Origin: Clostridia bacterium
GTDB lineage: Bacteria; Bacillota; Clostridia; UMGS1883
Direction: 5' to 3'
DNA length: 64,000 bases
Assembly (NCBI GenBank): GCA_051866635.1
Contig: JBJDXJ010000052.1
Coordinates: forward strand, 1-64,000
Below, in pieces: positions 1 to 64,000 of this stretch. Numbering within the stretch: position 1 is the first letter of the stretch; each line of letters opens with the position of its first letter. The notes beneath the pieces were generated by a model, which saw nothing but the letters and a program-made list of their open reading frames with translations, did no database searches and was not told where the DNA came from. Position numbers and translations under genes: made by a program.

Positions 1-52
1 CTATGACCCTCTGCTTGTAAGGCAGATGCTCTCCCAGCTGAGCTAAACTCCC
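1..52 (-). tRNA. tRNA-Val(TAC), 3' end cut off by the window edge
   Basis: Reverse complement reads GGGAGTTTAGCTCAGCTGGGAGAGCATCTGCC-TTACAA-GCAGAGGGTCATAG, a typical D arm and anticodon arm with TAC. Confidence 0.95.
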
Positions 53-78
53 ATCTGCTGTCTTTCAACAACAATGTT

Positions 79-107
79 AATATAGCATAAACTTTCTGCT
101 TTGTCAA
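79..107 (-). promoter_or_regulatory. sigma-A promoter of tRNA-Val
   Basis: TTGACA-17 nt-TATATT on the minus strand. Confidence 0.75.
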
Positions 108-440
108 CACTTTTTTTGAAAAATTTGAAATTACAAAATTGCAATGTAAAACGCCCACAAATATCAGGCTGCATTTATTTGACTTTTTACCATGTTTTAA
201 GGCACACCTCTGAATATTTTTCTTGGAAAATCATTTATCATAACCTTGTGGATTTTTATATAGACATTACGACGATAGTTTCTAAAAAGAAATTATCGCC
301 TTTTTTATAAAAAATAATAATTAAATCCTAAGAAAACATGAGTAAATATTGAATTTAATGAAAAATCATGGTAAAATGCATCTATAGGTTAGAGTTTTAA
401 GTGCAAAAATAATTATTCAACAGGAAGTGACTAATCAATT

Positions 441-2393
441 ATGAAAAAGAAAGCATTTATAACGATAATAGTTTCATTAATACTGACTTCTTTCATTATG
501 TTAGAGGTATGTGCGTCAGGCATAAACTATTTGCCATATGTTACTAAAGAAATGTCAGATCCTTATTATTGGACTGAAAATGATGATTCTTTGATGACAT
601 ACGAGGAAATTGAAGAACTTAATGCTTTGACAGTATCCACAAACGGTACATATATGCATGATTTAAAAAATCAGCCGGAAACAATAGACGGTATAGCTTT
701 AAATGAGAGCATTAAACAATCCTCTCTTGCCGATGTATCATACTATCTCGGGTGGACATACCTTGGAAATGAAAAGATTGCAGAGCAGACAGATTATGAC
801 ATTTTAATAGAAAATACGCAAAATCCAAATCCGCAAAAGGTGCAACCTGTAAAATATGCGGTAGCTGTTTCAAGAACCTTTCTTCGTACTTTCCCATCAG
901 ATATACCAATATGGGATGACCCCGCTGACAAGGAATGTGATTATCAATACCTTACAGGTATTCGTGTAAATGAGCCATTGGTAATTACTTCTGTATCTTC
1001 CGACGGGAATTATTATCTGGCAAAAAGCATAGCTTGCACAGGTTGGGTTGCCGCTACAGATGTTGCCATATGTGCCGACAAAGCCCAGTGGCTTTCCGCA
1101 TGGGATTTACCTAAGGAGAAAACCCTTGTTGTATACGGTGACAGGGTATATACCGAAGTGTCATTAAGCGGTGAAATTACGTCAAATCTGCTTTTAACAA
1201 TGGGTACAACCCTTGAACTTGCAGATATTGAAAACCCAAATGAATTGATTGATAACCGTGCCGCATATCAAAATTTTGCGGTATGGATTCCTGTTCGGAA
1301 TGAGGACGGAAGTTATGCAAAAAAACTTACCCTTATTCCCGAGCACGCAGATGTTTCAGAGGGGTATTTACCCCTTACAGGAAAGAATATTGCAAAGGTT
1401 GCATTTGGTGCACTTGGCGATACATATGGTTGGGGAGGAGCGTTGTTCTCCGAAGACTGCTCAGGATACATACGAAACATATACAAGTGCTTTGGCTTGG
1501 AACTTGCACGTAATACCTCTTGGCAGGCTGTAATGCCCATGGCAAATGTTGATATGACCGATATGTGCCGTGAAGAACGGATAACTGTTCTTGATGCACT
1601 TCCCTTTGGGTCAATTCTGTTTTTCAAGGGTCACGAGATGCTTTATCTCGGAAAAGAAAACGGGAAATACTATGTTATCAGTGCTACAGGCAATATTCTT
1701 GAGCCGAAAGAAGGATTAAGTCGTCAGCGTATCCGCAGTACAATTATAAACACCTTGGACATAAGAAGGACAAGCGGTGTTACATGGCTTGATTCTTTGA
1801 CCGTTGCAAACGTGCCCTATTGGTCTTTGACAAAGAATAATGCTTACAACCTTCCAAAGCAAGCATGGTATCATGACGCAGTCGCATTTTGCACGAAAAA
1901 TAATATTATGCAGGGATATTCGGATAATATGTTTCATCCCGATGAAGAAATTACCCGTTGTCAGTTAGCTCAGCTTTTGTGGAATATGGAGGATAAGCCT
2001 GCTGTGGAAGAAACGGGAACATTTACTGATGTTAAAGATGATGATTGGTATGCAGAGGCTGTCAGGTGGTCGGTTTCTGAAAAGCTTATTATTTGTGAAA
2101 GCGAGAACACATTTTTGCCGGATAATCCCATATCACGGGAACAGCTTGCAAAAGTGATGTACTGTTATGCACAGTATAAGGGCTATGACACAACAGTAGG
2201 TGAAAACACCAATATTTTGTCTTATGATGATGCATTTGACATTTCCGAGGATGCGATAGTTTCCGTACAGTATGCTGTCGGTAGCGGATTTATGAGGGGA
2301 AAAGCCGAAAATACTTTTAACCCCAAAGATAATTTAACACGTGCAGAAACAGCACAGATACTTTACAGATTTATGGACATGGGTAATAAGTAG
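441..2393 (+). CDS. Secreted NlpC/P60 (C40) cell-wall peptidase with SH3-like domains and C-terminal SLH domains
   Basis: Signal peptide; YGWGG...DCSG and GHEMLYLG motifs; three SLH repeats (FHPDEEITR, FLPDNPISR, FNPKDNLTRAE). Confidence 0.85.
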   Translation: MKKKAFITIIVSLILTSFIMLEVCASGINYLPYVTKEMSDPYYWTENDDSLMTYEEIEELNALTVSTNGTYMHDLKNQPETIDGIALNESIKQSSLADVSYYLGWTYLGNEKIAEQTDYDILIENTQNPNPQKVQPVKYAVAVSRTFLRTFPSDIPIWDDPADKECDYQYLTGIRVNEPLVITSVSSDGNYYLAKSIACTGWVAATDVAICADKAQWLSAWDLPKEKTLVVYGDRVYTEVSLSGEITSNLLLTMGTTLELADIENPNELIDNRAAYQNFAVWIPVRNEDGSYAKKLTLIPEHADVSEGYLPLTGKNIAKVAFGALGDTYGWGGALFSEDCSGYIRNIYKCFGLELARNTSWQAVMPMANVDMTDMCREERITVLDALPFGSILFFKGHEMLYLGKENGKYYVISATGNILEPKEGLSRQRIRSTIINTLDIRRTSGVTWLDSLTVANVPYWSLTKNNAYNLPKQAWYHDAVAFCTKNNIMQGYSDNMFHPDEEITRCQLAQLLWNMEDKPAVEETGTFTDVKDDDWYAEAVRWSVSEKLIICESENTFLPDNPISREQLAKVMYCYAQYKGYDTTVGENTNILSYDDAFDISEDAIVSVQYAVGSGFMRGKAENTFNPKDNLTRAETAQILYRFMDMGNK

Positions 2394-2430
2394 TTTTAAT
2401 CAAATATTATTACTTAAATCAGGTGATAAA

Positions 2431-2996
2431 ATGAAAAAAACACTTTTTGTAAATGCATGCGTGCGTGAAAACTCCAGAACCCTTGAATTGGCAAGGTACA
2501 TGTTGGACAAGTTAAACGGTGAGATTTGTGAAATAAACTTAGAAAAGGAAAACTTAAAGCCACTTGACAGCGATATGCTCAAAAAAAGAGAACAACTTAC
2601 AAACGAAAACAATTTTTGTGATAATATGTTTAATTACGCAAAGAATTTTGCATCGGCGGATACCATAGTAATTGCCGCACCATACTGGGATTTGTCGTTC
2701 CCTGCACTTTTGAAAATCTATCTTGAACAGATAACAGTCTCGGGAATTACATTTAGGTATAAAAAAGGTGCCCCCATGGAATGTGCCGTGCAAGATGGCT
2801 AATTTACATAACAACCGCAGGCGGCTTAGTTTATGATAGCTTTGGATTTGAATATGTGAAGGCACTGGCACAGAAGCTTTACGGTATAAATGAAGTTCTG
2901 CTTTTCAAGGCAGAAAATCTTGATATAGAAGGCAATGATGTAACAGAAATTATAGATAAAGCAAAGGATAAAATAGATGCGGAAAGTTGGGAGTGA
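2431..2996 (+). pseudogene. Frameshifted flavodoxin-fold FMN-dependent NAD(P)H azoreductase/quinone reductase (AcpD/AzoR-like)
   Basis: ORF from 2431 (LFVNACVRENSRT, IVIAAPYWDLSFPALLKIYLE) continues in another frame as CRARWLIYITTAGG...; one base is missing near 2775-2780. Confidence 0.75.
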
Positions 2997-3961
2997 AATC
3001 CTTGGGCATAAAAGCAAGACAGTTTGCCGACGACGGTTGGGGAATATGGATAGACGGAGATGACAGAAGTACAGTTTACTTAAACGAATGGATTAATCCG
3101 AAGGGCAAAAGCTATGTGGATGTAGGTGTAAGAATTTACGGTGCCAAAGAAGCAGATGAGCTTAATATTTATGTTCCCTTTAAAATAAACAGTAACGAAA
3201 TAACGGATTTATCAGGTGAGCTTAATGACAGAGATATTTTAAGAGGACTTTTTAATACTTATGGCATTGTTGATGCAGAGAAAAATAAATATACGTCTGA
3301 AATTAAGTATGACTCTCGCATAGTAAGTCTTATCAAGCTTTATGATGAGATTTTGAAAGCAGAATATGTAGCTGACGGAACCGTAATAAAGGTGGCAATG
3401 AATAAAATCAGGCAATGTATAACAAGTGATGAGGCTTATGTTATATTCAGAATACCCCATATAACCTTAGATAAAATATTTGTACCACAAAGAAATGTCC
3501 GAGGAAGCATAGAAAGGCTTAAGGAGCTTATTTCAACGCCCACTGTTACAGAGAAATACGGATACTCTATACGCATTAATGAAGCAAGGCTTCTTCCTTG
3601 TGAGATTAATAAAATTGAAGTATTGCATCAGCAACGAATTCGCAAGGCACTTATTACCATTTCTATCAATGAAGAATATGAACTGAACGATTCTAATTGC
3701 TATCGCATACGTCGCATGGAAGAAGATTTATACAAGAACTATGCACCATTAGGCTTTGACTGCTCCGGTGCTATCACATATCAATGGGTGGAAGCGAGAG
3801 ACAAGAATATGAAGGCCCATTTTAACTTTTATTTTGACATTGTGCATAGCAAAATCAGCCCTAAAAGTGTAATGCTGTATGTGCTTATTATTTTAGTTAC
3901 GGCGGTAGCAGGCAGTGCACTGTATGATTTGATAAAGCTTATAATTACGCTATTATTGTGA
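2987..3961 (+). CDS. Hypothetical protein with a single C-terminal transmembrane helix (start may be TTG at 3002)
   Basis: 324-aa ORF overlapping the upstream stop; hydrophobic C-terminus VMLYVLIILVTAVAGSALYDLIKLIITLLL; no family recognised. Confidence 0.8.
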   Translation: MGVKSLGIKARQFADDGWGIWIDGDDRSTVYLNEWINPKGKSYVDVGVRIYGAKEADELNIYVPFKINSNEITDLSGELNDRDILRGLFNTYGIVDAEKNKYTSEIKYDSRIVSLIKLYDEILKAEYVADGTVIKVAMNKIRQCITSDEAYVIFRIPHITLDKIFVPQRNVRGSIERLKELISTPTVTEKYGYSIRINEARLLPCEINKIEVLHQQRIRKALITISINEEYELNDSNCYRIRRMEEDLYKNYAPLGFDCSGAITYQWVEARDKNMKAHFNFYFDIVHSKISPKSVMLYVLIILVTAVAGSALYDLIKLIITLLL

Positions 3962-3974
3962 GGAGGAATGATAT

Positions 3975-5048
3975 ATGAACTTAAAAAACAGGCTTATTTT
4001 AGAGGACTATAGAAAACAGCGGGACGATTTTGTGAAACTGGGCGATGTTGTTCACAATATGCTTACCGATATTGTTTCAGAATTGGGAATTACAGTGCTT
4101 GGCATCGAACACCGTGTGAAGGCAGAGAAGAGTCTTGCAGGCAAGCTGGAGCGAAACGGAGATTGGTATTCTCAATTTGAAGATTTAACTGATATTTTAG
4201 GTGCTCGCGTTATCTGCTTTTTCTCTGATGAAATTGATAAAATAGGTAAAAAAGTTGAGGAGTCTTTTGTAATTGACTGGGAAAATTCATCGGACAAAAG
4301 AGCACTGATTAAGGCAGACACCTTTGGATATTTGTCCCTTCACTACATCTGTTCACTGCCCTTTGGGGACAAGTGGCCTGACGAGATTTGCGGAAAAAGA
4401 TTTGAAATACAGATAAGGACAACTTTGCAGCATACATGGGCGGCAATAAATCACGACTTAGGTTACAAGAGCCAGTTTGGTGTTCCCAGGGAAGTTTCAA
4501 GACAGTTTGCACGGATTGCCGGACTTTTGGAAATTGCCGATGATGAATTTGTGCGTGTCCGCAATAACATGAAAAATTATACCGAGGACATCCGTCAGAA
4601 AATCATTGAAAATAAAGCCGATGATGTACATATTGATATGATTTCCTTAAATGAATATGTGAAGCGAAATGTCAGGATGCAGGAGTTAATTTCACACATT
4701 GCAAAGATAAGCAATGCGGAAATAAGCGAGATTGACCCGGAGAGTTATATTGTTCAGCTTAAATTTTTGGGCAAGGAAACACTGGGTGATTTACAAAATA
4801 TGTTAGAGGAAAACAGATGCCTTGCAGTAAAGCTTGCTGAAAAGTCCTTAGCAAACGCCGATTTGGACATACTTTCTTCAAGTGTCGGCTTGCGGTTTTT
4901 GTGTAGGGCAGAGCTGTTAAACAAAAATTGTTCACAAGAAACGATAACAGAATTTTTGAAGCTTTCTATGGGAACAGAAGAAAAAGCACAAAGGCAGGCA
5001 AAGCATTTGCTTCGTACTTATGAAAAAGTGAAGGAGGAATGTGAATGA
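3975..5048 (+). CDS. Small alarmone synthetase (RelA/SpoT synthetase domain) with a C-terminal extension
   Basis: HRVKAEKSLAGK, DLTDILGARVI, GYLSLHY and EIQIRTTLQHTWAAINHDLGYK motifs; AGGAGG RBS. Confidence 0.92.
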   Translation: MNLKNRLILEDYRKQRDDFVKLGDVVHNMLTDIVSELGITVLGIEHRVKAEKSLAGKLERNGDWYSQFEDLTDILGARVICFFSDEIDKIGKKVEESFVIDWENSSDKRALIKADTFGYLSLHYICSLPFGDKWPDEICGKRFEIQIRTTLQHTWAAINHDLGYKSQFGVPREVSRQFARIAGLLEIADDEFVRVRNNMKNYTEDIRQKIIENKADDVHIDMISLNEYVKRNVRMQELISHIAKISNAEISEIDPESYIVQLKFLGKETLGDLQNMLEENRCLAVKLAEKSLANADLDILSSSVGLRFLCRAELLNKNCSQETITEFLKLSMGTEEKAQRQAKHLLRTYEKVKEECE

Positions 5049-5578
5049 GTGATGAAGAACGTATAGATAAAGCCTTGCAGTTTGCAAGAGAAAAACACAA
5101 GGGGCAGTTTCGCATAGGCGGTGAGGAGTATATCACACATCCTATGGCGGTGTCTGAAATTGTGAAAGAGCAAGGTTACGGAATTGAAGTTCAAATTACA
5201 GCACTGTTTCACGATTTACTGGAAGATACCGATGCAACAGAGGATGAAATTTTATCTTACGGAAACGAAGAAATTTTAAAAGCCGTAAAGCTATTAACAA
5301 AGCAAAAGGGCTATAATATGGCAGAATACGTAGAAGGTATCCGCAAAAATGAAACAGCATTTATAGTAAAGGGGGCAGACAGACTGCATAACTTAAATTG
5401 TGCAGTTGTGGCAGATAGGGATTTTAAGCGAAAATATATTTTAGAAACAGTTGACTGGTATTTAGATTTTTCGCCTGAAATTCCAAAAGCGGTAAAAACC
5501 CTTGCGGAATCAATGGACACACCGCTTGTAGAACTGCCGTTTTTATATGAACCCATTGAAACATGGAAAATAAATTAA
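5045..5578 (+). CDS. Small alarmone hydrolase (Mesh1/SpoT-type HD domain)
   Basis: AREKHKGQFR...YITHP, LFHDLLEDT and VKGADRLHNL motifs; ATGA overlap with the synthetase stop. Confidence 0.9.
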   Translation: MSDEERIDKALQFAREKHKGQFRIGGEEYITHPMAVSEIVKEQGYGIEVQITALFHDLLEDTDATEDEILSYGNEEILKAVKLLTKQKGYNMAEYVEGIRKNETAFIVKGADRLHNLNCAVVADRDFKRKYILETVDWYLDFSPEIPKAVKTLAESMDTPLVELPFLYEPIETWKIN

Positions 5579-5598
5579 ATTTAAAGGGGAAATTTATT

Positions 5599-5895
5599 AT
5601 GACTATTGAAAAGAAAATCGAAAATGGAAACGTAACACTTACAATAAAAGGCAGACTTGATACAACAACAGCACCGGAACTTGATAAAACACTTGATGAT
5701 GTACTTGGAGGTACAAAAGAGCTTGTGTTTGATATGACAGGTCTTGAGTATATTTCATCGGCGGGACTCAGAGTAATCTTAAAAGCACAGAAGGCTATGA
5801 ATACACAGGGCAGTATGAAACTTATGGGCGTAAATGACAGTATTATGGAAGTATTTGATATTACAGGATTTTTAGATATTCTTACTATTGAGTAA
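5599..5895 (+). CDS. STAS-domain anti-sigma-factor antagonist (RsbV/SpoIIAA-like)
   Basis: GRLDTTTAP and FDMTGLEYISSAGLR with the phosphoacceptor Ser; ATG at 5599 after a GGGGA RBS. Confidence 0.92.
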   Translation: MTIEKKIENGNVTLTIKGRLDTTTAPELDKTLDDVLGGTKELVFDMTGLEYISSAGLRVILKAQKAMNTQGSMKLMGVNDSIMEVFDITGFLDILTIE

Positions 5896-5910
5896 TAAGG
5901 GGAGAAAGCT

Positions 5911-8712
5911 ATGACTTTGAAATTGCTGATACCTGCACTTTGTAATGCAGTTTTGGCGGTTGTTCTTTATTTAATAGAGAAAAAAACTCCTTTTACAAAA
6001 GTAAATAACCGAATTAAGCAATGCATTATTGGCATACTGTTCGGTGCACTGGCAGCATTTTCCTCAGAATACGGTGTTGATGTGGGAGGTGCCGTAATGA
6101 ATGTTCGTGACGCATCGCCCCTTTGTGCAGGGCTTATTTTCGGTGCCCCTGCAGGAATTATTTCGGGTGTTATCGGCGGTGCGTATCGCTACTTTGCCGT
6201 TTTTTGGGGTGCCGGTGAATATACAAGGCTTGCCTGTTCTGTTTCAACAGTGCTTGCAGGTTTTATAGCCGCTACTTTGCGAAAGTATATGTTTGACGAT
6301 AAAAAGCCCTCTTGGATATACGGTCTTGGAGTAGGTATGGTGTGTGAAGTTTTACACATGCTATTAATTTTCCTTACAAACATGACCGATGCAACACGTG
6401 CATTTACATTTGTACAAAGTTGTACCGTTTCCATGGTGTTGGCTAACGGCATTGGGGTGGGATTAGCAGTTATGGCGGTGTCAATTCTTGGCAAAGAAAA
6501 GATAAATCTTCGCAAGGAACAAAAGCAGATTTCCCAAACCTTTCAATTCTGGCTGTTTATATGCATTGTAATCGCTTATGTTACTACAAGTGTCTTTACA
6601 TATAGCTTGCAAACAGGTATGGCAAGCAAGGAAACAGAGGAAGTCATAAATATTAATTTAAGTGATGTTCATAAGGATATTACCGATGCTTCCGATGAAA
6701 ACTTACTTAAAATTACACGTGCTGTAAAGAATGAATATGTTTCTTATAATACGCCTCTTTCAGTTCTTTGCGAAAAGTATAATATAAAGGGAATAAACAT
6801 TGTTGATAAAAACGGGAAAATAGTTAATTCTACAATTCCTGACTTTATAGACTACGATATGGCCAGTGGAGAACAGTCAAAGGAATTTTTGGTGCTTCTT
6901 GACGGGCAGGAAGAGTTTGCACAGAAATATCAGCCACTTTCAATTGATAATTCGATTTCAAGAAAATATGCCGCTGTGAGGTTGCCTGACGGCGGATTTA
7001 TACAGGTAGGCTATGATGCCGAGCAGTTCCAAAATGATATTGACAGCATTGTTATAGATGCTGCAAATAACCGCCATGTGGGCAACAGCGGTTTTGTTGC
7101 AATCTGTGACGAAGCTTGGAATGTTGTTGTTGACCGCGGCGACTATTCGGGAAAAAATCTGAGCACAACGTACAGTTGGATTGATATGGACACAATGCCC
7201 GAAAATACGGTGTTTGAGGCAGAAGTCTACGGCCAATCTTATTTTGTTGCCTACACTTTTGCCGAGGGTTATTACATTATAGGTGCAATGCCTAAGAGTG
7301 AAGCCATGTTTATGCGAAATGTTTCCGTATATGTAAGTATATTTATGGAAATTATCATTTTTGCCGCCTTATTTATTTTGATTTATTTCTTAATAAAGAA
7401 AGTAATCATAGACAATTTGCGTAAAATAAACGGTAGCCTTGCCCAGATTACCGAAGGAAACCTTAATGTAACGGTAGATGTCCGTACTAATGAGGAATTT
7501 GCATCTCTTTCTGACGATATTAACCATACCGTTGGAACTTTAAAGCATTATATTAAAGAAGCGGCGGCAAGAATTGATAAGGAATTGGAATTTGCAAAAC
7601 AAATTCAGTATTCCGCACTTCCGTCTGTATTTCCTCCGTATCCAAACCGAAAGGATTTTGATATTTACGCACAAATGATAACTGCAAAAGAGGTCGGCGG
7701 TGATTTTTATGATTTTTATATGCTTTCTGAAAGCACCCTTGCCTTTTTAATTGCTGATGTATCGGGGAAGGGAATCCCTGCGGCAATGTTTATGATGCGG
7801 GCAAAGACCATCATTAAAGACCTTGCTGAAAGCGGTATGGAATTATCCGAAATTTTTGTTTCAGCCAATAAGAAGCTATGTGAGAACAATGATGCGGGTA
7901 TGTTTGTCACTGCGTGGATGGGAATACTGGACTTGAAAACAGGACTTCTGAAATTTGTCAATGCAGGACATAATCCGCCACTTATAAAGAAAGAAAACGG
8001 TGAATTTATCTATCTGAAAGATAGAAGCGGTATGGTACTTGCAGGCATGGAGGGAGTTAAATACCGTCAAAAGGAAATTCAGCTTATGCCGGGAGATAGA
8101 ATATTCCTTTACACAGACGGCGTAACCGAGGCAACAGACAAAAATAATCAGCTTTACGGTGAGGAACGCCTTTTGAAAACGGTGAACCAAAACATTGGAA
8201 AGGACACAAAAGATTTATGTGAAGCCGTAAAGATGGAGGTGGATAAGTTTGTTGGCAATGCACCGCAGTTTGACGATATTACCATGCTCAGTGTGGAACT
8301 TAAATATATCATGGATGAAAATTCCATTAGTGTAATTGCCGATGATAAATCCATAATTCCTGTCAGTGAGTTTGCAAACAGCCTTACAAAAAAACTTTCA
8401 GTTGTGCCGAAAATTGCAAATAAAGTTAGCATAGCCGTGGATGAAATATATTCCAATATAATAAATTACAGCCATGCGAAAATAGCAACGGTTTCTTACA
8501 GCATAGATGACTCAAAGCTCTATATGACTTTTACCGATGATGGCATGGAATACAATCCCCTTGAGGCCAAGGAACCTGATATTACCCTTTCTGCAGAGAA
8601 GAGAGAAATCGGGGGATTAGGAATTTTTATGGTAAAGAAAATGACTGAAAGCATGGAGTATATTTATGAGAATGATAAAAATATTTTGAAACTTGTCATA
8701 TCATTAAATTAA
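5911..8712 (+). CDS. Membrane sensor: LytS-type 5TM domain, extracellular Cache-like region, HAMP, SpoIIE/PP2C phosphatase and RsbW-type HATPase kinase
   Basis: N-terminal TM bundle (NVRDASPLCAGLIFG); HAMP (GNLNVTVDVRTNEEFASL); PP2C motifs VGGDFYD, IADVSGKG, NAGH, YTDGVTEA, DDIT; kinase motifs DEIYSNI, DDG, GGLGIF. Confidence 0.88.
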   Translation: MTLKLLIPALCNAVLAVVLYLIEKKTPFTKVNNRIKQCIIGILFGALAAFSSEYGVDVGGAVMNVRDASPLCAGLIFGAPAGIISGVIGGAYRYFAVFWGAGEYTRLACSVSTVLAGFIAATLRKYMFDDKKPSWIYGLGVGMVCEVLHMLLIFLTNMTDATRAFTFVQSCTVSMVLANGIGVGLAVMAVSILGKEKINLRKEQKQISQTFQFWLFICIVIAYVTTSVFTYSLQTGMASKETEEVININLSDVHKDITDASDENLLKITRAVKNEYVSYNTPLSVLCEKYNIKGINIVDKNGKIVNSTIPDFIDYDMASGEQSKEFLVLLDGQEEFAQKYQPLSIDNSISRKYAAVRLPDGGFIQVGYDAEQFQNDIDSIVIDAANNRHVGNSGFVAICDEAWNVVVDRGDYSGKNLSTTYSWIDMDTMPENTVFEAEVYGQSYFVAYTFAEGYYIIGAMPKSEAMFMRNVSVYVSIFMEIIIFAALFILIYFLIKKVIIDNLRKINGSLAQITEGNLNVTVDVRTNEEFASLSDDINHTVGTLKHYIKEAAARIDKELEFAKQIQYSALPSVFPPYPNRKDFDIYAQMITAKEVGGDFYDFYMLSESTLAFLIADVSGKGIPAAMFMMRAKTIIKDLAESGMELSEIFVSANKKLCENNDAGMFVTAWMGILDLKTGLLKFVNAGHNPPLIKKENGEFIYLKDRSGMVLAGMEGVKYRQKEIQLMPGDRIFLYTDGVTEATDKNNQLYGEERLLKTVNQNIGKDTKDLCEAVKMEVDKFVGNAPQFDDITMLSVELKYIMDENSISVIADDKSIIPVSEFANSLTKKLSVVPKIANKVSIAVDEIYSNIINYSHAKIATVSYSIDDSKLYMTFTDDGMEYNPLEAKEPDITLSAEKREIGGLGIFMVKKMTESMEYIYENDKNILKLVISLN

Positions 8713-8717
8713 AATCG

Positions 8718-8746
8718 TGTGGCGGTCGAAAGGCTGCCACATTTTT
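8718..8746 (+). terminator. Rho-independent terminator
   Basis: TGTGGCGGTC-GAAA-GGCTGCCACA followed by TTTTT. Confidence 0.8.
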
Positions 8747-8851
8747 GTATATCAATAAACGAGGTCATATAAAACAACTTTTACCCATAGTGACTTTCAT
8801 TGAATTATTTATTATACTCAAAATAAGGAAGAAATGAAAGGAAGACGAAAT

Positions 8852-11800
8852 ATGAAAAAATGTGGGAAAAAGTCAATTGCGGCAATTATGGCGTGTCTAT
8901 TGACTGTAGGAGTGGTAAATTGCTTTGCTAAGGAGGGGGTACCTTATAGTATGAAAATCATGGATATGACGGTGGAATATCAGACTAATCCCATTGGCAT
9001 TGATACAGATTGTGTGCGTTTTGGCTGGAAAATGGTGTCTGATAAAATAGGAAGCAGACAGACAGCTTATGAAATACGTGTATATGAAAAGGATGGAGAT
9101 ACTCTTGTATGGGACAGCGGAATGATAAAAGATAGCCACTCAGTAGGTATAAAATATGAGGGTGACTCCTTAGGTGAGGCTACAGCCTATAAATGGTCTG
9201 TTACCATCTGGGATGAAATGGGATTATCTTTCACCTCCGATGAAGCAATTTTTGAAACATCTGTTACAAATCAGAAGGAGTGGAAGGAAGCAAAGTTTAT
9301 CTGTATGAACAAAAGCTCCTCTGCACCCATTTTCAGAACGGAACAAAAGCTTGTAAATGAAAACATTTCTTCTGCAAGACTATATATTACCGCTTTGGGA
9401 GTATACAAAGCATATGTAAACGGAAACAGGGTCTGTGCCTATGAGGATGGGAAAAGGGTGTACCATCATATGAACCCGGGCTATGGAAACGGAAACGTAA
9501 GCCTTGGATACCAGACTTATGATGTAACAGATTTTATAGAAGGGGAAAGTGTGGTCCTTTCGGCTATGTGCGGAACGGGGTGGTACAACTCTATGAGTGC
9601 CACATCTTCTCAGCCTGCTCTTAAGGCACTCCTTACGATTACTTATAAAAGCGGAGAAAAGCAGTATATCTCAACTGATACGGATAACTGGAAAGGTACC
9701 ATTGACGGACCAATAACTGAAAACGGCGTTTACTACGGCGAGAACTACGACGCACGACTTGCGAAAAAACTGGGAGATTTTACCCTTCTCGGCTATGATG
9801 ACAGTTGTTGGGTAAGCGGTTTGGAAAAAGATATTCCCGTAATAGAAAATACATTCCCTGCACGTACTGCAAGATATGTAAGATTGTCTGTTTCTGAGAC
9901 CGGCCCTGCCGTTAAAGCCGACAAGGAAAACAGACTACAGATAATGGAGCTTGAGCTGTTAGACGAAAAGGGAAATAATGCCGCCTACGGAATAGTTCCC
10001 GAAGTTTCCGATGAATTCACATGGGGCAGTCAGTGGATAAGAGCAAATATATCTGATGGTGACAAAGGATACAATTCGGACAAAGGTTACAGTTCAACAA
10101 TTTTGGGCAGAGGGCAGACTTCTCTTTCTTTAGATAAGCCCATAACTTTTACCTTTGACCTTTCTGAAAAAACACAAATCAACACACTTAGAATTTACCC
10201 AAGAGTGACGATTGAATCTATAAACGGTAACGAATGTGTAAATTACCCTAAAAAATACACTATAGAAGTATCTTCAGACGGTGAAAACTGGGAGACTATA
10301 GGTGAATATGAAATTGAAAGTTTAAAAAATACTACGATGAGCACCACTGAATTTGAAGGTGACATCCGTTCACAAATGGGTACTGTGGGAAAAATTATAG
10401 ATGAGTATTCTACGGAGCCTCAGTATGCGGTTTTGTACACGACTACCAATGAAAATTCACAATATGAAGGCGGAGAAATTAAAGTTGATGAATATTATGC
10501 CTTCACTGCTCCCGAAGATTCACTCTACAGCGGTGCATATATTCCTGTTAAAGAAGGGCAAAAGCTTTTTGACGGTGGAATAGTTCTAAAAAAGGGACAG
10601 ACAATGGTAGTTGATATGGGACAGAATATGAGTGCTGTGCCTGAAATTGAGTTTTCCGCACCAAAAGGAACCCAACTTACTATGTGTTTTGGTGAAATGT
10701 TAAACGATGGTAGTGCTGTTGGTACAGAGCGTACACAAGCAGATGGACCAAAGGGTTCTATTTATCAAAAAAGTTTGAGAAATGCACGTTCAAAGGTGAA
10801 TTATATTTTTTCTGGAGATGAAAAAGAGCATTATATGCCGTCAATGTCCTTTTTTGGGTATAGATATGTGGGAATTACCGCTACCGATGATGTAACTATT
10901 TATTCCCTTAAATCAAAGGCTCTTTCATCGGTAAATAAAAAGACGGGTTATATACATACAAATAACGAAAATGTGAATAAGCTGTTTTCAAATACCCTAT
11001 ACGGTCAACTCAGCAACTATTTCACCACCGCTACAGACTGTAACCAGCGTGACGAACGCCTTTTCTGGAGTGGTGATACACAAGCATTTGCCCAGACTGC
11101 AGTATACAATTTCAACTCCCTTCCGTTTTTAAATGATTTACAGGATATACTTTCCGAAAACACAATGAGAAAGGGGTATGTTCCATCTGTTGTAGATAAC
11201 GACGGATATTTCAGTAATTGGGCGGCAGGCTGGAGCGATGTTTTAATTATCCTTCCATGGACCCTTTATAAACAGACAGGGGATAAGAATATACTTTCAG
11301 AGAATTACAAAGCAATGGAAAGATATATGGAATATCTTAAAGAGAACGAGCGTTCTTTAAACCAGTCACCCCTTAGCCATATGAACTTTGGGGATTGGCT
11401 TTCTTTCCAAGGTACGTGCATTGAGGTTATGTCCGATTATTACTACGGTTATGTAACTAAGATAATGGCGGAGGTTGCCTCAATATTAGGTGACGAGGAA
11501 GGAAAAACAAAATACGAGCAAAAGTTTGAAGATATAAAAAATAAATTCTTGTCAACACACGTTACATTTGAAAAAGGCAATCTTACAATAAAGTCAGGAA
11601 CAGGCGATACAAGCAAGCAGTTTGGATATCGTGAAGGAAAGGGCGGAAAATGGGAGGATAATTCCCAGACCGCACTTTTGTGGATGCTTAAACTGAAGTT
11701 TTACAGCAGTGAAGAAATGCACGATGCGGCTCTTGATTTACTTACAGCTAACATAAAAAATGAAAATCCGTCACCATACAGTGTGAGATATTCCAGCGGA

Positions 11801-12763
11801 AAGAACACCTTGGCAGTAGGATTTTTGGGATCAAATGTACTCCTTCCCGTATTGAGTGATGAAGGATGCACAAATATAGCATATGACTTACTTCTTCAGG
11901 ATGAAAACCCCTCGTGGTTATTTGAGGTAAAAGCAGGAGCTACTACCGTTTGGGAAAGATGGAATTCCTTTACTCCGGGAAAAGGCTTTGGCGATTGCGA
12001 GATGAATTCCTTTAACCACTACGCTTACGGTTCTGTTGTGGAGTGGATGTACAAATATATGGCAGGAATTTCGGCAGATGAAAATGTAGCCGGCTTTAAG
12101 AAAATTGTGCTTCAGCCTTCCTGTGATTTCGGCAGACAATATAACACCGAGGACCGTGTAACTTCGGTTTACGGCTCGTATAACTCCTATTACGGTGATA
12201 TAGAATCTGTATGGGAAAGTGACGGCGATAAACTTACATTTTATAAAGCTGTTATCCCGGCAAATACTTCTGCAACTCTTTATCTGCCCGTAAGTGGGGA
12301 GAATATGAAGAATTTCAAAGAAATTGACGGAGTTGTGTTTGAAAAAATAACAGAACATAATTCTGTCAGCACAGCTAAATTTTATCTTTCCTCCGGTGGG
12401 TATGAATTTACAATTGATAATAATGGTGTAAGTGTCAGCCATACAGAGGGTTACTTTTCCGATGGTAAAAATATCTCCTTAAATGAAGATTTTGAAATTT
12501 CAGTCAGTACAGAGGAAACTGAAGAGAGTATGACAATCTCATATGATGTGTGTAACACCTCCGGTGCTATATGTAATGCAAGGTTGATTGCCGCTGTTTA
12601 TAATTCCGATAGCAGTATGGAAAATGTAAAAATGAAGGAAGTTGTATTTGAAAAGGGAATGAATCAAGTTAAAATAAGTGTTGGAAAAACACCTTTTAAA
12701 ATAAGGTCCTTTGTCTGGGGCGAGGGTGAAAAACCGCTGACAAGAGTTTTGGAATTGAATTGA
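8852..12763 (+). CDS. Secreted GH78 alpha-L-rhamnosidase with an inserted F5/8-type C (CBM32-like) module
   Basis: Signal peptide; TDCNQRDERLFWSGD, GATTVWERWNS and MNSFNHYAYG motifs; inserted ARYVRL...YTIEVSSDGENW module. Confidence 0.9.
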   Translation: MKKCGKKSIAAIMACLLTVGVVNCFAKEGVPYSMKIMDMTVEYQTNPIGIDTDCVRFGWKMVSDKIGSRQTAYEIRVYEKDGDTLVWDSGMIKDSHSVGIKYEGDSLGEATAYKWSVTIWDEMGLSFTSDEAIFETSVTNQKEWKEAKFICMNKSSSAPIFRTEQKLVNENISSARLYITALGVYKAYVNGNRVCAYEDGKRVYHHMNPGYGNGNVSLGYQTYDVTDFIEGESVVLSAMCGTGWYNSMSATSSQPALKALLTITYKSGEKQYISTDTDNWKGTIDGPITENGVYYGENYDARLAKKLGDFTLLGYDDSCWVSGLEKDIPVIENTFPARTARYVRLSVSETGPAVKADKENRLQIMELELLDEKGNNAAYGIVPEVSDEFTWGSQWIRANISDGDKGYNSDKGYSSTILGRGQTSLSLDKPITFTFDLSEKTQINTLRIYPRVTIESINGNECVNYPKKYTIEVSSDGENWETIGEYEIESLKNTTMSTTEFEGDIRSQMGTVGKIIDEYSTEPQYAVLYTTTNENSQYEGGEIKVDEYYAFTAPEDSLYSGAYIPVKEGQKLFDGGIVLKKGQTMVVDMGQNMSAVPEIEFSAPKGTQLTMCFGEMLNDGSAVGTERTQADGPKGSIYQKSLRNARSKVNYIFSGDEKEHYMPSMSFFGYRYVGITATDDVTIYSLKSKALSSVNKKTGYIHTNNENVNKLFSNTLYGQLSNYFTTATDCNQRDERLFWSGDTQAFAQTAVYNFNSLPFLNDLQDILSENTMRKGYVPSVVDNDGYFSNWAAGWSDVLIILPWTLYKQTGDKNILSENYKAMERYMEYLKENERSLNQSPLSHMNFGDWLSFQGTCIEVMSDYYYGYVTKIMAEVASILGDEEGKTKYEQKFEDIKNKFLSTHVTFEKGNLTIKSGTGDTSKQFGYREGKGGKWEDNSQTALLWMLKLKFYSSEEMHDAALDLLTANIKNENPSPYSVRYSSGKNTLAVGFLGSNVLLPVLSDEGCTNIAYDLLLQDENPSWLFEVKAGATTVWERWNSFTPGKGFGDCEMNSFNHYAYGSVVEWMYKYMAGISADENVAGFKKIVLQPSCDFGRQYNTEDRVTSVYGSYNSYYGDIESVWESDGDKLTFYKAVIPANTSATLYLPVSGENMKNFKEIDGVVFEKITEHNSVSTAKFYLSSGGYEFTIDNNGVSVSHTEGYFSDGKNISLNEDFEISVSTEETEESMTISYDVCNTSGAICNARLIAAVYNSDSSMENVKMKEVVFEKGMNQVKISVGKTPFKIRSFVWGEGEKPLTRVLELN

Positions 12764-12782
12764 ATTTGAAAGGGGGAGGGTC

Positions 12783-13559
12783 ATGGAAAAAGGGTTAATA
12801 ATTACATATGTTCTAAGGGGAAGCTGTGAAATTTCTTTTGACAATGTGTGTGAAAAGCTTCAGGAAGGAAACTTTTGTATTTCATCGGATAAAATTGATG
12901 TACATGTAAAGGGAAATTCCGTAGCTATTTCCATGACCATCCTTAAAAGCCGAATTGAAGAATGTTTCATAGAATCTTATATTGATTCTAGTGGAGAGTT
13001 TTTGTGGCGGATGATTTACAATAAATCTGACTGTAAACATATGATTTTCCGTTGCAATATAGACCCTGATATGGAAGAGGCGGCAGTTTATTATATGGAT
13101 GAGGCGTCTTTAGGAGAGAAAAAAAGCGAGCTTATACTAAGTAGTCTGGCTTTGATTTTCCTTGGATATGCTCTAAGAAATCACCAAAATGAATTTAACT
13201 TGAAAGAGAAGCCTTTTCCCCTTCCGGCATATATAAGTTATATGAAAGACAATCTTAAAACAGTAACGCTCCGTTCACTTTCGGAGAAATTTGCTTTAAG
13301 CGAAGGGTATCTTAGCCGATATTTCAAAAAAGAAACGGGTAAGACATACAGTGAACTTATAAAAGAAATGAGATTAAAAACTGCATCAGAGCTTCTTGAA
13401 AATACGGATTTCAGTGTAGAAAAAATCATTGAAACAATAGGCTATACAGATAATAGCATTTTTTACAGAAATTTCAGAGAAAAATACGGAGTTACTCCGA
13501 AAACTTACCGATTGAGATTTTTAATGGGTCTTGCAAGGGAGGGTGGAGAAGATGAATAA
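12783..13559 (+). CDS. AraC-family transcriptional regulator
   Basis: C-terminal double HTH (LSEGYLSRYFKKETG...IGYTDNSIFYRNFREKYGVTP). Confidence 0.88.
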   Translation: MEKGLIITYVLRGSCEISFDNVCEKLQEGNFCISSDKIDVHVKGNSVAISMTILKSRIEECFIESYIDSSGEFLWRMIYNKSDCKHMIFRCNIDPDMEEAAVYYMDEASLGEKKSELILSSLALIFLGYALRNHQNEFNLKEKPFPLPAYISYMKDNLKTVTLRSLSEKFALSEGYLSRYFKKETGKTYSELIKEMRLKTASELLENTDFSVEKIIETIGYTDNSIFYRNFREKYGVTPKTYRLRFLMGLAREGGEDE

Positions 13560-14583
13560 GGGTGAATTATGCAAAATGGAGCTTTCTGTAATTGAGCGTA
13601 AATATAAAGAGCTATATCTTCAAAACCCAAAAGCCTATGAAGAGCCTATAATAAGTTGGCGTGATTTAGCCAAGCGATTTGAAAGTATTGGAAATTTCAA
13701 TGTTCCACTCGCACCTTACAGTATTTGTGACGATGTTCTCACAGAGGAGGAGTTTTTTAAACCCCATAGGGATATACACTGTTTAACCAATGCCAGATAC
13801 GGACCCGCTTTTCTCCACAGACTGGAATTTATAAAAATAGTGTATGTATTTCGAGGCAGTGCCGTTCTTTATCTTGACGGGAAACGATATTCTCTTATGT
13901 CCGGTAGCTTTTGTATTATAACTCCTAATGTGGAGCAGGCTGTGTTTTCAAATTCTGATGAGGATATTGTTGTTAATCTTTTGATGCGATTTAGCACATT
14001 TACAAGGGCATTTTCCGGCTTGATGGCAGAAAAGAACGTATTGTCGGACTTTTTTCGTAAAATTATGTACACCACCTCGAGTAGCCGTGTTTTGTTGTTT
14101 ACATGCTCAAATGATACAGAGCTTGACAGAATAGTTGAAAAAATATTTTTTGAGAGCAGAAATGATGACTCTATCAGCAATCTGATTATGAAAAATTATC
14201 TTACGATTTTTCTTGGAATTTCCGTAAGAGTGCATATAGGCGATCTTACAGCCGTGGAGGAGCTGTCGGAGGAGGCGTATCATCTTCCGGCAATAATACA
14301 GTGTATAAAGGACAATCTTAAAACAGTAAGTTTACAAACTTTGTCAGAAAAGTTTAACGTGAACGAAGAATATATGAATAAATATATAGCTTGTGAAAGC
14401 GGATATTCATTTTATGCTCTTTTAAAGGATATGCGTCTTAAAAAGGCAGCCCAGCTTCTTAAAAGTACAGACATAAGCGTTGAAAAAGCGGCAGAAGAAG
14501 TGGGGATTAGTGATATTGCAGGCTTTTATAAACAATTTAAAGTAAAATTCGGAGTGGCTCCCGGAAATATTAGGAACAATTAA
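13552..14583 (+). CDS. AraC-family transcriptional regulator with a cupin sensor domain
   Basis: HRLEFIKIVYV cupin motif; C-terminal HTH VGISDIAGFYKQFKVKFGVAP. Confidence 0.88.
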   Translation: MNKGELCKMELSVIERKYKELYLQNPKAYEEPIISWRDLAKRFESIGNFNVPLAPYSICDDVLTEEEFFKPHRDIHCLTNARYGPAFLHRLEFIKIVYVFRGSAVLYLDGKRYSLMSGSFCIITPNVEQAVFSNSDEDIVVNLLMRFSTFTRAFSGLMAEKNVLSDFFRKIMYTTSSSRVLLFTCSNDTELDRIVEKIFFESRNDDSISNLIMKNYLTIFLGISVRVHIGDLTAVEELSEEAYHLPAIIQCIKDNLKTVSLQTLSEKFNVNEEYMNKYIACESGYSFYALLKDMRLKKAAQLLKSTDISVEKAAEEVGISDIAGFYKQFKVKFGVAPGNIRNN

Positions 14584-14676
14584 AATTTTGTACAAGTTGT
14601 AAATTTAAAAATTTGGCTTTACTTTAGGTAAATAATATGATATCATGAATAAGATAAAATTCAGGAGGTAGAAAAA

Positions 14677-15549
14677 ATGGACGAAAACAAAAATGAAATT
14701 TTAGAAGAAACAGAAAATGTAACTGAAGAAGTAACTGAAGAAGTCTCCGAAGAAGTCTCCGAAGAAGTAGCTGAAGAAGTTGCCGAAGAAACCGCATTCG
14801 AGGAAAATGCAACCGAAGAAGCGGTTGAAGATTCTACAGAAGCAGAAAAGTATGTTTCTATTGAAAGCCTTATTGCAGAAATTAAATCACTTAAGTTAAA
14901 GAACAGGGTTTTATCCGTGATCTTGGCTGTTATTATTGCGGCACTGGTTATTTTTGCCGGTGCAAAGGCTTACATGAGTTATAACCCCTATAATCATATG
15001 GGATTTTATAACACATCAGGTATGACAATTGCCGATATGGCAAGGATGAGTGGCATGACAGTTGAAGAGATTATTGAACAGTATCAGCTTCCCGATAATG
15101 TAAAAGAAAATACTTATTATGATGTAATCCAGTATCTTATGCCCACATCTGTAGTTGTAGAAATGTACGGTATGGATTTTGAAACAGCTAAGGAAAGATT
15201 TATGTTTCCTGATGAAGTTACAGGAGAAACACTTTGGCTTGATGCAGAAGCTACAATTCCCCTTTCTGTATATATTGGTACAGGTGACACCCTTGCGAAC
15301 TTCGTTAAGGAATACAACCTTCCCGAAACTGTAACAGAAGATACACTTTGGGGTGAAATCAGAGAACAGGTTCTTAAGTTTGAATATGAGAGAAGCATAG
15401 CTCCCGAAGGAGAAAACGAAGTTGAAGAAGTGAATGAAGTTAATCCCGAAGAAGTTTATGACGAACCTCAGGCAGAAGAAACACTTTCCGAAGAAGAATT
15501 AGCTGAAATAATGGCTTATCTTGAAAATGCAAGCGAAGTAACTGAATAA
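14677..15549 (+). CDS. Acidic single-pass membrane protein with three internal repeats
   Basis: Glu-rich N-terminus, TM helix, repeats YQLPDNVKENT / FMFPDEVTGETLW / YNLPETVTEDTLW; AGGAGG RBS. Confidence 0.8.
   Translation: MDENKNEILEETENVTEEVTEEVSEEVSEEVAEEVAEETAFEENATEEAVEDSTEAEKYVSIESLIAEIKSLKLKNRVLSVILAVIIAALVIFAGAKAYMSYNPYNHMGFYNTSGMTIADMARMSGMTVEEIIEQYQLPDNVKENTYYDVIQYLMPTSVVVEMYGMDFETAKERFMFPDEVTGETLWLDAEATIPLSVYIGTGDTLANFVKEYNLPETVTEDTLWGEIREQVLKFEYERSIAPEGENEVEEVNEVNPEEVYDEPQAEETLSEEELAEIMAYLENASEVTE
14716..14789 (+). repeat. In-frame 12-bp tandem repeat encoding EEV(T/S/A)
   Basis: GAAGAAGTAACT, GAAGAAGTCTCC x2, GAAGAAGTAGCT, GAAGAAGTTGCC. Confidence 0.8.
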
Positions 15550-15557
15550 TCAGATAA

Positions 15558-15590
15558 CAAAAAAAGAGTGAGAAATCACTCTTTTTTGTT
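15558..15590 (+). terminator. Rho-independent terminator
   Basis: AAAAAAGAGTGA-GAAA-TCACTCTTTTTT. Confidence 0.85.
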
Positions 15591-15691
15591 GTTTTCTACC
15601 GAAAAATATATTATAATGAAAAAGACAGATAACAGAAGGCGTTACTGCTGTAATTACATAATATATGCGAAAATTGAAAGGTTGGGAAAAT

Positions 15692-16804
15692 ATGTACGAT
15701 TATCTTGTGGTAGGTGCAGGGCTTTTTGGTTCTGTATTTGCATATGAGGCAAAGAAAAAGGGCCGGAAGGTTCTTGTTATTGATAAACGCAATCATATTG
15801 GAGGAAATATATACACCGAGGAAATCGAAGGTATTAATGTGCATAAATACGGTGCACACATTTTCCATACAAGCGATAAAAATATTTGGGAATATGTTAA
15901 TCAGTTTGCACAGTTTAACCGTTACACCAATGAGCCTGTTGCAAATTACAAAGGCGAAATGTATAATCTGCCCTTTAATATGAACACATTTTCAAAAATG
16001 TGGGGTATAAAGACGCCTCAAGAGGCAAAAGAAAAAATAGCAGAGCAGATTAAACAGGCAGGTATAACAGAACCTAAAAACCTTGAAGAACAGGCGATAA
16101 GCATGGTAGGTACAGATATTTATGAAAAACTTGTTAAGGGATATACAGCAAAGCAATGGGGAAGAGATTGCAAAGACTTGCCCTCCTTTATAATAAAAAG
16201 GCTTCCTGTAAGATTTGTTTACGACAATAACTATTTTAATGATTTGTATCAGGGCATACCCATAGGGGGATATACACAAATTGCAGAAAAAATGCTCGAT
16301 GGCATAGAAGTAAGACTTAACGAAGACTTTTTTTCAAAAAAAGAAGAATATATGAACTGTGCGAAAAAGATACTTTTCACAGGTATGATAGATGAATTTT
16401 ATGATTACTGTTACGGTCAGCTGGAATACAGGTCCTTGAAATTTGAAACGGAAGTGATAGACTTAGAAAACTATCAGGGCAATGCCGTGGTAAATTATAC
16501 AGAGAAGGAAGTGCCTTTTACAAGGATTATTGAGCATAAACACTTTGAATATATGTGTCATGGAGGAAAGAGTGTTCCCAAAACTGTTATAACAAGAGAA
16601 TACCCTGCAACATGGAAAATAGGTGATGAACCCTATTATCCAATGAATGATGAAAAAAACAACAGTCTTTATAAAAAGTACCTTGAAAAGTCAAAGCAGG
16701 AGGATAAAGTGATTTTTGGCGGAAGATTGGGAATGTACAAGTATTTTGATATGCATAATGTAATAGCCGCGGCTTTGGAAACTGCAGGAAAGGAATTAAA
16801 CTAA
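15692..16804 (+). CDS. glf: UDP-galactopyranose mutase
   Basis: YDYLVVGAGLFG, HIGGN, HKYGAHIFHT, EPYYP and GRLGMYKYFDM motifs. Confidence 0.95.
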   Translation: MYDYLVVGAGLFGSVFAYEAKKKGRKVLVIDKRNHIGGNIYTEEIEGINVHKYGAHIFHTSDKNIWEYVNQFAQFNRYTNEPVANYKGEMYNLPFNMNTFSKMWGIKTPQEAKEKIAEQIKQAGITEPKNLEEQAISMVGTDIYEKLVKGYTAKQWGRDCKDLPSFIIKRLPVRFVYDNNYFNDLYQGIPIGGYTQIAEKMLDGIEVRLNEDFFSKKEEYMNCAKKILFTGMIDEFYDYCYGQLEYRSLKFETEVIDLENYQGNAVVNYTEKEVPFTRIIEHKHFEYMCHGGKSVPKTVITREYPATWKIGDEPYYPMNDEKNNSLYKKYLEKSKQEDKVIFGGRLGMYKYFDMHNVIAAALETAGKELN

Positions 16805-17319
16805 ATAAAACGACAGATAAAGCACCCTACGATACTTCCTGTCAGGTCCGCAAGAAGGGCACAGACAAGGCAGTATCGTAATTTTTTTGCACGTGTTGCC
16901 GCAAAGTATATACTAAGGGTATAAAATGTTGTTTCGGTGCTTCCCATAATAACAGAGGCACATCTGCCTATATAGCTGTCGGGCGAATGAGTCCCGAGAA
17001 TATTCTGAAAAAGTGCCATAGACCCTGAGCCTGAAACACAGCGCATTAGTGACAAGGGCAGTATTTCACGGGGAATATTTAAAATATTACATAAAGGTGA
17101 AAAAAATGAAGAAAAGGCTTCCAATGCTCCTGACGCAGAAAGAATTTCAATTGCAACAACAAGTCCCGTAATTGGTGGCAATATGTCGATAGCACACCTT
17201 AAACCCTTTTTGCCGCCTTCTGTAAAAGCTGACCATATATCAGTCTTTTTTATAAAAGCAAACATCAGTATAATAACAATAAATATAGGAATAGTGTATG
17301 ATGCTAAGTTTTTAATCAT
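16801..17319 (-). CDS. spmB: Spore maturation protein B
   Basis: Membrane protein with MGSTETTFYTLSIYF; follows spmA. Confidence 0.9.
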   Translation of the reverse strand: MIKNLASYTIPIFIVIILMFAFIKKTDIWSAFTEGGKKGLRCAIDILPPITGLVVAIEILSASGALEAFSSFFSPLCNILNIPREILPLSLMRCVSGSGSMALFQNILGTHSPDSYIGRCASVIMGSTETTFYTLSIYFAATRAKKLRYCLVCALLADLTGSIVGCFICRFI

Positions 17320-17894
17320 TTAAATATCCTCGCACATATTTTAGCAGATATGGTTCCTACCAAAAATGCACACATTGTTGTAATTAAGGTGGGAATAATT
17401 ATATCTGAAGGCGTTTGAGAGCCGAACTGACCACGAAGTGCAATTACAGATGAGGGGACAAGCTGAATGGATGCTGTGTTTATTACAATAAACATACACA
17501 TGGCGTTACTTGCCCTGTTGGGATGTAGGTTAATTTTGTCAAGCTCGCTCATGGCTTCAAGCCCCAGTGGTGTTGCGGCATTGCCCATTCCAAGCATGTT
17601 TGCACTCATATTCATTGTTATTTTTTCGCGTATTTTTGCATTTTTTGAAATATTTCCAAACAAAAGGTTTATTAAAGGTGACAGTATTTTTGAAATTAAC
17701 TCTGTTACACCGCTTCTTTGGGCAATTTCCATTATACCTGACCAAAAGCACATTATAGGCGTAAGCGTTATAATCAGTGTGAACGCTTTTTCCATACCGC
17801 AGTTCAGGTGTGAAACAACACTGTTGCCGTCTTGCGTAATGAGGCAATATACTATGCCTCCCACCATCATAAGAAACCATACTACTGATAATAT
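17316..17894 (-). CDS. spmA: Spore maturation protein A (probable ATA start at 17894; first ATG at 17870)
   Basis: ANMLGMGNAATPLGLEAM and INTASIQLVP motifs. Confidence 0.9.
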   Translation of the reverse strand: MLSVVWFLMMVGGIVYCLITQDGNSVVSHLNCGMEKAFTLIITLTPIMCFWSGIMEIAQRSGVTELISKILSPLINLLFGNISKNAKIREKITMNMSANMLGMGNAATPLGLEAMSELDKINLHPNRASNAMCMFIVINTASIQLVPSSVIALRGQFGSQTPSDIIIPTLITTMCAFLVGTISAKICARIFK

Positions 17895-18051
17895 TGTAAA
17901 AACCTCCTCTTTATGAACAAATTGAAAACGAGTTGTGATATTTTGTAAAATTATGTTTATAAATTGTGAATTCAGTCGAAATTCCGTTGACTTTTAATGG
18001 TCCGAATGTTAATATTTATCATGAAAGAAGAATTAACAGGAGGTAAAAAGG

Positions 18052-18321
18052 ATGTCAAAGAAAGATACAACAAAATCAACAAGTGTTATGCGTAAGGTGG
18101 ATCAGTTAGGTCGTGTTGTAATACCTAAGGAGTTACGTAAGAATTTTGATATTAAAGATAATGAAGATTTCCTTGAAATATATGTTGAAGGCGACAAGAT
18201 TATTCTTAAAAAGTATGCTCCGGGCTGTACTTTCTGTGGAAAAGAAGGAGACCTTTACGATTATAAGGATAAATTGGTTTGTGCTAACTGTATAAAAGAA
18301 TTAAAAGATTCAGTTCTTTAA
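18052..18321 (+). CDS. abrB: AbrB-family transition-state regulator
   Basis: RKVDQLGRVVIPKELR...LEIYVEGDKIILKKY and C-terminal CTFC...CANC. Confidence 0.9.
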   Translation: MSKKDTTKSTSVMRKVDQLGRVVIPKELRKNFDIKDNEDFLEIYVEGDKIILKKYAPGCTFCGKEGDLYDYKDKLVCANCIKELKDSVL

Positions 18322-18349
18322 AAAATGGAGCGTAAAGCTCCATTTTTTT
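18321..18349 (+). terminator. Rho-independent terminator
   Basis: AAAAATGGAGC-GTAAA-GCTCCATTTTTTT. Confidence 0.85.
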
Positions 18350-18423
18350 GTATAAACCCTTGAAAAAAGCATAAGACAGTATTATAATTAAGGACAGTGA
18401 TTATTTAGAAAAGGACTGTTTTC

Positions 18424-19506
18424 ATGAAGTATCAGAGAGTGTATGCCCAGATTGATTTAGGTATAATCAGGCAGAACCTTATTACAATAAAAGAAAAAAT
18501 AGGCAAAAAGCTTTTGGTTGTTATTAAAGCAAATGCTTATGGTCACGGTGCAGGCAGGGTTGCTGAAGCTGTAAAAGATATTGCAGATTATTTTGCGGTG
18601 GCAACTATTGAGGAAGCAATAAGCCTGCGTGAGAGAGGCTTAACAAATCCTATACTTATTTTGGGCTACGTTTCCCCCGAATATTTCCCTGAATTGGTCA
18701 AATATGATATTGAACAAACCTTGTTCGATTACGAAAGTGCAGTTTTGCTATCTAAGGTGGGCGGCAAAGCTCATATTGCCGTTGATACGGGTATGGGAAG
18801 AATAGGTTTCGCTCCCAATGAAGAAAGTGTTGAAACAATTAAGAAGATTGCATCTCTTGAGGGTATCAATCTGGTGGGCATTTTTACACATTTTGCAACA
18901 GCGGACGAAACGGATAAATTCTTTTCAAATACCCAGTTTGAGAAATTCACAAACTTTGTCAAAATGCTTGAGGAAAATGGTGTTGTAATACCTATAAAGC
19001 ACGTTTCAAACAGTGCGGCTATTGTTGATATGCCATCTTTTAGTCTTGATATGGTTCGTTCAGGTATTATCACATACGGGCTTAAGCCTTCAAAGGATGT
19101 AGGCGATATTGACATAAAGCCTGCGTTAAAGCTTAAAACCCATGTTGTATATGTTAAAACCGTACCTAAAGGCACACCTGTAAGCTACGGCAGAACATAC
19201 GTAACTGAAAGGGAAACGGTCATTGCCACCATCCCTGTGGGATATGCTGACGGGTATCCGAGAGCACTGTCAAATCGAGGAAGGGTTGTCATAAAGGGTC
19301 AGTATGCACCTATAATCGGTAGGGTTTGTATGGACCAGTTTATGGTTGATGTTACACATATCCCAAATGTTCGGGTTGGCGATGAAGTAAGTCTGATTGA
19401 CGAAATGATTACGGCGGAGGAAATCGCAGAATTAGAAGGTACAATCAATTATGAAACCGTTTGCAAAATAAGTGACCGTGTCCCAAGAATATATATAAAC
19501 GGGTGA
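18424..19506 (+). CDS. alr: Alanine racemase
   Basis: VIKANAYGHG PLP lysine motif, GYADG, GRVCMDQ. Confidence 0.96.
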   Translation: MKYQRVYAQIDLGIIRQNLITIKEKIGKKLLVVIKANAYGHGAGRVAEAVKDIADYFAVATIEEAISLRERGLTNPILILGYVSPEYFPELVKYDIEQTLFDYESAVLLSKVGGKAHIAVDTGMGRIGFAPNEESVETIKKIASLEGINLVGIFTHFATADETDKFFSNTQFEKFTNFVKMLEENGVVIPIKHVSNSAAIVDMPSFSLDMVRSGIITYGLKPSKDVGDIDIKPALKLKTHVVYVKTVPKGTPVSYGRTYVTERETVIATIPVGYADGYPRALSNRGRVVIKGQYAPIIGRVCMDQFMVDVTHIPNVRVGDEVSLIDEMITAEEIAELEGTINYETVCKISDRVPRIYING

Positions 19507-19508
19507 AT

Positions 19509-19551
19509 AAAATTACCGTATCTGTAAAAAAATAGATACGGTAATTTTTTT
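19509..19551 (+). terminator. Rho-independent terminator
   Basis: AAAATTACCGTATCT...AGATACGGTAATTTTTTT. Confidence 0.8.
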
Positions 19552-19565
19552 ATGGAGGTATACTT

Positions 19566-20099
19566 ATGGAAAATCTTAAAGGCAGTAAAACAGAAAAGAA
19601 CCTTTTTGCCGCATTTGCCGGTGAAACACAGGCAAGGGTGAAATATTCAATTTTTGCAAAAAAGGCAAAAGAAGAAGGATATGATGAAATTTCTGAAATT
19701 TTCAACTTGATTTCAAACAATGAATATGCACACGGAGAAATGTGGTTTAAATTTATTTGTAATGGTATCGGAGATACACTAAGTAACCTGAAAAGTGCCA
19801 TGAGTGGCGAAAAATACGAATGGGAAGAAATGTATCCTGAATTTGCAAAGACAGCAAAAGAGGAGGGCTTTGATGAAATAGCAACCCTTTTTGAAAAAGT
19901 GGCAGATATAGAAAGCCTTCATCATAAGCGATTTGCCAGCCTTGCAGACAATCTGGAAAATGGAACAACTTTTTCCAAATCAGCAGACGTAATATGGGAA
20001 TGTGAAAATTGCGGTCATATTCAGCAGGGCAAAAACGCACCTTCATTTTGTCCCGTGTGCGGATATCCACAAAGCAGCTTCAAAGAAAAGGTACAATAA
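19566..20099 (+). CDS. rbr: Rubrerythrin
   Basis: TEKNLFAAFAGETQA, EYAH, ESLH and C-terminal WECENCG...CPVC rubredoxin domain. Confidence 0.92.
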   Translation: MENLKGSKTEKNLFAAFAGETQARVKYSIFAKKAKEEGYDEISEIFNLISNNEYAHGEMWFKFICNGIGDTLSNLKSAMSGEKYEWEEMYPEFAKTAKEEGFDEIATLFEKVADIESLHHKRFASLADNLENGTTFSKSADVIWECENCGHIQQGKNAPSFCPVCGYPQSSFKEKVQ

Positions 20100-20356
20100 G
20101 CGGCTTTTCTAAGCGTGTTGAAATGTCGACACGCGACCTCAAAGGCGGACTACGTCCTTCGGCACTTTGAGGTCTGTATTTTTTCTAATGAACAAAGTGA
20201 CAATTTCTCGTGCAAGGGGCTAATAGCCCCCTAGAATTGCCACTTTCGGCAGGGTAATCGTATTGCCCTGCCTATTTTATTTTGGGGAGTCTTACTCACC
20301 AAACCCCTTGCGATTGAATAAAAATAGGTTTATCGACAGTCTGAGAAAAGTCGCTT
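20098..20356. mobile_element. Putative MITE-like palindromic element
   Basis: About 24-bp imperfect terminal inverted repeats and at least five internal hairpins; no ORF. Confidence 0.55.
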
Positions 20357-20412
20357 ACGTATTGAAAGTTTTTTGAAAAAAGTATATAATAAAGCAAAAC
20401 AAAAGAAATGAT

Positions 20413-20697
20413 GTGACTAAAATGACAATTTCAGACTTGGATGTAAAAAAGATAGCAAATCTTGCAAAGCTTGAATTTAGTGAAGATGAGATTGAAAATA
20501 TGAAAAAAGTATTTTCGGGAATGAAAGACCTTTTAAGCATTATGGATGAAATAAATGTTAAAGATAGCTTACCTGACAGGGATTTTTGTGATTTAAGGGC
20601 TGATAAAGAAGAAAAATCCCTTCCTAAGAGCGATGTGCTTAAAAATGCACCTGAAAGTTCAGAAGGTTATTTTACTGTTCCGAGGATTGTGGGGTAG
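20413..20697 (+). CDS. gatC: Asp/Glu-tRNA amidotransferase subunit C
   Basis: VKKIANLAKLEF...LRAD...NAPESSEGYFTVPRIV; upstream of gatA. Confidence 0.9.
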   Translation: MTKMTISDLDVKKIANLAKLEFSEDEIENMKKVFSGMKDLLSIMDEINVKDSLPDRDFCDLRADKEEKSLPKSDVLKNAPESSEGYFTVPRIVG

Positions 20698-20702
20698 GAG
20701 AG

Positions 20703-22130
20703 ATGGATTTTCAAATGACAATTGAAAATGTGCAAAAAATGCTTGACAAAAAGATTTTCTCCTGTGAGGAATTGGTTAAGCTTGTACTTAACAATATTTC
20801 ATACTTAGCTTGTGCCACAGGTGCTTATATTACAGTTTGCCGTGAAAGTGCCATAAACGAGGCAAAACGGATTGATAAAGAGGGGCGAAATTATCCTCTT
20901 TCCGGGATACCTATTGCCGTGAAAGACAATATTTGCACAAAGGATGTAATGACAACTGCCGGAAGTCAAATATTGAAAGGCTTTGTTCCCCCGTATGATG
21001 CTACCGTGGTGGAAAAATTAAAAATGCAAGGTGCAATCATTATCGGAAAAACCAATATGGATGAATTCGGTATGGGTTCAACAGGTGAAAACAGTGCATA
21101 TAAATCCACAGCAAACCCTGTTGATTATACATATGTTTCAGGCGGTTCCTCAAGCGGTAGTGCTGTGGCAGTAAAAAGCGGTCAGGCAATAGCAGCTTTG
21201 GGCAGTGACACAGGCGGCAGTATTCGACAACCTGCCTCCTTTTGCAATCTTTATGGGCTAAAGCCCACATATTCCCGTGTTTCAAGATACGGGCTTATTG
21301 CTTTTAGTTCAAGTCTTGACACCATCGGTCCAATCTGTCAAAGTGTAAAAGACTGTGCTGTTATGTTAAATGCCATTGCTGGGGCTGATAAAAGGGACAT
21401 GACCTCATCGAAAAAAGAGGTTCCAGATTATACAAAAGCTCTTTCAATCGGGGTAAAAGGAATTAAAATAGGAGTTATAAAAGAGTTTTTTGAAAACATT
21501 GATGAAGATGTAAAAGAAGCCGTAAAAAAGGCAATTGATGACTATAAATACCTTGGTGCGGAACTGGAAGAATGTTCTGCTGGTTCGTTAAAATATGCTT
21601 TGGGTGCATATTACATTTTATCTTCCGCCGAGGCGTCAAGCAATCTTCAGCGGTATGACGGCGTGAGATTTGGAACACGGTCAAAAGAATACAATTCATT
21701 GGAAGAAATGTACGTAAAGAGCCGCAGTGAGGGCTTTGGTGATGAAGTGAAGCGTAGAATTATGATAGGAACATTTGTGCTTACGGGGGATTATTATAAC
21801 CTTTATTATAGAAAAGCCTTAGAGGCTGTGAAAATAATCAAGGCTGAATTTAATAAGCTTTTTGAAAAATTTGATGTTATAATAGCACCTTCAAGCCCTG
21901 TAAGAGTGCCAAAAAGGGGCGAAATTCGTGAGGCGTATGAGGAATATAATTTAGACAAGTCTACAGTGGCGGTAAACTTAGCATCACTTCCGGCAATAAG
22001 TGTGCCCTGTGGCACAGATAAAAACAATATGCCTGTGGGTTTTCAGATTATTGGAAAGCCCTTTGATGAAGAAGGTATATTGAAAGTGGCATATAATTAC
22101 GAAAAGCGTGGTGATTATATTGGAGCTTGA
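20703..22130 (+). CDS. gatA: Asp/Glu-tRNA amidotransferase subunit A
   Basis: Amidase signature GKTNMDEFGMGS, GGSSSGSA, GSDTGGSIRQPAS. Confidence 0.95.
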   Translation: MDFQMTIENVQKMLDKKIFSCEELVKLVLNNISYLACATGAYITVCRESAINEAKRIDKEGRNYPLSGIPIAVKDNICTKDVMTTAGSQILKGFVPPYDATVVEKLKMQGAIIIGKTNMDEFGMGSTGENSAYKSTANPVDYTYVSGGSSSGSAVAVKSGQAIAALGSDTGGSIRQPASFCNLYGLKPTYSRVSRYGLIAFSSSLDTIGPICQSVKDCAVMLNAIAGADKRDMTSSKKEVPDYTKALSIGVKGIKIGVIKEFFENIDEDVKEAVKKAIDDYKYLGAELEECSAGSLKYALGAYYILSSAEASSNLQRYDGVRFGTRSKEYNSLEEMYVKSRSEGFGDEVKRRIMIGTFVLTGDYYNLYYRKALEAVKIIKAEFNKLFEKFDVIIAPSSPVRVPKRGEIREAYEEYNLDKSTVAVNLASLPAISVPCGTDKNNMPVGFQIIGKPFDEEGILKVAYNYEKRGDYIGA

Positions 22131-23526
22131 AACAAAAATAGGACTGGAAATACATGTAGAATTGTCAACTGAAACAAAAGCATTTTGTTCATGTAAATCA
22201 GCTTTCGGCGGGGAGGCAAACACACGGTGCTGTCCTGTCTGCATGGGACTTCCGGGAGCGTTGCCCGTTTTAAATAAGGAACTTGTGAAAAATGCCATTA
22301 AAATGGGGATTGCAACAAATTGTACCATTAATAATGTGATAAAAAACGCCAGGAAAAATTATTTTTATCCTGACTTGCCAAAGGGGTATCAGATTTCACA
22401 AAATGATTTACCTGTTTGTGTTAACGGCTTTGTTATGGTTAGCGGAAGAAAAATCCGTATTAACCGCATACATATTGAAGAAGATGCAGGGAAACTTCTT
22501 CATTTTGGTGAAATAACAAAAATAGACTATAACCGTGCAGGAGTTCCCTTAATTGAAATTGTTACCGAGCCTGACATAAAAAACAGTGATGAAGCAAAGG
22601 AATTGCTGAAAAAAATAAAAAATTTGCTTTTGTATCTTGGTATTTCGGATTGTAAGATGCAAGAAGGCAGTTTAAGATGTGATGTAAATGTTTCCGTGCG
22701 GGAAAAAGGGCAGAGGGAATATAATGAAAGATGCGAGATGAAAAACATAAACTCTTTTTCCGAGGTTATACGTTGCATTGAGTATGAAGAAGCACGTCAA
22801 AGAAGAATCATGCTTTCAGGCGGAAAGGTTTGTGCCGAAACAAGACGCTGGGACGGGGAAAATAATATCAGTGTGGTTTTACGAGATAAAGAAACTACAA
22901 AAGATTACAGGTATTTTCCTGAGCCTGATATACCATACATATATATCGGGCAGGATTTTATTGATGAAATAAGAAAAAATATGCCCGAGCTTCCTGATGA
23001 AAAAGTAAAAACGTATGTAAAGGAATTTGGTTTATCAAAAACAGATAGCGAAAATATTGTAAAGATAAAAAACTTTACAGTTCTTTTGGAGGAAGCAGTG
23101 GAACTGGGGACAAGTGCTAAGGTTGTGGCAAATTGGCTTTTAGGCGAGATTTCAAAACTATTAAATAAAAGCGGTATGGATGCTGAAAAAATTCCTTTCA
23201 GCGGCAAGGATTTGGCTGATTTGCAGAGCCTGATTGATACGGGAAGGATAACGCAAACTATGGCGAAGGACATTGTTGAGGTTATGTTTAACACCGGCAG
23301 GACAATTGAAAATATTGTAAAGGGAAACAACTTTATAGTAATTGAAGATGAAAACGAGATAAGAAAACTTGCAGAAGACGTAATTACTTCAAACAAAAAG
23401 AGCGTGACAGATTACAAAAACGGCAAAAAGAACGCTTTTGGGTATTTAATTGGGCAATGTATGAAAAAAAGCGGCAACCGTGCTGATGTGGGGATGATAA
23501 AGAAACTTTTGGAGGAACTGTTATGA
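22108..23526 (+). CDS. gatB: Asp/Glu-tRNA amidotransferase subunit B (start may be TTG at 22120)
   Basis: IGLEIHVEL, RKNYFYPDLPKGYQISQ and DYRYFPEPD motifs. Confidence 0.95.
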   Translation: MVIILELETKIGLEIHVELSTETKAFCSCKSAFGGEANTRCCPVCMGLPGALPVLNKELVKNAIKMGIATNCTINNVIKNARKNYFYPDLPKGYQISQNDLPVCVNGFVMVSGRKIRINRIHIEEDAGKLLHFGEITKIDYNRAGVPLIEIVTEPDIKNSDEAKELLKKIKNLLLYLGISDCKMQEGSLRCDVNVSVREKGQREYNERCEMKNINSFSEVIRCIEYEEARQRRIMLSGGKVCAETRRWDGENNISVVLRDKETTKDYRYFPEPDIPYIYIGQDFIDEIRKNMPELPDEKVKTYVKEFGLSKTDSENIVKIKNFTVLLEEAVELGTSAKVVANWLLGEISKLLNKSGMDAEKIPFSGKDLADLQSLIDTGRITQTMAKDIVEVMFNTGRTIENIVKGNNFIVIEDENEIRKLAEDVITSNKKSVTDYKNGKKNAFGYLIGQCMKKSGNRADVGMIKKLLEELL

Positions 23527-23981
23527 TAAGGGTAATGTTTGTGTGCCACGGCAATATTTGCAGAAGCACAATGGCTGAGTTTTTATTCAGAGATTTTGTG
23601 GAAAAACAAGGGATGGGAGATAAATTCTGTATTGCTTCTTCCGCCACAAGCCGTGAGGAAATAGGTAACGGGGTTCACTATGGCACCGCACGGGTGCTGG
23701 ACAGGCTTGGTATTGATTATTCAAAGAAACGAGCAGTTCAGCTTACAAAAGCTGATTTTGATAAATATGACTATTTTATAGGTATGGATGACGCAAATAT
23801 ACGGAATATGACAAGAATTTTAGGCACCGATGACAATGTTTACAAATTTCTTGAGTTTGCAGGGGAAAGTGGGGATATTGCAGACCCATGGTATACGGGA
23901 AACTTTGAAGAAACATACCGCGATGTTGTAAAAGGTTGCAGGTCGTTTTTTGAATACTTAAAAAAGGAAAAGAAAATATAA
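23523..23981 (+). CDS. Low-molecular-weight protein-tyrosine phosphatase
   Basis: FVCHGNICRS P-loop and DIADPWY. Confidence 0.92.
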   Translation: MIRVMFVCHGNICRSTMAEFLFRDFVEKQGMGDKFCIASSATSREEIGNGVHYGTARVLDRLGIDYSKKRAVQLTKADFDKYDYFIGMDDANIRNMTRILGTDDNVYKFLEFAGESGDIADPWYTGNFEETYRDVVKGCRSFFEYLKKEKKI

Positions 23982-24122
23982 AAAATTCCTTAAATTGTGG
24001 CGTTTAAAAAAATTACATAAAAAACACAAGAAATTTTAATAATTTTTGTTGATATTTTCTAAAAAAGATGTTATTATTATGTTATCAAATTTATGCCTTT
24101 AAGGCATGGGAGGAGAAAAGAT

Positions 24123-27100
24123 ATGAACAAATTATTCAAATCAGTAGTATCTTTGGTAACTGCTGCAACTATGAGCCTTTCTGTCGCGGCTTCAATGGCG
24201 GTTACTGCAGGTGCTGCAGAAGACAAGGGTGCAATTATGCCTACTTACGAAAGCACAATTGCAGCTGTTGAAAAAGCTAACGATTATTACCAGTCAACGG
24301 TAGCTTATAACAAGCAGGAATATGGTATTCCAAACTGTTTCTGGGCAAAGGCTGCTTACGAAACAGGTAATATGGAAGCATATTACACAACAGGTATCGA
24401 AGCATATCGTGACTATGCTACAGCTTGGGCTATGGACTGTAATTGGCAGGGTCATGGCTCTACAAATAAGTCTGCTTGGACATGGGGCTACAGCCAGACA
24501 ATGAGTGGTAATGCAGCACTCTTCGGTGACTTCCAGATTTGTTTCCAGACTTATATTGATCTTTACAACATTGAAAAGAACGAATCAAAGGGTGCAGTTG
24601 TTGACAACTCAAAGATTGCAAGAGCAATCGAAGTAATGAGCGAAGAAATCTCCAGAAGCAATGACGATTTCTGGTGGTGGGCAGACTCTCTTTACATGGT
24701 TATGCCTGTTATGACAAAGCTCTACAAGGTTACCCAGGACGAAAAATACCTTGACGGTCTTTATAGATTCTGGAAGTATGCTAAGGAACTTATGTATGAT
24801 GGTCCCGGCGGTATTCCTTCTGATGCGACAGGTTATACAACATCAGCTAAGCTTACCAACGGTGCAAAATATTCAGATCCTGACAATTATGCGTACCTCT
24901 TCTTCCGTGATGCAGGTTATGTATATCCCTTAAAGCCTAACCCCGGTCATGAAAATGAAAAGAACTTCTGGGCACGTGGTGACGGTTGGGTATTTGCAGG
25001 TTTGGCAAAGGTACTCCAGGATATGCCTGATGATTACGAACACTATAACGACTTCCTTCAGACATACCTTGAAATGGCTCCCGCTATCAAGGCTTGTATG
25101 AGAGTGGACGAAAATGGTTACGGTTTCTGGACACAGTCAATGCTCCAGGGTTATCCCACTTCCGCTTCTAACCCCAACGGTTATGAAACAAGTGGTACAG
25201 CATTCTTTACATACGGTTTCGCTTGGGGTATTAACTCCGGCGTACTCGACAGAGATGAATACCTTGAAACAGCAGTTCGTGCTTGGAACTACCTTGCAAA
25301 CATTGCTCTTCAGCCTGATGGTATGGTTGGTTATACACAGTATATCGGTTCTAACGCTGTTGAAGCTATGGGCCCCAGAAACAATCAGAACTTCGGTACA
25401 GGTGCTTACCTCCTTGCAGGTTGTGAAATGTCCCGTCTTGTTGGCGGTAGCCAGGGAGATATCTATCCCCAGCTCCAGAGAAAGATGGAAACATACATTG
25501 CATTCCGTGTAAACACACCTCACTACTATACAGGTGGTAAGATTGGTCATATTGAAGAAACAGACCACAAGGTTGAAGTTTACCTTAAGGTAGATGACAA
25601 CGGCAACAGAACAAGCATGATTCCTGCTCGTCTTATCGTTGAAACATTCGGCGGCAACGTAGCATGGAATGAAGCTGCAAGAACAGTTACAGCTACGATC
25701 GGCGACAGAACAGTTGTATTTACTGTAGGCAGCAATGTTATCACAGTTAACGGTGAAGCTATGACAGCTCCCACAGCTACTGAAATTGTAGGTGGCAGAA
25801 CATTCGTTCCTCTCCGTGCACTTGCTGAATCTCTCGGCAAGAAGGTTTACTGGAGCCAGGGCGATTCTCCCGAAAACGGTCTTATCGTTATCGGTCATAA
25901 GGCAACACCTTTCTATTCTTGCGATACAAATCTTGTAGAAATGCTTAGAAATATGCTCGGCAAGCCCGAAACATATCCTACAAGACCTGCACAGAAGGTT
26001 AAGGATTTCGCTCCTAAGATTACTCCTGTTTCCGCAACTGCAAGAGGTACAAAGATTAACCTTACATCAGTTACATATTCTCAGGAACCTGAAGCTAATA
26101 ACCCCGGCAGACACGTAATCGATAACACAACAGGTACTTACTGGGCTTCTAACGGTTCAGCAACAGCTGTTGTAGATCTTGGCTCAAACAAACCTGTAAG
26201 CAGTGTTGGTGTATTGTTCCGTGTTTATGATGACGACAGAACAATTCCATTCTCTATTTATGTTTCCAACGATAATTCAAAATGGGAACTTGTGGGTGCT
26301 TCTGTTTCCGTAGCACGTTCCAATAAGCCTATTTACATGGATGCTAACAAGAGTGCAAGATATGTAAAGTTCCAGTTCGATGGTAACTCCATTTCAGGTT
26401 GGAACAGCGTTGATGCTATAGAAGTTTACGAAGGCGATGCTTCTTCCGTATCCGAAATAAAGAACGATACAACAACTAATACTGCAAATACAACTACAAC
26501 TAACAAGGCTACAGGTACAAAGATTAATGTTTCAGCTTCTTCTGTAACATTCAGTCAGGAACCCGAAGCTAAAAACCCCGGCAAAAACGCATTCGATGGC
26601 AATGCAGCTACAGTATGGGCTTCTCAGAACGCTGCTAATGCAGTTATCGACCTTGGTAAGTCCACTCCTGTAAGCAGTGCAGGTGTTAAGTTCATGGTTT
26701 ACGGAGACGACAGAACAATTCCTTTCTCTGTTGCAGTATCTGATGACAAGGCAACATGGACGACTGTTTACACAGGTTCTTCCGTACCTTACGGTGCTGA
26801 CTTCATTTATGTAACAGTTGGCAAGAATGCAAGATACGTTAAGTTTACGTTTGAAGGTAACACAGTATCAGGTTGGTCTTCTGTTGCAGAAATGGAAGTT
26901 TACACAGGTGATGTTACAGCGGCTGATACAGAAACAACTACTACAACAGCAAATACTGTTGAAGGTAAGGTTGTAAACGCTGCTACAGGTTCAAAGGTTA
27001 CACTTACAGCTAATATGCTTAAGGCTTCTGCTACTCCTGAAGCTGAAAACCATGCAGGCAACCTTATTGATGGCAACAAGCAGACAGTATGGGCTTCTCA

Positions 27101-27386
27101 GAACCAGTCTAACGTAGTTATTGACTTAGGCAGTAAGAAAACACTTTCTTGCGTAGGCGTAGCTATGAAGATGTATGACGACACAAGAACAATTCCTTAT
27201 GATATTGAAGTTTCTGTTGACGGCACAACATACACAAAGGTATGGAGTGGCGACAGTGAACCTCAGACAGATACAACAAAGTATGTATCCTTCTCTGCAG
27301 ATGCACAATACGTAAGAATTACTGCTTACGGCAACACTGTTTCCGGTTGGAACAGCGTAGCTGAAGTTGAAGTATACTCTAAGTAA
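24123..27386 (+). CDS. Secreted GH105/GH88-type unsaturated uronyl hydrolase with a copper-amine-oxidase-N-like domain and three F5/8-type C (CBM32-like) repeats
   Basis: Signal peptide; WWWADSLYM, FWARGDGW and ETSGTAFF motifs; GRTFVPLRALAESLG; three WAS...VIDLG...ARYVK repeats with Thr-rich linkers. Confidence 0.85.
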   Translation: MNKLFKSVVSLVTAATMSLSVAASMAVTAGAAEDKGAIMPTYESTIAAVEKANDYYQSTVAYNKQEYGIPNCFWAKAAYETGNMEAYYTTGIEAYRDYATAWAMDCNWQGHGSTNKSAWTWGYSQTMSGNAALFGDFQICFQTYIDLYNIEKNESKGAVVDNSKIARAIEVMSEEISRSNDDFWWWADSLYMVMPVMTKLYKVTQDEKYLDGLYRFWKYAKELMYDGPGGIPSDATGYTTSAKLTNGAKYSDPDNYAYLFFRDAGYVYPLKPNPGHENEKNFWARGDGWVFAGLAKVLQDMPDDYEHYNDFLQTYLEMAPAIKACMRVDENGYGFWTQSMLQGYPTSASNPNGYETSGTAFFTYGFAWGINSGVLDRDEYLETAVRAWNYLANIALQPDGMVGYTQYIGSNAVEAMGPRNNQNFGTGAYLLAGCEMSRLVGGSQGDIYPQLQRKMETYIAFRVNTPHYYTGGKIGHIEETDHKVEVYLKVDDNGNRTSMIPARLIVETFGGNVAWNEAARTVTATIGDRTVVFTVGSNVITVNGEAMTAPTATEIVGGRTFVPLRALAESLGKKVYWSQGDSPENGLIVIGHKATPFYSCDTNLVEMLRNMLGKPETYPTRPAQKVKDFAPKITPVSATARGTKINLTSVTYSQEPEANNPGRHVIDNTTGTYWASNGSATAVVDLGSNKPVSSVGVLFRVYDDDRTIPFSIYVSNDNSKWELVGASVSVARSNKPIYMDANKSARYVKFQFDGNSISGWNSVDAIEVYEGDASSVSEIKNDTTTNTANTTTTNKATGTKINVSASSVTFSQEPEAKNPGKNAFDGNAATVWASQNAANAVIDLGKSTPVSSAGVKFMVYGDDRTIPFSVAVSDDKATWTTVYTGSSVPYGADFIYVTVGKNARYVKFTFEGNTVSGWSSVAEMEVYTGDVTAADTETTTTTANTVEGKVVNAATGSKVTLTANMLKASATPEAENHAGNLIDGNKQTVWASQNQSNVVIDLGSKKTLSCVGVAMKMYDDTRTIPYDIEVSVDGTTYTKVWSGDSEPQTDTTKYVSFSADAQYVRITAYGNTVSGWNSVAEVEVYSK

Positions 27387-27399
27387 GTTAAAATTTGAG

Positions 27400-27427
27400 A
27401 GAGAGCCGTTTTAAACGGCTCTCTTTT
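27400..27427 (+). terminator. Rho-independent terminator
   Basis: AGAGAGCCGTT-TT-AAACGGCTCTCT followed by TTT. Confidence 0.8.
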
Positions 27428-27562
27428 GCGTTGTCCGAAAATTTTGTTTATGCACGGTTCACGGTTAAATCATACGATTTCTTCCAAGCTTTATTATATC
27501 TCTTGAATTTTAAATAAAATGTGGTAAAATGGTAGCTGAAATTATTTTTAGGAGTTATTTTT

Positions 27563-28510
27563 ATGCAGAGATATTTGTTTGTTCATTTTAAAGAAAAAAC
27601 AACCCCCGACGGAGAGCAGGTTTACTTTGCCTTGTCAGAAGACGGGTTTAAATGGGAAGAGGTTAACGGCGGAGAGCCTTTATTATGGGCATATTACGGA
27701 GATAAAGGCGTAAGGGACTTTACAATAACAAGATGCAACGGTAAATATTTTATTATAGCAACAGACCTTAGCCTGTCCTACGGAATGAGAAATCAGTACA
27801 ACCATTCATGGAAAGAAATCAGTGAACATGGCAGTAAGTGCTTTTCTGCATGGGAAAGTGAAGATTTGGTTAACTGGAGCGAGCAAAAACTTGTGAAAAT
27901 CGGCGATGAGCATTTCGGCTGTATGTGGGCACCTGACGTTATTTTCGACAGAAAAAAGGGTGACTATATCCTTCACTGGTCCTCCAGCCACGACTGTAAC
28001 GGCTTTGGTGATAAGGGGATTTATTATTCCAGAACAAAGGATTTTGAAAACTTTACATACCCTGAGGTTTTGCACAGAAGTGAAGGTAGGGATATTATAG
28101 ATTCTGCAATGTATGAGGAGAACGGGGTTTACTACATGTTTGTAAAGGACGGACACCCCACCACCATTGTTATGCTGAAATCTGATTCTCCTACAGGACC
28201 TTGGGAAAGGGTAGAGGCATTTGACGAAAGCATGAAAAAAATTGAGGTAGGCTTGTATGAAGCACCAACCGCGGTGAAGCTTGATTGTGGCAGATGGTGT
28301 CTCTTTTTGGATTATTACGGAAAGCCCGGAAAAGAACAGGGTTACATACCCTTTGTGTCTGAGGATATTTCTTCCGGTGTTTTTGTAAGGGCAGATGAGG
28401 AGTTTAGTTTCCCTTACGGATTTAAGCACGGCACAATCATTGCAATAACTGATGAAGAATATGACAGAATTAAAAAACATGATTGGGAAAATGTCCCTGA
28501 CAGAAGATAA
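27563..28510 (+). CDS. GH43-family glycoside hydrolase
   Basis: GVRD, IIATDL, WAPD, IIDS, YEAP and KHGT beta-propeller motifs. Confidence 0.85.
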   Translation: MQRYLFVHFKEKTTPDGEQVYFALSEDGFKWEEVNGGEPLLWAYYGDKGVRDFTITRCNGKYFIIATDLSLSYGMRNQYNHSWKEISEHGSKCFSAWESEDLVNWSEQKLVKIGDEHFGCMWAPDVIFDRKKGDYILHWSSSHDCNGFGDKGIYYSRTKDFENFTYPEVLHRSEGRDIIDSAMYEENGVYYMFVKDGHPTTIVMLKSDSPTGPWERVEAFDESMKKIEVGLYEAPTAVKLDCGRWCLFLDYYGKPGKEQGYIPFVSEDISSGVFVRADEEFSFPYGFKHGTIIAITDEEYDRIKKHDWENVPDRR

Positions 28511-28528
28511 ACCATAAGGAGCAGATAA

Positions 28529-29242
28529 ATGAGACGAAAAGAAATATCAGATGGAATTAAAGACGGTGTGCCTATAGCATTAGGGTACTTTTCTGTATCG
28601 GTAGCATTCGGGGTGTCAGCAGTACATTCAGGTGTGCCTGCATGGGGTGCAACGCTTATATCCCTTACAAATCTGACAAGTGCCGGACAGAAAGCAGGCG
28701 TGGATGTTATGGCAATAGGCGGCAGTTTTCTGCTTTTGGTTCTTACCACATTAATTATAAATCTCAGGTATTTTCTGATGGGTATATCCGTGTCGCAGAA
28801 AGTTGAGAAAGACATGAGCTTAAAGAAAAGACTATTGGTGTCTTTTGGTATAACCGATGAAATATATGCTGTCAGCATGGCGAGAAAAACAAGTTTGTCA
28901 TTCCCTTATATGGTTGGGTTGATTGTGCCGCCGATTATTGGGTGGACAAGCGGTACACTGGTAGGCTCTGTTGCAACAAATTTTATGCCTACAGTTTTAG
29001 CAGATGCCATGGGGATTGCATTGTACGGAATGTTTATAGCAGTTATCGTGCCTCCAAGTAAGGAAAATAGGAATGTTCTTGTTACCGTTGTCATGGCAAT
29101 TTTGTTGAGTGTAATATTCACCTATGTACCTCTTTTGGAAAAGATATCTTCAGGTTGGGCGGTAATTATTATAACTGTATTGGTAAGCAGTATTGCGGCA
29201 ACATTATTCCCCGTGGAGGAGAGTGAAACAAATGAGCAGTAA
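28529..29242 (+). CDS. azlC: AzlC-family branched-chain amino acid exporter
   Basis: PIALGYFSVSVAFG, INLRYFLM, FGITDEIYA. Confidence 0.88.
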   Translation: MRRKEISDGIKDGVPIALGYFSVSVAFGVSAVHSGVPAWGATLISLTNLTSAGQKAGVDVMAIGGSFLLLVLTTLIINLRYFLMGISVSQKVEKDMSLKKRLLVSFGITDEIYAVSMARKTSLSFPYMVGLIVPPIIGWTSGTLVGSVATNFMPTVLADAMGIALYGMFIAVIVPPSKENRNVLVTVVMAILLSVIFTYVPLLEKISSGWAVIIITVLVSSIAATLFPVEESETNEQ

Positions 29243-29543
29243 GTATATTTTTATGGCTATTTTCGCAATGGCAATCACCACATATCTGATAAGAATGTTG
29301 CCTATGGCAATTTTCAGAAAGAAAATTGAAAACAAGTGGATAAAGTCATTTTTGTATTATGTACCTTATGCGGTTTTATCTGCCATGACTTTTCCTGCCG
29401 TGTTTACCAGTACAGGCAGTGTACTTGGTGCAAGTTTAGGCTGTGTTACAGCCATAGTTCTGGCATATTTCAATAAGGGCCTTTTAACTGTTGCAATCGG
29501 TGCGGCAGTTATGGCTTTCCTGGTTCAGATAATAGGGGGTTAA
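29232..29543 (+). CDS. azlD: AzlD-family membrane protein
   Basis: TYLIRMLP...FLYYVPYAVLSAMTFP; overlaps azlC. Confidence 0.88.
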   Translation: MSSKYIFMAIFAMAITTYLIRMLPMAIFRKKIENKWIKSFLYYVPYAVLSAMTFPAVFTSTGSVLGASLGCVTAIVLAYFNKGLLTVAIGAAVMAFLVQIIGG

Positions 29544-29544
29544 G

Positions 29545-30273
29545 ATGAAAATTTTAATTATACGTCATGCGGACCCTGACTATTCAATCGATTCACTTAC
29601 GAAAAAGGGGTGGTTTGAGGCTGAATGTCTGTCCGAAAAGCTTGTAAACATGAAAATTGATGCCTTTTATACTTCAACATTAGGCAGGGCAAAGGATACG
29701 GCATCATGTACATTGAAAAAACTTGGCAGAGAACCTGACGGAGTTTTTGAATGGCTTAAGGAATTTCCACCTACAATAATCCGTCCCGATTGCGGCAAAA
29801 GTATTGCGTGGGACTGGCTCCCTTCAGATTGGACAAAGGTAGATGAATTTTATAACAAAGACCAATGGGGCAAAGTTCCCGTTATGGCAGAGGGCAAAGT
29901 TTTAGAAGAATACAACCGTGTGGTGGAGGAATTTGATAAAATCATTTCAAAGCACGGTTATATTCGTGAGGGTAACTACTACAGAGCTGAAAAGCCGAAT
30001 GATGACACTTTGGCATTTTTTTGTCACTTTGGGTCGGGATGCGTACTCATAAGCCACCTTTTAGGTATTTCGCCCATGGTTTTGTGGCACGGACTTTGTG
30101 CCGCACCTTCTTCCGTTACAACTTTAACAACAGAGGAAAGGCGTAGAGGAATTGCATCTTTCAGAATGAACAGCTACGGCGATATTTCCCATTTATATGC
30201 AAAAGGGGAAGAACCTGCCTTTGCGGCAAGATTTTGCGAAATGTTCGATAATACAGATGAAAGACATGACTAA
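29545..30273 (+). CDS. Histidine phosphatase family protein
   Basis: IIRHADPDY, STLGRAKDTA and FCHFG motifs. Confidence 0.88.
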   Translation: MKILIIRHADPDYSIDSLTKKGWFEAECLSEKLVNMKIDAFYTSTLGRAKDTASCTLKKLGREPDGVFEWLKEFPPTIIRPDCGKSIAWDWLPSDWTKVDEFYNKDQWGKVPVMAEGKVLEEYNRVVEEFDKIISKHGYIREGNYYRAEKPNDDTLAFFCHFGSGCVLISHLLGISPMVLWHGLCAAPSSVTTLTTEERRRGIASFRMNSYGDISHLYAKGEEPAFAARFCEMFDNTDERHD

Positions 30274-30311
30274 AAAATGGTATAAATAAGATAAGCAGTT
30301 TTAAAATTAAA

Positions 30312-30340
30312 AGCCGTCTGTAGTCAACCTACAGACGGCT
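30312..30340. terminator. Hairpin between convergent genes
   Basis: AGCCGTCTGTAG-TCAAC-CTACAGACGGCT. Confidence 0.7.
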
Positions 30341-30356
30341 AAATTTATGCCTTCTA

Positions 30357-30626
30357 TCAATCTTTTCTATTTCCGATAATTCTGTCGGAAAAAAACAGGC
30401 GCATTAATCAAATCGGAAATATTTGCCTCCGGTGCATCTGTAATATTATAAAAGCAAAAGGGCAAGCAATATCGGGTGCTTCAATTGCACTGATGTGGGA
30501 GCGACTGACATGTGCCGGTGCGGCAAGTTTCTCTTGCGATAAACCTCTCATTTTTCTAATGGTTGATATTGCAATACCCAATTGTATAAATCTATCACGG
30601 TTTTTAAAACTGACTACACCACTCAT
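30357..30626 (-). pseudogene. Degenerate XRE-family HTH regulator
   Basis: LGIAISTIRKMRGLSQEKLA...SHISAIEAP; a plausible C-terminus (YNITDAPEANISDLINAPVFSDRIIGNRKD*) lies in another frame. Confidence 0.6.
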
Positions 30627-30665
30627 TCCTGTTCACCTTCCTTTTACATGATATTATACTTTGTT

Positions 30666-30914
30666 TTAAATATTTATATCAAGTCCTTTAAAAAAGTCGT
30701 CGTAAGAACAATTGTAGATTTTCTTTAATTCAATAATAACACTTGCTCTGATATTAAGCTCGCCGGCTTCGTATTTTGCATAAGTGCTTCTTCCGATATC
30801 ACAACCTCGTCGCTGAAGTTCGGCACAGAGTTTTTCTTGCGATATATCGTTGTCAAGTCTTAGTTTTCTTAAATTGTCACCCATATTACGATCACGTCGG
30901 ATTTTCTGTTCCAT
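30666..30914 (-). CDS. XRE-family HTH regulator
   Basis: GDNLRKLR...ISQEKLC...RSTYAKYEAG. Confidence 0.85.
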   Translation of the reverse strand: MEQKIRRDRNMGDNLRKLRLDNDISQEKLCAELQRRGCDIGRSTYAKYEAGELNIRASVIIELKKIYNCSYDDFFKGLDINI

Positions 30915-30944
30915 ACATTACACCCCACATTTGCACAGTCTTTT

Positions 30945-31610
30945 TTAGTCAATCAAGCCATGGTCAAGCATGGAATAAGATTTTCCGTTGGCAACTATAA
31001 TATGGTCAAGCAAGCCCACTTCTATTGTTGTAAGCATACCATATATTCGTTTTGTTAAGGCTATGTCAGCCTGGGAAGGTGACAGCGTACCACCGGGATG
31101 ATTATGTACTAAAATAACCTTTGATGCATTGTTTCGGAGAACACATTCAGCAATCTTTCTTACGCTGACATTTGTTTTATCAACTGTGCCTTCTTCCACA
31201 ATTTCAAAATTAATAAGTTTACGCTGAGCGTCAAGGCAGATTATTCCAAAAATTTCAGTAGTGCGATTTCCGACTTTCTTAATTGCATATTCCCCTGCAA
31301 CAGTTGTGTCGGGGATATATGGTATCCCTGTGGCGTGGCTTTGGGTATAATAATTCAAAAAGGACGGGAACATTTTTAAAAGAGCAACAGTGTTTTCTGT
31401 TAAGCCGAACTTAACAAGGTCTTCACGGTTGGCATCAAGTACACCATGAAAACTGCCGAAGCGTTGTATAAGACTGTGTGCAAGAGCGTTGGTATCCTTT
31501 CTGGGAATAGTGAAATACAAAATCATTTCCAAGGCTTCATGAGGTTCAAAGCTGTCAATGCCTTCGTTGTAAAACCTTTCACGCATTCTTTGTCTGTGTC
31601 CTTCTGCCAT
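30945..31610 (-). CDS. radC: RadC-family JAB-domain protein
   Basis: GHRQRMRERF, VHNHPGG...SQAD and LLDHIIV motifs. Confidence 0.92.
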   Translation of the reverse strand: MAEGHRQRMRERFYNEGIDSFEPHEALEMILYFTIPRKDTNALAHSLIQRFGSFHGVLDANREDLVKFGLTENTVALLKMFPSFLNYYTQSHATGIPYIPDTTVAGEYAIKKVGNRTTEIFGIICLDAQRKLINFEIVEEGTVDKTNVSVRKIAECVLRNNASKVILVHNHPGGTLSPSQADIALTKRIYGMLTTIEVGLLDHIIVANGKSYSMLDHGLID

Positions 31611-31772
31611 CTATATCTCTCCTCTGTTATACTGTATCTATTATACAAAAAAATATAAATTACGTCAATGTTTTTGAAATTTATTGACTTTTAAGATGAT
31701 AAATAATATGATTATTCCTGTATTATGCAACTTTTCTTAAATTTGGGAAGTATTATATATAGGTGATAAAAA

Positions 31773-32597
31773 ATGGTTAAACTTAAGAAAAAATATATTT
31801 TAGCTATATTTATAGCTGTTATAGCAATTGTAAGCGGAATTATGATTTATGTTGGCAACAGTGCGGTGGGAATTACCCAATATGAAATATCAGATAAAAA
31901 AATACCCGAAAGTTTTTCAAACTTTCGTATTGCTCAGATTTCAGATTTGCACAACACTGACAATAACGAAAAAATAATAGGAAAGCTTAAAAGCGTGAAG
32001 CCTGACATAATAGTGATAACAGGTGACATGATTGATGCCAGAAACACAAAGGTTTCTGTTGCTTTGGATTTTACTGAACGTGCTGTAAAAATCGCACCTG
32101 TATATTATGTGACAGGTAATCACGAAGCCAGAAGAATAACACAATACAATTTTTTAAAGGAAGGTCTAATTGATTTGGGCGTTAGCGTTATGGAAAACAC
32201 TGTAACGGAAATTGAAAAAAACGGTGAAAAAATTACACTGATAGGTTTACATGATACAGGTTTTGATTTTAATACAGGTATTGACTACTCCTTAAAGTCA
32301 GTGTTGCCTGATAATGAAAGCTACAAAATACTTCTTGCCCACAGACCTGAATACTTTGAAAAATACAAAGGTGTGGACCTTGTTTTTTCAGGTCATGCCC
32401 ACGGAGGACAGGTAAGGCTACCATTTATAGGCGGGCTTTTTGCACCGGGACAAGGAATTTTTCCAAAGTATGACGGTGGCGTTTACCAAGACGGTGACTT
32501 GACAATGGTTGTAAGTAGAGGCTTAGGAAACAGCCTTTTTCCATTCAGGGTGAACAATAACCCTGAAATAGTTGTTGTAACATTAAAAAGGGGATGA
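31773..32597 (+). CDS. Membrane-anchored metallophosphoesterase
   Basis: SDLH, TGD, GNHE and SGHAHGGQ motifs. Confidence 0.9.
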   Translation: MVKLKKKYILAIFIAVIAIVSGIMIYVGNSAVGITQYEISDKKIPESFSNFRIAQISDLHNTDNNEKIIGKLKSVKPDIIVITGDMIDARNTKVSVALDFTERAVKIAPVYYVTGNHEARRITQYNFLKEGLIDLGVSVMENTVTEIEKNGEKITLIGLHDTGFDFNTGIDYSLKSVLPDNESYKILLAHRPEYFEKYKGVDLVFSGHAHGGQVRLPFIGGLFAPGQGIFPKYDGGVYQDGDLTMVVSRGLGNSLFPFRVNNNPEIVVVTLKRG

Positions 32598-32602
32598 AGT
32601 AA

Positions 32603-33187
32603 ATGAGAAAATTATTATTGATTTTTATGTGCCTTGTGCTTTCAGGCTGTGGTAAAAATGTAGCCATTATAGGAGGAAGTGACGGACCCACAAGTATTTA
32701 TATTTCCGATAATGAAAATACAGATATAACTCCTGTAAAAATGATAAAGGTTGACGGAAGTCTGTATTATGAAAGCGGCAAGGTCAGCAATTTAACCGCC
32801 CGTTGCGGTACAATGGACGGAAATCTTACAAAAACCGTAGGCGAATTTGAAATACCGAAAAATGACAATGAATGTAATTTTGAAGGCTCCACAGGTTATC
32901 AAAATGTAACAGACACCACAAAAGAATTACCAATAGATGATACTTGGGTAGTTTTCAAAAAAATTGTTGATGATGAAATGGATTTTAGTCAATATACCTA
33001 TTGTGTAAAAGTTAAGGGCAGACACCCAAATGCCGCTTGTGATAGCGAATATATTGTGCTTTCAAAGGATTTGGATATAACATTTCAAAAGATTGAAAAG
33101 CATTTGTTTTCATCCTTGTTAAGTGACAGTTTAGATGTTTATCTTATACCTGTACTTGATGAAGAAGACAGTTCTGTTATTGAATAA
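32603..33187 (+). CDS. Lipoprotein of unknown function
   Basis: Lipobox LSGC followed by AIIGGSDGPTSIY. Confidence 0.8.
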   Translation: MRKLLLIFMCLVLSGCGKNVAIIGGSDGPTSIYISDNENTDITPVKMIKVDGSLYYESGKVSNLTARCGTMDGNLTKTVGEFEIPKNDNECNFEGSTGYQNVTDTTKELPIDDTWVVFKKIVDDEMDFSQYTYCVKVKGRHPNAACDSEYIVLSKDLDITFQKIEKHLFSSLLSDSLDVYLIPVLDEEDSSVIE

Positions 33188-34232
33188 TTCCGCCGCCCAC
33201 AACAATGTCACCATCATATAAAACTACTGACTGACCTTTTGTTATGGCACGCTGAGGCGTATCAAATACCACCTTTATTGTATCTTCGTCAAGCTGTGTT
33301 ACAGTGGCAAATTGTTCTTTATGGCGATAACGGACTTTAGCTTTAACACGCATAGGTTCATTTATTTTGTCTACGGAAACAAGATTGATGTTTTTTGCAA
33401 TAAGCGTATCTGTAAAAAGGTCATCATTTGAGCCTAATATAACTTTGTTTTCTTCTATGTCCACCTTTACTACATATAAAGGGGCAGAGTAGGCAATACC
33501 TAAACCTTTCCTTTGACCTACTGTGTAACGGATTATGCCCTTATGCTTGCCTAAAACTTCACCGCCCACTGTTACAAAATCTCCCGGAGGGTATTTCTTT
33601 TTCTGTGTGCGTTCGATAAAATCATAATACATTTCGTTCTTTACAAAGCAAATATCCTGGCTGTCTCCTTTGTCTGCATTGACAAAGCCTGCTTCTTCAG
33701 CGAGCATCCTTGTTTCCTCCTTTGTCATAGAACCTAAAGGAAAGATTGCACGGGAGAGCTGTTTTTGTGTAAGTGAATAAAGAACGTAGCTTTGGTCCTT
33801 GGAGTCATCAAGGGCCTTTTTTAATATAAATCTGCCGTTTTCTTCGTTCTTTTCAATACGTGCATAATGTCCCGTTGCAACTTTGTCACAACCCATTTTT
33901 TCCCCTTCATTAAATAACCTTTCAAATTTCATGTAACGGTTACAGTCGACACAAGGATTGGGGGTCATTCCGTTTTCATATGCATAAATAAACTTGTCTA
34001 TTACATTTTCCTGAAAGCCTTGTGCAAAATCTTTCACGAAATAGGGTATTGACAAGCTGTCTGCAACGCTTTGTGCATCTTCAATATCTTTCTTAGTACA
34101 GCATGCAGGCTCGCTGTCACCGTCAAAAAGCTTCATAGTTATGCCAAGGCAATCATAGCCTTTCTTTTTCATTAAAAGAGCAACAACAGAGGAATCAACG
34201 CCGCCACTCATTGCTATAAGCACTTTAGTCAT
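33177..34232 (-). CDS. mnmA: tRNA 2-thiouridylase
   Basis: AMSGGVDSS, TPNPCVDCN, ATGHYAR, KDQSY and DSQDICF motifs. Confidence 0.96.
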   Translation of the reverse strand: MTKVLIAMSGGVDSSVVALLMKKKGYDCLGITMKLFDGDSEPACCTKKDIEDAQSVADSLSIPYFVKDFAQGFQENVIDKFIYAYENGMTPNPCVDCNRYMKFERLFNEGEKMGCDKVATGHYARIEKNEENGRFILKKALDDSKDQSYVLYSLTQKQLSRAIFPLGSMTKEETRMLAEEAGFVNADKGDSQDICFVKNEMYYDFIERTQKKKYPPGDFVTVGGEVLGKHKGIIRYTVGQRKGLGIAYSAPLYVVKVDIEENKVILGSNDDLFTDTLIAKNINLVSVDKINEPMRVKAKVRYRHKEQFATVTQLDEDTIKVVFDTPQRAITKGQSVVLYDGDIVVGGGIIQ

Positions 34233-34236
34233 ATCT

Positions 34237-35247
34237 CTATCTCCTCACATCTCCACGTGCAGTTACTATGCGGTAGCCGACACTTTCTACACGTTTTTCA
34301 AGGCAAATACGGCACTCTGCCGCTTCGTCACCTGTACAGATTTTGTTTTCATATAAAGCATAGAGCTTTCTTACCCGCAGGGGAGAAAGGTTCGGCATTA
34401 CAACATTTGCCCCTGCCTTTAAGCCTAATTCCCGCCCTTGGGGATGTATTGTGCCAAGGGCTGTTGTGGCAGGGATAAGTGCATAGGGGAATAGTAACCT
34501 TAGTATTGCAACCATACGCAGTGTTAATTCCAGCTTTCCGCTTTCATACTCTGCAAAGGGAGTTTCTTTATGTGTTATATAAGGACCTATGCCTATCATA
34601 TCGGGAGAAAGGTCCTGTAAAAATCTTAAATCCGAAACTAAGTTTTCGGTAGTCTGGAAAGGTGAACCCACCATAAAACCGCTTCCTACCTGATATCCTA
34701 TATCCTTTAAGTCATACAAACAGCGTTTTCTTACATCAAGGCTCATTTCTTTTGGGTGAAGTTTGCCGTAATGACATTCATCCGCTGTTTCATGACGGAG
34801 TAAATAACGATTTGCCCCTGCGTTGAAGTAGGCTTTGTAGCTTTCTTTACTCTTTTCACCGATTGACAGAGTTATTGCACATTCGGGATACTTTTCACGG
34901 ATGGCAGAAACTATTTCACATATTTTATCATCTGTAAAAAAGTTATCTTCGCCGCCCTGAAGCACAAAAGTTCTGAAGCCTAAGGAGTAACCTTCTTTTG
35001 AGCATTCAAGTATTTCTTCTTTTGTCAGGCGGTAACGAATTGCATTTTTATTGCCTGCACGTATTCCACAGTAATAGCAGTTGTTTTTACAGTAGTTTGT
35101 AAATTCAATAAGTCCGCGGATGTAAACGTCGGTGCCGTAATGTTCTCTGCGGATATTATCTGCTTGTAAAAACAGCTCACTGTCGTATTTATCTGTATTT
35201 ATTAAGTTTATTAATTCATCATTTGTAAGGTTTTTAATATTAATCAC
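34237..35247 (-). CDS. hydE: [FeFe]-hydrogenase maturase HydE-like radical SAM protein
   Basis: RGLIEFTNYCKNNCYYC, RYLLRHET, GANVVMPN and YALYENK motifs. Confidence 0.85.
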   Translation of the reverse strand: MINIKNLTNDELINLINTDKYDSELFLQADNIRREHYGTDVYIRGLIEFTNYCKNNCYYCGIRAGNKNAIRYRLTKEEILECSKEGYSLGFRTFVLQGGEDNFFTDDKICEIVSAIREKYPECAITLSIGEKSKESYKAYFNAGANRYLLRHETADECHYGKLHPKEMSLDVRKRCLYDLKDIGYQVGSGFMVGSPFQTTENLVSDLRFLQDLSPDMIGIGPYITHKETPFAEYESGKLELTLRMVAILRLLFPYALIPATTALGTIHPQGRELGLKAGANVVMPNLSPLRVRKLYALYENKICTGDEAAECRICLEKRVESVGYRIVTARGDVRR

Positions 35248-36016
35248 TGTTATTTCTCCTTATAGAAATTCCAACCCTGTCTGCGTTTGGGAAAGTTTTT
35301 CTGTATTGTGTGGGGGTAACACCCTCATGTTTTTTGAAAATTTTGAAAAACGCCTTACTGTCTGTAAAGCCACACTGCCTTGCAACCTCGTCTATTGGAA
35401 GGTGGGAACAGAGTAATATCTGTTTGGCACTTGCAATGCGGCAGAAGGTAATATAGCTTTTTGCACTTTTGCCTGTTTTGTCCCTGACTTTTGCCGAAAT
35501 GTAGTCAGGGCTGTAGCCAAACTCACGGGCAATAGAAGTAACATTAATGTTTTCTGAAAAGTGCTTTTCAATCCATTTACAAATCTCGCTTCCTAACAAA
35601 AGGTGAGGGTTGTTATTTCCTGAAATTTCGTTCTGTATTCCATGTATAAGAAGTGTTGTGGCACAATCGGCATCAGAGCCTTTTATATATGCGAAATGAA
35701 ACACCTGTCTGAAAAGCTGAATAGCCTGAGTGGAATTATCTAAATGATAAATAAGGGGGATGGAGATTTCTTCGTCTGTCAAAAAATGCACCCAGTAAAA
35801 TTCCACCTTTTCTTCGCTTTCACGCCACCCGTAATGGAGGCGGTTTGCCGGGAGGAAAACAAGGTCATTTTCCTTTACTGTGAGCTTTTCATCTTCAAAA
35901 GACAGGTACATTGTACCCTTACGCATTAATATAAGCTCGTTAAAACGCATAACCCGTCTCATGTGTATGAAATTTTTCTCAAACTGAAATTTGCCGCATT
36001 CATCAAACATTATCAC
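35240..36016 (-). CDS. AraC-family regulator divergent from the GH127 gene
   Basis: Cupin EFYWVHF and HTH CGFTDSKAFFKIFKKHEGVTP; start re-called to GTG 36016 (or ATG 36010) after AAGGTGG. Confidence 0.85.
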   Translation of the reverse strand: MIMFDECGKFQFEKNFIHMRRVMRFNELILMRKGTMYLSFEDEKLTVKENDLVFLPANRLHYGWRESEEKVEFYWVHFLTDEEISIPLIYHLDNSTQAIQLFRQVFHFAYIKGSDADCATTLLIHGIQNEISGNNNPHLLLGSEICKWIEKHFSENINVTSIAREFGYSPDYISAKVRDKTGKSAKSYITFCRIASAKQILLCSHLPIDEVARQCGFTDSKAFFKIFKKHEGVTPTQYRKTFPNADRVGISIRRNNSD

Positions 36017-36040
36017 GGATTTTGCCACCTTTATCACGGA
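36010..36040. promoter_or_regulatory. Putative AraC-family operator (direct repeat, 21-bp period)
   Basis: TTATCACGGA at 36010-36019 and 36031-36040. Confidence 0.6.
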
Positions 36041-36127
36041 AATATGGATTGCACTATTACATAATTGAGTGTAATCTATAAGTAGTTTAACATATTTGAT
36101 AATATAAGTAAAGGAGAAAATGAAAAA

Positions 36128-38803
36128 ATGAAAAAACGGATTTTGGCACTTGCTGCGGCAGGCATTATCCTGTGCGGTCAATTTACTGCATACGCCAAAG
36201 ATTATGCAAATTGCTCCTTATCTGTTGAAAACGGGGAAGCAAAAGCATCTTTTCACGTTGAAAGTGATGAAGAAAATCTTATGGCATCAATTATTGTAAA
36301 GGATGATGAAAATAACATCAAATCAATTGAAACAGAAGTATTTGACGGAAAAGACAAAACAGATTTTTCAATTAAAACAGTTATTCCGTCTGAGAAAGGA
36401 TTAAGCATAAAAACTATGCTGTGGAACAAGTTTATGAACCCTTTAATATACGGTAAAACAATTGTGTACGAGAACAATCCTTCAAAAGGTTTTGTTGACA
36501 TGAACAATGTAACATTAAACGACGGTATGTTTAAAACAAGTCAAGATTTGGGTCTTGATTATGTACTTAGCATGGACGTTGACAGACTTCTTGCTCCAAG
36601 TTTTGAAATGGCGGGCTTACCTACACCAAACGGTAAAGTGCGTTACGGCGGATGGGAAAAGAAAGGTGCAAGTAACTGGGGCTGGTCGGCTGACACATTT
36701 ACATTGGCAGGTCATACTTTAGGTCACTGGATGAGTGCGGCATCCGTTATGTACGCCTCAACCAAAGATGAAGAAGTTAAATCCCGGCTTGATTATGCCG
36801 TTTCACAGCTTGGATATATACAGGAAACCACAAAAAGCGGATATATAGGCGGCTGCAATGAAGAATGTTTTACAAAGCTTTTCAGCGGAAATACAAGTTC
36901 ATGGGCAAATAATTACTGGGTGCCATGGTACGGCATACATAAAATTTATCAGGGACTTATTGATGCTTACGAATATACAGGAAATTATGAGGCATTAAAT
37001 GTTTGCACTAACTTTGCCGACTGGGCTATGGATGGCTTAAATAAGCTGACAGACAGCCAAGTTCAGACGATGTTAAATGTGGAATACGGTGGCATGAATG
37101 ACGTTTTTGCCCGTCTTTACAAATTGACAGGCAGAAAAGAATATTTAACTACTGCAAGGCGTTTTACACATGATAACATATTAAACCCCTTAATTAACGA
37201 ACAGGACGCACTTTCAGGCTTACATGCAAATACACAGATACCCAAAATTATAGGTGCGGCTGAAATTTTTGAAAATGACAGTGTAACCTATCAGAATTAC
37301 GGTAAAGCCGCAAAGTTTTTCTGGGACAGAGTTGTAAACACACGTTCTTATGTAATAGGCGGTAACAGCGTTTCAGAACATTTCGAGGCAATAGGTCTTG
37401 AATCACTTCATCACAAAACTGCGGAAAGCTGTAATACATATAATATGTTAAAGCTGACAGAGCATCTTTATAATTGGGAACATAAATCCGAATACATGGA
37501 CTTTTATGAAAAAGCTCTCTACAACCACATTTTAGGTTCACAGGACCCTGAAACGGGAAATAAAATGTACTTTGTGTCACTTCTGCAGGGTCATTACCGT
37601 ATTTACGGAACAATGCATGATTCTTTCTGGTGCTGTACAGGTACAGGTATGGAAAACCCGGGCAGATATTCAAAGTGTATCTACTATAAAGATAATAACG
37701 ATTTGTATATTAACCTTTATATTCCTTCAACTGTTACATGGGAGGAAAAGAATCTTACACTTACTCAAGAGACTAGCTATCCTTACGAGGACAAAATTCG
37801 TATTACAATAGCTGACGGAGAAGCTGATGCCACACTTAAATTCCGTGTTCCCTCTTGGGCAAAGACAGGTGCAACTGCTACATATAATGGTGAAGTTTAT
37901 ACAAAGAACAGTGCAGGATACCTTGAAATTACAAACAGCTTTAAAAAGGGTGATGTAATCGAGCTTACAATACCTATGGAGCTTGAAATTTATAATTCAA
38001 GAACGGCTAATCAGGTTGCATTTACATACGGTCCTGTTGTTCTTGCGGCACCCTTGGGAACAGAAAACTTTCCAAATGATACTGTTGAAAAGGAAACAGG
38101 CTTAGATACCACAACTACAGATGTCCCGTTTATCGTTTATGAAGGTGACAACATAAATGAGCTTATAGAAATGGTTGAGAGTGAAGGTCTTACATTTAAA
38201 CTTAAGGGCGAATATATGTCAGAAGGGGAAGATGTTTTGTTAAAGCCCTTCTACGAAATACACCACCAGTTCCATAATGTTTACTGGAACATGAACATGG
38301 CGGGGGATTTGTTCTTAAAGAGACTTAACAATGTGACAATCGATCAGGTACAGCCTGACGGTCAGCAGGACGAATTAGGTCATAACCTTGAAACTAATTC
38401 TACGGGCACAGGACATAACGGCTCCTTCTCATCGGGCGGCAATAACTATATGTGGCGTGATGCATGGGGCAGTAGCGACAGTTATTTCTCTTATATGTTA
38501 GGTGTTGACAAGGATATAAAGAATTATCTCTGCGTTGCTTACTGGGGAAGCGATGGTCCTTTCAATAAGAATGGAAAAACTTATACACGTGATTTCTCCA
38601 TCTATGTTGACGGCGTGAAAATTGCAACACAGGTAATTAATAACAATAAGCCGGGTAGTCCCTATTATTGTTATTATGAAATCCCTAAGGAATTGACAAA
38701 GGATAAAGAAGCTGTGACTGTAAAGTGGCAGGTTAACGGCGAAAGCAGTTGTGCAGGCGGTGTTCTGGAAGCACGCATAGTTTCCGAAATTATAGAACAG
38801 TAA
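36128..38803 (+). CDS. Secreted GH127/GH146-type beta-L-arabinofuranosidase
   Basis: Signal peptide; GHTLGHWMSA, EYGGMND, HANTQIPK, ESCNTYNMLK and FWCCTGTGMEN motifs. Confidence 0.9.
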   Translation: MKKRILALAAAGIILCGQFTAYAKDYANCSLSVENGEAKASFHVESDEENLMASIIVKDDENNIKSIETEVFDGKDKTDFSIKTVIPSEKGLSIKTMLWNKFMNPLIYGKTIVYENNPSKGFVDMNNVTLNDGMFKTSQDLGLDYVLSMDVDRLLAPSFEMAGLPTPNGKVRYGGWEKKGASNWGWSADTFTLAGHTLGHWMSAASVMYASTKDEEVKSRLDYAVSQLGYIQETTKSGYIGGCNEECFTKLFSGNTSSWANNYWVPWYGIHKIYQGLIDAYEYTGNYEALNVCTNFADWAMDGLNKLTDSQVQTMLNVEYGGMNDVFARLYKLTGRKEYLTTARRFTHDNILNPLINEQDALSGLHANTQIPKIIGAAEIFENDSVTYQNYGKAAKFFWDRVVNTRSYVIGGNSVSEHFEAIGLESLHHKTAESCNTYNMLKLTEHLYNWEHKSEYMDFYEKALYNHILGSQDPETGNKMYFVSLLQGHYRIYGTMHDSFWCCTGTGMENPGRYSKCIYYKDNNDLYINLYIPSTVTWEEKNLTLTQETSYPYEDKIRITIADGEADATLKFRVPSWAKTGATATYNGEVYTKNSAGYLEITNSFKKGDVIELTIPMELEIYNSRTANQVAFTYGPVVLAAPLGTENFPNDTVEKETGLDTTTTDVPFIVYEGDNINELIEMVESEGLTFKLKGEYMSEGEDVLLKPFYEIHHQFHNVYWNMNMAGDLFLKRLNNVTIDQVQPDGQQDELGHNLETNSTGTGHNGSFSSGGNNYMWRDAWGSSDSYFSYMLGVDKDIKNYLCVAYWGSDGPFNKNGKTYTRDFSIYVDGVKIATQVINNNKPGSPYYCYYEIPKELTKDKEAVTVKWQVNGESSCAGGVLEARIVSEIIEQ

Positions 38804-38844
38804 AAAACAGGGGGCGTTGTATTTAAAACGTCCCCTGTTTTTTT
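38802..38844. terminator. Bidirectional terminator
   Basis: AAAAAACAGGGGGCGTT...AACGTCCCCTGTTTTTTT between convergent genes. Confidence 0.8.
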
Positions 38845-39017
38845 CAAACAAACTGATTTCTTTCCTCGTTATAACTGTAGCCGATTAAAGAAAGTTTTTT
38901 TGTTATTTCATCCATATCCATCTCCAAATCCTCGCAAAGGGCGTTAAGGGATGGATAGAAGTCACGTAGTTTTGTGTTTATTACACTTAAAAGTATAACA
39001 GGGTCATTTGGAAGCAT
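38844..39017 (-). CDS. Small DUF4250-like protein, 57 aa (not in the ORF track)
   Basis: MLPNDPVILLSVINTKLRDFYPSLNALCEDL...GYSYNEERNQFV*; AAGGAG RBS. Confidence 0.85.
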   Translation of the reverse strand: MLPNDPVILLSVINTKLRDFYPSLNALCEDLEMDMDEITKKLSLIGYSYNEERNQFV

Positions 39018-39035
39018 TATATTTCTCCTTTGTGT

Positions 39036-39860
39036 TTATCTTAAAGATTTCAAAAGTGCAATTTCTTTTGCATATCCGTCAATTTCGTTTGGGGTTTCAA
39101 GGTAGAAGGGAAGAACCTTTAACTGCGGGTGGTTTATAATTCTTGCAATGGCATCAATGCCAAGACTTCCTTCGCCGATTTTTTCGTGACGGTCTTTGTG
39201 GGACTCAAAAACATTTTTGGAATCATTTAAGTGAATTGCCTTAAGCTTGTCTATGCCTATGATGCGGTCAAATTCCTCCAAGACACCGTCAAGATTATTT
39301 ACAATGTCATATCCTGCATCGTAAACATGACAGGTGTCAAGGCATACACATAACTTTTCGTTAAGGTTTGTTTTATCAATAATCTCTTTTAACTCTTCAA
39401 AACGACTGCCCACTTCACTGCCTTTTCCTGCCATTGTTTCAAGCAAAACTGTTGTTTTCATGTCAGGAAACAGTATGCTGTTTAAAAGAGAAGTAATCTG
39501 CTCAATGCCCGTTTCAATGCCTTGTCCTACGTGACTTCCGGGATGAAAATTATACATTGCACCGGGGGTATATTCAAGACGCTTTAAATCGTCCTCCATT
39601 GTAATGTGTGCAAACTCACGGATTTTTTCATCTGCGGAACATGCATTTAATGTATAGGGTGCATGGGCGAGAATTGGTCCGAAACCGTCTTTTGATTTTT
39701 CGTTAAATTCAGCGATATCGTCAAAATCTAAATCTTTGGCTTTTCCGCCACGGGGGTTACGTGTAAAAAATTGAAAGGTGTTGCCTCCTATGGATAAGGC
39801 TTCATCATACATATGGGTATAGCCCTTAGAAGCCGAAAGATGTGCACCTATTTTAAACAT
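39036..39860 (-). CDS. nfo: Endonuclease IV
   Basis: [30 protein letters not shown] and DRHE motifs. Confidence 0.95.
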
Positions 39861-39947
39861 GCTTAATCACTCCTTGCAATTATAGTTTTAATCTGTTACA
39901 ATAAGTATAACACAAAATTAAAATATTGCAACGAAAAGAGTTTTATT

Positions 39948-41240
39948 ATGGGAAAGAAAGTTGGATTTCTTGCACTTGGGTGCAAGGTTAATCAATATGA
40001 AGTTGATGCGTATACGGCAATGTTTAAAGAAGCAGGATTTGAAATTGCTTCTTTTGACGATGTGTGCGATATATATGTTATAAATACATGTTCTGTTACA
40101 AATCTTGGTGACAGAAAAAGCAGACAGATGATAAGAAGGGCAAAGGCAAAAAATCCCTGTGCAATTGTTGTCGCCACAGGTTGCTATGCACAGGTCAGCT
40201 ATAATGAGGTTTCTGAAATGGAAGAGGTTGACCTTTGTATAGGGACAAGCCTTCGCTCAAAGATTGTGGAGCTTACAGAGAAAGCCTTAAACGGGGAAGA
40301 TGTAAATGCCTATGTTGACATTATGAAGGTCAGAGGGTTTGAAGAACTGGAATGTGAAAGCGTAACAGAAAGAACAAGGGCAAACATAAAAATACAGGAC
40401 GGATGCGATAACTTCTGCTCATACTGCATTGTGCCTTATGCACGTGGCCCGGTAAGGTCAAGAAAACTTGAAAGTATCATAAAAGAGGCACAAAGAATTG
40501 CAGATTTAGGCTTTAAAGAAGTTGTGCTTACAGGTATCAGCGTTGCAAGTTACGGCAAAGATACTAAGGAATGTAAACTTATTGATGTTATTGAAAAGGT
40601 TTGCGAAATTGACAAAATTGAAAGAGTGAGACTGTCGTCAATTGACCCTGTTGCTTTTAGTGATGACTTTATTGAAAGACTGTCAAAACAACCTAAGGTA
40701 TGCGACCATTTTCACATTTCCCTTCAAAGCGGCAGTGATGAAGTGTTAAAAAATATGAACCGTAAGTACAAAACGGCAGAATACCTTGATATGCTAAACC
40801 GCATAAGGGCAAAAATGCCTTATGTAGGCATAACCACTGACATTATAGAAGGCTTCCCGGAGGAAACGGAAGAAAATTTTGAAGAAACAAAATCTTTTGC
40901 ACGAAAAGCAGGCTTTTCAAAGATACATGTGTTCCCTTATTCCGAGCGTCGTGGCACAGCGGCGGCACAGATGCCCCAAATACCGATGCCCTTGCGTGAA
41001 AGAAGGGCGAAGGAACTGGGCTTAATCGGGGAAGAATTAAAGTGCAATTATGAAAAGAGCTTTGTTGGCAAAAAAGTGGAAGTCCTTTTTGAGCAGACTA
41101 AAAAAGGTTACACGGAAGGGTTAACTAAAAATTATCTGAGGGTGTTTGTGGAAGAAAACGAAACACTTCACAATAATTGTGCAACTGTTGAAATTTTAAA
41201 CTATGATGGCGGAAAGCTTTACGGAAGGGTTGTTAAATGA
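39948..41240 (+). CDS. mtaB: tRNA t6A methylthiotransferase
   Basis: LGCKVNQYE, INTCSVT and KIQDGCDNFCSYC motifs. Confidence 0.92.
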   Translation: MGKKVGFLALGCKVNQYEVDAYTAMFKEAGFEIASFDDVCDIYVINTCSVTNLGDRKSRQMIRRAKAKNPCAIVVATGCYAQVSYNEVSEMEEVDLCIGTSLRSKIVELTEKALNGEDVNAYVDIMKVRGFEELECESVTERTRANIKIQDGCDNFCSYCIVPYARGPVRSRKLESIIKEAQRIADLGFKEVVLTGISVASYGKDTKECKLIDVIEKVCEIDKIERVRLSSIDPVAFSDDFIERLSKQPKVCDHFHISLQSGSDEVLKNMNRKYKTAEYLDMLNRIRAKMPYVGITTDIIEGFPEETEENFEETKSFARKAGFSKIHVFPYSERRGTAAAQMPQIPMPLRERRAKELGLIGEELKCNYEKSFVGKKVEVLFEQTKKGYTEGLTKNYLRVFVEENETLHNNCATVEILNYDGGKLYGRVVK

Positions 41241-42547
41241 AAAATCTATCATATTCAAGAATAATAGCAATAGGCTTTTTTGTGATGATACTTATAGGCA
41301 CTATGCTTTTAATGCTTCCCATATCATCACAAAGTGGCAGTTGGACAGGTTTTTCGGAAGCCTTCTTTACTGCGGTGAGTGCACAGTGTGTTACGGGGCT
41401 GGTAATTGTTAATACTGCAACACATTGGTCACTTTTCGGTCAATTGGTGATTTTGTTTCTAATCCAGACGGGCGGATTGGGTTTTATATCCATAAGCGTA
41501 TACCTGTCCATTATGATGAAAAGAAAGCTAAGTTTGCATCAACGAGGACTTTTTCAGGAAAGCATGAACACCCTTGAGATGTCGGGAATAACACATTTGA
41601 CAAAAAGGATAATGATAGGCGTGTTCAGTTTTGAACTTATGGGTGCAATACTTTTGTTGCCAACCTTTTTAAAAAGCTTTTCTGTTCCAAAAGCATTGTA
41701 TTACAGCGTTTTTCATTCAATATCGGCATTTTGCAATGCGGGATTTTCCACTTTGGATGGAAATTTGATTAATATGCACGATAATATATTCTTCTGCGTT
41801 GTAATAATGCTCCTTGTAACTATAGGCGGTTTGGGATTTATAGTGTGGGATGATTTGTATGTAAATAAACTGCATTTTGCCAGTTGGCGTTTGCACACCA
41901 AAATAGTTGTTTTAATGACAGTTGCAATAACTTTATCGGGTGCGGTGCTTTTGTTTATTACAGAGAGGGGAACTGTCCTTGAAAGTATGACTTGGGGCGA
42001 AAAAATAACTGCATCATTTTTCGGTGCGGTGACTGCCAGAACGGCAGGGTTTAACACAATTGATGTTGCATCATTAAGTGATGGCGGTAAATTAATCACA
42101 ATGGTTATTATGTTTATCGGCGGAAGCCCCGGCAGCACGGCAGGCGGTATAAAGACAACAACCTTTCTGGTAATTCTTGTTTTTATACTGTCGAACTTTA
42201 AAAGGACACAACCAAATATTTTCGGCAGAAGGCTTGAAGATGATTCTGTAAGAAAGGCTACAACGGTATTTGCAACAAATCTTTCCCTTGTTATAATTGC
42301 AAGTGTTGTGCTTTGTAGTATTACAAATATAAATCTGACGGACACGCTGTTTGAAACGGTATCTGCCATAAGTACTGTGGGTATGAGCAGTGCAGGTACC
42401 GAAAACTATGGCAGAATTGGTGCATATGTTATAGCCATCCTGATGTATTTGGGGAGAGTTGGCAGTATGACATTTGCGGTATCGTTCTTTGAAAAAAAGA
42501 AAAAAGTTGCAATAGGCTATTTGCCTGAAAGGATTGCGATAGGTTAA
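41237..42547 (+). CDS. Trk/Ktr potassium transporter membrane subunit (TrkH/KtrB)
   Basis: SAQCVTGL, SAFCNAGF, TARTAGF, GGSPGSTAGGIKTT and SAISTVGMS pore loops. Confidence 0.92.
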   Translation: MKNLSYSRIIAIGFFVMILIGTMLLMLPISSQSGSWTGFSEAFFTAVSAQCVTGLVIVNTATHWSLFGQLVILFLIQTGGLGFISISVYLSIMMKRKLSLHQRGLFQESMNTLEMSGITHLTKRIMIGVFSFELMGAILLLPTFLKSFSVPKALYYSVFHSISAFCNAGFSTLDGNLINMHDNIFFCVVIMLLVTIGGLGFIVWDDLYVNKLHFASWRLHTKIVVLMTVAITLSGAVLLFITERGTVLESMTWGEKITASFFGAVTARTAGFNTIDVASLSDGGKLITMVIMFIGGSPGSTAGGIKTTTFLVILVFILSNFKRTQPNIFGRRLEDDSVRKATTVFATNLSLVIIASVVLCSITNINLTDTLFETVSAISTVGMSSAGTENYGRIGAYVIAILMYLGRVGSMTFAVSFFEKKKKVAIGYLPERIAIG

Positions 42548-42559
42548 GGAGGAAAAACA

Positions 42560-43219
42560 ATGAAAAATAAAAATGTATTGGTCATAGGCATGGGCAGATT
42601 CGGTCAACATCTTTGCAAAAAGCTCTATGAGCTTAATAACGAAATAATGGCAATTGATATAGACGAACCTGCTCTTGATAACGTGAGCGAATATGTTGCC
42701 ACAGCACGTATTGCGGACTGCACAAACCCCGAAGTTTTATCAAGCATCGGTGTGACGGATTTTGACATATGCATTGTGTGCATAGGAAATAATTTTCAAA
42801 ACAGTCTGGAAATTACAAGCCAGCTTAAGGACATGGGTGCAAAATATGTTATAAGCAAAGCAAATCGTGATATACAGGCAAAGTTCCTTCTTCGTAACGG
42901 TGCCGATGAAGTCATTTATCCCAACCGTGACATGGCAGAAAAATTGGCAAGAAGGATAAGCATAAACCATATTTTTGACTATATTGAATTAACGGGCGAA
43001 TACGGAATATATGAAATCCCTGCTCTTGATGAATGGGTTGGGAAAAGCATTAAAGAATCAAACATACGTGCCAATTACCACGTTAATGTTATCGGGACTA
43101 AAGTTATGGAAAAAACAAATGTTATGCCCATGGCAGATTACGTAATAAGTAAAGACGAGCATCTTATAGTTGTGGCATCACAAAAGGAAATTGACAAGAT
43201 TGTAAAGAAAATACGTTGA
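42560..43219 (+). CDS. Trk/Ktr RCK regulatory subunit (TrkA/KtrA)
   Basis: VIGMGRFG and GADEVIYP motifs. Confidence 0.92.
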   Translation: MKNKNVLVIGMGRFGQHLCKKLYELNNEIMAIDIDEPALDNVSEYVATARIADCTNPEVLSSIGVTDFDICIVCIGNNFQNSLEITSQLKDMGAKYVISKANRDIQAKFLLRNGADEVIYPNRDMAEKLARRISINHIFDYIELTGEYGIYEIPALDEWVGKSIKESNIRANYHVNVIGTKVMEKTNVMPMADYVISKDEHLIVVASQKEIDKIVKKIR

Positions 43220-43372
43220 TACATCATTAGGTAAAATTCTATAAACAATAGGTTTTTTCGGAAAAATTATAGGACTAAGACTAAAAAAATGTAAAAATTA
43301 TATTGACAAATTATCTCTTTTGTAGTAGAATTGAACTCGCTGAAAATGCCCATAGGTGGCAGAGGTGATAAC

Positions 43373-43879
43373 ATGAAAATAAATATTGCAAGTGTCATCA
43401 ACTGTGACGGCGCAAAGCTTGATATTGAAAAGGAGTTCCCCATAGGCTCTTTTGAGTTTGCAGGGAATGAGTATTCCTTTGAAAAACCTGTGAAAGTTAC
43501 AGGTGAAATCAGAAATATCGGCAGTGCGTTGAGGATTATCCTCAATGTTTGGGGTGAGTACACGGCTTTTTGTGATCGTTGCGGCTGTGATGTAACAAAA
43601 TCTGTTGCTAGTGCAACAGAGGAGGACATTACAGAAGGCAATGATGATTTTGACGAAGAGATGTTTTCAATCGTAGGACATACGTTAGATATTTCCGGTG
43701 CGGTTGAATCTTTAGTGTACAGTAGTCTTCCTATGCGTAATCTGTGCAGTGACGATTGTAAGGGTTTATGCCCTAAATGCGGTACAGATTTAAACAAATC
43801 AGAATGTAATTGCGATACGACAAGGTATGACCCTCGTTTCGCTATTTTCAGAAAATTAGCAGGAAATGGTGAGGTGTGA
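43373..43879 (+). CDS. YceD/DUF177 family protein
   Basis: CDRC...PMRNLCSDDCKGLCPKCG...DPRF; directly upstream of rpmF. Confidence 0.9.
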   Translation: MKINIASVINCDGAKLDIEKEFPIGSFEFAGNEYSFEKPVKVTGEIRNIGSALRIILNVWGEYTAFCDRCGCDVTKSVASATEEDITEGNDDFDEEMFSIVGHTLDISGAVESLVYSSLPMRNLCSDDCKGLCPKCGTDLNKSECNCDTTRYDPRFAIFRKLAGNGEV

Positions 43880-43882
43880 AAA

Positions 43883-44062
43883 ATGGCAGTTCCTAAGCAC
43901 AGAACTTCTAAAATGAAGAAGCGTCAGAGAAGAGCAAACTGGAAGCTTCTTATTCCCGGCATGGTAAAGTGCTCTCATTGCGGCGAGTATACAAAGCCCC
44001 ACATGGTATGTAAGGCTTGCGGTTACTATGACGGTAAGGAAATCGTAAAGGTAGAAGCGTAA
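43883..44062 (+). CDS. rpmF: 50S ribosomal protein L32 (not in the ORF track)
   Basis: [20 protein letters not shown]...CSHCG...[14 protein letters not shown]. Confidence 0.96.
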
Positions 44063-44128
44063 GAGACGCATTGATGAGCAGAATCTTCTGATTCTGCTCT
44101 CCTTATTTCCTTTGTATTAATTATATCT

Positions 44129-44205
44129 GTCGATATAGCTCAGCAGGATAGAGCGACCGCCTCCTAAGCGGTAGGTCGGAGGTTCGAATCCTCTTATCGA
44201 CGCCA
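44129..44205 (+). tRNA. tRNA-Arg(CCT)
   Basis: GTCGATATAGCTCAGCAGGATAGAGC...CT-CCT-AA...GGTTCGAATCC...ATCGACGCCA, 77 nt with encoded CCA. Confidence 0.96.
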
Positions 44206-44238
44206 GAAAAAACGACTTGTTTCGACAAGTCGTTTTTT
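44206..44238 (+). terminator. Terminator after tRNA-Arg
   Basis: AAAAAACGACTTGT-TTCG-ACAAGTCGTTTTTT. Confidence 0.88.
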
Positions 44239-44239
44239 C

Positions 44240-44420
44240 ATCGATATAAATTCCTGAAGGAATTTGCTATATATACTTCATATGCGATATATCTTCGATT
44301 CGATATGTTGCCTTATGGCAACGAGTAGAGGAATTTATATCATATCGCAACAAAGCGAAGTGGAGTTATATCGAATTTGCGAAGCAAATATATTGCACGA
44401 GCGAGAGCGAGTATATCGCT
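44240..44420. repeat. Nested palindromic non-coding element
   Basis: Several GATAT boxes on the left mirrored by ATATC boxes on the right, with small hairpins between them. Confidence 0.55.
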
Positions 44421-44540
44421 AATTAAATTAGATATCTCTATGGTTTTGTTTTGTATTATTTATTAAGAAAGGATTTTTGTAATGAATAGTAAATTTTTTC
44501 AATTTAACGTTTTCAAGGTGGGATATTTCACTAAAACATA

Positions 44541-44702
44541 TTGCAAACTACGTTATAGTGTGGTATAATTTAGCACGAAAGTCATCGGAGGACAGTACAC
44601 CGTAGTGTAGGGGAGCAAATTCAGTTTGCGGCCGCCTGTCGGATAAGATGTCGAGTGAGCTCGGTTATTACTTTTAGTAACAGCCGGGTATTTTTATTTT
44701 TT
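44541..44702 (+). promoter_or_regulatory. sigma-A promoter and structured leader ending in a terminator (attenuator-like)
   Basis: TTGCAA-17-TATAAT with extended TG; hairpin CTCGGTTATTAC...GTAACAGCCGGG plus T-run before the RBS. Confidence 0.65.
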
Positions 44703-44717
44703 AGGGGGATTTATTAT

Positions 44718-45257
44718 ATGAAAAACACAAAGGTTGCTCTTATGCCGCTGACGGCGGACGACCGTGAACAGTTCATTCTTGACAACCAGGAAGCATTTAG
44801 GTTCGGAGCACTTGAGGAGTTTGGCAAACGTGATGACCATTTGGATCTTGATGGGGAAATTATTTCTCGAAAAACTATTGAGGAGAGTATTGACTCCGAG
44901 GATGCTGAAACATATCGCATTATGCTTGACGGCGAAAAGGTTGGCGGTGTGATCCTTAAAATTGATAACAAAACACATCACAACCATCTTGATATTCTCT
45001 TTGTTTCCCCAAAGGTACACAGCAAAGGTATAGGCTACAAAGCATGGCAGGCGGTAGAAGAGATGCACCCTGAAACCAAAATTTGGGAGACCTGTACACC
45101 TTATTTTGAAAAACGGAATATACATTTTTATGTGAACAAGTTAGGCTTTCATATTGTGGAATTTTTCTGTGAATATAATACTGACAATAACTGCCCGGAA
45201 GAAAAGCCCTCAGACGGACCTGATGAAATGTTTAGATTTATAAAAGTAATGAAGTAG
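44718..45257 (+). CDS. GNAT-family N-acetyltransferase
   Basis: LFVSPKVHSKGIG acetyl-CoA motif and RNIHFYVNKLGF. Confidence 0.9.
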   Translation: MKNTKVALMPLTADDREQFILDNQEAFRFGALEEFGKRDDHLDLDGEIISRKTIEESIDSEDAETYRIMLDGEKVGGVILKIDNKTHHNHLDILFVSPKVHSKGIGYKAWQAVEEMHPETKIWETCTPYFEKRNIHFYVNKLGFHIVEFFCEYNTDNNCPEEKPSDGPDEMFRFIKVMK

Positions 45258-45345
45258 GCAGAATTGAGCCTGACTGTATGCGGTCAAATATACGCTTTTT
45301 CATTTCCTCCTTGGTTAGATCCTTCCGGTCGAGAGAGCCAACATT
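45252..45345. repeat. Imperfect direct repeat of a pdaB internal segment (second copy at 45635-45724)
   Basis: ATTGAGCCTGACTGTATGCGGTCAAA...GTCGAGAGAG-CAACAT occurs twice with about 7 substitutions. Confidence 0.9.
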
Positions 45346-45448
45346 CGACACAAAAGTCTTTACAGTGTTTACATAAGTCACGAAGTTTTTGAAATTCGCG
45401 AAATAGCTGACATTCAGCTTGATGAAAATGGTATAAAATGAAAGATGT

Positions 45449-45491
45449 TCATCAGTCAGCAAAGTTGATAGCTTCTCCTCAAGGGGAAGCC
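45449..45491. repeat. REP-like double hairpin overlapping the pdaB stop codon
   Basis: TCAGC-AAA-GTTGA and GCTTCTCCT-CAA-GGGGAAGC. Confidence 0.55.
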
Positions 45492-46237
45492 TTGTACTGC
45501 CGCCCTGTATGGTCAATTGAGTAGTTTTCTTTGTAAATTAAATCAGAAACACGTACAAATTCATACCCTTCATCTTTAAGAGATTGAAGTATTCCCGGAA
45601 GGGCAGAAGCAGTCTGCTTTGTACCGTTATGGAAAAGTAGGATTGAGCCTGACTGTATGCGGTCAAAAATACGCTTTTTCATTTCCTCCTCTGTTAAATC
45701 CTTCCAGTCGAGAGAGTCAACATCCCATTGTATGCAAAAACGCCCTGTTTCTTTTGCGGCTAAAATTGAATTATTTGTATAATCCCCTGATGGTGCACGC
45801 ATTATATTCGGGCGAAAACCTAAAACAGATTCAATTACGCTGTCGCATTTATCCATGTCTGATATAATTTCATCCTTTGAAAGTGTAGAATACAGTGTAT
45901 GATTATAGCTGTGCGAGCCTATTTCGTGACCGTTTGAATGAAGTTTTTTTAAGGCTTCGGGGAAACGTTCTGCCCAATCACCTGTTACAAAGAAGGTGGC
46001 AGGACAGCTGTATGCACACAGTACATTTATAATTTGGTCAATGTCGTCATCATTCCATGCACTGTCAAAGGTGACGGCTATTTTTTTATCCTGTCTTTCT
46101 ACAGAGTAGATAGGCAGTTCCTTGCTTTTTACACTTGTTTCAACACTTTTGAACAGCTTTGGTACACAGGCAGATGATACCAGAATGGCGGCTAAAAGAA
46201 GAAAAATAGTGTGTTTTGTAATTACAAAGATTTTCAT
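45479..46237 (-). CDS. pdaB: Sporulation polysaccharide deacetylase (PdaB-like)
   Basis: VTFDSAW, ATFFVTG, HEIGSHSYNH, RAPSG, WDVDSLDWK and ILLFHN motifs. Confidence 0.85.
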   Translation of the reverse strand: MKIFVITKHTIFLLLAAILVSSACVPKLFKSVETSVKSKELPIYSVERQDKKIAVTFDSAWNDDDIDQIINVLCAYSCPATFFVTGDWAERFPEALKKLHSNGHEIGSHSYNHTLYSTLSKDEIISDMDKCDSVIESVLGFRPNIMRAPSGDYTNNSILAAKETGRFCIQWDVDSLDWKDLTEEEMKKRIFDRIQSGSILLFHNGTKQTASALPGILQSLKDEGYEFVRVSDLIYKENYSIDHTGRQYKASP

Positions 46238-46971
46238 GATTGCCCCTCACTTTTTGCACTGTCAATTTTTTCAAAGTCTTCAATATTTTTATAATATGCC
46301 ACTATCCCGTCACATATTGCACTTGCAATCCGTGATTGATAAATGTCATCGCATAAAAGTTTTTCTTCCTCGGCATTTGAAAGAAATCCGCATTCTACAA
46401 TAATGGCAGGAATTGTTGAGTTTTTCATAAGATAGAGAGAATTATCAGCCTTTTTGATTTGCCGTGATTGGTTTTGTGGGTCTATGGAAGTCATTTCATC
46501 CATTATTAACTGTGCTAAAAGTGTGGACTGAATAAATTTATCAGAATACAGAACTTCCGCACCACGGTACTTTGACTGGTGAAACTTATTTATATGTATG
46601 CTTATAAACATATCTGCCTGCGTGTTTTTCATTATAGAAAGCCTTTTTTCCATGTCGGCTTTTTTCTTTTTATCAAGACCGTCTTCGCCCTCACGTGTCA
46701 TAATTACCTTGTAGCCACGCTCTGTAAGCTCTTGTTCAAGTTTTTTTGAAATACTTAAATTAAGACTGCTTTCAACTGTTCCCGATTTACTGACTGCACC
46801 GCCATCAGGCGTGCCGTGCCCGGGATCGATAATTATACATTTGTAGTTTTCATGATTAAAACTCATGGCAGGTACATCACTGTGCATAAAAGACATTGCA
46901 ATAATAAGAATAATCAGTCCTATACCTAAAAAAAGTATTCCACGTCGAATAACTAATATCAAAATTTCCAC
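46234..46971 (-). CDS. cwlD: N-acetylmuramoyl-L-alanine amidase (CwlD-like)
   Basis: IIDPGHGTPDGGA, FISIHIN and IIVECGFLSN motifs; N-terminal TM; sigma-E-type promoter. Confidence 0.8.
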   Translation of the reverse strand: MEILILVIRRGILFLGIGLIILIIAMSFMHSDVPAMSFNHENYKCIIIDPGHGTPDGGAVSKSGTVESSLNLSISKKLEQELTERGYKVIMTREGEDGLDKKKKADMEKRLSIMKNTQADMFISIHINKFHQSKYRGAEVLYSDKFIQSTLLAQLIMDEMTSIDPQNQSRQIKKADNSLYLMKNSTIPAIIVECGFLSNAEEEKLLCDDIYQSRIASAICDGIVAYYKNIEDFEKIDSAKSEGQS

Positions 46972-46982
46972 CTCGTTTATAC

Positions 46983-47012
46983 ACTGTATGAAAGCCTTAC
47001 GGGAAAAATGAC
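46983..47012 (-). promoter_or_regulatory. sigma-E-type sporulation promoter of cwlD-pdaB
   Basis: GTCATTTT-14 nt-CATACAGT, close to the B. subtilis sigma-E consensus. Confidence 0.7.
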
Positions 47013-47092
47013 TTTACACTCTTGTAATATAGAAGAAAATTCTGCATATAATTAAATAAAGCCATGCTTTGTACATAAAGGAGTGTTTATGA

Positions 47093-47695
47093 ATGGAGAA
47101 TAATTTTATAAGTCTACAGGGTGTAGTTGAAGGTGATGTTGAATACAGCCATAATGTTCAGGAAGAAGAATTTTATAAATTCATGCTGAATGTATCCCGT
47201 CTTTCAGGGGTTATAGATTCACTTCCAATAACAATTTCAAAGAAGTTACTTTCGGAGAACGCAATAAAAAGCGGTGACAATATTTCTGTAACGGGGCAGC
47301 TACGAAGCTATAACAAATATTCTGATAACCGTACAAGACTTATACTTACAGCCTTTGCCAAAACAATAGACGAAGAAAAGAATGAAGAAGAAAATCCCAA
47401 TAATGTGGTTTTAAACGGATATGTCTGCAAGACACCTACCTACAGAAAAACTCCCTTCGGGCGTGAAATCACCGATGTAATTATTGCAGTTAACCGTGCA
47501 TTTAACCGTTCAGACTACATTCCGACTATTTGTTGGGGAAAAAACGCACTTTTCTGCCGTGATTTGCCGGTGGGAACAAATGTGCTTATAAAAGGAAGAC
47601 TTCAATCCCGTGAATACACAAAACGCAACGGCGATGAGTATTCCATAAGGACGGCATACGAAGTATCTGTGGGAGAAATTGAAGAAATTTCATGA
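47093..47695 (+). CDS. Single-stranded DNA-binding protein with two OB folds
   Basis: VSRLSG...GQLRSYN and YRKTPFGREI...SDYIPTICWG...GRLQSREY. Confidence 0.9.
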   Translation: MENNFISLQGVVEGDVEYSHNVQEEEFYKFMLNVSRLSGVIDSLPITISKKLLSENAIKSGDNISVTGQLRSYNKYSDNRTRLILTAFAKTIDEEKNEEENPNNVVLNGYVCKTPTYRKTPFGREITDVIIAVNRAFNRSDYIPTICWGKNALFCRDLPVGTNVLIKGRLQSREYTKRNGDEYSIRTAYEVSVGEIEEIS

Positions 47696-47759
47696 TTATA
47701 GTTGCAAGTTTGTTAAAAATATAGTATAATCACCTAAGAGAAACTCAGTGAGGTGTGCT

Positions 47760-48176
47760 ATGAGAATTATAGGACTTGACTACGGCGAAGCAAGAATAGG
47801 GGTTGCGGTGAGCGATATTCTTGAAACAATTGCAAATCCCCTTGATACAATAAGCGAGAAAGACCGTGAAAAACAGCTTGAAAAGGTTATAAAGGTTATT
47901 GAACGTGAAGGGGTAGAAAAAATAGTTGTAGGTCTTCCTAAACGTATGGACGGAACTTTGGGACACAGAGCTGAGTACACAAAGGAATTTGCCGAGGAGC
48001 TAAGCTTAAGATGCAATCTTCCTCTTATTATGTGGGATGAAAGGCTGTCATCTTCAGAAGCTCACAAAGTCCTTGACCAAGGTGGTGTAGGCGGAAAAAA
48101 GCGAAAGACCAAGGTTGATAAGATTGCTGCGGTTTTGATTTTGCAGACTTATCTTGACAGCCAAATGAGAATATGA
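47760..48176 (+). CDS. ruvX: YqgF/RuvX family nuclease
   Basis: GLDYGEARIGVAVSD, VVGLP, WDERLSS and DKIAAVLILQ motifs. Confidence 0.93.
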   Translation: MRIIGLDYGEARIGVAVSDILETIANPLDTISEKDREKQLEKVIKVIEREGVEKIVVGLPKRMDGTLGHRAEYTKEFAEELSLRCNLPLIMWDERLSSSEAHKVLDQGGVGGKKRKTKVDKIAAVLILQTYLDSQMRI

Positions 48177-48191
48177 AAGGATGTATTTAAA

Positions 48192-48449
48192 ATGGAAAAC
48201 AATAAGGATGAAATACTTGACGCTATGGAAGATTTTGACGTGCTTGACGAAATCGAATTTGAAGGAGCAACTTATTTTGCCATGACACCTATTGAAGGGA
48301 AAGAGGCTGAGGGCGAAGTATTTATTATGAAACTTGTTGATATTGACGGTGCAGAAATGCTTGAATCTGTTGAAGACGATGAATTGTTTGACAAGGTTTA
48401 CAATATTTTCAAAGAAAATAATGCTGACGAATTTGACTTTTTAGATTGA
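48192..48449 (+). CDS. DUF1292-like acidic small protein
   Basis: FDVLDEIEFEGATY...LESVEDDELFDKV; usual position after ruvX. Confidence 0.8.
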   Translation: MENNKDEILDAMEDFDVLDEIEFEGATYFAMTPIEGKEAEGEVFIMKLVDIDGAEMLESVEDDELFDKVYNIFKENNADEFDFLD

Positions 48450-48499
48450 TTTTTTTGTTGTTATAGGTTATAATAAAAGAGAAGTAGAAAATAGCGAAA

Positions 48500-48695
48500 T
48501 ACATTGCTCTGCGGTGTGCGTATATATCGGGGCACTATTTGAACCAACACATTTTTTTAGGGAGAATGACCTCGGATCGCTGCGTGTAAGCTCTCCCTCG
48601 CTTTGCGACGAAGAGAGAAACCCATAACCGGTTCGGAATTCACCCACCTGCTTTGCAGGTTTCAAATAAGCTTCATTTACGGCATTGTGGGGCAC
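48500..48695 (+). ncRNA. ssrS: 6S RNA
   Basis: Rod-like fold: TGCTCTGCGGTG pairs with CATTGTGGGGCA and TATTTGAACC with GGTTTCAAATA around a central bubble; TATAAT at 48469. Confidence 0.8.
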
Positions 48696-48715
48696 TTTTT
48701 ATAGGAGGAGTTATC

Positions 48716-49138
48716 ATGAGTAAGATTATATGCAATAAGTGCGGCGAAAAGATTAAAATTAACTCTGTTTTTTTGGAAACGGTGGGTTGTGAAAATTGCG
48801 GCAACCGTATTGATTTTTCGACTCTTGATGCTCTCAGCGGTGTGAGACAGGCTCTTATGTTAGGTGTATCAATTTTTCTTGGAATAGTGGGGCTTGTTTT
48901 TATGATTGCAAATGATATCAGCTTCAGCCAACTTCCGGCTGTTTTTGCAGATTTAAGTGCCGGGGCGGCAGGTATGCTTTTAATTTTCCTTTGCATAGTT
49001 GTACTTTTGGTAGGTCAACTGGAGAAGATGATTGGATGCCGTGTTTATGAAGATTGGCGTAAAAGGGAAGAAGAGCTTGAAAAAATTGCAGAAAAAAAGC
49101 GTGCTGAGGATGCAGCACGTGAGGCGGAAGAAAAGTAA
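48716..49138 (+). CDS. Small membrane protein with an N-terminal zinc ribbon
   Basis: CNKC...CENC, two TM helices and a charged tail; AGGAGG RBS. Confidence 0.8.
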   Translation: MSKIICNKCGEKIKINSVFLETVGCENCGNRIDFSTLDALSGVRQALMLGVSIFLGIVGLVFMIANDISFSQLPAVFADLSAGAAGMLLIFLCIVVLLVGQLEKMIGCRVYEDWRKREEELEKIAEKKRAEDAAREAEEK

Positions 49139-49277
49139 TACATAAAAAGAATTAAGCAGTGTGTCTAAATAGGCACCCTCTAAAAGGAATAAAGGCCAAT
49201 GTCATTAAATTAATGAGCGTTTAAATAAAGATGTACTATCTCAATTTATGGGTTTAAAGCTATAGAGGGGGACAGAA

Positions 49278-50363
49278 ATGAAAAAACATATTTTTAGAAC
49301 TGTGATGATATTGGTTTTATTATGCATATGTATGTGCATATACTATTATTTTGATGTTATGGATACATATGTTGTAGCCACTGACATATATCTTGAAAGC
49401 AAGCCTGTGTGCAGAAATATCATTTATTTAACGGACACTTCTTGCTATAAAATTTACAACAGTGCTCTTTACAAGGATGATAAATTTATCACAGCTTTGA
49501 ATAAGGACAGTTGTGGCATATTGAAAGATAAGCTTGGGCTGTATGTTTCCTACGGTGAAAGATTATACAAAATAAATGAGTATAACGGAGAAAGAGAAGT
49601 ATTCTTTGATAAAATTTACCCCTTGTTTATGGATGAATCATATATTTTTGCAATTTCTTCAGAAAATGCTGATTTTTTAAAAATAGATCGTAAGAATAAG
49701 TCTTTAGAAAATATTACTGAAATTTTTTCTGTTGAAAATAATACCCCTGTAGCTTTAAAAACGCATGATGGCTACTCTTATGTGTTTTTAAGTGATAATG
49801 GTAATTCAACAGTAACTTCTGTTATAAACTCGCAGGGTACGGTGTTATTCACGGATAGAAATCAGCAATTGTCTGAAAATACGGTATTGTATTATGACGA
49901 AAATAAAGCCATATATACCGATATAGATAGGGTACATATCAAGGTATTTGATTTCGAGACCCAAAAAACAAAGCAATTTGAAATCAAAGAAGGTTATTGT
50001 TACAGACCGGGAAGAACTTTTGTTCACAACAATCTCATTTATTTTGCTTTGGAGAAGTATACACCCTCTACAAAAAGAACAGAACGTTATCATGACAATG
50101 ATATTATCTGCATGTTTAATGTTGATATGTTGACAAGTGAAATTGTTTTTGAAACGCCCGACCATATCGTTGGATTTGACACGAGCTTAGCATGGACATA
50201 TGATGGATTTCACAAAATAGAAAAAGTGAATTATTTAAAAAATAGAGTACTAAATAGGGAATTCATTAAAAATAGATTTGAAAGTATTGAATTTCATACT
50301 CAGAACGGGCATGTGATAGTCACAAATCCTATGTCAAATGAAATAGTATCAATTTTCAAGTAA
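49278..50363 (+). CDS. Hypothetical secreted or anchored protein, possibly a beta-propeller
   Basis: N-terminal hydrophobic segment, aromatic beta-rich sequence, AT-rich DNA. Confidence 0.7.
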   Translation: MKKHIFRTVMILVLLCICMCIYYYFDVMDTYVVATDIYLESKPVCRNIIYLTDTSCYKIYNSALYKDDKFITALNKDSCGILKDKLGLYVSYGERLYKINEYNGEREVFFDKIYPLFMDESYIFAISSENADFLKIDRKNKSLENITEIFSVENNTPVALKTHDGYSYVFLSDNGNSTVTSVINSQGTVLFTDRNQQLSENTVLYYDENKAIYTDIDRVHIKVFDFETQKTKQFEIKEGYCYRPGRTFVHNNLIYFALEKYTPSTKRTERYHDNDIICMFNVDMLTSEIVFETPDHIVGFDTSLAWTYDGFHKIEKVNYLKNRVLNREFIKNRFESIEFHTQNGHVIVTNPMSNEIVSIFK

Positions 50364-50440
50364 GAATGTCCCCATCTGCAAGTTGTTTATACAAATTTTT
50401 CAATCTGTCATTTGCTATGCCAAATTTTAAAACAGTAACG

Positions 50441-50478
50441 AAAAAGAGTTTGAAATCTTTAAGACTTCAAACTCTTTT
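50441..50478. terminator. Bidirectional terminator-like hairpin
   Basis: AAAAGAGTTTGAA...TTCAAACTCTTTT between convergent genes. Confidence 0.7.
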
Positions 50479-50538
50479 ATCGTTTTACACATTTCAATAC
50501 CTTTTTAAACTTAACGAAATTGGCAGAAAGACTACTTT

Positions 50539-51525
50539 TTATTGTAATAAATCCTTTTTTGTAAGGAATTTGCCGGTTCCTCTTGCCACGGAGGAAATTG
50601 GGTCCTCAGAAATATTGACCTTTATGCCCGTAGCGGAAGAAATGAGCTTATCAAAGCCGTAAAGCATACTACCGCCGCCCGTTAAAGTAATGCCTGAATC
50701 GGAAATATCACCTGCAAGCTCGGGAGGAGTTTTTTCCAAAACATCACGTATTGCTTCGATAATGGCACTGACAGGTTCATTTAAAGCCTCCATAATTTCT
50801 TCAGATGAAACAAGCATACTTTGAGGCAAACCTGAAACAAGGCTTCTGCCTTTTATTTCGGTTGTAAGAGACTGGGGCCTTTCAGAAACGCATCCGATTT
50901 CCTTTTTTACAGATTCTGCGGTTTTTTCACCGATAATAATGGCAAACTTCTTTCGTACATACTTAATTATGGCATCGTCAAAACGGTCACCCGCAATTTT
51001 AAGTGAACTTGAAGATACAATACCGTTCATTGATATAACGGCAATATCAGTTACACCGCCGCCTATGTTTATAACCATGCGACCCGAAGGACGTGAAATG
51101 TCAATGCCTTCACCGATTGCTGCGGCGATGGGGGAGGTGACAATATGAACCTTTCCCGCACCGCTACGCATAAGTGCATCCTGTACGGCTCTCTTTTCAA
51201 CCTCGGTTGCACCGCCGGGAACGGAAACGACAACTCTGGGCTTTATAATGTTTTTTGAACAAACCTTTTTTATAAACACAGAAAGCATTTCTTCTGTTGC
51301 TTTATAGTCAGCAATAACACCGTCACGCATGGGACGAACGGCAACAATACCGACAGGTGTTCTGCCAAGCATTGTTTCGGATGCCTGACCTACGGCATGT
51401 ATTTTTTTACTTGAACGGTAAATTGTAACTATAGACGGTTCTCGCAGGACGATACCTTTTTTGGTGGAAATAAGTACACTTGATGTTCCCAAATCAATAC
51501 CGATTTCGTGAACATGGTTAAACAT
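50539..51525 (-). CDS. MreB/Mbl actin-like rod-shape protein
   Basis: IGIDLGT, MLGRTP, NIGGGVTDIAVIS, LEKTPPELAGDI and LTGGGS motifs. Confidence 0.93.
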   Translation of the reverse strand: MFNHVHEIGIDLGTSSVLISTKKGIVLREPSIVTIYRSSKKIHAVGQASETMLGRTPVGIVAVRPMRDGVIADYKATEEMLSVFIKKVCSKNIIKPRVVVSVPGGATEVEKRAVQDALMRSGAGKVHIVTSPIAAAIGEGIDISRPSGRMVINIGGGVTDIAVISMNGIVSSSSLKIAGDRFDDAIIKYVRKKFAIIIGEKTAESVKKEIGCVSERPQSLTTEIKGRSLVSGLPQSMLVSSEEIMEALNEPVSAIIEAIRDVLEKTPPELAGDISDSGITLTGGGSMLYGFDKLISSATGIKVNISEDPISSVARGTGKFLTKKDLLQ

Positions 51526-51746
51526 ATTCTATCACCGTCCTTTTTATAAGATTTAGTCCTTAATAAATTTATAATATCAAAAAAATGCCAATAAATCAAT
51601 GCCTTTTTTACATTATAGGAAAGAAATACTGTACAATTGTCAATAATGGGTGACACTTTGTTCTATATTTTGCACCACTTGACAAAATATTATGTTTAGT
51701 GTAATATGTAAAAGAATATTTGTATGTAAAGGATTTGATAGTTTTT

Positions 51747-53021
51747 ATGGACAGTAACAGTAGCCTATGGATTGTACTTATTATTCTCATAGCAATATCT
51801 GCATATTTTTCTGCAAGTGAAACAGCATTCACTTCTTACAACCGTGCAAAAATGAAAAATCATGCACAAAACGGCAATAAGAAGGCAACTATATCATTGA
51901 AGTTATCTGATAACTTTGACAAACTTATATCAACACTTCTTATAGGCAATAATATTGTTAATATTTCAGCGTCTACCATATCAACACTTGTTTTTGCAAA
52001 CATTATTGATGACCCTGCTCTTTCAGCAACTGTTTCTACAGTTTTTATGACGCTTACGGTACTTATTTTCGGCGAAATCACTCCAAAATCTGTGGCAAAG
52101 CAGGCACCTGAAGCAGTTGCTATGTTTTCAGCCTCGGTTTTAAATGCACTGAACATAATACTTTCTCCTTTAAGCTTTGTGTTTATTCATTGGCAAAAGT
52201 TAATAACCAAGATATTCAAGCTTGGCGAAGGTGATGTAATTACCGAAGATGAGCTTCTTACAATTGTTGACGAAGCACAACAGGATGGCGGTATCAACAG
52301 TCAGGAAAGTGAGCTTATAAAGAACGCTATTGAGTTTAATGATATAGAAGTTGACGAAGTGCTTACGCCGCGTGTTGACGTTGTTGCCATTGACGTTGAG
52401 TGGGATAAGGAAAAAATAGCGGAAGTTTTTGATGAATCGGGGTTTTCAAGGCTTCCCGTGTATCAGGACACTATAGACAATATAATAGGCGTGTTGAATC
52501 ACCGTGACTTTGTAACAGAGGAAAAGAACGAAATATTCAGAATTGAAAACGCAATCAAACCCGTTAAGTTTATATTCTCAACTATGAAAATTTCAAAGCT
52601 TTTGAGATTACTGCAAAAAACACAATCTCACCTTGTTGTTGTAACCGACGAATACGGCGGCACGGAAGGTATAGTAACTCTTGAAGATATAATTGAAGCA
52701 TTAGTCGGTGAAATCTGGGATGAATATGACAATGTTTCAACAGAAGAATTTGAAAAAATTTCAGATAACGTATACAAAGTTAACGGTTCTGCATCTTTGG
52801 AGGACATGTTTGAGTTTTTCTCTATAGCCTTTGACGAAGAAGAAAATGACGATATTAATACTGTAGGCGGTTTTGTTACGGCACAGCTTGAAAAAATCCC
52901 GGATGTGGGTGATAGCTTTGAGTACGAACATTTAAAATTCACTGTAACATCTACCGATTCAGCCAGAGTTTTAAGCGTACTTGTAAAAGTTGGCGAACGG
53001 GAAAAGAAGGATGAAAATTAG
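51747..53021 (+). CDS. Hemolysin-family CNNM/CBS/CorC membrane protein
   Basis: FSASETA, LIFGEITPKS, FSRLPVY and DEYGGTEGIVTLEDIIE motifs. Confidence 0.92.
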   Translation: MDSNSSLWIVLIILIAISAYFSASETAFTSYNRAKMKNHAQNGNKKATISLKLSDNFDKLISTLLIGNNIVNISASTISTLVFANIIDDPALSATVSTVFMTLTVLIFGEITPKSVAKQAPEAVAMFSASVLNALNIILSPLSFVFIHWQKLITKIFKLGEGDVITEDELLTIVDEAQQDGGINSQESELIKNAIEFNDIEVDEVLTPRVDVVAIDVEWDKEKIAEVFDESGFSRLPVYQDTIDNIIGVLNHRDFVTEEKNEIFRIENAIKPVKFIFSTMKISKLLRLLQKTQSHLVVVTDEYGGTEGIVTLEDIIEALVGEIWDEYDNVSTEEFEKISDNVYKVNGSASLEDMFEFFSIAFDEEENDDINTVGGFVTAQLEKIPDVGDSFEYEHLKFTVTSTDSARVLSVLVKVGEREKKDEN

Positions 53022-53029
53022 TATAAATA

Positions 53030-53060
53030 CAGAAAAGCGGCTTTCGGGTCGCTTTTTCTG
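53030..53060 (+). terminator. Rho-independent terminator
   Basis: AAAAGCGGCT-TTCG-GGTCGCTTTTT. Confidence 0.8.
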
Positions 53061-53137
53061 ATATAATAAAAAAATGTATTGATTTTTTATTATATTTATA
53101 TTAAAATACACTAGATAGGTTTTACGACCACGAAAGG

Positions 53138-54340
53138 ATGATGACAATGTACGTATCTAAGAAATTTTCTTCAATCAGCCCTTCCGCAACATTGGCTATT
53201 GACTCCAAGTTCAAGGCAATGAAGGCGGTAGGTATGGATGTTGTAGGTTTTGGTGCAGGAGAACCTGATTTTCCCACACCTCGTCATATTAAGGATGCAG
53301 CAATCCATGCTATTGAAAATAATATGACAACATACACACCCGCTTCCGGTACAGTTGATGTCAAGAAGGCTATATGCGAAAAGTTTCTGCGTGAGAACGG
53401 TTTGGAATACAATGTTGAGAACATTGTTGTATCCAACGGTGCAAAACATTCTTTAAACAATGCATTAGGCACAGTTCTTAATCCCGGCGACGAAGTTATT
53501 ATACCTGCTCCATGTTGGGTAAGCTATCCCGAAATGGTTCTTCTTGCAGACGGTGTTCCCGTAATAGTTAATTCCACTGAAGAAGAGGGCTTCCTTCCTT
53601 CTCTGGAAAAAATTGAAAAAGCTATAACAGATAAAACGAGAGCTATTATCATAAACAATCCTTCTAACCCCACAGGTATGTGCTATCCTGAAGATGTTCT
53701 TCGTAAGATTGCAGATATCTGCGTTAAGAATAATATTTATATTATCGCTGATGAAATTTACGAAAGCCTCGTTTATGACGGAAAAAAGAATTTTTCCATT
53801 GCAACAATAAGTGAAGAAGTTAAGGATATAACAATCGTTGTTAACGGCGTTTCCAAGACTTATGCAATGACGGGATGGAGAATCGGTTACACAGCTTCCA
53901 ATGCAAAGCTTGCAAAGATTATGGGCAATGTTCAGTCTCATGCAACATCTAACCCCAACTCTATAGCACAGTTTGCAACTGTTGCCGCACTTACAGGTAC
54001 ACAGGAACCTGTTGGAGAAATGAAGAGTGCATTTGAAGAACGCAGAAACCATATGGTTGAAAGAATGAACAGTATTGACGGTGTAAGTTGTATTATGCCA
54101 GACGGTGCTTTTTATGTTATGATGAACATTTCAAAGATTATCGGCAAGAAGATTGACGGCGTAGAAATTACAGGCAGTGATGTTTTTGCTGAAAAGTTCC
54201 TTGAAGTTGAAAAGGTTGCAGTAGTTCCCGGTAAGAGCTTCGGAACAGATATACACGTAAGATGGAGCTATGCTACAAGTATGGAAAATATAGACAAGGG
54301 TCTTGACAGACTTCAGTCTTTTATTTCAAAGCTTAACTAA
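53138..54340 (+). CDS. Class I PLP aminotransferase (aspartate aminotransferase-like)
   Basis: GEPDF, NNPSNPTG, DEIYE and SKTYAMTGWRIG motifs. Confidence 0.92.
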   Translation: MMTMYVSKKFSSISPSATLAIDSKFKAMKAVGMDVVGFGAGEPDFPTPRHIKDAAIHAIENNMTTYTPASGTVDVKKAICEKFLRENGLEYNVENIVVSNGAKHSLNNALGTVLNPGDEVIIPAPCWVSYPEMVLLADGVPVIVNSTEEEGFLPSLEKIEKAITDKTRAIIINNPSNPTGMCYPEDVLRKIADICVKNNIYIIADEIYESLVYDGKKNFSIATISEEVKDITIVVNGVSKTYAMTGWRIGYTASNAKLAKIMGNVQSHATSNPNSIAQFATVAALTGTQEPVGEMKSAFEERRNHMVERMNSIDGVSCIMPDGAFYVMMNISKIIGKKIDGVEITGSDVFAEKFLEVEKVAVVPGKSFGTDIHVRWSYATSMENIDKGLDRLQSFISKLN

Positions 54341-54364
54341 CATATAAAAGAAAGGGAGAGAAAA

Positions 54365-55165
54365 ATGAAATTAGGTGTCATAGGTGCAGGTAACATGTCT
54401 TCTGCTATTTTGCAAGGAGTTATTAAAGCAGGTGCCTTTAAAGTAGAAGATATATATGTAAGTGAAATTTTAGAAGATAAATTAGAGAAAGCCGCAAATT
54501 GGGGTGTTCATACAACGACATCTGCCCGTGAAGTTGTTGAAAAAAGCGATTACATTATGTTTGGTGTAAAGCCTAATGTGATCCTTAAGGTTATGGATGA
54601 AGTTAAAGACCTTGTTGCTGACAAAGTTGTTATTTCCATTGCGGCAGGCATAAGTGTTGAAAGCATGAAAAACGTACTTGGCAATGCGGCAAAAGTTGTA
54701 AGAACTATGCCCAATGTACCTGCCCTTGTAGGCGAAGGCATGACAGCGGTATGTAAGACTAATGATGTAAGCGGACAGGAAATGCAGGTTGTGCTTGATA
54801 TTTTCAATTCCATCGGCAAAACAGCCGTTTTACCTGAAACACTTATTAATACTGCTACAGCTACAAATGGTAGCGGACCGGCGTATGTGTTTATGATGAT
54901 TGAAGCTATGGCAGATGCTGCAGTGCTTCACGGTATCCCTCGTGATACTGCATATCTTCTTGTTTCACAGACCATCTTAGGTGCCGCAAAACTTGCACAG
55001 GAAACAGGCACTCATCCGGGTCAGTTGAAGGATATGGTTTGTTCACCCGGTGGTACAGCTATTGAAGCGGTATATCAGCTTGAGCTGGACGGTTTCAGAG
55101 CATCTCTTATCAACGCTATTGACCGCTGTGTAAAGAAAGCTAACAGTATGGGTGAAAAGAAGTAA
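54365..55165 (+). CDS. proC: Pyrroline-5-carboxylate reductase
   Basis: IGAGNM, RTMPN, GSGPAY and LKDMVCSPGG motifs. Confidence 0.95.
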   Translation: MKLGVIGAGNMSSAILQGVIKAGAFKVEDIYVSEILEDKLEKAANWGVHTTTSAREVVEKSDYIMFGVKPNVILKVMDEVKDLVADKVVISIAAGISVESMKNVLGNAAKVVRTMPNVPALVGEGMTAVCKTNDVSGQEMQVVLDIFNSIGKTAVLPETLINTATATNGSGPAYVFMMIEAMADAAVLHGIPRDTAYLLVSQTILGAAKLAQETGTHPGQLKDMVCSPGGTAIEAVYQLELDGFRASLINAIDRCVKKANSMGEKK

Positions 55166-55179
55166 TAAGGAACAAGCAT

Positions 55180-55236
55180 TCATAAATCCCCCTTTTTAAT
55201 CATAGATTTAACTATGGATTAAACGGGGGGATTTTT
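55180..55236 (+). promoter_or_regulatory. Overlapping proC terminator, sigma-E-like promoter and RBS of spoIIM
   Basis: TCATAAAT...CATAGATT inside the inverted repeat AAATCCCCC...GGGGGATTT followed by a T-run. Confidence 0.55.
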
Positions 55237-55779
55237 TTGCGGATAACTGATGCAAGACGGGATAGAAATTCAATTCTTTTAATTTTGGCATTTGTGTTTA
55301 CAACGGGAGTGGTGTTGGGTTCGGTTGCTTTTCTTTGTATGGATAAAGACATTTTAAATGCGATAAATGTGGGGATAAACACAAATTTTCACGACACTGA
55401 TTTTATGACGACATATAAAGAGAGCTTCATGGTGGAAATTCTTTGGGCAGGACTGGCTTTTTTGATTGGACAGATTGGTTTTTTAGTGCCTTTATCATCA
55501 TCGGTGTTGGCAGTACGTGGTTTTGTGCTAGGGTTTACGGTTTCCTTTGTTTTTGCCACGAGCGATAATTGTTTTAAAATACTTCTTAAAACCATCGTTC
55601 CCCAGTGTCTTTTTGGAATACCGCTGTTGACTTTTATTACCGTTTTTAACATTTTATGTTTTTTGGAAAATAAAAGAGGAAAAAGTACATACTGGAGCTG
55701 TGTTTGGCTAAGTGCTGTTACTTTTTTCGGGGCGGCACTTGTCGCCCTTGCCCAGACGGCAGCAACAAGGTTTTTATAA
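55237..55779 (+). CDS. spoIIM: Stage II sporulation protein M-like membrane protein
   Basis: Multi-TM protein with RGFVLGFTV...IVPQ; position upstream of xerD. Confidence 0.65.
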   Translation: MRITDARRDRNSILLILAFVFTTGVVLGSVAFLCMDKDILNAINVGINTNFHDTDFMTTYKESFMVEILWAGLAFLIGQIGFLVPLSSSVLAVRGFVLGFTVSFVFATSDNCFKILLKTIVPQCLFGIPLLTFITVFNILCFLENKRGKSTYWSCVWLSAVTFFGAALVALAQTAATRFL

Positions 55780-55873
55780 AAAATAAATAAAATGAAAAGC
55801 TTAATTTTTGTTATTTTGCCGATGTACTTTTTTAATTGTTTGGTGTAGAATTACTAAGTAGGAGGTGACAGAA

Positions 55874-56752
55874 GTGAAAGCATTTTTAAAGGAATATGAA
55901 AGCTTTTTAAAAGAAACATTGTCTGAGAATACAGTCTCTTCGTATATGGGAGATATTTACAAATTTACAAGTGAAATGAATCTTAAAAAACCAAAAGAAC
56001 TTTCTAAAGTTACAAAAACACAGCTTGAAGAATATATCATTCTTTTAAAAAGTCGTGGCAATGCCTATTCTTCAATATCAAGGACGATAGCTTCTCTTAA
56101 AAAATTTTATGGCTATTGCGTGGATAGAGGGATTGTTCACGATAATATTGCCTTTAATATGGAAACACCAAAACAAAAAAGGAAGCTTCCGGACACGTTG
56201 TCTATGGGGGATGTTGAAAAGCTTCTGAACTCACCTAAGGGAGACAGTGTAAAAGGTATGCGTGATAAGGCAATGCTTGAGGTTATGTATGCAACAGGTG
56301 CCAGAGTCAGCGAACTGATAAGCCTTAAGGTAAGCGATGTCAGCTTGAAAAACGAAATGGTAATGCTGTCTTCAGGAAAAAATCACAGATTTGTTCCGAT
56401 AGGAAAGATTGCATCAAATGCTGTTGTTGATTATTTGCGTTTCTCCCGAAAAGAAATTCATCATTCAAATGAAAGCGATGTTCTGTTTCTGAACTTTTAC
56501 GGTAACCCTCTTACAAGACAGGGGTTCTGGAAAATTGTGAAATATTATATAAATAAATCAGGTATAAAAGGAAACATTACTCCACAAACCTTAAGGCACA
56601 GTTTTGCACTTCACCTTCTGACAAACGGAGCTGATATGGATTCTGTCTCAGAAATGCTCGGATACAGTGACAGTACATCAGCTAAGATTTATATTGAGGT
56701 TATGAATAACAAAATTAAAGAGGTGTATCGTAAAGCACACCCAAGGGCATAA
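55874..56752 (+). CDS. xerD: XerD/RipX-like tyrosine recombinase with altered catalytic residues
   Basis: LSENTVSSY, RDKAMLEVMYATGARVSEL, LTRQGFWK and TPQTLRHSFA...MLGY...IY; GTG start after GGAGG. Confidence 0.8.
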   Translation: MKAFLKEYESFLKETLSENTVSSYMGDIYKFTSEMNLKKPKELSKVTKTQLEEYIILLKSRGNAYSSISRTIASLKKFYGYCVDRGIVHDNIAFNMETPKQKRKLPDTLSMGDVEKLLNSPKGDSVKGMRDKAMLEVMYATGARVSELISLKVSDVSLKNEMVMLSSGKNHRFVPIGKIASNAVVDYLRFSRKEIHHSNESDVLFLNFYGNPLTRQGFWKIVKYYINKSGIKGNITPQTLRHSFALHLLTNGADMDSVSEMLGYSDSTSAKIYIEVMNNKIKEVYRKAHPRA

Positions 56753-56776
56753 AATCCGCACTGTTGCGGATTTTTT
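56751..56776 (+). terminator. Rho-independent terminator
   Basis: AAAATCCGCA-CTGT-TGCGGATTTTTT. Confidence 0.8.
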
Positions 56777-56841
56777 GTATTTTGTAGACATATGGGATTA
56801 AGTGTGATACAATATACACAGTACATTTCAAGGAGATAGTT

Positions 56842-58050
56842 ATGCGTACAATTTTACATTGTGATTGTAATTCTTTTTTTGCATCAGTGGAAAGTATGTA
56901 CAATCCCGAGTTAAAAAATATACCTATGGCTGTGGGCGGCAGTGAAGAAAGCCGTAAAGGTATCATACTGGCGAAAAACGAAGCCGCAAAGAAATACGGC
57001 GTAGTTACGGCAGAGACTATATGGTCTGCCAAGAAAAAATGCCCTCAGCTTGTGGTGGTTAGCCCACATTACGACAGATATGTTGCCGTTTCCGAAAAGG
57101 TTAATGAAATATATAAAGAATACAGCGAGTTTGTAGAGCCTTTTGGCATTGATGAATCATGGATTGATGTAACTGATGTAAAGGAGCTTTTCGGCGATGG
57201 AAAAACAATAGCAGATACTATACGAAAAAGGGTACGGGAAGAAATTGGCATAACTGTTTCTGTGGGGGTAAGCTTTACAAAGTCTTTCGCAAAATTAGGC
57301 AGTGACTATAAAAAGCCCGATGCCACCACTGTTATAGATCGTGATGATGTTGAAACAATTGTATACCCGCAGAATTTAAACTGCCTTCTTTTTGCAGGGG
57401 AGAAAATATGTGCAGAATTTAATAAGTACGGTATTGTAACGATAGGTGATCTTGCACGGTGCGATAAAAGTTTTATCGAAAAGCACTTTGGTAAAAACGG
57501 GATGCTTTTGTATAATTATGCAAAGGGAAACGATGAAGATAAGGTACATAGTGTATACGACAAGGAAGAAATAAAATCCGTTGGCAATTCCTACACTTTT
57601 CCATATGATTTGACAGATAAAGATGATATAAGTCATGCTTTTACATGGCTTAGCGATGTTGTTTCAGGCAGAATGAGGAAATTGAAAGTAAGATGCAGTG
57701 TGGTTGGTATTACAATTAAGGATGAAAACTTTAAAACCATAAATAGACAGATGACAATTTCCAATCCCACAAATCACAGAAAGGATTTGAAAAAGTATGC
57801 TATGGACTTATTTTTAGAGGTGTGGAAAGGCAATAACGGGATAAGGCTTTTGGGAATAACAGGGTCTAATTTAATCCGTGATGGGGAAGAACAAACGTCA
57901 CTTTTTAGCTTTGGCGAAGATGAAAAGAAAGAAAAACTTGAGACAGCTATTGATTCGATACGTGAAAAATTCGGTACAAATGCTGTGAAAATAGCATCAA
58001 GTGACAAATTTAACTCAAAATATGCTTCCGATGATAAAGAAAACAACTAA
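56842..58050 (+). CDS. dinB: DNA polymerase IV
   Basis: ILHCDCNSFFASVE, GIDESWID and AKLGSDYKKPD motifs. Confidence 0.93.
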   Translation: MRTILHCDCNSFFASVESMYNPELKNIPMAVGGSEESRKGIILAKNEAAKKYGVVTAETIWSAKKKCPQLVVVSPHYDRYVAVSEKVNEIYKEYSEFVEPFGIDESWIDVTDVKELFGDGKTIADTIRKRVREEIGITVSVGVSFTKSFAKLGSDYKKPDATTVIDRDDVETIVYPQNLNCLLFAGEKICAEFNKYGIVTIGDLARCDKSFIEKHFGKNGMLLYNYAKGNDEDKVHSVYDKEEIKSVGNSYTFPYDLTDKDDISHAFTWLSDVVSGRMRKLKVRCSVVGITIKDENFKTINRQMTISNPTNHRKDLKKYAMDLFLEVWKGNNGIRLLGITGSNLIRDGEEQTSLFSFGEDEKKEKLETAIDSIREKFGTNAVKIASSDKFNSKYASDDKENN

Positions 58051-58131
58051 ACTTAGTGGATTGCTATTGACATAAAACACCTATTTTTGATAAAATAAGA
58101 TGAATATTTTTAAAAGAAATGAGGACTTGGT

Positions 58132-58635
58132 ATGAAGACTCCTAAAGTAGCCCTTATAATGGGTAGCGACTCTGACTTTGAAGCAGTTAAGCCTTGTATA
58201 AAAAGACTTAAAAGTTTCGGCATTGAAACAGTTGTGCGTGTTTTATCAGCACACAGAACACCTGAGGAATCTAAAGAATTTGCTACAAATGCAGAGGCAA
58301 ACGGTTTTGACTGCATTATTGCGGCGGCAGGAAAGGCTGCACATCTTCCCGGTGTGCTTGCGGCATTTACAACGCTTCCGGTAATAGGTATTCCGATTAA
58401 GTCCTCCACTATGGACGGGATGGATTCTTTATTTTCAATCGTTCAGATGCCTCCGGGAATTCCCGTGGCAACAGTTGCAATTAACGGTAGCGATAATGCC
58501 GCTATACTTGCGTGCCAAATTCTTTCTCTCCGATATGAAGAATTAGGCGAGAAATTAAAGGAATTAAAAGTCCAAATGCGTGCAAAGGTTCTGGAAAAGG
58601 ATGCAAAAATTCAGGCTCTTGCCGATGAGATATAA
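58132..58635 (+). CDS. purE: N5-CAIR mutase / AIR carboxylase
   Basis: MGSDSD, SAHRTP, AGKAAHLPG and VQMPPGIPVATV motifs. Confidence 0.96.
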   Translation: MKTPKVALIMGSDSDFEAVKPCIKRLKSFGIETVVRVLSAHRTPEESKEFATNAEANGFDCIIAAAGKAAHLPGVLAAFTTLPVIGIPIKSSTMDGMDSLFSIVQMPPGIPVATVAINGSDNAAILACQILSLRYEELGEKLKELKVQMRAKVLEKDAKIQALADEI

Positions 58636-58653
58636 AAGAGAGGAAAGATTAAG

Positions 58654-59685
58654 ATGAGTGAAAGTTATAAGAATGCCGGCGTTGACGTTGAAGCCGGTTA
58701 TGAAGCTGTCAGATTGATGAAGGCTGATGTTAAGAAAACATTTATTGATGGTGTTATGGGCGATATAGGTGGTTTTGGCGGATTGTTCTCCCTTAACAAG
58801 GATGAATATGAAGAACCTGTTTTGGTGTCCGGTACAGACGGTGTAGGAACAAAGCTTCGCCTTGCTTTTATTGCTGACAAGCACGACACTGTTGGTATTG
58901 ATGCTGTTGCAATGTGCGTTAATGACGTTGTATGTAGCGGTGCTAAGCCTCTTTTCTTCCTTGACTATGTTGCAGTAGGTAAAAATGTGCCCGAAAAGGT
59001 TGCAACAATTGTAAAGGGTGTAGCTGACGGCTGTGTTCAGGCAGGCTGTGCTCTTGTAGGCGGTGAAACTGCGGAAATGCCCGGTTTTTACCCTGTTGAT
59101 GAATATGACATTGCAGGCTTTACTGTAGGTATTGTTGACAAAAAGAAGATTATCGACGGCAGTAAGCTCACTGAAGGTGATGCACTTATAGGCATTGCAT
59201 CTTCAGGTGTTCATTCAAACGGTTTTTCTCTTGTAAGAAAGGTTTTTGATATAACAGAGGGCAACGAAAAACTCAATGAATATGTTGATTCTTTAGGCGA
59301 TACACTTCTTAACACACTGCTTACACCTACAAAGATTTACGTTAAGAGTGCGTTGAAACTTATTGAAGAATGTGATGTAAAGGCAATTTCTCACATTACA
59401 GGCGGTGGCTTCTATGAAAACATTCCCAGGATGTTAACAGGTGGCTTTAAGGCAGTTATAAAGAAGGACTCCTTTGAAATTCTTCCTATATTCAAGCTTT
59501 TACAGGAAACAGGAAATATCCCCGAAAGAGATATGTTCAACACATTTAACATGGGTATCGGTATGATTGCCGCTGTTTCTAAAGAAGACGCACAAAAGGC
59601 TGTTGATGTTCTTACTGCCATGGGCGAAAAGGCATACATCATAGGAGAAGTTAAAAAAGGCGAAAACGGAGTAGAACTTATATGA
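58654..59685 (+). CDS. purM: AIR synthetase
   Basis: [24 protein letters not shown] and HITGGG motifs. Confidence 0.96.
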
Positions 59686-60272
59686 AAAGAATAGGTGTAC
59701 TTGTATCAGGCGGTGGTACAAATCTCCAGGCGATTATTGACGCTTGTGAAAACGGCACTATTAAATCCGGAAAGGTTGTTACCGTTGTTTCAAATAAAAA
59801 GGATGTATACGCCTTAGAAAGGGCAAAAAATGCGGGCATTGAGGGCGTGGTTATAGAAAAGAAATCCTTTGATTCTTTAGCTGAATTTGATAAGGCTCTG
59901 TGCGACCACATGAAATCAAGGAATGTTGACCTTATTGTTATGGCAGGCTTTTTATGCATAGTAGGGGATAAGTTTATAGGGGAGTTTGAAAACAGAATTA
60001 TAAACATTCATCCTTCACTTATTCCTTCTTTCTGCGGTGCAGGCTTTTACGGATTAAAGGTTCATGAAGCGGCATTAAACTACGGTGTAAAGGTGTCAGG
60101 TGCCACTGTACACTATGTAACAGGCGTTGTTGACGGTGGTAAGATTATTAAGCAAAAGGCTGTATATGTTCAAGAGGGTGATACCCCCGAAACACTTCAG
60201 AAACGTATTATGGAAGAAGCAGAGTGGAAAATTCTTCCCGAGGCAATTGAAGAAATTTGTGCATCAATATAA
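59682..60272 (+). CDS. purN: GAR transformylase
   Basis: [16 protein letters not shown] and GATVH motifs. Confidence 0.96.
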
Positions 60273-60289
60273 AAGAAAGGACAGTTGAA

Positions 60290-60994
60290 ATGATACTTTC
60301 AGAAGAACTTAAAAATAATTCGTACCCGGGACGAGGTATTGTAATAGGTAAAAGTGCATGCGGTAAGTATGCGGTTACGGCATATTTTATAATGGGCAGA
60401 AGCGAAAACAGCAGAAACAGGGTTTTTGTAGAAGATGGAGAAGGCATAAGAACAGAAGCCTTTGACCCTTCCAAGCTTACAGACCCACATTTGATTATTT
60501 ATGCTCCTGTAAGGGTTTTGGGCAACAAAACCATAGTGACAAACGGTGACCAGACTGATACAATCTATGAACTTATGGATCAGCAGTTGACATTTGAACA
60601 GGCACTTCGTACACGTGAATTTGAAGATGATGCCCCCAACTACACACCAAGAATTTCAGGCATATTAAAAGTGGAAAACGGAAATTACAGCTATGCAATG
60701 AGTATTCTTAAAAGTAATAACGGCAACCCAAAGTCATGCCAAAGATTTACATTCTCTTATAAAAATCCCGTAAACGGTGAAGGTCACTTTATTCACACAT
60801 ATATGGGCGACGGAAGTCCCCTTCCTTCTTTTAAGGGCGAGCCTAAGGATGTTGTTATAAATGAGGACATTGACTCTTTTACAAACACAATCTGGAATTC
60901 TTTAAACGAAGAAAATAAGGTGTCTCTCTTTGTGCGTTACATAAATATTAACGACGGAACATATGAAACACGTATTATAAACAAAAATAAGTAA
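60290..60994 (+). CDS. purO: PurO-like IMP cyclohydrolase
   Basis: YPGRGI, YFIMGRSENSRNR, NGDQTD and PNYTPRISG motifs. Confidence 0.85.
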   Translation: MILSEELKNNSYPGRGIVIGKSACGKYAVTAYFIMGRSENSRNRVFVEDGEGIRTEAFDPSKLTDPHLIIYAPVRVLGNKTIVTNGDQTDTIYELMDQQLTFEQALRTREFEDDAPNYTPRISGILKVENGNYSYAMSILKSNNGNPKSCQRFTFSYKNPVNGEGHFIHTYMGDGSPLPSFKGEPKDVVINEDIDSFTNTIWNSLNEENKVSLFVRYININDGTYETRIINKNK

Positions 60995-61005
60995 GGAGAA
61001 AGAAC

Positions 61006-62178
61006 ATGAATTCTATGCAGTTAAAATACGGTTGTAACCCCAACCAGACGCCTTCTCGCGTTTATGTTGAAAACGGCGAGCTTCCCATTGAAGTTTTAAA
61101 CGGTAACCCCGGTTATATAAATCTTCTTGACGCTTTTAACGGCTGGCAGCTTGTAAGAGAGCTTAAGAAGGCAACCGGACTTCCTGCGGCTACAAGCTTT
61201 AAGCACGTTTCCCCTGCAGGTGCGGCTGTTGGTGAGCCTCTTTCCGACACATTGAAAAAGATTTACTTCGTGGAAGATAAAGAGCTTTCACCATTGGCAT
61301 GTGCATACGCACGAGCAAGAGGTGCTGACAGAATGAGTTCCTTTGGTGATTTTGTTGCACTCAGCGATGTATGTGATGTGCCCACAGCTATGCTTTTAAA
61401 GCCTGAAGTAAGTGACGGTATTATTGCCCCCGGTTATGAACCTGAAGCACTTGAGATTTTAAAAAGCAAAAGAAGAGGAACATACAATATTATTAAAATT
61501 GATGAAAACTACAAGCCTGACCCTATTGAACGCAAGCAGGTGTTCGGTGTTACATTTGAACAGGGCAGAAACGAGCTTGACATAAACGCTGATATGCTTA
61601 CAGAAGTTGTCACAGAGAATAAAGAAATTCCGGATAGTGCAAAGCGTGACCTACTTATTGCACTTATTACACTTAAGTATACACAGTCCAACTCCGTTTG
61701 CTATGCGAAGGACGGACAGGCTATAGGTATCGGTGCAGGTCAGCAAAGTAGAATTCACTGTACACGTCTTGCCGGCAGTAAAGCTGACAACTGGTGGCTT
61801 CGTCAGTCTCCCCGGGTTCTTAATCTTAAGTTTTTGGAAACAGTTGGTAAACCTGACAGAGACAACGCCATTGACGTATATATGTCCGATGATTATATGG
61901 ATGTTTTAGCTGACGGTGTATGGGAAAACATTTTTGCAGAAAAGCCCCCTGTTTTCACACGTGAGGAAAAGAGAGCATGGCTTGATAAGAATACTAATGT
62001 TGCACTGGGTTCCGATGCGTTCTTCCCCTTTGGTGACAACATTGAAAGAGCTTATAAGAGTGGTGTTAAATATATTGCACAGCCCGGCGGAAGTAAGCGT
62101 GACGATATAGTTATTGAAACATGCAATCGTTTCGGTATTGCAATGTGTATGACACATAACAGATTGTTCCATCATTGA
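61006..62178 (+). CDS. purH: AICAR transformylase (PurH lacking the IMP cyclohydrolase domain)
   Basis: Starts at LKYGCNPNQ; SFKHVSPAG, SDAFFPF and QPGGS motifs. Confidence 0.9.
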   Translation: MNSMQLKYGCNPNQTPSRVYVENGELPIEVLNGNPGYINLLDAFNGWQLVRELKKATGLPAATSFKHVSPAGAAVGEPLSDTLKKIYFVEDKELSPLACAYARARGADRMSSFGDFVALSDVCDVPTAMLLKPEVSDGIIAPGYEPEALEILKSKRRGTYNIIKIDENYKPDPIERKQVFGVTFEQGRNELDINADMLTEVVTENKEIPDSAKRDLLIALITLKYTQSNSVCYAKDGQAIGIGAGQQSRIHCTRLAGSKADNWWLRQSPRVLNLKFLETVGKPDRDNAIDVYMSDDYMDVLADGVWENIFAEKPPVFTREEKRAWLDKNTNVALGSDAFFPFGDNIERAYKSGVKYIAQPGGSKRDDIVIETCNRFGIAMCMTHNRLFHH

Positions 62179-62193
62179 TTTTGGAGGTACGCA

Positions 62194-63459
62194 ATGAAAG
62201 TTTTAGTTGTAGGTGGCGGCGGACGAGAACATACAATTGTATGGAAGCTTTCCCAAAGCCCTAAGGTTGATAAAATCTACTGTGCCCCGGGCAATGCAGG
62301 AATTGCTTCTTTGGCACAATGTGTTCCGATAAAAGCTACAGATGTTGACAAAATGGTTGATTTTGCGGCAGAAAATAAAATAGATATGGTAATGGTTGCA
62401 CCTGACGACCCCCTTGTTCTCGGTATGGTTGATGCTATGGAGGAAAAGGGTATAAGAGCCTTCGGTCCCAAGAAAAATGCGGCTATTATCGAAGGAAGTA
62501 AGGTTTTCTCCAAGGACCTTATGAAAAAGTACAACATTCCCACAGCAAAGTACGAAGTATTTGACAATGCGGAAGAAGCAATTAAATACCTTCAAACCGC
62601 ACCTATCCCTACAGTTATCAAGGCTGAAGGTCTGGCACTGGGTAAGGGTGTTATTATTGCAAATACATTAGAAGAAGCTGAAAAAGCCGTCCACGATATG
62701 ATGGAAGACAAGGTTTTCGGTAACGCCGGTAGCCGAATTGTCATCGAAGAGTTTTTGACAGGTCCCGAAGTTTCCGTTCTTGCTTTTACAGACGGTAAAA
62801 CAATTAAGCCCATGGTTTCAGCTCAGGACCATAAGCGTGCTTATGACAATGATCAGGGCTTGAATACAGGCGGTATGGGAACTTTTTCTCCCTCAAGGAT
62901 TTATGACGAAAAAATGGCTGAGGAATGTATGAATAACATCTTCCTTCCTACAATGGATGCCATGAACAAAGAGGGCAGAACCTTCAAGGGTGTTTTGTAT
63001 TTCGGACTTATGGCAACAAAAGACGGTGTAAAGGTTATTGAATATAACTGCCGTTTCGGCGACCCGGAAACACAGGTTGTTCTTCCTCGTCTTGAAAGTG
63101 ACTTGTATGAAATTTTTGACGCAATCATTGACGAAAGACTTTCGGAAATTGACATAAAGTGGCGTGATGGCGGTGCTGTGTGCGTTGTTTGTGCAAGTGG
63201 CGGTTACCCTGTTAAATATGACTCAGGCTTTGAAATTACAGGAATTTCTGATGCAGAAGCATTGGGCGATATTACAGTTTTCCATGCAGGCACAAAAATG
63301 CAGGACGGTAAGCTGGTTACGGCAGGCGGCAGAGTTTTAGGTGTTACAGCTGTTGCAGACAGCCTTGACAATGCCATTGTAAAAGCATACGAGGGTGTTA
63401 AGAAAATACATTTCGATAAAATGCATTACAGAAATGATATTGGTATAAAAAAGTATTGA
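62194..63459 (+). CDS. purD: Phosphoribosylamine-glycine ligase
   Basis: GGGGREH, GLALGKGV, NTGGMG and EYNCRFGDPE motifs. Confidence 0.96.
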   Translation: MKVLVVGGGGREHTIVWKLSQSPKVDKIYCAPGNAGIASLAQCVPIKATDVDKMVDFAAENKIDMVMVAPDDPLVLGMVDAMEEKGIRAFGPKKNAAIIEGSKVFSKDLMKKYNIPTAKYEVFDNAEEAIKYLQTAPIPTVIKAEGLALGKGVIIANTLEEAEKAVHDMMEDKVFGNAGSRIVIEEFLTGPEVSVLAFTDGKTIKPMVSAQDHKRAYDNDQGLNTGGMGTFSPSRIYDEKMAEECMNNIFLPTMDAMNKEGRTFKGVLYFGLMATKDGVKVIEYNCRFGDPETQVVLPRLESDLYEIFDAIIDERLSEIDIKWRDGGAVCVVCASGGYPVKYDSGFEITGISDAEALGDITVFHAGTKMQDGKLVTAGGRVLGVTAVADSLDNAIVKAYEGVKKIHFDKMHYRNDIGIKKY

Positions 63460-63460
63460 T

Positions 63461-64000
63461 ATGAACAAGAATACACAAAATAAAATTTCATTTTTCCTTT
63501 CCGTTCTGGAAGAAAGGTTTCAGAACGGAGAGGAATATTTCCTCGGTATTGATATAAGCTTTAAATCAGGTACAAAGTCATTCCCTGCAAAGGCTGTAAA
63601 AGAAGGGGATAGCTTCATATTTATTCACAATGCACAAAAAAGTGATTTCAGTTGGAGTTTGATACCTAAGGCGGCTGAAAACTATGACTCTATGCACCTT
63701 GTTTACAAAGAACGTGGTACAAATGCAGTTATAGATGCCAACGACAGAAATGTTACTTTAAAATATGAGGATTCTGCCAAGGAAGAAGAGGAGGTTACCT
63801 CAACTGTCAAAAATAGTCGTAATTATCTCATAAAACCACCTAAGGCAAATGTGCTTTTAAAGGAAATAGGCATTATGGGCGAAAACGGGAAAATCAAGAA
63901 CGATATGGTCAGAAAGTATAACCAGATTGACCATTTTGTTGAATTAATCTCTGACCATTTAAAGCGTCTTGAGGGCAAGGTAGAGGTACTGGATTGTGCT
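63461..64000 (+). CDS. Partial SAM-dependent methyltransferase-like protein (runs off the window; not in the ORF track)
   Basis: Frame open from MNKNTQNK to GIMGENGKIKNDMVRKYNQIDHFVELI...VEVLDCA, the start of motif I. Confidence 0.7.
   Translation, partial: MNKNTQNKISFFLSVLEERFQNGEEYFLGIDISFKSGTKSFPAKAVKEGDSFIFIHNAQKSDFSWSLIPKAAENYDSMHLVYKERGTNAVIDANDRNVTLKYEDSAKEEEEVTSTVKNSRNYLIKPPKANVLLKEIGIMGENGKIKNDMVRKYNQIDHFVELISDHLKRLEGKVEVLDCA

What the first reader, a model, noticed from the sequence alone, without database searches (positions are those of the whole stretch)
2987..8712. Candidate new signalling system: alarmone synthetase-hydrolase pair in one operon with a partner-switching module and no sigma factor
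Seen: five co-directional genes with 13-20 nt gaps or overlaps and no evident internal terminator, closed by one terminator at 8718. They encode a TM-anchored unknown protein, a RelA/SpoT small alarmone synthetase, an HD small alarmone hydrolase, a STAS protein and a sensor/PP2C/RsbW-kinase fusion, all with intact catalytic motifs. Known: STAS, RsbW-type kinase and PP2C form partner-switching modules (B. subtilis RsbUVW, SpoIIAA/AB/E) that normally control a sigma factor, and SAS/SAH enzymes make and destroy (p)ppGpp or (p)ppApp. Inference: no sigma factor is encoded here, so the STAS phosphorylation state may set synthetase or hydrolase activity. That would turn an extracellular signal into alarmone levels without the ribosome-bound Rel route. 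I do not know a characterised system with this layout.
Basis: partly seen in the sequence, partly recalled or inferred. Interest (0 to 1): 0.85.

Follow-up and report, generated by a model that had tools for sequence, protein, structure and literature searches.

The report
Partner-switch module wired to alarmone enzymes
A five-gene operon in a gut Clostridia genome joins a phosphorylation switch that normally controls a sigma factor to enzymes that make and destroy a stress alarmone, and this pairing recurs in many related bacteria, so it is probably a real and undescribed way of setting alarmone levels.

Summary
Five co-directional, ribosome-binding-site-preceded genes lie at 3002-8712: an unknown tail-anchored protein, a 357-aa RelA/SpoT synthetase (SAS) with a conserved C-terminal helical domain, an HD_4 hydrolase (SAH), a STAS protein and a 5TMR-LYT/HAMP/PP2C/RsbW-kinase fusion. 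One strong terminator follows. No sigma factor lies on this contig.

The link is not chance. In 36 species-level genome loci, 34 keep a partner-switch part beside the SAS, in two different gene orders. Among 80 metagenome loci with SAS relatives at 36-89% identity, 23 of the 27 with 5 kb or more on both flanks keep STAS, kinase or PP2C. The usual order there is PP2C-kinase-STAS-SAS. Natural fusions exist: SAS+SAH+STAS in one 627-aa protein, and RsbW-kinase+SAS in one 521-aa protein.

The catalytic domain resembles RelQ/RelP (Z 19) far more than toxic SASs.

Best reading: the SAS takes the sigma factor's place as the output of a partner switch, and the SAH resets the signal. Known analogues control diguanylate cyclases (SiaABCD, HsbR/HsbA/HsbD). 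Five literature searches found no alarmone counterpart.

Contacts, product and signal are all inferred. Standalone relatives also exist, including 80 on viral contigs. Rating: new variant of a known kind, high interest.

The parts
3002..3961 (+). Gene 1: unknown 319-aa protein with a cytoplasmic beta-rich N-terminal part and one C-terminal hydrophobic helix (tail anchor). The ORF is open from TTG 2987.
   Evidence: ORF. No Pfam, NCBIfam or PADLOC hit. Start inferred from relatives. Hydrophobic segment at residues 284-319. AF2 mean pLDDT 58.8, helix 287-318. Best structural match Z 5.2, not informative. 3710 unnamed homologues. Found only beside SAS of 60% identity or more: 27 of 36 genome loci and 6 of 80 metagenome loci.
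3975..5048 (+). Gene 2: long small alarmone synthetase (357 aa). RelQ/RelP-like catalytic domain at residues 1-~205, plus a conserved helical C-terminal domain at ~215-357.
   Evidence: RelA_SpoT 4.3e-19. Sequence matches to SAS1, SAS2 and RelP structures. AF2 pLDDT 93.3. VIA Z 19.3 to 5dec SAS1, 13.1 to CapRel, 11.2 to Tas1, 7.2 to FaRel. C-terminal domain conserved down to 49% identity. 1121 cluster representatives at E<=1e-30, mostly 350-380 aa.
5045..5578 (+). Gene 3: small alarmone hydrolase (177 aa, HD_4). It overlaps the SAS stop codon by 4 nt.
   Evidence: HD_4 3.1e-13. TIGR00691 spoT_relA match to profile positions 1-141. Alignment to a Rel hydrolase domain keeps HP, HDxxED and ADRLHN. 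Present in 33 of 36 genome loci.
5599..5895 (+). Gene 4: single-domain STAS protein (98 aa; ORF open from 5563) with the phosphorylatable serine in LEYISSAGLRV.
   Evidence: STAS 1.8e-17. TIGR00377 anti-sigma-factor antagonist, 75.2 bits against a cut-off of 53.45. PDB matches to SpoIIAA and RsbV. Y51, S53, S54, A55 and G56 invariant in 18 sequences of three paralogue groups.
5911..8712 (+). Gene 5: 933-aa membrane sensor fused to a PP2C phosphatase and an RsbW-type serine kinase. 5TMR-LYT at nt 6007-6480. Loop of about 235 aa between hydrophobic segments, nt ~6610-7314. HAMP-like at nt 7405-7545. PP2C at nt 7729-8301. HATPase_c_2 at nt 8341-8697.
   Evidence: Pfam domains. Hydrophobic segments. 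Invariant PP2C Asp motifs (D598, D601, D616, D736, D788, D789) and kinase N, G1 and G2 boxes (E845, N849, D876, G878, G901-G904) in 14 orthologues. Best NCBIfam hit is the SiaA phosphatase, far below its cut-off.
8717..8752 (+). Intrinsic-terminator-like hairpin with a T tract, 5 nt after the stop codon of gene 5.
   Evidence: 11-pair stem with 6 G-C pairs, loop of 4, then TTTTTGTATAT.

Best explanation
This is a self-contained signalling cassette. A partner-switching module has an alarmone synthetase as its output in place of a sigma factor.

The module has three parts: a membrane sensor with PP2C phosphatase and RsbW-type kinase domains, and a STAS protein carrying a phosphorylatable serine.

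Proposed steps, all inferred:
1. A signal sensed by the 5TMR-LYT domain and the extracytoplasmic loop shifts the balance between the PP2C and kinase activities of the fusion protein.
2. That balance sets the phosphorylation state of the STAS serine.
3. One STAS state engages the long SAS, probably through its conserved C-terminal helical domain. The contact is either direct, as in SiaC-SiaD, or works by freeing the SAS from the kinase domain, as in RsbV-RsbW-sigmaB. Either way synthesis switches on or off.
4. The translationally coupled SAH degrades the product, so the signal is transient and self-poisoning is avoided.
5. The tail-anchored gene 1 protein, found only in this clade, is a membrane-bound accessory. 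It may be a scaffold or an effector.

What is shown is the gene content, the intact motifs and the evolutionary linkage. The contacts, the direction of the switch, the product ((p)ppGpp-type is likeliest, since the catalytic domain resembles RelQ/RelP) and the signal are inferred.
For: Anatomy and motifs are.

Linkage in genomes (36 loci):
- STAS in 34 loci, SAH in 33, gene 1 in 27, kinase in 25, PP2C in 25, and all five in 20. Most of the misses lie at contig ends.
- Two gene orders share the same content. Order unk-SAS-SAH-STAS-PP2C/kinase occurs in 14 loci. Order unk-PP2C/kinase-STAS-SAS-SAH-STAS occurs in 7. Another 13 loci are truncated pieces consistent with one order or the other.

Linkage in distant relatives:
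- L061 has RsbW-like kinase (149 aa)-STAS-SAS.
- L058 has PP2C, then the SAS divergent from kinase-STAS.
- L098 has dCache-PP2C-kinase fusion-STAS-SAS-APH-HD_4.
- L100 has SAS-HD_4::APH-DAGK::kinase-dCache/HAMP/PP2C-STAS.
- In 80 metagenome loci (co-directional, within 6 kb), STAS occurs in 47, kinase in 39, PP2C in 29 and any of the three in 50. Of the 27 with 5 kb or more on both flanks, 23 have one. STAS lies within 100 nt of the SAS in 35.

Trees:
- Linked loci fall in a 51-row clade (43 linked, 8 short-flank, none unlinked with full flanks), in the window's 40-row clade (37 linked), and in two further rows.
- The label needs 12 changes on the tree, against 32.2 in shuffles (0 of 500 as low).

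Fusions:
- P0271, 627 aa: RelA_SpoT 46-167, HD_4 369-479, STAS 536-626, with LEYISSAG kept.
- P0027, 521 aa: HATPase_c_2 17-140, RelA_SpoT 203-325.
- P0003, 528 aa: SAS+HD_4.

No sigma factor:
- None of the genome's 9 Sigma70_r2 matches lies on contig C52.
- The only other STAS and HATPase_c_2 pair (C42) is followed by its own sigma gene.

Catalytic domain: nearest to SAS1, RelP and SAS2 (Z 19.3, 19.1, 18.8), against CapRel 13.1, Tas1 11.2 and FaRel 7.2.

Precedent: partner switches control the diguanylate cyclases SiaD, HsbD and BgrR through STAS or STAS-like partners (PMC8457831, passages read).
Against: - No experiment or structure shows any contact.
- SAH was detected in only 32 of 80 metagenome loci (15 of the 27 with full flanks). 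It is absent from L058 and L061. So the synthetase-hydrolase pair is not the universal core. My SAH model was trained narrowly and may miss some.
- Four full-flank metagenome loci (L075, L082, L091, L109) lack every partner-switch part. So do all 7 loci in the 46-59% identity band, the Treponema locus L034, four distant long SASs from a phylum sample and 80 of 80 viral-contig loci. The SAS family can therefore work without the switch.
- The fused kinase domain could still hold a sigma factor encoded elsewhere in the genome.
- Distribution is patchy. 10 of 399 class genomes carry the orthologue, across 7 family codes, and none of 7 other genomes of the window's own family do. This fits an accessory, horizontally moving cassette, as toxin or defence modules often are.
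- The two trees are a FastTree run and a short IQ-TREE search, with several long branches flagged.
Confidence: 0.65

Rival explanations
1. A regulated toxic SAS module for growth arrest, dormancy or abortive infection. The long SAS is a toxin making (pp)pApp or pyrophosphorylating tRNA. The SAH is its type IV antidote. The partner switch is the trigger, releasing the toxin on envelope or phage-related stress.
For: - SAS and SAH overlap by 4 nt, as toxin-antitoxin pairs often do.
- SAS-plus-SAH toxSAS systems are known, and SAH neutralises all tested toxSASs (PMC7229694, passages read).
- A PADLOC candidate defence model, PDC-S33, matches the SAS at 5.6e-16.
- Distant long SASs sit on 80 predicted viral contigs.
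- Distribution is patchy and crosses families.
- A C-terminal domain on a SAS recalls the fused toxin-antitoxin CapRel. That property is recalled; I saw only the abstract listing of PMC9712102.
Against: - The catalytic domain is much closer to the housekeeping RelQ/RelP than to CapRel, Tas1 or FaRel (Z 19 against 13, 11 and 7).
- The PDC-S33 match covers only profile positions 42-176 of 349, which is the catalytic core.
- Many linked loci show no SAH within 6 kb.
- The sensors are Cache or 5TMR-LYT membrane domains, typical of nutrient or envelope sensing.
- The window's flanks hold a cell-wall hydrolase and a rhamnosidase/AraC pair, not a defence island.
- 0 of 80 viral loci carry the switch.
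Confidence: 0.2
2. The partner switch controls something else, and the SAS and SAH are merely co-transcribed. The target could be a sigma factor encoded elsewhere, the gene 1 membrane protein, or in some relatives a neighbouring diguanylate cyclase. Alarmone output would then follow transcription, not protein contact.
For: - The genome has 9 sigma70-type genes elsewhere.
- Many type-A relatives carry another STAS next to a GGDEF enzyme just upstream.
- Type-B loci have two STAS paralogues, so more than one output is likely.
- Partner switches in these bacteria are wired to various enzymes, for example a kinase::acyltransferase fusion in L058.
Against: - The one constant neighbour across three or more architectures and down to 36% SAS identity is the SAS itself. 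Gene 1, the GGDEF enzyme and the SAH are not constant.
- STAS lies within 100 nt of the SAS in 35 of 80 metagenome loci.
- Single polypeptides join SAS+SAH+STAS and kinase+SAS.
Confidence: 0.1
3. Chance adjacency of two unrelated modules, a SAS/SAH pair and a partner switch, in this one genome.
For: None beyond the fact that each module exists on its own elsewhere.
Against: The linkage recurs in 34 of 36 genome loci and 50 of 80 metagenome loci, with rearranged orders and with fusions.
Confidence: 0.01

Closest known systems
SiaABCD of Pseudomonas aeruginosa; also HptB-HsbR-HsbA-HsbD and BgrSTUWV-BgrR
   Same: A PP2C phosphatase and a serine/threonine kinase set the phosphorylation state of a STAS or STAS-like protein. 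That protein binds and controls a nucleotide second-messenger synthetase, and no sigma factor is the output (PMC8457831, passages read). HsbR, as I recall it, is also a PP2C/kinase fusion. SiaA is the best NCBIfam hit of gene 5, though far below its cut-off.
   Different: The output enzyme here is a RelA/SpoT alarmone synthetase with a dedicated HD hydrolase, not a GGDEF cyclase. The sensor is 5TMR-LYT plus an extracytoplasmic loop. STAS is a classical SpoIIAA/RsbV-type protein, not DUF1987. No contact has been shown.
RsbU/RsbV/RsbW-sigmaB and SpoIIE/SpoIIAA/SpoIIAB-sigmaF partner switches of Bacillus
   Same: The three protein families and the phospho-serine motif are the same. In relatives the order PP2C-kinase-STAS-SAS, or kinase-STAS-SAS, puts the SAS where the sigma gene would sit.
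   Different: There is no sigma factor in the operon or on the contig. Kinase and phosphatase are fused to one membrane sensor.
RelQ/RelP (SAS1/SAS2) small alarmone synthetases
   Same: The catalytic fold and motifs match: Z 19.3 with rmsd 2.7 A over 180 residues to 5dec, and 22-25% identity.
   Different: The window's protein has about 150 extra C-terminal residues forming a conserved helical domain. It scores far below the YjbM equivalog cut-off, 53.9 against 320. Regulation would be by a phospho-switch rather than by transcription and allostery; the latter description of RelQ/RelP is recalled.
toxSAS toxin-antitoxin systems (FaRel-ATfaRel SAH; CapRel)
   Same: A SAS gene is paired with, or overlaps, a SAH that can degrade its product (PMC7229694, passages read). 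A C-terminal regulatory domain on a SAS, as in CapRel, is recalled.
   Different: This is a five-gene cassette with a sensor and a partner switch. The fold is closer to RelQ/RelP. Many linked relatives lack the SAH. The main text of PMC7229694 has no occurrence of STAS, anti-sigma, phosphatase or SpoIIE.
Long bifunctional RSH enzymes (Rel/SpoT)
   Same: Synthetase and hydrolase activities act on one alarmone and are governed by an attached regulatory module. The natural fusion P0271 (SAS+HD_4+STAS) looks like a re-invented bifunctional enzyme with STAS as its regulatory domain.
   Different: The domain order is reversed, with the synthetase first. The regulatory part is a phosphorylatable STAS rather than TGS/ACT domains read by the ribosome. 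The window's genome keeps a normal 723-aa long RSH elsewhere.

Membership tests
Partner-switching system (RsbU/V/W, SpoIIE/AA/AB type) | Single-domain STAS protein with a conserved phosphorylatable serine | tested here: met
   STAS 63.5 bits and TIGR00377 75.2 bits, both above cut-off. S53 and S54 in YISSAG are invariant in 18 sequences. PDB matches to SpoIIAA and RsbV.
Partner-switching system (RsbU/V/W, SpoIIE/AA/AB type) | RsbW/SpoIIAB-type GHKL serine kinase with N, G1 and G2 boxes | tested here: met
   HATPase_c_2 53.1 bits against a cut-off of 27.4, at residues 811-929. E845, N849, D876, G878 and G901-G904 are invariant in 14 orthologues. Naming these positions as boxes is from recall.
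Partner-switching system (RsbU/V/W, SpoIIE/AA/AB type) | PP2C (SpoIIE/PPM) phosphatase with metal-binding aspartates | tested here: met
   SpoIIE 178.3 bits. D598, D601, D616, D736, D788 and D789 are invariant.
Partner-switching system (RsbU/V/W, SpoIIE/AA/AB type) | A sigma factor as the sequestered output, usually encoded in the same operon | tested here: not met
   No Sigma70_r2 match on contig C52. No sigma domain in the annotated neighbours of L004, L025, L058, L061, L098 or L100.
Partner-switching system (RsbU/V/W, SpoIIE/AA/AB type) | Reversible phosphorylation of STAS by the cognate kinase and phosphatase | not testable with these tools
   Needs biochemistry.
Small alarmone synthetase (RelQ/RelP-like) | RelA_SpoT synthetase domain and fold with catalytic motifs | tested here: met
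   PF04607 69.3 bits. Z 19.3 to SAS1. R47, K49, D73, R78, E144, Q146, H153, Y164 and K165 are invariant across 52 family members.
Small alarmone synthetase (RelQ/RelP-like) | Single-domain protein of about 200-230 aa that reaches the equivalog score | tested here: not met
   357 aa with a conserved C-terminal domain. NF053588 scores 53.9 bits against a cut-off of 320.
Small alarmone synthetase (RelQ/RelP-like) | Product is (p)ppGpp or pGpp | not testable with these tools
   Needs an enzyme assay or LC-MS.
Small alarmone hydrolase (HD_4, Mesh1/SpoT-type) | HD_4 domain with HP, HDxxED and ADRLHN motifs | tested here: met
   PF13328 50.2 bits against 27.2. The alignment to a Rel hydrolase domain keeps these motifs.
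toxSAS toxin-antitoxin module (FaRel/ATfaRel type) | Conserved two- or three-gene SAS-antitoxin operon | tested here: inconclusive
   SAS and SAH overlap and co-occur in 33 of 36 close loci, but always inside a larger cassette. SAH is missing from many linked relatives.
toxSAS toxin-antitoxin module (FaRel/ATfaRel type) | SAS is toxic when expressed alone and is neutralised by its partner | not testable with these tools
   Needs expression assays.
PADLOC candidate defence system PDC-S33 | Full-length match to the PDC-S33 profile (349 positions) | tested here: inconclusive
   E 5.6e-16, but only profile positions 42-176 match residues 17-157.
Partner-switch-controlled second-messenger synthetases (SiaABCD, HsbR/A/D, BgrR) | Output enzyme is a GGDEF diguanylate cyclase bound by the STAS-like partner | tested here: not met
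   The output candidate is RelA_SpoT, not GGDEF. A GGDEF gene with its own STAS lies upstream only in some relatives. The system works like this group but is not a member.

The most novel reading that the evidence does not exclude
A widespread family of partner-switch alarmone systems in gut and rumen anaerobes. In it a RelQ-like synthetase with a dedicated C-terminal docking domain has replaced the sigma factor as the switch's output. The phosphorylation state of STAS toggles synthesis against hydrolysis. This amounts to a split, ribosome-independent counterpart of bifunctional Rel that reads extracellular cues through Cache or 5TMR-LYT sensors. In some genomes it is coupled, through paralogous STAS proteins, to c-di-GMP synthesis.
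Probability: 0.45. Interest if true: 0.85.

Novelty: new variant of a known kind. Interest (0 to 1): 0.78.

Why it matters
How small alarmone synthetases are switched after translation is largely open. As I recall it, known control is mostly transcriptional or allosteric.

A partner switch with a SAS as its output would have several consequences:
- It would give a direct route from a membrane sensor to alarmone levels that does not depend on the ribosome.
- It would add (p)ppGpp-type nucleotides to c-di-GMP as outputs of partner switching.
- It would assign a role to the conserved C-terminal domain of a SAS family with more than 1100 cluster representatives.

The natural fusion proteins and the simple three-gene versions (kinase-STAS-SAS) offer tractable material for biochemistry. 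The carriers are abundant herbivore-gut Clostridia, so the signal may concern nutrient or cell-envelope status in the gut.

Tried and rejected
1. Complex prediction. I sent the SAS as partner, with the kinase domain (residues 798-933) and STAS. The verdict was 'no answer': score 0.68, but 0.56 when the kinase domain was replaced by an unrelated protein.

2. Gene 1. No hit in Pfam, NCBIfam or PADLOC. The AF2 model is poor, with mean pLDDT 58.8. The best structural match is Z 5.2, a generic beta-sandwich. The Atlas returned only 'hypothetical protein' clusters for the stored homologue P0257. 3710 homologues are all unnamed. Its function stays open.

3. The SAS C-terminal domain. Foldseek and VIA lists were filled by the catalytic domain, with model residues 1-189 spanned.

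4. Expression. The look-up of sequencing runs listed no run, so no RNA holder was listed.

5. Chance adjacency was rejected.

6. An ordinary RelQ orthologue was rejected on length and equivalog score.

7. A CapRel-type fused toxin-antitoxin was considered. The full-length Foldseek alignment to CapRel is poor, with TM 0.40 and rmsd 21 A.

8. Literature. Searches listed no paper that joins an alarmone synthetase with STAS, RsbW, PP2C or partner switching. Two papers I opened by term search also lack the link:
- The STAS review PMC8256260 has no occurrence of ppGpp, alarmone or second messenger.
- The main text of PMC7229694 has no occurrence of STAS, anti-sigma, phosphatase or SpoIIE.
The FlaGs datasets of PMC7229694 might show this neighbourhood, and I could not see them. 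Subscription journals are not covered.

Full report
**1. What is in the window**

One search lists five + strand ORFs between 2987 and 8712. Pfam assigns them as follows:
- 2987-3961: no family.
- 3975-5048: RelA_SpoT, residues 46-167 of 357.
- 5045-5578: HD_4.
- 5563-5895: STAS.
- 5911-8712: 5TM-5TMR_LYT (33-190), a sub-threshold HAMP (499-545), SpoIIE/PP2C (607-797) and HATPase_c_2 (811-929).

NCBIfam agrees. The STAS protein passes the anti-sigma-factor-antagonist superfamily cut-off. The SAS scores far below the YjbM equivalog cut-off. The best hit for the fusion is the SiaA phosphatase, well below its cut-off.

Two start codons are better placed than in the raw ORF list.
- In relatives a stop codon lies just upstream of the conserved N-terminus of gene 1, so TTG 3002 is the likely start.
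- STAS homologues are 98 aa, so ATG 5599 is the likely start.

With these starts the junctions are +13, -4 (ATGA), +20 and +15 nt. Every gene has a GGAGG-like box upstream.

A hairpin with an 11-pair stem and a T tail follows at 8717-8742. Two weak hairpins lie inside genes, and the scan as a whole is not enriched over shuffles.

Gene 1 has one hydrophobic segment at its extreme C-terminus. The fusion has seven to eight such segments, with a loop of about 235 residues between two of them.

The motifs are intact. YISSAG is present in STAS. HP, HDxxED and ADRLHN are present in the SAH. The PP2C aspartates and the kinase ATP-lid glycines are invariant in 14 orthologues.

**2. The genome**

The assembly is 2.33 Mb and 96.6% complete. 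It holds three RelA_SpoT genes: a 723-aa long RSH, a 219-aa SAS and this one.

It holds only two STAS genes and two above-threshold HATPase_c_2 domains. The other pair lies on contig C42 and is followed directly by a sigma70-type gene, the layout of spoIIAA-spoIIAB-sigF.

None of the nine sigma matches is on the window's contig.

**3. Is the linkage conserved?**

A scan of one genome per species gave 36 loci. 35 of them have a SAS at 66-89% identity, and one, from a Treponema, has 49%.

*Gene content.* Profile scans of the flanks (tblastn) find STAS in 34 loci, SAH in 33, gene 1 in 27, kinase and PP2C in 25 each, and all five in 20. Most gaps coincide with contig ends.

*Gene order.* Two orders occur:
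- unk-SAS-SAH-STAS-PP2C/kinase, the window's order, in 14 loci.
- unk-PP2C/kinase-STAS-SAS-SAH-STAS in 7 loci.
- 13 further loci are truncated pieces consistent with one order or the other.
- L016 differs from both, and the Treponema SAS stands alone.

SAS-SAH-STAS is the constant core. Content kept through rearrangement is the classical sign of functional linkage.

*Distribution.* The cassette is patchy. 10 of 399 sampled class genomes carry the orthologue, spread over 7 family codes. None of 7 other genomes of the window's own family carry it. This suggests that it moves as a unit.

**4. Does the linkage reach beyond the orthologues?**

The SAS belongs to a large family of 350-380-aa proteins that share the C-terminal domain: 1121 cluster representatives at E<=1e-30.

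*Intermediate relatives* found in the class sample carry the switch in other forms.
- L061 encodes a stand-alone 149-aa RsbW-like kinase, then STAS, then the SAS, then a dCache hybrid histidine kinase.
- L058 has a PP2C protein on one side of the SAS and a 172-aa kinase plus STAS diverging on the other.

*Metagenome loci.* A metagenome scan with the family alignment returned 80 loci at 36-89% identity. Counting co-directional hits within 6 kb:
- STAS occurs in 47, kinase in 39, PP2C in 29 and SAH in 32.
- At least one partner-switch part occurs in 50.
- Among the 27 loci with 5 kb or more on both flanks, 23 have one.
- STAS lies within 100 nt of the SAS in 35.

*Typical orders.* The usual order is PP2C-kinase-STAS-SAS.
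- L098 reads dCache-PP2C-kinase fusion, STAS, SAS, an APH-family phosphotransferase, HD_4, then a tyrosine-phosphatase-like gene.
- L100 reads SAS, HD_4::APH fusion, DAGK::kinase fusion, dCache-HAMP-PP2C, STAS.

*Trees.* On a FastTree of 119 SAS rows (11 rows left out, as listed):
- Linked loci fill a 51-row clade (43 linked, 8 with short flanks, none unlinked with full flanks).
- They also fill the window's 40-row clade (37 linked).
- L058 and L081 are linked as well.

A short IQ-TREE run on 41 representatives gives the same picture.

**5. Results against a universal link**

- All 7 loci in the 46-59% identity band, a clade that includes the Treponema SAS, lack the switch.
- Four full-flank loci lack it.
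- Four distant long SASs from a phylum sample lack it.
- All 80 viral-contig loci (27-42% identity) lack STAS, kinase, PP2C, SAH and gene 1.

The SAS family therefore also works alone, and part of it is carried on predicted (pro)viral contigs.

SAH is frequent but not constant. Gene 1 is confined to the window's clade.

**6. Fusions**

- P0271 (627 aa, 57% identical to the window's SAS over 99% of it) is SAS+HD_4+STAS in one chain. It keeps LEYISSAG and the DITGF...ILTIE tail of the window-type STAS.
- P0027 (521 aa) is an RsbW-type kinase domain fused in front of a long SAS.
- P0003 is SAS+HD_4.
- P0272 is SAS+APH, with 14 member sequences.

P0271 is a one-member cluster and P0027 and P0003 are single representatives, so a gene-calling artefact cannot be excluded for any one of them. 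Together they point to physical proximity of these parts.

**7. The enzymes**

The AF2 model of the SAS is confident, with mean pLDDT 93.3.
- Residues 1-~205 superpose on B. subtilis SAS1 (Z 19.3, rmsd 2.7 A, 180 residues), on RelP (19.1) and on SAS2 (18.8).
- The matches to CapRel (13.1), Tas1 (11.2) and FaRel (7.2) are clearly weaker.
- Residues ~215-357 form a helical domain that is conserved down to 49% identity. Its fold was not effectively tested.

The SAH aligns with Rel and SpoT hydrolase domains and with (p)ppApp hydrolase and MESH1. The product therefore cannot be read from the sequence. On fold similarity I take (p)ppGpp-type as likeliest.

**8. Mechanism**

Gene content, motifs, linkage and fusions are shown. 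The rest is inferred.

The sensor biases PP2C against kinase activity and so sets the level of phosphorylated STAS. One STAS state then controls the SAS. Two routes are possible:
- Direct binding. This is the rule in known partner switches without a sigma output: SiaC-SiaD, HsbA-HsbD and BgrV-BgrR (PMC8457831, passages read).
- Displacing the SAS from the kinase domain, in analogy to sigma factor release. The kinase::SAS fusion and the kinase-STAS-SAS order favour this route.

The SAH resets the signal. I cannot tell which route holds, nor the sign of the switch.

**9. Known or new?**

Partner switches with non-sigma outputs are known, and so are SAS/SAH pairs. The combination did not turn up in five full-text searches or in the two papers where it would most likely be mentioned. 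Supplements and subscription journals were not visible.

I rate it a new variant of a known kind.

**10. Verdict**

Confidence is 0.65 for a partner-switch-controlled alarmone module. The main rival, at 0.2, is a regulated toxic-SAS or defence reading of the same architecture.

Noticed in passing
window 2341-2996: The Flavodoxin_2/FMN_red gene just upstream is split into two overlapping ORFs (2341-2802 and 2781-2996). This points to a frameshift or an assembly error near 2790. The second ORF ends 5 nt before the likely start of gene 1, so the cassette may be co-transcribed with it.
   Followed up: partly
L004 1981-7028 (similar in 13 of the type-A loci): Directly upstream of gene 1 in many relatives lie a LytS-type histidine kinase and a receiver protein. 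They are followed by a third STAS paralogue, a 131-aa unknown ORF and a dCache/HAMP/GGDEF diguanylate cyclase. The same neighbourhood may therefore feed both c-di-GMP and alarmone outputs. This block is absent from the window.
   Followed up: partly
L058 340-4849: A second partner switch appears to be wired to an acyltransferase: STAS, a HATPase_c_2::Acyl_transf_3 fusion, HAMP-PP2C, then another Acyl_transf_3.
   Followed up: no
L098 9055-9894; L100 9074-10486; P0272: An APH-family phosphotransferase accompanies the SAS in the distant linked clade. It is free-standing between SAS and SAH in L098, fused to HD_4 in L100, and fused to the SAS in P0272 (645 aa, 14 member sequences). Its role is unknown.
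   Followed up: partly
L100 10464-11789: A diacylglycerol-kinase/YegS-like domain is fused to the RsbW-type kinase domain in one linked locus.
   Followed up: no
L017, L020, L023, L026, L027, L031 (e.g. L027 7357-7935): A conserved ORF of about 197 aa with no Pfam match sits between the PP2C/kinase-adjacent STAS and the SAS in six type-B loci.
   Followed up: partly
L006, L011, L014, L024, L035 (e.g. L014 6155-6841): A DUF975 membrane protein gene is inserted between SAH and STAS. In L006 and L011 an 888-904-aa secreted protein gene precedes it, and L012 has a similar 888-aa gene after its SAH before the contig ends. The cassette tolerates insertions at this junction.
   Followed up: partly
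L142-L221 (viral contigs): Eighty predicted viral contigs carry distant long SAS relatives at 27-42% identity. In 47 of them the match covers 300 or more of the 357 profile positions. None has a partner-switch or SAH neighbour.
   Followed up: partly
P0275-P0291: Proteins of about 820-890 aa join a RelA_SpoT domain to RyR (PF02026) and TPR-like domains.
   Followed up: no
L025 2564-3859; L100 6778-7965: An Amidohydro_1 gene lies just upstream of the cassette in two otherwise different architectures. This may be coincidence.
   Followed up: no
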